Origin: Convolutriloba macropyga
Taxonomy: Eukaryota
Length of the DNA stretch: 64,000 nt
Assembly: GCF_964194025.1 (NCBI RefSeq)
Contig: NC_134479.1
Span: 21,576,001-21,640,000, forward strand
Direction of reading: 5' to 3'
Part shown: in pieces, positions 1 through 64,000 of the stretch
Layout: each line of letters starts with the position of its first letter
How positions within the stretch are numbered: position 1 is the stretch's first letter
Program-made: the position numbers and the translations under genes
Notes under the pieces: generated by a model
Database searches by the model: none
Told to the model about the DNA's origin: nothing
The model's input: the letters and a program-made list of their open reading frames with translations, nothing else

Positions 1-554
1 GATATCTTTATACAAAGAATATATGCTTTCATTATGATAATCAAACTGGGAAGAAGGAATAACTGGTTTTCCCTTATGGTTTCTTTTGCGGAAGGGGAAG
101 GCGTAGCGTTTTTTGCTGTCAGCTGAGACTGAACTTTGATCCATCTGTGGCGTTTGAAGTAAGTAAAAGATGAGTTTTTAAGGCAAGAAAGGAAAAATTG
201 AATAAATAAGGTAACTGAATATAGAAAACGAAAAGCAACAAATGATTGAATTATCTTCAAGAAAGAGCTTGATAAAACGAACCAATGAAATTTGATTAAA
301 AACGAGAACAGTTGCGACTTCGTAACCAATGAGATTATGTAAAAGAGGTCGTAACCAATGATAATTGAGCGTGCATGATAACGTAATAGTTATGTCTCTT
401 CTATTTTTAGCAACATCACGTGAGTGACAAATGATGTCACGTGAGGGAGAATTTAGCAAAGAACACAAGCAATTGTTAAGACTTATATTGGAGAGCACCT
501 GTAGTTCGAGAAAGGAACATTTTGATGAAGCGATTGGTTCTCATCATTGTCATT

Positions 555-1094
555 TTATTGGATAGGAGGCAGAATGAGGTCTTGGAATTTGGGTAGATCG
601 AAGATATCCGATTTTGTAGAAAATGTATCAGCATGTTTGGAGAACATGTCTTCTACCCACCATACACCGTAGTGATTTATGTCACGAGAGTACGGGAACA
701 AAAAACCTTTGAGGTCTTTCAGTGGATGAAATCCTTGTTCTTTTCGAATTCTCTCAACGGCTTGAAAATAAGTGGGGAGAGAAAGTACTGAATTGTTGAC
801 TTTTTCTTCGGCTAAGTGGAGGTTATGATGTCTAGCTGCCTCTAAAGTTCTCCACAAATCTTTCGGAAGTGTTAGGCTAGTAGTCTGTGTTTTTATTGTT
901 ACTCTTGTGCAATCCACCTCAAAGGATAACTCGATGTTGTTATCAGTTACTGTTGTTCTAAATTTCGATTCCTCTTTGTTGGGAACGAAATCTAAATCAG
1001 AATGAAATGTCGAAAGAAAAGGTGTTGAAGGAAGTAAGGGAAGTGTTGGAGAATTTTGCATTTTTTTAAGACCACTGATATTCAACTGAGACAA
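555..1094 (-). CDS. Uncharacterised 179-aa ORF, possibly from a mobile element continuing left of the window
   Basis: Open frame with balanced, protein-like composition in a region less A/T-homopolymeric than its neighbours; no motif recognised. Confidence 0.3.
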   Translation of the reverse strand: MSQLNISGLKKMQNSPTLPLLPSTPFLSTFHSDLDFVPNKEESKFRTTVTDNNIELSFEVDCTRVTIKTQTTSLTLPKDLWRTLEAARHHNLHLAEEKVNNSVLSLPTYFQAVERIRKEQGFHPLKDLKGFLFPYSRDINHYGVWWVEDMFSKHADTFSTKSDIFDLPKFQDLILPPIQ

Positions 1095-1199
1095 AACACA
1101 AAATGAACAGAGTTTCTCGGTCCTAGCTTATTTTAACATAAATTATACGAATGATATGATTGGTTAAAAAAATTCATTATAGTAAAACAATTTTTGCAA

Positions 1200-2090
1200 A
1201 AAAAATTAATGTAAAACTTTTACATAAAAAAACTTCAAAAATTGAAAAATGGAATAAAAGAGAAAATAAAAAAACCGCAAATTTGCATTTTCTGTTAAAA
1301 ACCTTATGTAAAAAACGCATTTTTGAAAGAAATTTATTTTAAGTAAAACGATTTTTTTTCAAAAAAATTACATTAAAAAAAACTTCAAAAATTGAAAAAT
1401 GGAAAAATAGAAAAATAAAAAACATCAAAATCTGCATTTTCTGTTAAAAACCTTATGTAAAAAACGCATTTTTGAAAGAAATTCATTTTAAGTAAAACGA
1501 ATTTTTTTCAAAAAAATTACATTAAGAAAAACTTCAAAAACTGAAAAATGGAAAAATAGAAATATAAAAAACATCAAAATCTGCATTTTTTGCTAAAACC
1601 TTATGTAAAAAACGACATTTTTGAAAGACATTTATTTTAAGTAAAACGATTCTTTTCAAAAAAAAATAATAAAAATTTACATGAAAAAAACTGCAAAACT
1701 GAAAAATGATAAAATAGAAAAATAAAAAAACATAAAAATCTGCATTTTTTTTATAAATCTTATGTAAAAAACAACTTTTTTTTAAATAAGAAATATTCTA
1801 AAAAAATTAACATTTCTATAAAAATAATTATTTTTTTAAATTAAACTCAAAAATTCGAAAAAAAAAATGAAAACTGTTTTTTTTCGAAAACTAACAAATG
1901 GAAAAAAAAGAAAATTTCAAATTATGCATTTTTCATCAAAAACCTTACGAAAAAAAAGACATTTTTCAACCAAAATTGATTTAATTAAATTTAAAAAAAA
2001 ATAAATTTAAAATAAAAAAATTTACATAAAAAACTTCAAAAATTGAAAAGTGGAAAAATAGAAAAATAAAAAAAAACATAAAAATAATTA
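1200..2090. repeat. Degenerate A-rich tandem satellite, ~149-bp unit, ~6 copies
   Basis: AAACTTCAAAAA(T/C)TGAAAAATGG...TGCATTTT...CCTTATGTAAAAAACG recurs at ~1231, 1380 and 1529, with more degenerate copies at ~1688, ~1880 and 2031. Confidence 0.85.
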
Positions 2091-2380
2091 TTTCCTTTCA
2101 AAAAAGGTTAAGTAGATAAGATTAGCTGAAGTCCATTAGAGCGGATGCATTTCCCTGGGGCAATTAAGATAATTATCCCTGGGTAATTACGATAAGATGA
2201 CAGGTCTATTGTTCTCACTCTCTTTTTAGGTACATCTTTGGAAATTGGACGAAAATAGGCTATACCTAATGTTAATACATAGGTACATCCTTTTACCCCC
2301 CCCCCCCTGATCTGCTTACATATAACTACTTAATTATATAATAGACAATTTTACTGATTTCCCAGTTTGAGGTACGCAAT

Positions 2381-2790
2381 CCAAGCCAGCTCTGATCTGA
2401 CCAGCTTGGTATCAGCGGAGGCAACACAGAGTGACATCGTCTTTGATCACACCCTCTTAAATTGAATATGGGGCGTCAGAACTACTTCGATCGCGCCCAT
2501 TCCTAAAGATCATCCAAACAATAACGGATTCTTGACTGCTCTGATCAGACAGTGCAGATTATGGACGGGGACTTGATCACATACTTCCCGAGTCGGAAAC
2601 AAAAGTTAATCGTGCAAGGCGGAGTTAATCTTACAAGAATCTTGCAAGACTAACTACGTCTTGTAAAATCTTGAAACATTAACTTTGCCTTGCAAGATCT
2701 TGTAAAATTAACTCCGGCTTGCAAGATCTTGCAAGATTATTTTTTCTAGGGTTCCCAAAAAGTTTATTTGCTGCCAGACTCTGTAGCTGG
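2381..2790. mobile_element. MITE-like TCTGATCAGA-family repeat with a nested TCTTGCAAGA palindrome array (~2610-2745)
   Basis: Start CCAAGCCAGCTCTGATCTGACCAGCTTG matches 52938 CCCAGCCAGCTCTGATCAGACCAACTTG; ends in AGCTGGG; internal repeats of the TCTTGCAAGA palindrome. Confidence 0.5.
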
Positions 2791-3184
2791 GTCACGCCTA
2801 TATTTTATCGCCTATGCGCAACCCAAGTCATTCCGTCAGTCTGATTAGAGCTGATTTGGGTCGAGCACCTCAACGTTGGTTTTCACCAGAAGTTTTTGGT
2901 GTACGTGTTCTCAAATAATTTGGATTAGTGTGAACATACCTGTACATGCTTAAACTTCATAATAAAAAATTGTTCACTTTTCATCTCTAAGTTTGCGTTC
3001 TCAATTATTTTCGTTTATATTAGTTGCTTTTGCTTTCTTATATTAGTTTTGTTAATACGCCTATCTTAAACCATTTGAGTATTTGAACAATCTATAACTC
3101 AGTCTTAAATTGTTGATTTAAACATTTTTGCATCTATTAAATTGATTCTCAAATAGATTGTCACGGACGAATCTAGACATAGAA

Positions 3185-4301
3185 ATGAATATATTAATTC
3201 TGAAACTTGGCTGGCTGTTGAAATTAGTTTTCGTAATTTTGTTCGTATCGCGAGTAACTTTTGCCTTAAATGTTCTCGTGGTATCATCATGTTATACCGG
3301 TCACTTAACCCCAACTTTAGCCATCGTTCGAAAACTTTTTTCACGTGGACATACAGCAGATTTTTTAACAAGCGTTGATTGTTGCGAAAGTAAAATTCAA
3401 AAAGGGTTATCAGCCAGAGTTCAATGCTGGGATCGTGGATTCACGACCTTGGAGGGTGTTGAGGTGAACAACCCTTTAGAAGCCGTAAGGCAGGTTCGGG
3501 TGATTGCTGCTGAAAATGGAACCGGATTAGCCTTCGAAGTTGTGAATGAATATTTAAGTCAAAACCCATCAAAATATGACATAATAATGGCAGATTGGGC
3601 TTTTTTGGGCGCTACATTAGCCGCACAGTTGCATAATATTCCAGTCGTTACCAATTACGTTGGAACTATTTTTATGACGCTCGAAGAAGATCCGAACAGT
3701 CGACCTAGACTTACTTATGTGCCAGAAACCTACAAATTTTTCAGTGATTTTGTCGAGTTTTTCACAGCTTTTGTGTATCAAAAACTTGTTGCCGATCCTG
3801 CCTATGACATCATTCTTAGCATTAACAACAAGTTTGGTATGGAACCAAAAGTTCAAAATTATGGGTTAACGTTTCTATTGCCAACTACTTATTATCACGC
3901 TTTCTCAAACTTGATTCATATCGGGCCACCAAACGCTTTTATTTCTAATATATCGTACATGGACAAAAAGACGAATGTTCATCACGTTGGATACATACCA
4001 GAACCTGAAAATTTTCGTGAACTTGATGAGAATATCCGCAATTTTATCCAATTTTCCCAAGTTCCTGTCATTTACATTTCCATGGGAACGCTTTTCCAAT
4101 TAGAAATTTCTAAACTGAGAAAAGTCCTTGAAGATTTAACAAAACAGAACAAGTATTCGTTTATTTGGTCAGCTTCTGAATTTTACTTTGACAATGTGAA
4201 TTCATTAGGATTACCTGAGGATAATTTGATAATCGTAAAAAATGTAGCTCAGTTAACTTTACTATTGGACGAAAAAGTTGTGGCTTTTGTAACACATGCA
4301 G
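3185..4301 (+). CDS. UDP-glycosyltransferase (GT1/UGT) copy A, exon 1
   Basis: ATG 3185, signal peptide, catalytic His in CYTGHL, VIYISMGT, ends AFVTHA-G at donor CAG|GTGAG (4302). Confidence 0.93.
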
Positions 4302-6289
4302 GTGAGATTGCGGCACAAACATGTTATTTTGAAAAGTTGGGTCGAGTCTTTTATCGCATTACAATCAATTTAAATGGGAAAAATGTTCCATCTTACTTCT
4401 CTAACTCCTGAAAAATGTATCTAATACATTTGTAAGAGGGCCTTAAAGTGTAGACCTGAAAGAAGTACTTTTGGCCTTTCCGGTCACTTTTTTAAAATCA
4501 TGGACAAAAAGGGAGAATACTTCGTCTAATTTGTCCACAATTTATTAATAATTCTCAGTATTATCAATAATGATCTAGCACATAGTTCAGAAACTAAATT
4601 TTGTTAAATACCATATTATTCGTATATTCAAACGAGCGATTTGCTTTTTTAATCCCCAATTAATAAAATGTGGAACATTTGTCAAAATAAAAAAAATTAG
4701 GCATTCTTTGATTTCTACTTAATTTGCACTTTGTTATCAGTTTTTGTTCGAAAATAGCTGAAAAACACAAATTGTAGTCGAATGGGAAGGATATTTCCAA
4801 TTTTTTTTTTCGAATATGAACTAAATTTGCGTTACTATCACTGTTTTCCACGCTCGTTTATAACTCGGGCCTCTGTAACGCGGGCCATGCTTGCTTTATA
4901 AATTTTGGGCAAGGAAAGACTTCGATAAAATCATGCAAATTTGCTCGTTTTTGTGTACGTTTTGCGGCGTTATGCGCTCGACTCTGAATTTGGTTGCTTG
5001 TAACCACAAAAGGCAAATTTTAAGCCTTTGCCGAAATCGAGTGGTCAGCTTTTTCTGTTAAACCTTACAGAGTCTCTGACATTCTACGGAGTAAATTTTT
5101 CCATCAGATTAAAAACGTGGAATAATACACAATAGGAACCAATTTGTGCATTGGACATTAGTAGGTGCACTATTTCTTACTGTGTTGTGGCCTTCATTAT
5201 TTTGAGAAAGTTCAAGAATCTTGGCTCACATTAATTATCAGACAAATTGTGCAGGTTAAATTACTCAAATTAACCAGTTTGCGAAGTTTTCCAAAGTTTA
5301 CAAGCTTTTAACCAAAATTGTCGAGTTCTTGTGGAGAACTCTAATCACTTATGAATAAATGATTTTTTTAATTATACGTTTTAGTATATTATGTTCATGA
5401 TTTGGTTTTCGAATGACTTTTTGTCTCTGTACAAGTTCCATGACCAATATGTGTTAACATAATTTTGTTTTTTATCTGTTGTCTTTTTGAAAAAAGTAAG
5501 TATTTTTGTAGTTTAAAGCAAGCACATTATCTGGAGAAACGAAAATTTAACAAAACGATTTTGCAGTAAGCTTATTATTACAAAATTGCGTTCCTAATCA
5601 CAATAATTAGAGTAAACTAGTTTTCGGGTTTAAAATTGGTGAACTAGTTTTCAGAACTAAAATTGGGTTTAGTCTATATTTTTGCGTTTTTTGGCCTGGG
5701 ATTAAACATTATCTAGCACCTTTACACAAACCGTAAGTTTAACACGGCTGTGGTTTCAAAATTTGAAGACTAAGGCGGGTGTCAGTCTATTTTACAGATC
5801 GAAGAGAGGCATTTGAGATTTATTCTTTTCAATTGGCAAAAATTTGTCACAAAAAATCAATTTGATGAAATTTTTCAATAGTGTAGGTTTTCTTTATGAT
5901 CAGACAGCCTTTGAACCACTAACAAGGCAAACTCTTTCGGCTAAAATTTCCATATGGGGAGAAATGTCAATTAAACTTTTTGTCACCAAATTTAATTCAA
6001 ATTAACGAAAACTGATGAATTTTATTAAAATGATTCAAACAAAATTTTGAAATTGTTTGAAGCAAATAACAAATCGGGAAACTTGATCAAAAATTCAAAC
6101 AAGTACATACGCTAAGAGTCCTGTAAATTTTGTTTGTATTTTTTTAAATTGAAACATGTAAATTACTCGGAATATAACCCTAAGGTTAGATATCTACAAG
6201 CTTTGAAAAGTTAAATAAATTAATCAGCATTGTTATTAATATAATAATCTTCAAATTGTGGCTGTTTGTTCTCATAGGTAAAAATAGGA

Positions 6290-8240
6290 TTTGAAGGCTC
6301 CTATTTGTCTATTAACGGGTACTTTCTTGTGTTGATCGAGCAAAAACTCGGTTAAAATATTTTTAAAGCAAAATAAAGGTTCTTATTGAAGAGGTCAATT
6401 TGTTCCATTTTTGAACGCTTTTCAACATTAAAGATTTGTTACTCCACTTCGTTTTCGTTTTCTTTTTTATAATAATTTGATTTGTCCTCATGTTCTGTCT
6501 AGCGTTATGGTGACTAGAAATCATTTTCGAATATTTCCCGGTGTCTTATATCTGTTTGCAGCTTCATTAGGCTAATTTTTGAGATAAACAATTCCGCTGA
6601 GAAGATCAATGAAGTGGTCAGATTTTTGTCGAAAATAACAAACTTTTATTCCCCAGTTAATTTGCCTGTTTATGCATTTTATGTTTTTCGCTGTAAGAGC
6701 TTGAAGCAATACTCCACTGAAAGAAAGATGAGAGAGTACAACTGACTTGAAAATTTCAATTCTTACTTTCAAAGGAATTTGATTTCTTACAAGGTACAAA
6801 GAACGAATTGCATTAGCCATTTTGCTGAAAACTGAGATTAAGTGATTTTCAAAGGTTAGGTACGAATCAATTTGTACTCCCAGATACAGACATGCACGAG
6901 CTGGTTTGATAACATCGCCTTTAAAAGAAAACTCTGGATCCGAATTAGTATTATTTGTAAAGAATAACATCTCTATTTAATCGGCAATTAAAGTGAGTTG
7001 GTTCTTTGTGAGGTATTTGTCTGTTTGTTCTAATATTTTTCAATTTTTTGTGGAATAATTTCTTTACGTTCAAATTTGCATATAATACTGGCGGTATCCT
7101 TAAATTGAACAACATCAATTTCACCTTCCAGTTTTTCAGAAAAATCGTTGACATATAACAGAAAAATAAAAGATCCTAACACAGTTCCTTGTGGAACACC
7201 ATGATTAATAGTTATTTTATCTTATAAATCAATACCCAGTTTTACGCTTTGTGTTCGATTTGCGCGAAAAGATTTGAGAAGTAAAATTGTTGATTGAGAG
7301 AGATTGAAATTTTCAGCTTTCTTGAGCAAGATATCATGTGAAATTGAGTTGAAAGCATTTGCAAGATCTATGAATACAGCACCTGTGTTGGTGTTATCTT
7401 CCATATTTCCTATTATTTTTTCAATAAAGTAAAGCACAGCATCAGTAGACGACTTTGTGGATTGAAAACCGAATTGTTTTTTGTTCAAGAGCGCGAAATT
7501 TTCAAGAAATACTACTAACTGATTAAGTAAAGTCTTTCAAAATTTTTTGCGAAAGTTGGTGTTACAGAAATTGGACGATAATTATTTGAAACAGAAACAT
7601 CTCCTTTTTTGAAAATTAGTGTGATGTGTGCATCCTTAAGAATTGTTGGAAAAACTTTCTCTTGAATACAACCGTTAGACATAACCTGAAGATGTGTCCC
7701 AATAGCATATTTTCCGGATTTTAATTCGCAATTATTAATGTATCCCGAATCTGGTGTTTTGTTGCTGTCTAGATTGTCAATAACTTTATAGATTTCCCTC
7801 AAAGTAAAAGGTCTGAATTTAAACTCTTGAAATTTCCGCTCTATTTTTTCGACGTTCAGTGGAACAATCTGCCTTTTGTAGATGCCCATTTCGCTGAAAA
7901 CTATGTTAAAAGCGTTACATATTGATTTTGTGTCTATCGTTATTATTACCGTTTTCAACAATTTCAGTGATGTTTGGACTGTTGTTTTTCTTTCCAATTT
8001 TTTTTTAATGAATTTCCATTTCTCTTTCGAGGTTTCAATTTAAAAAGAAATCCTCTGAAAATTGATTTTGTGCTTCTTTTAACTTTCGGTTTACAATGTT
8101 GAGATACATTTTGAATGACCCAAACGATTCAGCACTTTGTGTCATTGAAGTAACGGTGTTTCTCAGAAACTAACTGTTGAATTTCATTTGTCACCCAAGG
8201 TTTATCTGAAGTAGTCTTTTTTATATTGGAGTAGTCATTT
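6290..8240 (-). mobile_element. Decayed non-LTR retrotransposon (CR1/L2/Jockey-like) reverse transcriptase inside the UGT-A intron
   Basis: Frame fragments carry YRPISVTPTFAK, QFGF, VFIDLANAFNSISH, GVPQGTVLG..LYVND and YLGVQID; the YADD position is degraded to FKDTA; several stops and frameshifts; ends approximate. Confidence 0.85.
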
Positions 8241-9260
8241 AACAAGAGCATCTTCATATCTAAGAGAATGATTTATCATGAGACAAGATCATACCTAATC
8301 AGAAAATTTTGGATCAAATTTTACACGAGGAAATTTAGCAGCAAAGTTTGCGTTTCGAAAGAAAAAATAAACGCGAGATTCGAAAAATTGGTTGTTTTTG
8401 CTTCTGATAAAATTTTTTTGATTATGTTGTTTTTTATCTAATCGAGAGATGCTAAGTAACACGAGAAACTGAAAAACAAAAAGAAAAACAAATTTACTTT
8501 AATTGCTAGATGCATTTGTACATTACTTGCCACTCAAAATGCAATAAGAAGTGGATTGTTAGACTATCTAATACCTCAGTAGAACTTGCAACTCAAATGG
8601 TAGAACACAACCGCGGAAAAAATTCAGCCATGTTACTTTGAAAGTACAGAATGTCTGACATCGACAAATATTAATTGTTAATAAAGGCTATACCCAATTG
8701 TTTGATAAGAAGATAATTGTGGGAAGGTTGTTTTAAACAAAATGAAAGCGCGAACGAAAGATTCAATCCCTAAGAAAAAGTTTATGGAAAAAGGCTGTTG
8801 CAAGTTTTTAAAGTCAGCCTCAAGGTCCTTTTGTCTCAATTGATTATCCGCAAAGATGAGAGTGGTTCGCAACCAAATACTTGTCACGCAAGGAAAGAAT
8901 CCGGAGTAATTTTGCCAATTTTGTTATTACCAGTTTTAAAAATTACGTTAAAAAATCATATATCTTGTGCTTTCATAGTATAAAAGGATTTTGCAATTGA
9001 TTTGTGTGAAAGTTTTGAGTTGTAACTTTGTTCCTTTTTCTTTCGTTTAAAATAAAAAAAAATCCAAAAAAGTTGAAGGATTTTCTTAGGGCAATTTATA
9101 TTGACAATCGAAACTGTTTTGCTTGTCCAGCAGGTGTAGACGTAGGCAGGTAGCTGGAACTATGGTAAAATTCAGAAAATTACAGTAACACTGAACCAGT
9201 TTTGAATTCAATCAACATATAAAATTAGTTTTCAGCTTTGTTAGTAAATAAAAGCCTATA

Positions 9261-9420
9261 AGTAATGTGTATATGGTGACCTCCGCACCTTAGAGCCGAG
9301 CTACAGTCACCATATACACATTACTCTATTTCCCTTTGTTTTTTCCACTATATTTCCATTTTTCCGCACAAATAAAAATCTATCATTTTTTTGACTAAAT
9401 TTACTAAATTTGCTAATATT
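9261..9420 (+). repeat. Left terminal inverted repeat of the Maverick
   Basis: Reverse complement of 23836-23995, 7 mismatches in 160 bp by manual alignment. Confidence 0.95.
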
Positions 9421-12400
9421 AATTGTAAAACCTAAATTCACCATTACTATCTCTAATACCTTTATTATCAAATGGATCAATAGCTATTTTATATTGTTCC
9501 TTAGTTTCTAAGTGATGTATATTGCTATCAATAGTATAATTAGTTACATATTTACTTTTACCTTCATATATAGCACTAGTATAATCTTCCAAAATAATTT
9601 GGTTTCTAATAGTGGCTTTAGTTATACCTTTTAACTTTTTCTCTTCTTCTCTTTTAACAGTATTGTAACAATATGCTTTAGCTTTAAGGAAACATGCTTC
9701 TATAATAGTATCCTTAGGTAATTCATCCTTCATCTTACCCAACTCATTATTATGTAAAATATCTTTTATCTTATTCATTTCAGTTTCTATATTACTATCT
9801 AAAGGAATATTCATGTTTATAAATATACTATCTGTATCTGTGTAATGATAACTACAATCTAACTCTTTCTCAAAGTAATCATATATAGCTTTATACATGA
9901 ATAGTTTAGCTTTTTCTAATATAACAAATCCAATATAATTAAACTTATCTAATTTAACATTACCTCTTGTTTTATGTACGGCTACTAGATCATCATCGAA
10001 ATCTACAGAATATTTAAAACCAATATTTTCTACTAATTTAATATATATATCTACATCATTAACTAACTCTGCTTTCTTTCTACTGCTTTCTCTTCTTAAT
10101 ATTAAACTCAATATAAGGCTTTAACCGCTCACTCTTACTATACTCTAACTTTTGCTTAATTGTAATATCTTCCAACTTCAAACCACTAGCTCAATACCAA
10201 TCTAACATCTCACCATCAATTACATAATCTACCTTATCCGTTAACTTTAACATTAACTTCTCATTGGGTTTATATCCTTTCTTTTTATTTACATTTTGAT
10301 AATCTGTAAACTGTCCAATGTTTGCCCTAGTCTTTTCAGGAAAGAATGGATACTTGTTTGTTTTCTGTTTCAAGTCATCATTTTACTTTATATCAATAGT
10401 GTAGATATAACCCTTAGTAGAGCTAGAGCTAGTATATACCAGATCACATACTTTGATCTCACCAGTAGGTAAAGCTTGAACCATAGCAGAAGCATATAAT
10501 GAGTTGAAGTCTAAATATTTTAGATAATTCTCTTTCCCTGTATACTCAGGATCTATTTCTTTATTTTTACATTCTACATGACAACCACCTAATACTGAAG
10601 CTAACCCACCTCTAATACCATGTTGTATTGTATCATAAATATTAACTGTATTTTCTTTATAATACTTAAGTCTAACATTAGTATATTTTCAACCCACGAG
10701 TTAACCCAGGAGTAGAATATGTGTACCATGGATCTATTTCATAGTATTCTAAACACATAGCTCTAAATTTCTCAAATACATCAACTGATAACAATACATC
10801 TGTTTTAAGATACAACATCATATAATCCTTTATTGTCTCACATTTAATATCATTCCAACAATCAATTGCTTGCTTATATTCTTTATCTGTAATACCACTT
10901 TGTTTCAACTTAGAAAAGAATGCTTCCTTAGGTGATAATGTTGTTTCATGTAGTTTAACTATACTATCAAACCATTCATATGGGAATATACCTTTACGTC
11001 TTTCTAAGCCACATTTATTTAATGTTATACATTCTTCATTACTCAATGTCTTACTTATAGCATCTAAGCTAAGTGGATGGAAGAACCTAAACATATCTAA
11101 AGCTTTAGCATAACCCATATCAATATTAATATAATTCTCATCAATTTTAGTTAATACTTTTATTCTAATGGGACTCTGTCCATGGTGTTTCTCACCCATA
11201 TTCTTTGCTAGTTTAGTTATAAATAGGTGATTATCATAATTAGAAGAATTAAATGCATATATTGGTACGAATGTATTCTCAGCTTGGAGGTTACATTTTT
11301 TGTGAGCATATCCTCTAAATTTACCATTTAGATGATCATGATCTCTAACGATGTCTTCACCCAAGTTCTCATTACAATAATAACATCTACTATATAACGG
11401 AGTAATACTATCTTTTTTCAATGGAATATTTATACTAAATATATCTTTAAATAATTTATTATAATGATCTACTCTATCCACAAACCAATCAACTACTTAA
11501 TCACCACAGTTATATTCATACTTATCTTCTAATATATCAGGATATTCACTTTTTATATATAAACCAAAATCAATAGGAATGTGTTTACCATCTTTTATTT
11601 TACATTCAAAATCATAATACATTGCAAATGGTACTCTGTTTTTATAATGGAACTTATCAAACTTTAGATACTCATCTTTATGGAATGTTCTTCTACCTAT
11701 ATGTTTCTGTGTATTACATAAAACCAAATGTTTATTTAATGCATCTTCTGTTCTAAATGATACACAACATTTTAAACATGGATAACATTTATGTTTAGCT
11801 GATGTTCTTAATAGGAATGATACATTTTTACATAGGGAGTAATGATTATACCAATATAATATTTTGCACCCAACTAGATCATGATGATTAATTAATACAG
11901 GAGTAATAGTTTTATTCTTATTTAGATTGAATACATTAAATAATACTTTATGTTTATTTATTTCTTGTATTTTCTTTAAGTGATAATAATCATATGGGGG
12001 TGTAACTCCTATTGGTAATTTTATCTCATTAATATATTCTGGTTTATTATAATTACTATATCTACTGGGATTATGTGGCGCAGGATGTAGATATGCAATT
12101 AGACACCATAGTAAACATTTATTATCATTATTATGTATATTAAGTATATATCTAGACGTGAATTGTAGCTCTGTAGTACAACCACCACTTGGATAAAACC
12201 TATGAATACACATTGTCCTTTTAACAAATCGTTGCATGCTGCATCCAGATTGATTCATCTCTTGTTCCTTCATTCTAGACTCAAGTTCTCCATTCAATAA
12301 ATCCAAGTCATGTGCACCATTATATTGCCTAGTCATTATTTTAAAGGTGAATTCGTTTTCTTCTAACTTATCTTCTGTAGGTTTTGTATACTTAACTACA

Positions 12401-22026: not shown

Positions 22027-22833
22027 ATGGATAAACGCGGTATATATTTTTTCTTATTATTATAATTGGAATTTGTTATTTATTATATGATTCAATACCA
22101 AGTAAATATACAAAACTAGAAGAAAGCTTTGGCGGATTTATGAATAGGAGTCTAGTTAGATTTGAATATGAAAAGTCACCATTACATACTATTGTTTATG
22201 GTGGAACTGGCACAGGGAAAACATATTTTATTAGACAATACTTAAAATTATACTCAGTCCAAGACCAAGACGAAAACCAAAACCGGGAACAAAACCAAAA
22301 CCAAGACAAAAACCAAAACCGGGACCAAAAACAAAACCAAGACCCAAACCAAAACCAAGACCAAGCAAAAATATAGTTATAGTGTGTAAAGATGACAGAG
22401 ACTGGATAGATGTAGCAATGGGAGCAAGCACAATGTTGAGTAGAGTAAATACATTAGTTAACGTTGGATATGGAGAAGGTTTGGATAATGATCTGCGAAG
22501 CAGTTTGGTAAACCACGAACAAAAATCGTTGGAGAACCACGAGCAAAGCTCGTTGGTAAACCACGATTAAAGTTCGTTCACTAATCTACGAAATGCAATA
22601 CAAAAAGAATATATAAACGACGAGGATGGGACTTTAAATAGAAAGGGAGGAAAGTTTTTAACCGGACTATATGGAAATAATGAAGAATTTAGAGAAGAGA
22701 TTATAAATTTTGTTAGAGATAAAAAAGAATTAGATTGATTTTGGATAAGAGATGTAAAACTAATACACTCAATACGTTAGGAAATAAATATTTAGCAGAG
22801 TGTATCACATATAAAGATAACACTAAAGATTTA
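22027..22833 (+). pseudogene. Second P-loop NTPase-like gene with a hydrophobic N-terminus and a Q/N/D repeat, decayed
   Basis: LHTIVYGGTGTGKTYFIRQYL, then a (QDQNQN)n tract and IVIVCKD; several stops and frameshifts; 3' end approximate. Confidence 0.6.
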
Positions 22834-22927
22834 ATTGAAATCATGGTTAAATTTTACCCGGCGAAGCGGTTCCACTGATGGACAAAGTCCTTTGATTAGG
22901 TAAATATTAAAGTTTACCCTACTATAA

Positions 22928-23707
22928 ATGCTTTTAAAATGTTTAGAGTGTAACTATAAAGATGGAAGAATTGCTGTTTTAAAAGAACATTATGAATCAT
23001 GTCATAAAGATAAAACTGATAAATGTATGTGTGGTAATATAATACTAAGTGGTATTTGTGCTAATAATTTTTCTCCATGGGGTTGTTCTTTAAAAAATAA
23101 ATCTAGTTCTAGTTCTAGTTCTAGCTCTGGCTCTAGCTCTAGCTCTAGCTCTAGTTCTGGTTCTAGTTCTAGCTCTGGTTCTGGTTCTAGTTCTAGCTCT
23201 AGTTCTAGTTCTGGTTCTGGTTCTGGTTCTAGTTCTGGTTCTATCTATGACTCTAACTCTAACTCAGATCCTAACCTTAACCCTAACCTTAACCCTAACC
23301 TTAACCCTAACCTTAACTTTAACCCAGAAGTCATAATTAGAAGTTGTAATAAATGTAATTATGTAAAACCACTAACTGATTTTGATGAGAGTAAGTATAC
23401 ATGTAGAAGTTGTACTTCAGCTAAAGTTAATTGTCCCTATTGTACTTCTGTTGTGAGATATGATGGGATACGGGTTCATGTAAAGAAACAACATCCAGAT
23501 GTAGAATTAACTAGAGGATTTAGTAGAATTTTAACTGAGAAAACAATTAATCCTAGAGCTGTAAGTCCTTTAGTTATTGTCCAAACAGAGGAAAGTTGTT
23601 CATGTAAATACTATAATTTTGCATCATTTCTTATTAATAATGGAATAAATATAGAAAAATTAAAAGAAAATATAAATTTATTGAAGAGTATAGATAATTT
23701 GAAATAA
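22928..23707 (+). CDS. Multi-zinc-finger protein with Ser/Gly and NPNL linkers
   Basis: CLEC..H...CH, CNKC..KPLTDF..CRSC, CPYC..HVKKQH; TATAAATG start; intact. Confidence 0.75.
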   Translation: MLLKCLECNYKDGRIAVLKEHYESCHKDKTDKCMCGNIILSGICANNFSPWGCSLKNKSSSSSSSSSGSSSSSSSSSGSSSSSGSGSSSSSSSSSGSGSGSSSGSIYDSNSNSDPNLNPNLNPNLNPNLNFNPEVIIRSCNKCNYVKPLTDFDESKYTCRSCTSAKVNCPYCTSVVRYDGIRVHVKKQHPDVELTRGFSRILTEKTINPRAVSPLVIVQTEESCSCKYYNFASFLINNGINIEKLKENINLLKSIDNLK

Positions 23708-23835
23708 AAAGTATAAAAAAATAAAAAAAAATATCAAAAAAGAGGGAATCGCTCTTTAAGAGCGAAAAAGAGCGATCTTTCTACTAGGGGATCACACCGA
23801 ATAAGAGTGAATCGCTCTTAAAGAGTGATTCGCAA

Positions 23836-23995
23836 AATATTAGCAAATTTAGTTAATTTAGTCAAAAAAATGATTGATTTTTATTTGTGCGGAAAAATGG
23901 AAATATAGTGGAAAAAACAAAGGGAAATAGAGTAGTGTGTATATGTTGACTGTAGCTCGGCTCTAAGTTGAGGAGGTCACCATATACACGTTACT
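23836..23995 (-). repeat. Right terminal inverted repeat of the Maverick
   Basis: Inverted match to 9261-9420, followed by TSD CCTATA. Confidence 0.95.
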
Positions 23996-24034
23996 CCTAT
24001 AAAACAACCATCAACGTTCATTTTGCTGTTTTAG

Positions 24035-24501
24035 GTGGGAATTCGGTTGCCGAAGCTGTTTATTCCGAAACCCCGATGCTCGTGTTTCCAGGTTTTGCGG
24101 ATCAACCAGCAAACGCCGACCATTTAGTCAGAGAGAAAATGGCTTTGCCTTTAGTCGAACTAACACAGCCAGAAATATCTTCAAAATTGGCACAAATATT
24201 GTCACCTGAAATTTATTCTGATTGTAAAATGCGACTGAAAAAGAGCAAAGAACTCATGACGTCATTGGGAGGATATGACAAAGCGGCAGATGTTGTTGAA
24301 CAAGTTGCAAGTGGTGAAATAAAAGTTATTGATGCACCAAAACTTCTAAATATGGAACAAGTTTACAATCGCCAGTTGGTTTATTACCTGACCATTTTTA
24401 TACTTATGTTCTCTGTGTTTATATGGATGGTTTACGCGAGTTGTCGAAAGATTTGTTGCACTTCGAAGAAAAAAGTAAAGAAGGAGATTAAGCAAGAATG
24501 A
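24035..24501 (+). CDS. UGT copy A, exon 2 (spliced protein 527 aa)
   Basis: Acceptor TTTTAG|G; splicing restores HAGGNSVAEAV..PMLVFPGFADQ; C-terminal TM helix and Lys-rich tail; 1117+467 bp = 528 codons. Confidence 0.93.
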
Positions 24502-27500
24502 ATGAAATGCCAGATTGAGAATTCGGTAGTTGGTGGCGAAAATAGGCAATGACACAGAAATATTATAACTTTAACTGCCATCGCAGCAAAGATCTTCTAT
24601 ATTCCTTAAACTTTTTTAGAGCACTGAACAGAGTTGTCATTATGCTCATACTGCTATATCTTATAAGAACAGTTTCCATTACCCACCAATACTACATGGG
24701 TGTTTAATCAATATATTTCACACATTTATATTGTAGAGGTACACAGAACTTATAATGGAAACTGTCACCTCTTATTAAGATATATGAGTCATTATCAGGG
24801 AAAAAATTTTTATTTCCTCCCACATGCAGAGGAATGAACTCCTTGTTTCGATTGGAAAAAATTATTCCTACTTTCGCCTGGACAAAAAATAGAAACAACT
24901 TACCAGATAAAGTCGTGTTCTTTTCTCAGGCCCTATCGTACTGACTACCAATCATATCAATTACAAGATTTTGTTTTTCAATTTGTTGCCGTATGGGTGA
25001 ACCTGTTAGAAAATTTAGTGAACTGACATTAAACTTTTTGTTTGTATTAAAACACCGTACCCCCTGTGTGCGGTCAAAAATGGCCTGCGTCGTAAACTAG
25101 GACCAACACAAACCTCGACCTGGGTTTAGCATTTTGAAGAAAAATTATCCCAGATCAGGACAAAATAACCGAAAAAAGTATCTTCATGCATCTTAAACGC
25201 ATTTCTGAGAAGTAGAACAAAAATAAGAGAGGAGAATTGATCCAAAAGAGTATAAGTTCGCCAGAAAGTCAAACTGCAGCAACTTTTGCATTGAGAAGGG
25301 CAAAACATAATTGTTCGAGTTAGGCTGATAGTAAAGCCACACAATACCAAAATTGGTTACAAGTTAGCAACCACCAACAATTTGTTTTGACAGCCCGAAA
25401 TGATTTTTGATTTAAAAAAATTCTGCTCAATTTGCTCAAATTTTTTGATAAGAAAGAATTTTAACATCACTAACACGTTTACTCATGTTGTTGTGATCTG
25501 TCATTTATGATTTGTTGGGAAAAATTTTTCTGGGAAATTAATTTAATGATATTTTTTAACCACAATTTCAGTTTTGGATATTATTTGACTTCAGTCGGTT
25601 GTTCAATAAATTAGAAAACTTGCAAGCGTTTCGGAAGCAATTTTGCAATTTAAAACATACGCATAATAAGATGCTTGCAAGTATCTTGCAAACTTTTCAA
25701 TTCACTTGAAAAAACCCTAAAAACTTTAGAATTCAATTAAAACCAATTGAAAAGTTACTTGCACGAATAATCTGACTCGCTTTTCCATTTGTATAAACGC
25801 ACTTTGGACAATTACTAATATTCAACTGATTCATTCTATAGTTTTTGAGAAAAACCTCGAACACAAAAAATGCCGCAAAATATGCGTTTAAAAAACCGTC
25901 GTAGAACAATCTGCAAAAAATTATATTTAAGATTTATATCAAGTCCAAATCAGTCTATGCTACCAATAAAACTTATCTGATGAAAATGGCAAAATGTACA
26001 TTTTCTTCAGTACAGATTCAGAGCACTCGGCCTAAGCCAATGACCAATGACACATTCAGATTACAATTGGTAGCTTATCACGAATAATTTTAGTCAACTT
26101 ATAATTAGATGGAAAGTTCACCTCAAAGTGATTAATTTGTCCGGATATTTTTACTGAGTTATTTAGATGTCATTGTCACCATTTCAATGATTTAATGGCA
26201 CACTTAGCAACTCAGGGCCACCTAACTTTCCTGTGATTTCTATAATGTACAATTTGACAAATTTGAGGGTTTAGCTTACAAATTTGGCTTTCTATTGCTT
26301 CCTGATTACACTAATGCACGCATCAGTAAATTTTATTTAAAGTTGTCAAGCAACAATCCCACTTCTCTTATATTGTAACAATTGCTCAAAATACCCCCTG
26401 ACAAATGTGTAGGCAAAATCTGATTTAAAATTCTCTCTCCTATGAGTTAGGATTATAAAACGGATCATGCTTATAACTCCAACAATTAGCTGCCTCTAAT
26501 TTGTGCCAATTTTTACATAGCAATTGAATTAGTCGAATGAGTCATATGTTTTTTTAAAATTTGAAACATGTAAATCAAACTAACTACTTGGTTAATTTTA
26601 CACATTAGAAATATACAAATCAAACATTTTTATTTTCTAATTCATAGCAAACAAAGGTTCAGATTTCTTAAAAAAAATTTTAAAAAAATGGTTAATGAAT
26701 TCTGTTACCCTTCTATCTTTTGGAACTCTTCAAGTCTTTCAGTCGTTCAAGCGTTTCTGCGGTAATTTTTTTGTTTAGAATTGGTTTTCGACAATTTTTT
26801 TCCAATTTTAATTGGAAGTTTTTTCCATTTTCGAATAAAATTACGAACATTACCATAACTCCATTTTGAACCATTACTCTATTTTGACTACACTGAGACA
26901 TTGCTCCTTTTTGATTTTCATTTCAGATCTAAAAAAAGGTTATGGTTTTGTTTTTTACAATAATCGGCACGTTTTCTAAAATTCTGAAATGTTTTTAGAG
27001 CGGTTTTTTGTTTGTGGAAGAATATTGAAAAACACATTCAATGACATTCTTGTTATTTGGAGTTATGCTGAAAGAATATTAGTCCTAGAAGTAGATCTCT
27101 GACAGTTTCATGTTTGGTTTTCAGAAAGCAAAATTTTATGCCTCAGTTAATCTGTTTGCTAATTCTGTCGATAGCGTAAGATGGTAAATTTTATTTAAAA
27201 AACGCGCTAAAGTCTAAATGAGAAAACACAAGTGATTTAAAAAGATTTATTCTTGTTGAGTAGTGACTTGTGAAACCAATGTAATTGTTATTGAGAAACA
27301 AAATTCATTATGATTTACTGCTTTCTAAGATTTCAATTTACAGTGATAGAAATTTGAAAAGAAAATTGATTGCTAAAACTAGGTATGTGCTCTGTAGTTT
27401 GAATGAATAAGGACTAATAGGCCGGCAAAGTCATATTAGAGCTTCTCATAAGAACGAAGCAGTTCATTGAGGCATAGGTTCCAGTGGGAATTGTGTTATG

Positions 27501-28479
27501 ATATTTTTACCTGCTTTCTTTCAATCTAGGCACCCGTGTTGAAGTCCCAAAGAATTCCATCGATGGATCATTGTAATTGCAGAGGAATCCATTGATAATT
27601 GAATGTCCCTTTACCATTTAACACTGGGCATTGAAAATTTAAACAGTCTTTCATGAAGTTGCAATGATTTCACCTGGTTCATAAAAGTTGTCAGCGAGGG
27701 CTACTGGGTTTCTATTGAATTTGGTCCCCCATACTGATATCGAGGGAAGCGTTTGCTGTAAGCGACCGAATGATTTTGCCACCTCTTTTGACATGAGCAC
27801 CAAGTACTCGGCGGCAATCTGCCCTGTCGTCTACAATAATGAATTGCTCAACTCTATCCTAGTTTTACGTCGGAGAATATGACCCTTCGAAATTTTATCG
27901 GGCTTTGATTGCACTCTTAAGATTTGCGGAATTTTGTCCAGGAGAGGCCTGGCAGTCATTTCGACTTGTCGTTTGTCCGGATGAAAACATTACGTCCCAT
28001 TTCTTGATGAACTTAATCGATATACCGCGAACTCAGATATTGGACTTTGGCTGCATATTGCACTTAAGTTACCCACTTCAGTTGAGTGACTGAGATCACG
28101 CATCACCAGACTCTTCGAGGGTTACTTTGGTAACCGAGTTTTCTCAGGGCGGCTTTATTTTATTTTGATTCTACGACTACCCCTATTACTATCTTTACTG
28201 CTCTGCAAAGTTTGCGAATTGACCAGCTCATACGCATTGTTTGTCTGAACAAATTAGTCAGAGTGGTTTGTACCTATGGCCTCCTCATCTGTAGCAGGTA
28301 GTTTGTTCTGGCTTTAAAGGGTTCTCGAGGTTTGGTGATTTGGCACTTCGTTTCCTCTTTGTGAAAAATTTGTTATATTAAAAGAAATTGTGTTTACAAG
28401 TTGAATGGGGTTTCTGTTTAACAATGAAGTCTTCAAATTTGCTGAATTTCTTCATTGTGGATGTACCCGGTTTTGTAAA

Positions 28480-29575
28480 ACTATGTAAGATAGCCGGTAA
28501 CTAGCGTTGGCAAGAGAGAAAATCCACAGCAGTTTCTTTTTTTTTGCTGAATGCGTTGAGTTTAAAGACATAAATTGATCGCAGTCACCGCAAAAATACG
28601 TAAGAAGATTGCGGTTTAAGAGCTTGTCAACGGTAGGTGGCACTTACCCTGCCTAATTTAGCATTTATAAGCGAAGATCTTATTTATTTTTGCATTTCTA
28701 TTATGTTCTCATTTTTCAAGGCTTTTAACTCTGTTGTTGAGACTCCAACAACTGACCTCATGTATGCTTTCGGCTCTTGTATCACAAGTACTTCAGCTGT
28801 CTTAAGAACTCCATTCTCAAAAAATCGCATAATTAAGATATACTCTACGAAACAGCCTAATCATTTAAGATTTACACTTATAAACACTGAATTTTAATAT
28901 GATCTGCGTTTAGAAACGTAAAATTCGGTTAGATCTACGCCTAGAAAAGCAAGATTATGCACGACAAACACTTGAATTTTTTGAAAAAATGATTTAAAAT
29001 CTAAACAAAGAAACGCGCAATTATGTAAGATCTACGCATTGAAATGCAAAATTAAATAAGATCTACGCTTATAAACGCAAAATTAGGTAAGATAAAAGGT
29101 AACTAGCGTTGACAAGTTCTTGCACTGCAATGTTCTTACATATTTTTATGGTGGCTGCAATCAATTTATTTCTTTAAAATCAATGCTTCACTGCAAAATT
29201 ATGTAAAAAATTTTGCTGATTTCTCTAACTTGCCAATGCCAGTTATCGTTTAGTTTACATAATTTTGTGTTGATGAGCGTAGATCTTACATAATTTTGTG
29301 TTTCTAAGCTTTATCTTGCTTCTTCTTGCATAGATTGGCGTTTAAGCACTGTTTCTGCATAACTTTGCTTTTCTAAGCCTAGATCTCACATAATTTTGTT
29401 TTCTTAAAGCGAAGACCTTTATTAGTTTTGCGTTTGTAGGCGTAGATTTTACAAAGTTTTGCTTTCTATCTAAGTTTTCGCTGCTCTCTTGTTCTTTCCG
29501 GAATTCTACCTCTCTTTTTGGGACTCAAACCACTGACCTCTTGCATGCATTTTGTCTCTTGAAATCATGTATACG
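28480..29575. repeat. Foldback-like minisatellite element
   Basis: ~37-bp AAAATTATGTAAGATCTACGC units forward at ~28860-29090 and inverted at ~29250-29460; diverged direct repeats at ~28738 and ~29519. Confidence 0.6.
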
Positions 29576-32500
29576 AGACCGTTGCAACAATGACAGCTAA
29601 TGTTTCGTAATCAACTTTTGGTCATTTTATCAATTTTTCCGTCCGTCTTTTTCCAACTATTTAAATTTAAAAAAATGTTTTCGCGGTGGATTTGGTTCAA
29701 TTTAATATTATAAAATTGATAATATTTTGTTTTGCACAAAAGCTACACTTTCCGTTTCTAAATGCTTTTGTTTTTGTCCATTGATTTTCTCCGCTGAAAA
29801 ACATGTTCAATCATTTGTGCCATTTATTTTGGCTTCGGTAAATTTTCTTTTTTGCTATTTTTTGTAATTTTATTATAAGGTACGTTTTATATCTTGAGTG
29901 GGGCAAACTACTACACTCAGTACCTCCGACTAAATTCTTTTGCTTCCATGTTCCGTTATAGAGTTTTAGATAAATTTTCTCCCCGTCACATCATATTCAA
30001 CATGGCAACACCTGCTTGAACCATTTTCAGAGCGCCAGTTCCGTTCAGGTTACAGTTAAACAGAGAAATTAAATTTAGGATTTTCTGCTAATCAGTTTAA
30101 GTCTTGTGAACACTGATCTGCTATTGTTTGTTTAAAAAGGCAATCTTCGAGGCAGTTGGTTACAATTTTTGTTAAATATAGTATTTCAACAATTTTTTTC
30201 TCATTATTGAATTTTTTGTGTTGTATTACATTAAGCGTTGTGCTACACATTTGTGTTGTATTACACACTTTTTGAGGATGGCCTGTTAAACCAAATTTTT
30301 CAATAATATTTGATGACTAGAAAACTTTTTACGAACAGATTTGTTTATCCTTAAGTAAATAAAACGTTAAATGCACTAAGTTTTGTTTTCTTATGACTTC
30401 ACAAGGGTGCCTGTACAATTTTGGTTAATTTGAAAAAAACTCACTCTTTTCATTGTGTTGACAAACATTTTCCCAGAAGTAGCCACGTTTTTGAAAAATA
30501 ATTATTGAAATAAGTTTATTTGGCAAATGTCTACAATGTGTGTTCTCTTTTGGAGAATAGTTTACAAGTCTATTACCATTTGAAAATAAAATTCTACTAA
30601 ATAGACGCTGTCTACTTGTTATCGAGTTTAATTCAACAGATGGAGCGCCATTTTATCTCAGATTCAAACATCAACTTTTCGACTTCTCTAAATATTCTAT
30701 TAAAAAAGAATTTAAATCCTGCCTGTCTGTCTGTTGAAACTCTTTCGTGCCGTTTAATCATGTGAACGTTTACTATTCGTTCCAATTCTATTGCTTTTCT
30801 ACTAAAGCAATTACATATTCCTCCAGCAACATTATTAAATTGAAAAAATAATTCATTGAACTTTTACAGACAACTAAGGCAATGGGGGATGTCGAAACTT
30901 TTGATTAAATCAGCAGAGCAATTACAAATTTGACATAAAAGAAAATCGGATTAACGGTATTACAGAAACAAAAACTTAGAAAATGGGTATCAGACCAAGG
31001 TTTTAAATAAATTTCAGAAAAAGGAACAACGTACCTTGTAATTTCGGATAAACAACCAAAAGTTCAATATTAAAAAACGACCAGTAGAAAATTAATAAAC
31101 AACCAGCAGAATTCTTCAGGCCCTACTTTTACCTATATTGAGATCCAACCAAATTTTCAAAATATCAAATAAACTATTACAATCTTAGATGTTTGATGCA
31201 GCAGTCAATTTACGAAAAAACATCTAAGTTTTTAGCCATCTGGTTCTATTTACTTAAAGTCCTTCAAGTTTGTCTAAAAAAAGATTCAACATGGAACTTC
31301 TTCGACGTTAAAAGGAAAAGCTGGGATTTCTGTCAAGTTAAGTTTTTAACATCCGAGCTCTTAAGAATTGTCTCCTTACCAATGGAGGCACAGAAATGTT
31401 ATACAAGGTGGCCTGTCTTTGAGTATGGCGTATTAATTTTTTCACATTTCGGATTCTAATTTGCAAATTTTAACAGATAAGCTTCTTCCTGAGGTGAACA
31501 AGAGAAAAGTATAACTATTGCAACATTTCTATATGCTGTAATTTACCGGGAAAAACCGGCTGATAAAAAAGTGTTCAGAAATAAGCTGTTAATAGCCGTG
31601 AAATTATTCATCACGAAAATTTAAATTTCGGCAATCGCTAAAAGTGTAAAATGTAATAAAATAAATAATACGAACTTTCTATCATTGAGACACTAAATTA
31701 TGACAATGGGATTTATGCAGAGAATACTGCCAAATGGCAGAGATTAGATATATTTTTTTCTCAATTTTGCAAATTATTTCAGAATGGAACCCTTAGAGTT
31801 TCATCACGCATTTTTGTATAGTTTTTAGTTAATAATAATTAGTTAACCAAATGTATAGAATGATATCAAAAGCAAATCAATACGATGTATAAATTTGCTC
31901 TCTAAATTGATATTTACTATAATTTTACTTGACTTGCAAGGTTTTAAGAGCCATTTTTTGAGGAACACATTTTTATTAACGTTCAAACTATTAACTTTTA
32001 ACTGCAAGAATTTGCAGGAAATCTGAAATTTAACCATTTGATATGAAAACAAGTTGCTGCAAAAAACCGTCGTCATAAAAATTCTGCAAAAATAATACAA
32101 ATCAACCCTTCTTTCCACGAACCCGTGCAAGTCCATTCGTTAACTATCCAAGCTAGTCACGGCCATTTGTCGATGATAGTCTTTTTTTCTTTTCACAGCC
32201 AACAAAAGAAAATTTTTATTTTTTGCGCTGTTTTTAAGAACACCTATATTTTCAATATTTCAATCTTTTTCCAACCAGACAAATAATTAAATAAAAACAA
32301 CTTTTATATGGAAGCAAAATTTGGGTACCATTTTTCAATAAGTTGTGTTGGGAATTACATAACGTCTGTACATTGAAACTTATAACCCCCCCCCCCCCCC
32401 CGCAAGTTCCAAAATAAATGAGTATTCTCAGAAGATTTTGCTGAAAAAAGGAGATTAATTTTCCTATGAACATAAAATTCAGAATCAGTACATCATAAAG

Positions 32501-33334
32501 ATGCAATTCCTATGAATACATTGGTGTTGTGCATAAAACGAGTTTTTGCAACAAACTATAAAATGCTTCTCGTTATAACATAATCTTTGCATAAACACAA
32601 ATTCTAGACTGCTTAGTCATTTGGTAAAATATGAATTTTGTGCGCCGTGTACAAAAAGTTTTGCGTTTGTATTCGTTATTTGTACTTTCGTAATTCTTGG
32701 ATTTTGAGAACTGTGCTTACATTCATGGCTTTTAAATTAACGATCTGCCTCGCTGGTACGCAAATTGATTCAGTGATAAAATTTACTTGCGCCAAATGCT
32801 ATCAACAAACTTAATATTCTTGGATTGCATGTTTGTTTATCAACAGAATCTACATTTTTTGCATCATATATCATCATTTAGAAAACCATCAGCGGCCGTT
32901 GTTATTCAGAACTCAAATTCAGACGGCAATTATGAGGCGCAATATTTATAATAAAACGTTTAACTTTAGCAGATCGAAATATGAACTTCAAACAGTAAGC
33001 ACAAAGTCCCTTCTCAAACACAAGGCCTCGGAAAAGTAGAACGAGTTTTAACCAAATTTGCGTGTTTAAACGAACGCTGCTACTTAATTAAGCACAAGTT
33101 CAAATTTGAGTTTCTATAATCATTGCCTTGGAAATTTCTCAATATTGTTTGCTGTGAAAAACATAGGTATTGCGTCTATAAATGTCACTTTTGCTTTATT
33201 GTTGCTTAGCTTGCTAGTACTCAAACAATTTTTGAGTGCAATGTTTGAAGGCTTTACAATTTTAGTACAATTTATACTTTTAATTTGTACGTTTTGTTTT
33301 CAAAAAGCAGTACATCAATGAACATTCACAAAAC

Positions 33335-34454
33335 ATGGCTATCTTGGTCGTAAAAAATTTGCTCTCTTTTTATCAACTAATTTTCTTACTGGTCGTTCTA
33401 ACTCGAATGACCTATGCCCTTAATGTTTTAGTGGTAAGTACCTGTTATACGGGTCATTTAACCCCAACATTAACAATTGTTCGGAAACTTTTATCACGCG
33501 GACACACAGTTGATTTTTTAACAGCTAACATTTGCTGCGAGAATAAAATTCAAAAATCGTTGCCGAAAGAAATTGTATGTTGGGACCGTGAGATTATTAC
33601 CATAGTCGGAGTCGACACGAACAACCCTGTCGAAGCTATAATGCAAGTTCGAACAGTTGCAGCTGAGAACGGTACCGGTATGGCTTTTGAAGAAGTGCGA
33701 GACTTTTTGAGCAAAAGTCCAAAAAAGTATGACGTAGTAATGGCCGACTGGGCTATTTTGGGTGCTACTATTGCCGCGCAATTGCATAAAATTCCAGTCG
33801 TTACAAATTACGTCGGAACTATTTTTTTCGCACTCGAAGAAGATGGAAGTAACCGCCTCAAACTCGCGTACGTTCCGCAACCGTATAGCCTTTTGAGTGA
33901 CTTTGTCGAGTTTATAACAGGATATCTGTATCAAAAAGCAGCGTCGGCTCCTGCTTATGACATCATAGTTGATATCAACAAGAAGTTCAACATGGAACCC
34001 CAAATTGAAAACTACGGATTAACTTTTCTTCTACCTTCAACTTACTACCACGCTTTTTCAAACCTAATTCATATTGGCCCCCCTGATGTCTTTACATCGA
34101 ATATTAACTTTATGAACAAAAAGACAAACGTTCATCACGTTGGCTATTTACCAGAGCCGGAATTTTCCCGAAAACTCGATAATAAAGTTTACAATTTTGT
34201 CAAAAATTCCAAAGTCCCTGTTGTTTATATTTCCATGGGTACTGTAATCCAAATTGACATTTCAAAACTGGCAAAAGTTATTGAAGGTTTATCAAATCAG
34301 AACGAATACGCGTTTATTTGGTCTGCTTCTGACGTTTATTTTGACAAATTGAAATCTATTGGGTTACCCGAGGATAATTTGATAGTGGTAAACAATGTAG
34401 CGCAATTTACATTACTCATGAACGAAGATGTAGCGGCTTTTGTTACTCATGCAG
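33335..34454 (+). CDS. UGT copy B, exon 1
   Basis: Paralogous to copy A; ends THA-G at CAG|GTTGGG. Confidence 0.92.
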
Positions 34455-35814
34455 GTTGGGCTGAAATTCAAAAATTTCATAGCGTTTTCTCAAAGAGTTT
34501 CGGTCTTTAGAATTTTTTTCGCTCTTTATTTTCCTTTGATCAGAAGGTTTCTCATTTTTTTCCTAAGAAACGGAATTGTACCACTATTTTCAATTAGCCA
34601 ATTATCTTCAAGAAAGATAGATGAACTTTTTAAAGCTAAAGCTGTAGAAAATATACAAAATTAAAAGTCACATGCTTCACATCAACATAGGCAATCAAAT
34701 TTTAAAGATTTTTCTTTTTCGACGTAGATTAAGCTTTCTTGGAAGTCCTTCAATATGTTTTTGGTAATTTCTCGGCCGAATTTTTGAAGTTTCTCCAAAA
34801 TCTTATCGTACTGTAGGGCTCATCATTTAAGATTTTGATATAAACATCAGTTTCATTCAATTTTGAGTCAATTATAATTTTGAACTTTCTTATTACAAAA
34901 CTCCTCATAAAGTTAATAATGTTTGCGATTGCAGAAAAATGTTTCGTGCTCAAATTTTAGTAAATTTTTAAAGATTTTGTTTAAAACAAAACCGATGAAA
35001 ATAAAGATGCAGTCCCCAGTGATTCAGGAATTTTGATAAGCCTGATAAAATTAAAGCGCTATGAACACCATTTTACTTAATATTTTCAGCAACCTCCTGA
35101 CAAAATCGTCCTCAATTCTTATTGAACAATTTTTCATTCTTTCTGAATCATTTGCTCATCAAAAGTTTATCAGGACTTCTATAATCTTAGAGAAAACTTA
35201 TTGGGGAATCTCCTTGAATAAAAAACCTTGTACCATCTTATCTGGCAGTTTTGTTTGAAATAAATAACAATCATGTTCTTTTTTTCCCGAAAAAAATACG
35301 AATTATTACAATTCAAAGAATTTGAAATGTATTGGGGCGCTGTGCTTTTTTAAGATGTGTTCACACATTTTTCAATGAGCTTGATTTTTCCAAACGGGAT
35401 AAATAGGTAAAGCGCAGCGGGCACTAAGTTTCATTAGAGGCCCAAAGTGAGCTTCCTCCAGAGGCTTAAAGTGCTGCAGCTAGTGGGATGGCCTTAATTA
35501 AAGGTTAAAAGGTCATTTTTAATTGCTCTCAAACGAAGTTTGTAGCAATGTCGGTCTTTTTACGACTGGAAGAGGAGTATTGAGATTCTCCAGGTTTTTT
35601 TTTATCAGAAAGCAAGTTTGTTCATGACTAGAATTTTGACTTCTCTCTGTTCGAGCATTTACCTCCGCTTTTGATTGTTGACTTCTGTTTTCGAACATTG
35701 GACTTTAACAGTAGCTTCGTTTGTAATGTATAGTAATTAGGAACTGCTGGTAATGTTTAAGGTGAAGAGGTCATTTTGAGATTTTTTTTGTTCCTATATA
35801 AGTCACCCCTAATT

Positions 35815-36215
35815 ATCTAAACTACACCGCACAACCCCCCCTCTCCCCCCAACACCTACCTACCCCTCTCCCCCCACTGCCCCCGCAACCCTCCAACTTA
35901 TTCCACACCTACCCCTACCCCCTCCCTTCACCTAGCACCCCCCACCTACCCTCACCCCCCCCCCCCCCCCCCAGACTACCCCAGCACTACCCACCTCCCC
36001 GACCTATCTATCCACCCACCCACCTATCTACCCCCCACCACCTAACTACCCCCTCCCCGCCCAACGTACTACCCCACCTAACCGTACTCCCCAAACTACA
36101 CCTTCCCTTCACCTAACTACCCCCACCTATCCCCCCCCCCCCCCCAACTACCCAAGCACTGCCCACCTCCCCAACCTATCTACCCACCCACCCCACCTAG
36201 CTCCCCCCGCACCTA
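35815..36215. repeat. C-rich low-complexity tract with an internal ~190-bp duplication (G-rich on the - strand)
   Basis: Poly-C runs and CCTACC units; the CCCTTCACCTA...(C)n...CCCACCTCCCC.ACCTATCTA block occurs twice; a second C-rich patch lies at 36560-36695. Confidence 0.8.
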
Positions 36216-36719
36216 AAAAATTGTCGGCATTTTAAAAACACTTTGATGTGGTTTGTTGGGCTACTTTTGTTTTTTCTCTTGTCTATTTCGATGTTCTGAT
36301 TTCGGTAAGGTTAGGTTAGAGATTATAATGCACGATGATTGGAGTTGTTTCCGGTATTCTACCGGCTACGTTTTTTTATGCGATTTTTCGCTTGACCGAT
36401 TTTTCGACTGACGCTTTTGATTTTTCGTCCTCAAAAACTGTATAAACATGTAGCCCCCAGCGGGCATTAAGTGCTCTGAGAGCATTTTAGCTCTGTTTCA
36501 GCTCACACTGTTTTAGAGACTTATACTTATGGTGTGAAGGGCGGTTCTTAGAGTTTAAAGACACCCCCTCTGTTGACCCCCCACTATTGCCTCCACCCCA
36601 ACCCCCACCAAGCTGCTGCGCCCCCACCCCACCGATGCCCCCCTCCCTCCCCATCAGCCCCCCAGTGCACCACTCATCCCCATCCCCCGCCCCCGTGGGT
36701 ACTGACGAACAACCGATCG

Positions 36720-39250
36720 TTAAAAACTCGCACTTTTATATTAATTTTCACAGTTTTTTTCAACTTTTTGACAGTTTTTGTCATTTTTTGAGTTTTTGTA
36801 GCCCTAAATGTCGAGGAGCCTCCTCTATGCTTTTATTATACTTTACTGCATAGTTTCTAGCGGTAGTGGAATGGTTTGAACATTTTAACATCACAAATTT
36901 TAGCAATTTTTGTCAAAACGTGCAAACTTTTTTCAATTTTTCGGACATTTATTTTTTATTATCCGCGTTTTTTCAGACGCGGAGGCCAGAAAACGTCCTT
37001 AGAGGTTTGATTAAAAGTTACTGAAAAAAAAGCGTTTGCTACGGATTAGCTTTCAATTTTTTAATATAGCAAATTTTATCAATATTTTTGATGAAACTTG
37101 CATTTTTTCAAGTTTTTTGAAAATTTTTGTCGGTTTTTAGGTTTCTCCAGCCTCAAGATCCAAAAAATCTCATCTCGGGTTTGAAAATGCGTTACTGTAT
37201 AGTTTTTAAATGTAATGAAATGTTTTTCAATTTTTAACATCACGAATTTTAGCATCCTTTGACAAAACGTGCAAGTTTTTTCAATTTTTTAGACATTGAT
37301 TTTTCATTATCCGTCTCTTTCCGGACGCAGAGCCCAAAAAACGTCTTTAGGTGTTTGATGATAAGTTATTGAAAAAATTTCACCTGCCATGGAATAGCTT
37401 TCAATTTTTTAATATGACAAATTTTATCAATTTTTTTTTTGATAAAACTTGCATTTTTGTCGGTTTTTAGGTTTTTTCAAACTCAAAAGCCACATAACCT
37501 CCTCCAGGGTTTGACTATAGGTCACTGCATAGCTTCTAGATGTAACGGAATGTTTTTCAAGAATTTAATATCAGCCATTTTTAAAAATATTCGCAATTTT
37601 TCAAGTTTTTGAATCTTTTTGAATTTTTTATCATTTTTTCCGGCACAAGGGTCATGTGGACCTCCTCAAGGCTTGATGATAAGCTGTCGCATAGTTTCTA
37701 GAGTTAATGGAATGGATATCAATATTTTAAACACCCCAGCTTTTAGCAATTTTGATAAAATTTAATTTTTTTCAAATTTTTGGATGTTATCATGTTCCAA
37801 GTTTATGTATATTAATGATCCAGTGACACTATTTAAAACTGGGAATAGGGATACTGGATTAAATCCTGAGACAATGAAATGGATTTGAAGATTTTAATAT
37901 CTTGAATTTCAGCAAGATTTTTTGCTATTGTTTTTGAAATTTGTGAATAATTTTGTGCTTTTCTGAGTTTAACGATCATTAGTGGCCAACGAAGTTTTTC
38001 GTCTTGCAGATGGGTTACATGACATAACTCCAGGACAAAAATTAATTCTGAACAATGTCACTGCGAAATCCGGAAGCTTTTATTTTTATTTTTGCAAAAT
38101 TTTGCAAATTTTTTATAATATCAGTTTTTTTTATTTATTTATTAACAAAGCTAGAAAACTAAAAGTTGCAGAGTCGAATTAAGCTAAAGCTAGGCTCACT
38201 AAACCTTGGCTAGCTATTGACGAAGCCAACTGTTCGTCTGTTGTTTGAGAGCAATCCGCCGGACGTTAGTCGGTTATGTATAGGAGTTTTTGAGCACAAA
38301 ATGTTGCAATTTTTCATGTTTTTTTGTTTTTTTTTATTTTTTTGTTTTAGTCTTGCGTTGAAGTGTTGAAGTCTTACGTTGAAGAAATGTTGAAGGCCTT
38401 TTGCGAGACAAAATAACTTGTTATGACCATTTTATGAGCTATATGTTTTGGTACTACAAATACAAACATTCAAAATGATAATATATTTGCAGTTTTTTTC
38501 AAGTTTTTTGAAAATTTTTGTCATTTTTTTGAGTTTATCCAGGCCAGGAATTTTCCTTTTTTGTGGTTTGATAATAGAGTACGGCATGGTTTCTAGTAAT
38601 AATGGATTGGTTTTTCACATTTTAATGTCTCGAAATTTGGCATTCTTTTATATAAAATTTGCAATTTTTAAAGGTTTCCTAAAATTTTGTCAATTTTTGA
38701 TATTTGTCCATTCTCAAGTGCCAGAAAACCTATTCCACGGTCTGATAATAACTTACTACATGATTGTTAGCTTCGTTGGATTTGTTATCAACAATTTAGT
38801 TTTTCGAATTTTTGAATTTTTTTGATAAAATTCGCTTGTATTCCAAATTAGCTACAATTGTCTTATATTCAATTTTTCTTGCCTCAGTAGCCAGCTAATC
38901 TCATCCATGGTTTAATATTATGTTATAAGATAACTGCTAGTGGGCAATTGAACGGTTTTCAACGTTTTAATAGAACGAATTTCTATTTTTTGAAATTTGG
39001 GAATTTTTCTAAAAATTATTGCTTATCGATCTTTGAGCCAAATGAATTTTTCAATGCTTGAAATTGGGTTATCGGATAGCCTCTAGAGACACAGAAATGA
39101 TTCTGAAGATATTAATATCGCAGTTTTTAGCAAAATTTTATTAAATTTTGTAATTGATTTCATTTTTTTTTTATTTTTTCGGTCATTTTTGAGTTAATCG
39201 ATCTTCAAGGGCCAATGAATTTTTTCAGGTCATGCAGATATAATACTGGA
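36720..39250. repeat. Degenerate T-rich tandem repeat array in the UGT-B intron
   Basis: Recurrent GCATAGTTTCTAG..AATGGAATG..TTTTAACATCAC.AATTTTAGCAA..AAAACGTGCAA blocks; 36850-37190 is closely repeated at 37200-37540. Confidence 0.65.
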
Positions 39251-41630
39251 TCGATTTAAAAAACGGTCTTGAACATATTTTGAAACATGTTTTTTAAAGG
39301 GGTGAAATTTTGCCTAAGGGAAAAGAAGCTTCAAGAGTTTTAGTAATGAGTGTATTTCTGTTTAGTTTGTTTGATTGTTTTAGTTTCTCAATTTTTTGAG
39401 ATGATTTTGTTTGTGTTTTGGCTGGCTTGGTTCATTGATTTCTTGGTCAGCTACAGTAATTTTGAATTTTTCATTCAATTGTTTGAATTCTATTTTAGGA
39501 CTTGTCCTGATATGTTTTTATCTACTAAGATATCAAGAACTATTAGTTTTGATTTTGTTTTCGGAAATTCTATGTAGCGGTTATTCACTATTCTTAGAAG
39601 CCCTGTTGCTTTGCACTAATGAACTTCATTGTATACAATCTAAGTTTCTGTTTTTGATCTTTGTCTGTGAAACACTTTTGAAGGCTGCAAATTTAGTTAT
39701 TACTTGCTTATGAGATCAAACACGATGAAATTAGTTGAGAAGCATGAAATTTTAGCTGGTGATATTTTTCAGAAGGAACTTTTTATTGCGTGAGATCTGA
39801 TACATTATCAAAAAAAACATAAGAACTGAAGTGAAGTCTCAGAATTTTGTAATCAGACGACATAATAATATTAAAATTTGCAAGGTTTTGCAGAAAGTTT
39901 CTCACTTCGATAAAGTTTTGGTTGTCTCGGCAGAAGCACGACTGGATTCTCCTAAGCCAAAGAAAAAGACTCAATCGTAATTCTTAAGACACTACCATAT
40001 GTGCTAAAGCCAGAATCTGTTTCCAGTTTATATAATCATTGAACTTTTCTATATGAAACATCGGCCTTAAATAGGACATACTCCATTCCACTATTTAAGG
40101 AAGAATTGTCCAATTTTTATCTATATATAAGTATTGTAGGAATGGAAAGTTAAACTTAAGCGTTTTTCGGAAAAGAACCAAATTAAATTTGACCTTGAAT
40201 TATTCCCAACACAAAAGCGATTTCTAAATTTGAAACTGTACAAAGATAATAATGGTGAAGAAATTTAAACTGATGAGAACGGTTCAATAAGTAAATATTG
40301 GCTCTGATAAAGATTATATCATAGATTGAACACCAAAATTCTCACCCACGTAATATTGGATTAGAAACCCAAATTAGGGGCCTAGGTTATCAAAGTCATG
40401 AATGACCTTCTGAAGACTTTTCCCAAAAAGGTATTTTTCACACAAAGATTAGGAGCTTTTGGTAAGAATAGGACTAAACTATCTTAACCAAACATAGATA
40501 GGCAGTATATATATGGCTCGATTTTAGCCAATTCGAGGAGAACAATGTTTGCGAATAATTGTTGTGTTGCGTGTTGTGTAACAAAACTATTCGGAAATTA
40601 ACTATATTGTTGTTATAGTGAATTTCGTGTAGTAATTTGATTCGACGAGTGAGTTAACAGATCTCTGTCGCTGTAATAGAATTGTAGATTTTGATTGAAA
40701 CTGGTATACTCTGGTAACTATAATGTCGTTAAATTAACTCAGCAAATTTTCAACTACTTTCTCTTTTTAGACCTTTTCTTATAACTTAGTAGAGCTTAAA
40801 CTGGTATCTAGTAGGTATTTGCTAAACACTTCAATACTTGGCAATCATAGGCATTTGTAACTAGTTGTTCTAAAGGCATCATAGCCTTGTAATAATTAAG
40901 ACAGGATAAAACTTAATCGTTTCTTTCGATTTTCTGTTAACCAACAGCGTAATTGTACAACTTTAGTAACTTCACAATACATCTGTAAGGATCTGAAATC
41001 ATACTCAGTCTAGCTTCAATTTTTTGGATTTAAATTAGTTTGGTGACTATTAAAGTAGTGATCAGCCAATCAATAATTAAGTTAAGTTAGGTTAACGAAA
41101 TGGAGGACAGCACCGAGTCCAGGACAACATCCAGACGATTGATTTCTGAGAGTATTAATCGGCCAAGCTCCTTCCAGGAGACCGCACTGTGAAGTCACTC
41201 TGAGGGTAGGCCTGCCTGCTCGTAGAAGGCTTGGCAAGTTAAGTCAACCCATGTTGTATGGAATGGTGAATCAAGTAGACAATTAAAACGGTCTGCAGTA
41301 ACCTGAATTACCTGATGGGCAATGTCTTAACGTTCTATCAAGTTGGTTAAAACTCGTCTGGTTGGGTTGTGGAGTGAACACTGACGAGCTCTACACGTCA
41401 AAATACTTTCTTTAGGGCTTGAACGGAGCGCCTGTTATAAGCCATTAGTCTAATTAAGATTAGTAGGTTTGTGAAGTTACTATCCAGCCCATTAGTTTTC
41501 TCTAAAGATAGATTCTAGGAACAATTGTGGAATTGTAAATAGGGTTAAACATCCACTCCAAATATTCAGATTCTATAAGTATGATAAATATATGTTCATT
41601 AATTGTACTGTGTATTCTTTTAAGATATAT

Positions 41631-41793
41631 NNNNNNNNNNNNNNNNNNNNNNNNNNNNNNNNNNNNNNNNNNNNNNNNNNNNNNNNNNNNNNNNNNNNNN
41701 NNNNNNNNNNNNNNNNNNNNNNNNNNNNNNNNNNNNNNNNNNNNNNNNNNNNNNNNNNNNNNNNNNNNNNNNNNNNNNNNNNNNNNNNNNNNN
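41631..41793. other. Assembly gap
   Basis: Run of N. Confidence 1.
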
Positions 41794-42859
41794 ATAGAAG
41801 CATAAATATTCCTCCTATCCCTTTAATTTTCTGTTTCAGGAAGAAAAACGGATATATGAAGCCCATTTTGTTTTGATTTTAACTTTTTGTTAAGAAAACA
41901 CTAACTAAAATAAAAATCAATAAATGGTAAATTTTTTATTTATATGTCATTTTTTGAAATTAGTGTTTCTTACGATATCGACAAATTGTGATCAAAACCT
42001 CGAGGAGGTGAAACCTATAATGATTAAAAACATACACTTCACTGACCTAAGATTAAATATCTTGCCTAATTCAAAACATAATTTTGAGCTTATATAAATT
42101 TTGTATGAAGAATATTAAGCTTAACTTTTTCAAAGTTCAGTTAAAAGTGCTGCAATTTAGGATATGGAAAATGGCAAATGTTCCTATTTCATTTAACAAA
42201 ACTCTTGTTATTGATTTAAACCGCCCAATGTTAATTTTAGATATTTTACAAAAAAATTAAAAATTGCCGCTAGAGTTTTTTTGCCTGAAACTGCTATTTG
42301 TACGTAATTTAAACTGGACAAAACAAACCACAGTCACCACTAAAAAGTTGGTCTTTTTGATCTAAAATATTAACTTTCAACGCTACTCTTCTCTTTACTT
42401 CAAATCATACTTTCTTTCTATGCTAAACAGTGATCCAGGTGTTTTTTTCCAAAAATCGTTGCATTTACCAGTCGACAGAAACTTTTTAAACCTGTGGCAC
42501 TATAATATTTTTGTTTTTGATCATCCTGTAATTTATACAAACAATTGAAATAGACAAAATACTTTGATGTCTCGATCGTTTGCCCTATGATTTTTTAGAA
42601 TTAATTAATATTTATAGTTTTGAAATAATTTGAGATTTTTTTATATCGTTGTGTTTAACTTGTTGTGGGGCTGCATCAGATTTTGAAGCAACGATTAATT
42701 TGAGACACGAATAACGCTTTTCTCAAACACAAATAGACTTAAAATAGCCAAATCTCAGCCTCTGCTACACACTTTTCTTTTAACATACAAAGTTTTGCAA
42801 ACAAACAATGCTCATGAACTCTATTCGAATCCAAATGTTTTCGAACTGACTGCATTTAG

Positions 42860-43326
42860 GTGGAAACTCAGTTGCGGAGGCTGTCTACTCTCAGACCCCA
42901 ATGCTCGTGTTTCCTGGTTTCGCCGATCAACCAGCAAACGCAGACCACTTAGTCCGTGAGAAAATGGCGTTGCCCTTGGACGAACTGACACATCATGAAA
43001 TAACCTCAAAATTAACACAGCTTCTCTCTCCCAAATTTTATTCTGATTGCAAAAAGCGGCTGAAAAAGAGCAAAGAATTCATGACGTCATTGGGAGGGTA
43101 TGAAAAAGCGACTGACATTGTTGAAAAAGTAGCCAGTGGTGAAATAAAAGTTGTTAACGCGCCTACACTTTTAAATTTGGAACGGCTTTACAATCGGCAG
43201 TTGGTTTATTACCTGACAATTTTTATAATTACATTTTGCGTGCTGATATGGTTGCTTTCCTCGTGTATTCGACGAATGTGCAGTGCATCAAGAATGAAGG
43301 CGAAAAGTCAGGAAAAACAAGAATGA
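42860..43326 (+). CDS. UGT copy B, exon 2 (spliced protein 528 aa)
   Basis: CTGAC..TGCATTTAG|G acceptor; GGNSVAEAVYSQTPMLVFPGFADQ; TM helix. Confidence 0.92.
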
Positions 43327-46300
43327 AAATTTTGAGTTTAATATTCAATTTTCGCTGATGACGACAAACGAAGGAACAGAACTGCCTCATTGATTACTTG
43401 AGACTGGGGACCAATGTTTTCAGCTTTTAGCAAAAACTTTTGACTTTCATTATACTTCCTCAATATGAACTATTTTCTGGATTTCTTTCAACCCTACTAA
43501 TTTTGGCAAATCTTGAAATAATATATTTCAAGGTGCCAGATTAAAAGTTCTGCTATGAAGGTATTAGAAAGTGGTCTTTAATGTGAATTACCAAAACTTT
43601 CTAAATTGATCCGAACAATTTCTGTTGCCCAAGTTTTCACGAGCTCCAATATAAAAGCCTCTATAAAATGTTTGTCACGTAATTGAGTTTTCTCTTAGCA
43701 CTGGTGTAACAAACTGTAATCTAGCTGGGGTATAGCTTAGATTGCTGAATGGTAATTAAATTTACGTTGTCAGAAATTTGGGGTATTTGAGGAGACAACT
43801 GAGGTATTTGGTTGTTCGTGTTTATAAACCCCGAATTCATTAATTTCCATATTTTTTTTTGCAAAAATGTGATTTGAATTTGCATGTAGTTTCAGCGTTC
43901 CATAGTAGCAGCACCAGAGTTATTGTAACTGAAATTTCGAAGTGAATGCATCCCTGATTATTTTATGTTCGAAGATTACCGACTAATCAATGTTCAGCTT
44001 TTTTTTCTGTTTTTGAGCTATCATGCTATATGCCGATTGTTCTATAATAGACCGAGTCACTTCGATAGCCCTTAAAGATTGTTTGGCTTTTCTGCCAGGA
44101 TAATTTTAAGCATTCTGTCTTCACTTCTGTTGAATAAAAAACTTTTCACCGACTTTCAAATCTGATTTTGAGTTGACAAGGAAGGTATAAAAAGGGTACC
44201 GAAGAATGAAAACAGCTCAAACTAAATAATACAAAGAAAATATACTCAAAAAAGATATTTCCCTATCCTTCTACCTTTATCATAAAGTAGATTGCACCGC
44301 ATTTCTTTTTATCTCTATTAATACATTTAATTTTAAGATCAGAGAACGAATTAAAATTTTCCCGAGAAAATCGACATTCTCCATTTTACGAAAATATCGA
44401 CATGCTCAGAGAGCGTGATGAAGCTAGTTTATTATCGAAATTTTCGAAAAATCACAATCTGAAGTATTGTTGTCCGCAGAACGTACACTATCGCCTTAAA
44501 CACCATTACCTCAAATTTAATTGTTTGCAGCTCTTTAGCATAAACTGGTATCCAAGATTCAATAAGCCCAACCAAACAGAGAAATAGTCAAGATCTATCT
44601 ACTCATAACTGACATAGCAAGATTAATGTATATGCCTTAATCAGACAAAACAAAAAAATTAATTCCGAATTTACAGCAGTTTTTTTTGTTTCTTCTGAAA
44701 ATCATTTCCTTTCAGAATCTATCTTTGCTTGCCTAAGCATAGGGCGGGATTTTTCAAGATTTCTTTTCACGGGAGAAGGAGCTGGATGGAGATCATCAAA
44801 GCTTTAAATCAGAAATTCAGCTTATCCCAAGGAAGGAGTCCATTTGGTGATTTCTCAACCAATCACAGACCAAGAGTACTCTATTCCATAAAATTTCATA
44901 TGCTTTTACTATTCAGTCAATCTCAAATAAATTTATACCATCTGTAAAGGATTTCGGCAGCATAATTTTTTTCGTCGTTATAAATCTAGTTTACCTACAT
45001 TCTTTCCAAGAGCCGATAACTGCTTTAGAGCTATATAAGTCTACTTTGCAGGCAGAAACAAGTAGCGCTCTCTGTCGAGTCTTTAAGGTTGTAAAAATTC
45101 TTCATATTGAGGGTCTACCTTAACAAGTTTGACCAATGATTTGCAAAGTCTAACCATAAAAAGACTCGGAAGTAGGTATAAATAAAAGGATAGGATCTTA
45201 TTGAAATCTCAATTATAAAAACGGACTCAAAGGTAATGGGCACAGTCCTCTAAAACAGGTATAGATGAATCCAAAAGTTATAACAAAATAAAACGCCCAC
45301 TCTACTTCACGTACAAAACTTCAAAAGAATCTTTTTCCCCCAGGTTATTTGCAAAAAAAAGATTTGCACTACTTATCACAAAAGAATCAACACTTCATGA
45401 GGAAAAGCAGCCATTCTCAATGGCCAAAGTTTTGCAGGCGAAAAAATTCGGTTAACTAATAAAGGCAGTATAACAATTAAAATGCCACTACTGTAGGCAG
45501 GAAAAACAACTTTATTTCTATTGCAGAAAAATTGCCTTTATCGCTTGAATTGCTTTTACAAGCTATTTAGTTAAAATTTTAGGCGCAACCCTAACGATTA
45601 TTTTTCTTCCCCACTCTCTAGGTAACCCGCACTTTTTTGTATAGAAAACTCTATAATGACTATTTTCCAAAATTTAACAAAAATTCAATCAGCAACAAAA
45701 AATGGATATCATATTGCCAATCCAAACGACCAATTTTAAAATCTTATTTCGATTCTTTCTTAAACGTTTGACAATCTCCCGTAACATGATCACTATCAAT
45801 TCTAAAGCTGAGAGTGCACATAAATAGTTTGTGAAGGAATTAGAGGTTTCAAGATTAGTCACTGAAACAGAATTACTGAAGCAGAGACGTTAGGAACACA
45901 GATTTTTTTTTAACTTAGTTTAGAAAAATTTGGCCAAAGGTCAGATATATATCCAGATTGGTTTACCCATGTCTATGTATTTGCAACATACGTTTCTCAG
46001 AATTTTTCAAAACCCGAAGAAATGAACCAAACATTACGTTAACAAATCTTGATGCAGAGAATCACCCTTTCATGATGAATAGTAGAGCAGTACCAAACAA
46101 ATCTTTTAAAATGTTTCCTCCCGACCAACAGATAAACCTAGATTCTAAAGTACACCCTCAACCAATGGATACCAATGCAAGCAATACAGTGAGTTTTGAT
46201 TTCATTTTTACTCTCCTCGACGACGGGACATTGTTCTCATCACCTACAGTGAACACAACGCTGAAACACAAAATCTTCGTGAACATAGGGTAAACCAACA

Positions 46301-46799
46301 AAACCATCGGAGATACCTCCAATGCATACTCAAAATATAATCAAAACACGCTTCCAATGATACTAAACAAGAATAGCATTTCCAGAACGCCAATCACGAA
46401 GACAAAGACATGGATCATTTCATTACTCATTGGTAATTTTAAATTCAACGAGGGCTCCACCTCCGACCACAAGGATGCCACTTGTCTCGGGCAAACGAAT
46501 CGCAGACAACCAAAACCGATCAATTGGCACACCACGTCTTTTTGGAGGGAAAAAATGGTTTCACAATCTTTGCGATGGCCCCTCCCTGCAATGTGGAGCC
46601 CCTATCCTGGAGCTCTTGCTGCTTGTTGGGCTGCCGATCAGGATTTTCTGGAGTAGTTTCGTTGCGCACGGCATAATCGCCTGCATATCGATTTTGAACA
46701 TCGAGACTAGAGAGACAGCCACAGCTCTCATAGGAGACAAAGTTCTCAAAACTCTAAGCTTGTCTCACGGGACTTTCTTGTGCTAAATACATTAAAATC

Positions 46800-46938
46800 N
46801 NNNNNNNNNNNNNNNNNNNNNNNNNNNNNNNNNNNNNNNNNNNNNNNNNNNNNNNNNNNNNNNNNNNNNNNNNNNNNNNNNNNNNNNNNNNNNNNNNNNN
46901 NNNNNNNNNNNNNNNNNNNNNNNNNNNNNNNNNNNNNN
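46800..46938. other. Assembly gap
   Basis: Run of N. Confidence 1.
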
Positions 46939-47493
46939 TTGGAGGATTTGTTTCTTTTTTGTTTTCTACGTTTTCTTCATATTAATTTTATTTGATGCCC
47001 CTATCCAATTCCTAGCTCTTTTTGGCTTCTAGGTTAACTTTTTTACAAACTGCTGGCCTTATTTAGAAATTCAAAAGATTTGTAACGAGATCATCATATT
47101 TTTAATTGAGCAATGTTTAATTTAAGCAAATAGACTACGAACTTCGTACTTTTAGCGCATAGTCCATTCTTCAGCTCAAAGCGTCGGAAAATTGATACAA
47201 TTCGGATCGAAGCTCTAGCAAAATGTGCATTCTCAATTCAGCTTGTATTCATATTTCAGTTTCTATAGTCAGTTTTGGTAATTTCTTAGCTGTTCGCCGA
47301 GAACCAACAGTTTATATTTGTGGCTTCTGCATTCTTGTTTTATTTTGGTGGTACTCAAAGTGTTTTTCAGTCCAATATCTGAAGGACAAATAATTTTGGC
47401 ATTAAATAATACTGATTTATTTATAAAACTGATTTGCATGTTTTTCGTTTTACATACTGTCAAAAAGTTTTGCGAACAACAACAGTACACAAT

Positions 47494-48610
47494 ATGGCTG
47501 TTTTGCTGCTAAAAAGTTGCTGGTTGTATCAACTAATTTTATTACTTTTCGTGTTAACTCGGTTGAATTACGCCCTCAATATTCTCGTGGTATCTACATG
47601 TTATACTGGCCATTTAACCCCAACATTGGCCATCATTCGGAAACTTTTCTCACGAGGACATACTGCGGATTTTTTAACGAGTGGACATTGTTGCCAGACT
47701 AAAATTCAGAATGGGCTGGCAACCAATGTTGACTGTTCGGATCGCGGATTTATTACCTTGGATGGAGTTGATGTGAACAACCCTATTGAAGCCATAATGC
47801 AAGTTCGGCAGATCTCAGCTGAAAATGGCACAGGCATAGCTTTCAAAGAAGTGAACGACTTTTTGAACAGTAATCGGAGGAAGTATGACGTAATGATGGC
47901 CGATTGGGCTCTTTTGGGTGCAACGATAGCTGCAGAATTGCATAACATTCCCGTTGTTACTAGCTACATCGGAACTTTGTTTTTCGCGTTGGACGATGAT
48001 CCAAGTATTCAACCTAGACTGTCTTATGTACCAGAACCCTTCAAATTTTTCGAGAACTTTGTTGAATTTTTCACAGCTTATGTTTATCATAGAGCCGCTT
48101 CGGGTCCTGCTTTTGATATCGTTGTCGATATTAACAGAAAATTCAATATGCAGCCCAAAATTCAAAATTATGGACTCACGTTTCTGCTGCCCAGCACGTA
48201 TTATCACGCATTTTCGAATTTAATTCACTTTGGTCCTCCGAATGTTTTCACGCCCAGTAAAATTTTTATGAATGAAAAGACAAATGTTCATCAAGTTGGT
48301 TATTTACCAGAGGCAGAATTTTACCGAAAACTTGACAAAAAAGTTCAATTGTTTGTTGAAAATTCAAAATCTCCTGTTATTTATATTGCAATGGGAACAT
48401 TATTTCAAATGGAACTTTCAAAACTCGAGAAAGTTGTCCGTGATTTATCAATCCATAGAGAGTTCTCGTTTATCTGGTCAGCTTCTGATTTTTACTTTGA
48501 AAAATTGAAGTCGTTGGGTTTACCCGAAAACAAATTGATAATAGTTAACAATGTAGCGCAATTAACGTTACTGATGAACGAGAAGGTTGTAGCATTTTTG
48601 TCGCATGCAG
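47494..48610 (+). CDS. UGT copy C, exon 1
   Basis: ATG 47494 (MAVLLLK); ends SHA-G at CAG|GTAACG. Confidence 0.93.
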
Positions 48611-49260
48611 GTAACGTTCTTTATTCTTTTTCTATCATATTGTGGAATCGTTGTGCAACCACTTAAATTTATAGAAAAATGAGTTCCGAAATGACTGTTT
48701 TATGGCAATTCTTTTATCGCTGACCAATTTTGCAGATAGAGATTGAAACTAATTAAATGAAAATCTTCAGAAACAACAAAATTTAATTTAGAGATGTTAA
48801 ATTTTTTTCTCTACAAGCAGTCAAAAAAGAAAAATTTTAGGTCGGAAACAAATTGTTACGATACGTACTGTGCTGTCAAGCTCATGAGGTGCTTTTTTCG
48901 TCGAGACAATAAACAACTCCCAAAATTACTAAAATCCTATGTACTTGAGTTAGCTGAAGCAAAAAAATGTGAAAATTTTCAAAATAATGAAACAGTTCCT
49001 ATTCGATTACTATCGGTCGAATTAAAACTCTATGGGATTCTGTTGATTTTCAAATGTTCTTCAATTTTTTCTCTCAATCCAATAAATTAGAAACCTCTTG
49101 TCGGAATAAATTTTGACTGAATGCTCTCAAAAATTGCACCTGAACGATAAGAAAATCATTTCGACGAACGTTTTAAGATACGTTTAATTCCATTGTAAAC
49201 GCAAAATTGTGAAACTCTGAGCAAATTGTCTGCCAGCTGATAAAACAATTAAAACAAGAG

Positions 49261-49525
49261 NNNNNNNNNNNNNNNNNNNNNNNNNNNNNNNNNNNNNNNN
49301 NNNNNNNNNNNNNNNNNNNNNNNNNNNNNNNNNNNNNNNNNNNNNNNNNNNNNNNNNNNNNNNNNNNNNNNNNNNNNNNNNNNNNNNNNNNNNNNNNNNN
49401 NNNNNNNNNNNNNNNNNNNNNNNNNNNNNNNNNNNNNNNNNNNNNNNNNNNNNNNNNNNNNNNNNNNNNNNNNNNNNNNNNNNNNNNNNNNNNNNNNNNN
49501 NNNNNNNNNNNNNNNNNNNNNNNNN
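49261..49525. other. Assembly gap
   Basis: Run of N. Confidence 1.
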
Positions 49526-51389
49526 GTATGTCTGTTTCAATGTGAGATCGGAAGTTTTCGGTTTTCCATGTTCATTTCATGTTTAGTACTATCAGCTGGA
49601 ATATGATACTTGAGATAAATATTACCTTAATTAAACCTCCTGTTTAGACTATATTTTTCCTCTTAGTTCTACAGAAATAAATAGCTACTAAAGGCATATT
49701 TGGCAACAATTTTTTAAATTGATCGTCTCAAGCTCGAAATATGCTTACATGGACAATCTTTTGATAAAAAATAGATAACATTATACGTTCTCGTCATTTT
49801 TGTTCTCTTACTTAAAATTACAACTTTCGCGTCGTTTTTTGCGTCAAATAATTTGACACATGAATATGAACATAAAATTTTGTAAATTTTTACTGAAAAG
49901 GTTTTTTTAACAATTTAATGAGCACGTAGAAAAATGTAATCTGTTATCCAAAAAGCACAAACATAACAAGTCGAATAAATAAACAAAATTTTCCAGATTA
50001 ACTTAACCTGGATAATATTGAATTTTATTCGAAAATATATCGTAAAAACTGAACTGTCACAAAACTATCCCAACTGCAACACTGTATCAGAACAGTCATT
50101 TTCATAATTGAGTTTTTTAAGAAACAACCCAAATTACGATTCAAGAAACATTTTTACATAGTTGAATAATATGCTAATAATAAAATTATCTCCTCTTGAT
50201 AATTTTTTCCTGGAAGCCATCTCAATTTTCTTACGTTAGAAAGAAGATGGAAACACTTTTAGGATGGAAAACAACTTGAAGTGGAAACGAATTTTCCCTC
50301 TACCTGGATGAGCAGAGGTCCCAGATATGATGTTAATTTGAAAAAAAAGATTGGCAGCAAGATTATTCCTAAACTCGGTAGCGAGAAAAACACATATTTT
50401 CCTCTCAAAAGAAAGAGTTTGTCTTCACAAACAGCAGTTGTTCAAAAGTTTTGAGGAAATCATTATAGAGCAAAACAATTTGCCTTTAAATGGGTACAAA
50501 AACCTAATGGCAAAAAGAGTTTTGTTATTTAATTTTAAATTCTATTTGTTTGCCTTGAACTTTGGCTTCCTGTGGACCACAATTTTTCAAAAAAAAAATA
50601 AAATTATTAGAGGGTTTTAAAATTTTTGCGACATATTTTCTATTTTAAGACTGCCGCTCAGAGTTTTTTAATTTAAAAGCGTGTAGATCTAGATAGGGCC
50701 CAAACTTGTTCAATTTTTAATTTTGAAATCCTACGTAAAATTTTTCAACGGGGCGATGCCAAATTTTGTCAAAAGTTCCGAAATTGGATGATAATTTATG
50801 TCACGTTAACTTGTAAGGAACATCAAAATTTTTCAATCTTGAATTTCAATGGGTACTTTTTCTTTAATTATTGCAACACTAAAGAATAGGAGAATGTACA
50901 TCAAATTATTAAACAACTGCTCATTTCTTTTAAAGCAGTTGTTATTAATTGTTGATCTGGCAATATTTTCTCTTACAAGCAAACAACTAAAAACGACGCG
51001 AGCTTCAATTTTGTCTTCAAAACTTGAAAAAGCAATTTCATAGGAATCAGAATTGACGAAATATTTCCATAAGCGACCTAAAAATAGAAAAGTTCGATCA
51101 TATTGTACACAACAGTACACTTTTTTATTTGTTTAGGAAAACAAAGAAGAGAAAGTTGACAAACATCCGCACGAAAATATTTTTCATTATGGGAAATAGG
51201 TTTCGCAATGACTATAGTTATTGAAGTCCAAGCTTTTCCGATTTTGAATTAGGAACGACACGTTTCAACTGAACTACAATATTTAATTAAATAAGTTAAT
51301 GATCGTTTAGATATATAATTGTTTTGGAAAACATTCCAAGCTTAGACACCGTTCAGGTCAGTCTACTATTTCATATACGCTGCATTTAG

Positions 51390-51856
51390 GTGGAAACTCT
51401 GTTGCCGAGGCCGTTCACGCTGAGACCCCGATGCTGGTCTTTCCTGGTTTCGCTGACCAACCAGCGAACGCTGACCATTTAGTCCGGGAGAAAATGGCAC
51501 TGCCGTTGGCCAAACTGACACATGACGAGATAACTTCAAAATTAGCTCAGCTTCTCTCTCCCGAAATTTACTCTGATTGCAAGAAACGATTGAAAAAGAG
51601 CAAAGAATTTATGATGTCATTGGGAGGGTACGAAAAAGCGGCAGACATCGTTGAAAAAGTAGCCAGCGGGGAAATAAAAGTTGTCGATGCGCCGAAACTT
51701 CTAAATATGGAACAAGTTTACAAAGGACAATTGGTTTATTACTCGACAATATTCATGGCCACTATTTGTTTACTTATATGGTTGCTTTACTTGTGTTGTC
51801 GACGTATCTGCTTTGCATCAAAAATGAATGTGAAAAGTCAAGAAAAACAAGATTGA
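51390..51856 (+). CDS. UGT copy C, exon 2 (spliced protein 527 aa)
   Basis: TGCATTTAG|G acceptor; GGNSVAEAVHAETPMLVFPGFADQ; TM helix. Confidence 0.93.
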
Positions 51857-52937
51857 ACAAATTCGAGAACAAACGAAATGATTATCAAAATGATTATTTA
51901 CATCAGACTGTGAATCAGTATTTCGCTGTAAACAAAAACTTTCGAGTTTCATTAGACTTCTACAATGGTTTCTGCCCGATTTTTTCTGACATATATTGAA
52001 ATTTTTTCATTGAATTCTGTGATTTGAATGTTATCAGACAAAATAACTAAAATCTTTTAAATCATATTCTATCTTTGAAATGCTATTCTACTGATTTTAA
52101 CTGCTTTTTGGTCAATTTGCTGCCATATAGTCAAGACCAATCTCGAAGGTTATACATAAATAATCTTTTTATACAGAGTTTTTGAGTTAAAATTGAGATG
52201 GCTCTAGGGGTAAATACTAGCCCAATTTAAGGTGCCGGATAAAAATTTTTGCAATAAGTTCTCATGAAAGATCTCAATAAAGAATGGAAGAACTAAAATT
52301 GCCAGAAATTTCATTGCAGATGATCTGTATTGATTTTTTTTCGGTTATCAGTTTTTTGTGATTGGCTTCAGCTTGCAATCAAATGTGTAAAACACAATAT
52401 AATCGTTAATTTTGATTCTCAAAATGTATTTCAAAACTATAATTAAAAACAAAATGATCAACTGATTATGATCAAATTTCTACTTATGATCAAAATTAAA
52501 TCTTCCAATGGAACGTTAACAGGTCGACTAGATGACAACTTTGCATAAACTTGGCTTGAAAGAATTTGGAATAGACGTCATGTTTCTTCAACGCAATCGT
52601 GATTAATGTAAGGTAGTCCTGGTGAAACTTAGAATCTTAAAAATTTTGACCTGGGAGAATAGTGGCAAAAACGAGTAAATTTAATGAAAAAAAAACGACA
52701 CTGACCACGTAATGAATTACTTTCGCCAATGCACCCGGAACCTATCATGAGTATTTCCATTCAATCAATTATTATATTTATGATGAGATGAAACAAGATC
52801 TTAATTAAAATTACGCAAAATAAGATTAGATTTCTATAATTAAAATTGCAAAATTGACCATCAAAGCAATCTCTATTGCTGAAGTGTTAACCACCTTGAG
52901 CATAAAATTCCTCCATGACCCAGAATGACATGCGTGA

Positions 52938-53216
52938 CCCCAGCCAGCTCTGATCAGACCAACTTGTGTCGCGCACGGGGTGTAAACCGCGAACGCTTCA
53001 CAGAGTCTGGCAATTTTATCTGGGATCTGGATAGTCTGATCAAGACCACATCCAGAGTCTGTACGGTCTAATTAGGGCATTAGCTAAGGTATGAACGGTC
53101 TTTTCAGAGCCCCGCCAAGAGTCTGGATAGTCTGAACAGAGCTCTTTCCACAATTTGTATTGTCGATCAGAAACCTTTCCAATGTCTACAATTTCTGTTC
53201 AGAACCAAGAGGCCTA
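52938..53216. repeat. TCTGATCAGA-family dispersed repeat (relative of the 2381 element)
   Basis: Shared 28-bp start and repeated AGAGTCTGG / AGTCTGA(T/A)CA motifs. Confidence 0.5.
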
Positions 53217-54158
53217 ACCGATGAACGCCCAGTCCCTCCAGAAAAAGCGAGATAGTTAAACCCCAAGGGACTGTCTTTTGGGGAGCCCTTCCCAATTTTA
53301 GTTGATGGGCATCAAAGACCACGCTTAGGACCAAGCTTTGATGATGAATTGTTTGGAATAACTTTATTTGCTGAAGAACCCGAAAACAATATAAATAAAA
53401 TGAGAATGTTGACTATTTTTCTGCCAATAATATATTATAACAATTATTACTGCTACGCTACTTCAACAGATAAAAGTGTCAGTCACGGTACCCTCAGTGC
53501 GCGACCGAAGTGGGTCACACACTCCCCGTGCGCGACTCAAAACGATCTGGGGCTGCAGTGCGCAACTCAAAAAGTAATAATTGTTTCATCCTCTTTTTGT
53601 CTCTCATTTTCATTTTGGTCCTGGGAAGTTGCGTGTCACCTGATGGTGTTTTCTGATCAAGGTGCTGTACCAACATTGTGAGTTTTCAGTAGGTATGTCT
53701 TGTTGGCGGCCAAAACTTATAGATATTGGATTTATAAAAATAGGATATAAGTGTGATTTGAACAATTATATTTTTGAAAAGGGGCTCAAATTCTCTATAT
53801 TGAGTCTGATAATTGGCACAAAAACAAACATTCTGATTTTCCGGATAGAGTTTAGTGCTGATTCGACTGTAGTGAAGGAGTAAGATCTCACTCGACAACT
53901 AACTGTTGTGATGATAATTATAAAACGTTTTTTTGTGCTAATGATAATGCAATTCGTGGAACAAAATACATTCTACAATCTGAATCTAAATACATATCTA
54001 CATCGACACATAATAAATAAAGTTAAGGTAAATTTACCTGAACGGAGTTAAGGTAAACAGTTGATAAGGTAAAGTTAAGGTAAAGTTTACCTTATCTTTA
54101 CCTTTACTTGAGATAAGGTAAAAATTAAACTTAACTTTGTTAAGGTAAAATTACCTTA

Positions 54159-54607
54159 GGATCTTTTCAACAATTGCCCCCCCCAGTGGTACCTAGCAGA
54201 GAATCGCCACCCCTTCTGTGCTATACTTTACCACGATATTACTTGGCCTACAGTTTAGGTAGCCGAATAATAATTTAAGCACAATTGCGAACCACTGTTC
54301 AAGGCCATGCCTCTCATGCGCTGTGGGATGTAATCCGGAAATCGCGGGTCGGTTATTGCGGCAAAGCCGCGACGCGCGTGAAGCGCGCCCACCGACCCGC
54401 CAGTCGGAAATTCTTTTCGCTTTGTAATTTGGTTCGGCTAGTTGCCGTACCATGGCGTATTTTATTCTATTCAATTTAACACAGTATGTGCATGCATGCG
54501 TGGAAAGTTATTAGTCATCTCTGATTGGTTAATAAATGGCTCGCTTAAATTCTATTCAAGAATAAGCACCCCTTTTGCAAAAGGGGGGCCAATTGTCGAA
54601 AAGATCC
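54159..54607. mobile_element. 449-bp MITE with GG-initiated ~25-bp TIRs and an 8-bp TSD (Merlin-like)
   Basis: GGATCTTTTCAACAATTGCCCCCCC ... GGGGGGCCAATTGTCGAAAAGATCC; TTACCTTA on both sides (54151-54158 and 54608-54615). Confidence 0.8.
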
Positions 54608-56349
54608 TTACCTTAATTTTCATTATTTTTTTCGTAACGTTCTGCTATATAATAACCAAAAAAAAATGTTTTGCACAACAATATCACCATTTAACGTAAC
54701 TTGTTATGTTATAAAATTAAAAAGTTGGGAAAGTATGCGGAAGTGTCAGTTAACAAATATGATGTATTTTTAAGTGTAACACAAAATCTCATATTTAATT
54801 CTATTTGAAAACACATAAAAAGCACTCTATTCTGTTTCAGGTACACACGACAACTGAACACATTTAGAACCAACAAAGCTATGCCGATGATCGGTGTCTG
54901 GTTAAGTTGGCGACAACATATGTCATGTACAAACCTATGTAATCATTAGACCTTATCCAGTCAATAATCAACCATCAGCAGACTATGACTCTTTTATCCC
55001 CTTTTACCTCGTTGATAAGGTGGCCCAGACAAACGCAGACAACAATCAGTAATGATCAGACGAGCTCGTTCTTCTCGCCCACTCGTTACAAGACCTTAGT
55101 ATAAAATTTAATATACGGTTTTGTAAAAGGACCTAGCAGATCTAGCAGAAGTTTTCTAGCAGCAAGATTGATTATGTATAATTTATTAACGGTCTTGCAA
55201 GAGTTCGTCAGAATATTGTCAAATTTGGACTAGGAGTTCAAATTCATAAATAATGAACCACTGAGTGTCCCCAATATCTTCATTATTGCTCTGTTACCAA
55301 TTATAAAATGCAGGGTTTTTAATTCCTTCAAGGAAACAAAAAGAAGTGACGTGTTCAAAGTACTTAACTTCTTGTTTGTGTGATAATAATTTTCTTTCCT
55401 AAATATTTGACTGCTTATATGATAATAAATCATTGCTGCACTGCAGTAGATGTAAAAAACAATTTCAATTAATTTACGCCAAAAATGCTTATTTTTGAGA
55501 AAAACTCAGCTTTTTTATCATATGCGTTAATTGAGGAAAAAATGAAGACATACGATTTTAAAATAACCTGGGTTTTTTTAATGATTAATTCTCTAAAAAT
55601 GGTTTTAGACTTTTTTATTGAGTTCGCGGATTTTTTTTCAGCAGTGTATTTTTGTTGCTTACAATACGGCATCGATGACTAGCAACCAAAACTACAGGTC
55701 AATGAATACTGTATAGTGGTGGTGTTTACTATTTTATTGGTCCGATGAAATTGACAGCATTTTTCTTAAAACAAACAGCAAAGCCTAACACAGGCAATGT
55801 CATGGAATACCAAATACGGGCTCAAGAATCTGTCTCACAAATAAAACAACAATTTCAAGAGGTTGGTCTGAAATTCACGAGAGTAGATTGCAAAAGGTGA
55901 CTGCTATAAAGAAGAAGATGATCTCCCTTTAAAGTAGACAGTATTTGCATGCACTCAATTTATATACATTTGCATATATTTTGAACCTCCTGGGCCGATG
56001 ACATCCCTTATATTTGCTATAAAAATATTTATAAATACTATAATGGTTTTATATAATTTAAATAACCTCATTGTTTTAAAGAGTTGGCTTTGGGCTTAAA
56101 ATTTTTTATGCAGCAAGATAAAGTTTAATAATCCACAAAATTTTTAATTTTTTGGTGACTACAAAAAGATACAAAAATTGACAGCATTTTAGTACAAACT
56201 CTGAGAAGCTCAATCAATTGATCGCGTCCAAGAGAAAATCAGTTGATAAATATTTGTCGGAGAAAAAATCACTTGATAAGTATTTGATCTGTTTTTTTGA
56301 ACGCCGTTCATTTGGAATGGTACGCTTGGTCTCTCTAGGCAGGTTGAGC

Positions 56350-57320
56350 TAACGAGGCTCTGGCTGAGGAAAGTAATGGCAACCTACTTCAGTAAAATGC
56401 CAAGAAGTTTAAATGGCCTTAAAAGTCAAGCGAGAAACGGCGTAAAAAGAATCCAGAAGGATGCCGCGCCCGGCAGGAAAGGTGTTGGTAGACAGGACAC
56501 CCCCAGTCGACATCAAGCTACTGTCGAAGTAAAGAGTAGGAACAAGAAAAGTGACAACCTCCAATTTGCGGACGACATTGTCTTGACGGCTGCCTCCGAA
56601 AAACCAATGAAGAATCTTTTGGATCTGATTAAATTTGGGATGGAAATCAACTGCAAGAAGACAAAATTTATGATTTTCAGCAAAGACACTGATCAGAAGG
56701 TAACTATCCATCTGTTTCGGCCTGCCACTCGAAACAGTTGACCGTGTCAATTACCTTGGATCACTCCTGACGTGTGATTGCAAAAGCAGATGTGACATCC
56801 AGCAAAAGATAGCAGAGGCGAAGAAAGCTTTTTCTGATATGAAAAGCGTATTAGCGAATCTGAAGATGCACATGAAACTGAGACTACGAATCCTTAGATG
56901 ATATATTGAACCCATTCTCCTCTACGGCAGTTAAACATGGACTCTGACGACAGCAGACAATAAAACCCTGATGGCAATGGAGATGTGGTTTTTGAGAAGA
57001 AATCTTGAAATCATATGGACAGACGAGGTAACAAATGAAGAAGTTTTGCAGCGTGCTGGGACCAAACGATGGATGATAAATTCAATAGCCAAGAGACAGG
57101 CATCCTTCTTTAGTCATATCATCAGGAAACAAGGATTGGAGAATCTTGCAATGACTGCCAAAATTCTTGGCAGAAAATCTCGAGGAAGACAGAGAAGACA
57201 GCATCTCGACCAGATCAAGGAGTGGACTGGAATCAAACAAACCGAAGTTCTACTACGAGCGGCTAACACGAGGAACCTTCAAACAGTCAACGTCCATTGA
57301 CACGACACAAGAAGAAGAAA
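56350..57320 (+). mobile_element. RTE-clade LINE remnant, internally deleted
   Basis: LQFADDIVL, GMEINCKKTK, YLGS, ILLYGS*TWTL, MEMWFLRR and GRKSRGRQR motifs with a (GAA)n tail; RTE/Bov-A-like 5' motif at ~56365-56405. Confidence 0.85.
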
Positions 57321-58929
57321 TATTGCGCAGTGAGCTAAGTTTAAGTGAACTGCACAACAAATTCTGTTAATTAAGCATTTGATTTCCAGAAGAAGTAGAA
57401 TATGAAACCACAAGGTTTTCCGAAAATATTGGCCTCTGCAATATTTAAAAACCTTCTTGGTATGCCTGAAATTTGAAATCTTTTTCGTTCTGAGTTTTTT
57501 ATGCTCCTCAAAATCTTTTTGCAGATATTGAAGTTTGAGCTGAACTATTTTTAACTAGGTTTAACCGCGGCACCGCTGCCGTTGGTAGTCACTAGATCTT
57601 GCCGCAACATCTTGCTCCAATTATGCTCAACACAACAATTGGCTCTGGTTGGATATTCGCCTCAGATGCAAAATAAAAAATTTCAGGTAAATTTGCCTGA
57701 ATTTAGATACAGGCTCCCTTAGATAGAATTTAGATACAGGCTCTTATTTATAATTACAGGCTCCCTTGAAGTTCAGATGTACAGATACCTGAAAGCTTAT
57801 TGAACTGTAGTTCAGATATTATTTACCTGAACTGACTGAGTTGTGGTTACCTGAAAATATAGTGTACGCTTAAATATGCATTGAATCAATCAAATGTTTG
57901 CTGCTCTCAAAACTTTATTTAAACTATCGAAATTTGATGTAGCCTATCAACAGCGCTTCGACCTTTAAGATCGTTAGATCAATCACAACTCTGCATTTAA
58001 AGCGGATAATTGCCAATTTTAGAAAAAAAACTTGCTGTTGTATGTCAAAATAGTGCATATAATGCAGGAAAAATTTGCGCAATTTAATTGATTCAACAGA
58101 AAAACGGCATCAAAATTCTACTACCCGTTCTTATTGAAAAAGTACAGTAAAAACAGTACTTTCTACTGAACAGTACTTTGAACTATTTCAAGTCAGCCAT
58201 TAACAAGCCAAACTTGAAAAACCACGATTTATATGCTAGCCCCTAAAAAACTGCATATTCGGCAAACGACTAAAAACGTTTTGCCTAGATATGAGATGAT
58301 GACAATTGACTGTTTTGGAAAAAAACCAATGCTCAAGAAGACAGCCCATCCTTGAGCCTATTGCTCTTTCTTTTACAATGTCTAGAATTGACATTTTTTG
58401 AACTAATTTTTATCAGTTCTATCCATAGAGAATTTAGAGTTAAGACCATGCGCTGCGAGACAGATATAGCTCATTTAAAGTTTAGATTATGTAAGAAATG
58501 CGTTGAAATAGCTGCTAAAAGTTATGAAGTAAATTTGCAGAAAATGTGAGAATGCGGTGCAGATACGCAGTAATATTAAAGTGTCAGCGATTTCTAAAAA
58601 AATTGAGGGTTTCAGCGCCTCCAACGAAATTCCTATAATTTTATCCAATAATTTTACGGCATTTTTATTGCATTTCTTTCATAATTTTTGGCACCTTTAT
58701 CGGAGCATTTCTTACAATGTTTAAACGCATCCGTCGCAAATATTCAGCAAATTTTTGTAGGCGTGTGCGTGAGTGTGTGTTTTCTTTTTTCTTTGACTTT
58801 GATTAGTGTTGCACGAGATACAATAAACAGATCACAGTTTTGATACAACGTAAGGATTTGTTAAAAAATCAAGCGGTAAAAACCATTCGACTCAAAGAGT
58901 AAGACTATTTTGATGATTTTTTGTGCATA

Positions 58930-60135
58930 CACTCTAAACAATTGTCTGGGTAAATTTAACTGCAATTTATGATGGTAAACCAAATTTCAGGTAACATTAT
59001 TTGCAACTTTGCTTGCAAAGAACGATACGTGCAATTTACCTAGAATACATTTTCTAGAAGTTACCTGGAAACTCAAAAAAATATTATATTAGGTACGTAG
59101 ATTTTGACGTGAAAACATAATCAAAAAATGCATTAAAGGGTAGGCAATATTTCTCAATGGATGATTAGAATGTTACAATCTAAGATCGAGCAAAAAACTA
59201 GAAAACTTCAGCGTAAATTATTATGCCCTATCAGCTGTATTACCCTTGCATGGTACTATGCATGGTCCTATATGGTCCTTTGGAATGGTCCTCTGGTCAA
59301 CAAGGTTCGACTTGGATTTTTTTTCTGTGAACACCGGACAAAAGTTTCTCAATTATACCTAATCAGAATTTGCATATCAATTGATTATAACTTGCCGGTA
59401 AATTTAACTAAAATTTGCAAGGAAGTTGTTCTGCAATGGAGTTTACCTAGAAACTGCCTGCAAACAACCTCAACTACCAGCAATTCTATGTGAATTTGCC
59501 TGCAATTTATCAAGAAATTGCAGAGTTACCTTCCTAGAATTTTACCTACAATAGAGGTTCTAAGTAGTGCTACCTGCAAATTCCATGTAAAAATTGCAGA
59601 TAGAGATAGCTGGAAATTTTTTTGCAGCTAATTTTTTCTAGGTGAAATACCGGTGAAAATACCTTCAATTTCTAGACACTTTGTACGCACATTTACCAAG
59701 AATTTCACCTGCAAAAATTTTTCTAGGCAATTCAACGCGCAAATCGCATGAATGGTTTGAAGGTAGAATTGACTACAAAAATTTTTGCAGGTAAAGTTCT
59801 AGGTACGTTTGCCTGCGACTTACTTACTGCAGTGTACATGAACTGAACATAAAATATAATACTCTTCATTAGATTTTGTACTACGGTCTTCAAAAGTAAT
59901 TTGAAAAGTATTGCACCGAAAAGAAACCACCTGCAAGGCGAAATTTCTAAGGTAATTCTCTCTGCTATTTTTGCATGCAATTTGCAGGTAGAACTACCTA
60001 GAGAACTTTTTGTTGGCAAAATTCTAGGAGAGTATCACTGCAATTTCTAGGTAGATTACAGGCGAAATTACCTACTAGAATTGTAGATAACCGAATTGTA
60101 GAGGAAAAATTTTGGGTTTCTTCTTTTGAGTGCAA
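58930..60135. repeat. Degenerate ACCTGCAA/TTACCTAG-rich foldback-type repeat
   Basis: Many ACCTGCAA and TACCTAG units, then their reverse complements (TTGCAGGTA, CTAGGTA) in the right half. Confidence 0.5.
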
Positions 60136-61220
60136 TTATAATTTCGGCTGGAAAAATTCCGTTGTAATCTAAACCATTTGATGATCAGCAAATATGAGAT
60201 TAAATTTTTCCGATGCCTTTGAAGGCTATATAAGCGGCACAATTTGCACGTTTGATTTTTTTAAATCTTATACGTCATAAATAAAGCAAGCAATATGAAG
60301 ATAATTGACTCTGCTATGAAGAATTGCTGCTAAATATAGCGTGCGTGCGTGCTTGTATGATTTGATTTTTTTCGCAATCTCGAGCTTTCATTTGGACTGG
60401 CGCCAGTGCTACAGTATACCTGAACTGAATATAATATATAATACTCTTCATTAGTTTTTGTACCATGGTCCCCAAAAATTAATGTGAAAAGTATTGCAAC
60501 TATTTTCTATAGATGATTTTTAAACAAGTGTAAAATTTTGGAATATATTGCTTCAACATTATAAAATCAATAATTTCCTTGCTCTACCGCACTTTTTTCA
60601 ACGCTGGTTTATGGTTTGTTTTGCATTTTTGTGTGTTCATGTTTTGCATTTTGTTTTATATGATTCACTTATTAAATAGTTTTCCCTTGCTTTGGCTCCA
60701 ATTGAGCATATACGAAGAACTTGCTTCCTTTAGAAATTTCAGATCTCAAAATTCTGAACATGATTGTATCGGTAATTTATAATGGGGGATTTCTAATGAA
60801 ATGCTGTTTCAGCAAACCAAATTGGAACCTCAAATATTAAGCACAGTAGTACTTTCTTGATCTTAGGCGTCGTCAAAAAATTGAATGCAATTCAAAACGA
60901 AGCCTCGAAATGAGCGTTTTCAAATCCATGCTACTCATGTCAATAAGTACAAATCCATAATAGATTAAGGTAATCTAATAGGGCTTAAGTATTGAGTTTA
61001 CGTAATCAATGGTAATTTCTTAAACTTTGGTCGCCGTGAACAATAAACATTTTGGCGTCTATAATAGTCGCATATATACGTTTTTCTTCTGTCTTGAAGT
61101 CTTTTGAGTGCAAAATTTGAAGGCCACATAATTTTATTATTGTATCTCATTTAATGATTTTCAGATTTGCTTTTAAGCAAACTTTCAAACACTTTGCATC
61201 GAACATTATTAGTACACAAC

Positions 61221-62337
61221 ATGGCTATTCTGTTCATAAACAATCGATTGTTGTACCAACTGCTTTTTATGCTTTTCGTTCTAACACAGATTAGTTACAC
61301 CCTTAATATTCTCGTGGTATCTACATGTTATACTGGCCATTTAACCCCAACATTAGCCATCATTCGGAAACTTTTCTCACGAGGACATACTGCGGATTTT
61401 TTAACGAGTGGCCATTGTTGCCAGGCTAAAATCCAGAATGGGCTACCAAACAGAGTTGATTGCTTGGATCGCGGGATCATATTTTTGGAGGAAGTTGACG
61501 TGAACGACCCTATACAAGCCATAAAGCAATTTCGAGAAATCGCGGCTGAAAATGGAACTGGCTTAGCTTTCCAAGAAGTGAACAAACGTTTGAGTAGTAA
61601 ACCAGGAACGTATGACGTAATGATAGCCGATTGGGCTCTCTTGGGAGCTACAATAGCTTCAGAGTTGCATAAAATTCCAGTTGTTACGAGCTATATCGGA
61701 ACATTGTTTTTGGCGCTGCAAGATGATCCAAATATTCAACCTAGACTTAGCTACGTTCCTGAACCATTCAAGTTTTTTGGAGATTTTGTGGAATTTTTAA
61801 TAGCGTATGTCTACCATAAAACAGCCTCAGGCCCTGCTTTCAATATCGTTGTTGAAATTAACAAAAAATTTAATATGGAACCCAAAATTCAAAATTATGG
61901 TCTTACGTTTCTGCTGCCAAGCTCGTATTTTTACGCATTTTCAAACTTAATTCACTTTGGCCCCCCTAATGTATTCACGCCCAGTACAATTTTTATGACT
62001 GAAAAGACGAACGTTCATCATGTTGGTTATTTCCCGGAGAAAGACTTTTACCAAAAACTTGATAAAAAAGTTGAACATTTTGTCAAAAATTCGAAAACTC
62101 CAGTTATTTATATTTCATTGGGAACACTATTTAAAACGGAAGTTTCGAAACTTGAGAAGATTGTCAGTGATTTATCAATCCAACGAGAGTTTTCATTTAT
62201 CTGGTCAGCTTCTGATTTTTGTTTTGAAAAACTGAAGTCCTTGGAATTACCCGAAAACAACTTGATAATCGTTAACAATGTAGCGCAATTAACTTTACTG
62301 ATGGAAGAGAAGGTTTTGGCTTTTTTGTCTCATGCAG
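61221..62337 (+). CDS. UGT copy D, exon 1 (exon 2 lies beyond the window)
   Basis: ATG 61221; same 1117-bp length as copies A and C; ends SHA-G at CAG|GTAAAG. Confidence 0.92.
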
Positions 62338-62814
62338 GTAAAGTATTTTTAATCTTTTTCTTGAAGAGTTGCTTTGTTATTTTACTTCCCAGAACTCACG
62401 AGTCTCATGTGAACTCCTTAACATTGGCAAGTCAATTATTGCTGAGATCATCTTTTTTGAGATGAAAATTGAAACAATTTTAATAAAAACGCCCAGAAAA
62501 CAAATTGAATGTTGAGTTTTTAATTTTTTCTCTCACTAAGCAATCACCATTAGAACTTTTTATGGTGGAAAAAAAGCTTTGTTAATTTGTCAAAATGCCG
62601 ATGAAGGACTATATTTTGTCTCAAAACATCAACTAAATCTATTGATGATCAAAATCTCATGGATTTGAATTTGAGTAAACAAAAAATTGTAAAAAATGAA
62701 AAAATTTTAACATTTGAAACCGTTTTAAGTTGTTCATTCTCTGTTCAGCGTTGTTTATATCATTTTCTATGATAGATGACAACTTAAACAGTTCAGTTTC
62801 AGTCATTCTCTATT

Positions 62815-62829
62815 TCTCTCTCTCTCTCC

Positions 62830-62865
<36 letters not shown>
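62815..62865. repeat. (CT)n microsatellite
   Basis: Directly visible. Confidence 0.95.
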
Positions 62866-62867
<2 letters not shown>

Positions 62868-64000
62868 ATGCAAGACTCCTGTGAAAAACGCTTATGTTCA
62901 CCCAAATTGTGACTCAAAATTTGCTGAAGTTTACCTACCTTCTTTTGAAATTTATAAATGATTAATAAAATCAAATACAAATTCTAAAAATATGAATAAT
63001 TCTTTTTTTTAAACTAAATAAGTTTTGAAACGCGCCTTTGAAAATTAAAGGAAGTAAGAACATAGTGGCATCGCAATTATTTATATACTGTACTCTTTTG
63101 AGACCTGAAATTTTTTCCATATATCGGCAATCTATAAAGATTTAAGGCTAAAACTGTCAATTGAGGAACATATATTTAGTTATTGTTTGTTTCTTTAAAT
63201 TCTCTTTAAAACTGACGTATCTTCGCGTCAACAGAATTGATTAATTGACAGGTTTTACTAAAAGCTGCAGCTAATGCATATATATTTGGCAGAAGCATTA
63301 TTATTAGAGTAGGTTTTTAGATCACTTTTTCCTAAGAGCTGTCCCACTCCACAGCTTTTATTATATGTAATTTCTTGACTTGTGAAATTAATAACGAAAT
63401 CTAAAAATAAATAATCCTAAAATATTTCATCACAGACATAGGTAAAAAGCTCGAGAAAGCCGAAATATGACATTTTTCTGGACAAAAAGAGTGCCTTTTC
63501 TATTTTTTGTAGGGATATTTGGTGTTGACTTTTTGTTCCCACTTAAATTTGAAATCAAAAAGTATTCATAAGTTTTCTGTTTATCGTCCAACTCAACAAG
63601 TGGCTTTTGCATAACTTGGCGCAACAGCAGTTTGTTAGTCACTATATTTTTTTAATTCCCAAACTCTCCTTATATGCACCGTTGAAAGAAAAGTAGAAAA
63701 GAAAAGACATTGATATAGCTTGTTGCTGCCACCTTTCTCTTTTTAGCGGAAAGAATTAACCATTGAATTGAATGAGAACTTAAGAAAATTGTTGCAACAT
63801 GTAGTCCAAAAATCCAAAATTTATTGTCATAATATTGAATTACATCAGAAAATAAACAGCAAAAACTTCAGAAATTAAACCTTCAAATAGATATCTCCCA
63901 TCAACTTTGTGTCCAGAAATGTCATTTTTATGAGATTTTTTTGAGCAATAAACAATTTACTAGTCAAGAAACGGTTTGATATAGTTTAATGATAAGCAAG

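Follow-up and report, generated by a model that had tools for sequence, protein, structure and literature searches.

A dispensable fold-back at the ends of a Maverick family in Convolutriloba macropyga and its possible origin by template switching

Background

Each end of a 14.7-kb Maverick on contig NC_134479.1 of Convolutriloba macropyga carries a 65-nt unit in which the tip of the element is followed, after a short spacer, by an inverted copy of itself. The locus raises the question of what such a fold-back does at the end of an element of this type, and whether the element needs it. Parvovirus rolling-hairpin telomeres possess a self-complementary end, give a single-copy bridge in the head-to-head dimer and form concatemers with alternating junctions. 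The initial annotation of this DNA had drawn on that likeness, proposing that a displaced strand could prime itself or protect its end, that the inner arm provides a second integrase end, and that an endonuclease domain of the polymerase could resolve the hairpins. We examined the element within a 64-kb stretch of DNA, hereafter called the window, and carried out genome-wide pattern searches of the 1.18-Gb assembly.

Results and discussion

Anatomy and gene content of the element

The element in the window is a Maverick, and is so called because it contains a broken gene for a protein-primed DNA polymerase of family B (PolB), an integrase and a double jelly-roll (DJR) capsid gene; in addition, its terminal inverted repeats (TIRs) start with AG and it is flanked by a 6-bp target-site duplication (TSD). 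The features are listed in Table 1.

Table 1. Features of the window element (window positions) and locations of the palindromic derivatives
Feature	Position	Strand	Basis or remark
Left TSD copy, 6 bp	9255..9260	+	identical to 23996-24001
Right TSD copy	23996..24001	+	identical to 9255-9260
Left TIR, 160 bp	9261..9420	+	96% complementary to 23836-23995
Right TIR	23836..23995	-	pairs with left TIR, 96%
Outer arm (element tip)	9261..9280	+	positions 1-15 common to five end classes, 16-19 variable
Spacer, 25 nt, GC-rich	9281..9305	+	two motifs, positions 22-25 and 33-37 from the tip
Inner arm (inverted tip copy)	9306..9325	+	20/20 pairing; stops exactly at base 1
Right 65-nt fold-back unit	23931..23995	-	17/20 pairs after decay
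Protein-primed family B polymerase (PolB) gene, split into several frames	9419..13118	-	DNA_pol_B_2 matches, ORFs
Endonuclease VII-like (HNH-type) domain within PolB	11287..11394	-	PF02945, E 3.8e-5
SG-motif, N-terminal region of PolB	12241..12249	-	SGW in 6 of 12 sister stretches
Retroviral-type integrase	15291..16127	+	PF00665, E 1.1e-4, under curated cut-off
Double jelly-roll (DJR) capsid gene	18374..19816	-	PF21738, E 6e-22
Probable packaging ATPase fragment	20480..20998	-	22% identity, E 3e-6, to a Pox_A32-type ORF
Palindromic derivatives	C1:19201480-19215999, C1:49870596-49884290, C2:44342438-44359490, C3:24133023-24147723, C3:82781323-82793669		two PolB ends

In two PolB fragments PF03175 was matched just below the cut-off because the gene is broken, and the Endonuclease_7 match scored 23.9 bits against a cut-off of 23.6. 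The SG-motif noted in the initial annotation was located, in what we take to be the terminal-protein domain, and SGW is present in 6 of the 12 sister stretches examined. For the protein-primed polymerase, 1579 relatives were counted. The packaging ATPase fragment had no Pfam match and was assigned by weak similarity only. For the integrase, no match was obtained among viral contigs, and a further viral-contig search gave one weak locus.

As in the animal Mavericks described in the accessible text of PMC8097293, a pPolB, an integrase, a DJR capsid, a 6-bp TSD and AG...CT ends are combined in an element of 14.7 kb, and the 160-bp TIR falls within the range of 46-1447 bp given there. Unlike them, the element has a tip that reads AGTAAT and a 20-bp inverted copy of the tip 25 nt inside. 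The tip thus lacks the (AGT)2 or (AG)3 end motif, which is common among animal Mavericks though not universal, according to the same text.

The fold-back itself was confirmed at both ends, the right one with its decay mismatches, and the spacer has the same orientation relative to each end. The GC content of the spacer is 60%, against 29% for the whole element, and the left 65-nt unit is predicted to fold as single-stranded DNA with -20 to -22 kcal/mol. Besides the terminal unit, one inverted repeat of at least 20 bp with a loop of at most 60 nt was detected in the window (14956-15002); it is a perfect 22-bp repeat with a 3-nt loop, situated in an ORF that lies upstream of the integrase. Within a group of repeated short palindromic motifs just inside the right TIR (23752-23825), a 14-bp inverted repeat is found. 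The host sequence around the element is probably an intron of a UDP-glycosyltransferase gene (23996-24501 and 9200-9260; PF00201 match), and a likely splice acceptor follows at a short distance from the insertion.

Matching of the two arms across the family

The palindrome is a family-wide feature, since the two-arm pattern was found at 260 genomic sites, against 0 for the reversed control; 237 strand matches, representing 236 sites, continue into the inner flank. A subset of 144 distinct ends was fetched, of which 103 have a full inner arm; both ends of many elements are included, and the ends are therefore not independent. Most were selected by a BLAST search with the window TIR, or else through patterns in which the outer 14 bases of each arm were fixed; conservation of these bases is therefore partly circular, while the inner six pairs were left free. 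Positions 1-15 of the tip were also seen in ends reached through PolB.

Compensatory changes in the stem, which the initial annotation had suggested looking for, are present. The inner six bases were matched across the arms in 81 of the 103 full-arm ends, in four versions (41, 32, 5 and 3 ends); a fifth version, seen in 3 ends, was matched at pairs 16-19. Single mismatches were present in 16 full-arm ends, and 6 were mixed. Pairs 15, 17, 18 and 19 vary on both sides, and pair 17 takes all four Watson-Crick types. For 21 hand-picked distinct ends a covariation of 0.155 was calculated, a value inflated by relatedness of the ends and obtained with 4 pairs varying on both sides; it was equalled in 0 of 500 shuffles, and slid controls gave at most 0.026. 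For the same 21 ends, the values of two further measures, which count pairs or types, were attained in 51 and 66 of the 500 shuffles. What is kept is the symmetry of the arms, not the sequence of the inner six pairs.

A 26-nt spacer carries arm versions B/B in 8 ends (one with a single mismatch), A/B in 2 and A/A in 2, and one 25-nt spacer carries three matched versions. With different matched versions on the same spacer and flank, both arms must have changed and the middle must have stayed unchanged, which excludes a single crossover, since this cannot alter both arms yet leave the middle. Mixed ends were outer-A/inner-B or half-way in 6 ends belonging to 3 elements and the reverse in 0 of 103, a 3-to-0 direction that is not significant, one of the three being a palindromic element in which two ends represent one event. 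A tree of the PolB C-terminal region from 90 natural stretches was poorly resolved, with long decay branches and scattered end types, and gave no polarity.

End classes and the optional inner arm

Thirty loci were picked through PolB, blind to their ends (two of the F loci overlap). Ten proved to have full arms, 15 bulged arms (class F), 4 degenerate arms (G) and 1 an interrupted arm (H). The tip-plus-motif pattern, consisting of the tip and GAGCC, identified 425 ends, 344 of them with TACT further in; all 100 matches listed of the 425 had a length of exactly 37 nt from the tip to the end of GAGCC, with gaps of 16-20 nt allowed. This number and the 260 full-arm sites were obtained with different patterns. 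From the tip-plus-motif lists, 20 ends picked for unusual sequence gave 10 more members of class H and 10 of a class I, which contains no inner arm. Median fold energies for the first 70 nt were -23.3 kcal/mol for full arms, -14.5 for F, -9.5 for H, -7.9 for G and -6.4 for I, and the respective median z values were -9.3 (103 full-arm ends, 30 shuffles per end), -3.8, -2.9, -1.4 and -1.0.

Perfect TSDs flank 2 of 3 class-I end pairs, and in 35 of 38 end-pair rows the TSD matches at 5-6 of 6 positions. One F and one G element examined are called recent because their TIR pairs are 99.7% and 100% alike, respectively, and a mapped class-I element can be aligned with that of the window over a stretch reaching from PolB to the capsid region inclusive. 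The inner arm is dispensable: insertion took place in classes G and I with a weak or missing fold-back, and in F and H with an imperfect one. The palindrome expected by the initial annotation in sister copies is therefore widespread in the family, yet imperfect or absent in subfamilies F, G, H and I.

Tip positions 1-15 and positions 22-25 and 33-37 are common to all five classes. The tip together with the two spacer motifs likely has the layout of a protein-bound origin, in which the motifs would be putative sites for an origin protein. In class I (L135-L144, positions 20-37) the two fixed motifs can pair as a small stem with a 3-7 nt loop.

At least three further Maverick families in the same genome (L231-L250) have (AGT)2 ends and short imperfect TIRs of about 60-80 bp. 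Thirty PolB loci of other-family Mavericks stopped short of the ends; 10 were extended, and 9 of these gave ends. Terminal fold-back was not found in 15 ends of these 9 elements, with 70-nt z values of -3.1 to 1.6 and inverted copies of the first 12 nt that matched at 9/12 positions at best. The other-family ends start with (AGT)2.

Two further peculiarities were observed in the TIRs and flanks. In L024, L025, L027 and L034, TIR bases 31-68 (or 31-160) are copied again in tandem at about TIR position 155, with shared breakpoints. In L005/L010, L103/L104, L003/L004 and L135/L136 the outer flanks are mutually inverted over 55 to more than 600 bp, and look as if the right end had copied the left host flank via a panhandle; in two of the elements with inverted flanks a further end unit follows, bearing the true TSD.

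Spacer orientation, solo units and candidate resolving enzymes

The orientation of the spacer was the same in all 104 rows surveyed and among the 100 matches listed, one of which was a coincidence. Searched genome-wide, the flipped-spacer pattern was found at 0 free ends, as compared with 236 sites at which exact arms continue into the inner flank, and its 6 matches comprised 5 host-flank coincidences and 1 bridge. This argues against terminal resolution of the parvovirus type, as envisaged in the initial annotation. Three apparent shared-unit junctions and two flip candidates were rejected as ordinary ends, at which the TSD or host flank starts like the inner flank.

The inner arm does not appear to serve as a second integrase end either, since no solo unit with a TSD was detected. 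The pattern used, which by our estimate would catch roughly half of solos, matched 2 sites, both ends of a single element. One extra unit is located 210 bp outside a rearranged end.

The endonuclease VII-like match in PolB is real, but the suggested connection with the hairpin is not supported, for the domain is present in 12 of 12 stretches, hairpin-less ones included. Such domains have been described as homing-endonuclease insertions (accessible text of PMC11071308). A HUH/Rep nickase gave no Pfam match in the 19 window ORFs or 4 palindromic-arm ORFs, a search which remote homologues may escape.

Wholly palindromic derivatives

Among 12 elements mapped, 5 are inverted dimers of the PolB end (Table 1), with TSDs matching at 6/6 positions. 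Their arms measure about 6-7.5 kb, and neither integrase nor capsid was seen in the derivatives mapped. The arms extend about 2 kb beyond the sequence found in the window element, and this additional part encodes a Pox_A32-type ATPase (E 3.6e-6; 22% identical to that of the window) and a cysteine-rich ORF. One centre sequence, which forms a hairpin, recurs, with 51 half-site matches at 37 loci and 14 facing pairs 6-7 nt apart. In the conserved palindrome centre (L178:1501-1546) the first six bases of the tip are found on both arms, 16 nt apart.

Since the palindromic derivatives occur with H ends as well as with full-arm ends, a perfect terminal hairpin is not needed, and the existence of whole-element palindromes indicates that this lineage switches templates. 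A fully palindromic linear DNA would regenerate itself via a hairpin monomer through strand displacement alone. Palindromic phi29 genomes with two identical ends are said, in work by Esteban et al. from 1997, to pass through hairpin forms, and a deletion derivative of kalilo is reportedly a precedent for a palindromic terminal-protein replicon. Perhaps the lineage replicates in two modes, by protein priming at the tip and by self-priming from the folded 65-nt unit, and has given rise to a satellite without capsid and integrase. The satellite would be a linear DNA of 7 kb, capped by protein at one end and closed as a hairpin at the other, and would enter chromosomes as palindromic dimers and tetramers; we offer this tentatively, and rate it as possible rather than probable.

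A four-arm insertion with a single-unit bridge

A 26.2-kb insertion (C15:22358679-22384841) shows the arrangement tip-arm-centre-arm-single unit-arm-centre-arm-tip, in which centre and single-unit bridge junctions alternate. Its arms are of 7 kb, one inverted arm having a 2-kb deletion, and the bridge unit has inner flank on both sides. The host flanks differ and the TSD matches at 5/6 positions. The insertion is old, and not a duplicated-read artefact, because in its arms 37-51 changes per 2740 columns are private; among the public-contig matches listed, none spans the bridge. No second bridge was found in the genome, a looser pattern giving 5 sites (1 true, 1 known coincidence and 3 due to chance) against 7 for the control.

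Extension of a 3' tip folded on the inner arm would be expected to leave a bridge of this kind, from which we judge that self-priming by a folded end likely happened at least once. Thus, the self-priming of a displaced strand that the initial annotation had proposed gains one head-to-head bridge with a single 65-nt unit, but the origin of this bridge also fits a recombination event in which the inner arm of a palindromic dimer was joined to the outer arm of a second dimer. Such an event is quite conceivable, though we would put it below even odds; it concerns the bridge only and is compatible with the remainder of the template-switch explanation presented below. The arms have 20 bp of perfect homology at hand, and near the centres 11 of the 16 informative sites place arms 1+2 together versus 3+4 (4 group 1+4 versus 2+3, with 1 other). 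Against this, the regions near the tips show no comparable excess (5/5/5), the centres mirror each other about the bridge with a variant shared by arms 1 and 4, and conversion near palindrome centres after insertion would yield the same 11 sites. The informative sites do not favour fold-back copying, and the 11/4/1 distribution leans towards two joined dimers or later conversion of the arms.

Proposed origin of the fold-back

We propose, with a probability of roughly 0.55, that the 65-nt unit is an origin for protein-primed replication in which template switching copies the tip into the inner arm, with occasional self-priming. The tip and the spacer motifs would form the origin, and synthesis would start at the tip by protein priming. 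Now and then the nascent strand would pair its inner arm with its own 5' arm, and its own first 20 bases would be copied into the inner arm until the template ends at the terminal protein, at base 1, whereupon the polymerase would go back to the original template. As a by-product, a 3' fold-back would arise on the displaced strand and might occasionally prime synthesis, giving head-to-head dimers that share one unit; this self-priming would be a side route, outside the normal cycle.

Template switching would explain the flush end, the multi-base matched changes, the unflipped and unchanged spacer and the series of arms from none to perfect. Intramolecular switching is known to homogenise arms without inverting the spacer (accessible text of PMC8604942 and PMC8794818). 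The priming, the switching and its direction, like the origin of the bridge, are read here from integrated, decaying copies. The abundance of perfect-arm ends counts against the template-switch account, because selection for the hairpin would also produce them.

Selection of the hairpin where it is present, with the folded strand protecting the 3' end or a frayed end being repaired from the inner arm, and with switching supplying the variants, appears to us rather doubtful. It is in agreement with the strong covariation of the arms, the abundance of full-arm ends and the partial fold-backs kept by F and H (median z -3.8 and -2.9), and fold-back repair has a precedent in a terminal-protein replicon, namely at Streptomyces telomeres (accessible text of PMC5449611). 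Yet members of classes G and I were inserted with scarcely any fold-back or with none, the 15 ends examined in 9 elements of the other Maverick families of this genome are without one, and compensatory patterns can arise by template switching alone (accessible text of PMC8794818).

A further reading, in which no fold-back is involved and the arms are two oppositely oriented sites where a dimeric protein (integrase or polymerase-terminal protein) binds double-stranded DNA, is unlikely. The tip of a Maverick must be recognised by integrase and polymerase, and over their outer 14-15 bases both arms hardly vary; however, complementarity is retained despite free variation of the inner six bases, a pattern not predicted by sequence-specific binding, class I has no inner arm, and TSD-flanked solo units cut at the inner arm were not found. 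An obligate parvovirus-like rolling hairpin, its ends resolved by the PolB endonuclease domain, is very improbable and largely refuted, for although the hairpin is flush with the terminus, one concatemer has alternating junction types and an equal model has been proposed for protist virophages and PLVs (accessible text of bioRxiv 10.64898/2026.07.28.741278), free ends with a flipped spacer number 0 against 236 sites, hairpin-less sisters exist, the endonuclease domain does not track the hairpin, the 19 ORFs scanned contain no HUH/Rep match, and the SGW motif is kept in 6 of 12 sister stretches.

Relation to known systems

A hairpin at a Maverick-like end is already known in kind. In Halocafeteria virophages and one PLV subtype, mostly lacking a pPolB, a palindrome is situated in the TIR beside the TSD, as in the window element, and hairpin self-priming was proposed, with an accidental origin as the alternative (accessible text of bioRxiv 10.64898/2026.07.28.741278). 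These elements are from protists and were screened with gaps of at most 10 nt, whereas the present one is an animal pPolB Maverick with a 25-nt spacer; covariation, loss in sister lineages and one bridge junction were tested here beyond the accessible part of that work. The initial annotation had allowed that terminal hairpins might already be documented; this holds for the protist elements but, as far as the accessible sources go, not for animal Mavericks. The terms "hairpin" and "palindrom" are absent from PMC8097293 (text and supplement table) and from the accessible text of PMC8502044 and 10.1101/2023.08.22.554363. For animal Mavericks, no report of fold-back ends, bridges or snapback forms was found in the literature searched, subscription journals and bioRxiv supplements lying outside it. 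Nor did we find an earlier report of the tip-flush form with arm tracking, sister loss, the bridge concatemer and the palindromic family.

Quasi-palindrome correction resembles the present case in its multi-base matched changes in both arms and its uninverted spacer (accessible text of PMC8604942 and PMC8794818). It differs in that one arm here forms the terminus of a linear replicon, where copying would stop at base 1. With parvovirus telomeres the family shares the self-complementary end, and its one concatemer with a single-unit bridge and alternating junctions may be a further likeness; unlike those, the family shows no flip/flop, no Rep/HUH gene was found in the ORFs scanned, the hairpin is dispensable, and the ends are integrase substrates with a TSD.

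Protein-capped linear DNA with a terminal fold-back or hairpin is also found in Streptomyces telomeres (PMC5449611) and in pELF1, a plasmid with one hairpin end and one protein end (PMC6863802), according to the accessible text of both. Unlike Streptomyces, pELF1, kalilo and phi29, the palindromic derivatives described here constitute an integrated, multi-copy chromosomal family. As far as the available descriptions of those terminal-protein replicons go, the conserved centre and the ATPase-like gene of its own also set this family apart.

Conclusions

Self-copying of Mavericks has so far been a model and not an observation (scheme cited in the accessible text of bioRxiv 10.64898/2026.07.28.741278). 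In this family, hundreds of natural end variants separate what is needed, namely the tip and two motifs at fixed distance, from what is optional, namely the fold-back. They also call for caution, in that compensatory changes in a terminal palindrome are by themselves no proof of a selected hairpin. The fossil junctions, that is the single-unit bridge and the fixed-centre palindromic dimers, predict specific free DNA forms. If the tentative reading of two replication modes and a satellite is true, rolling-hairpin-like concatemers would be produced by a protein-primed polymerase without a Rep protein.
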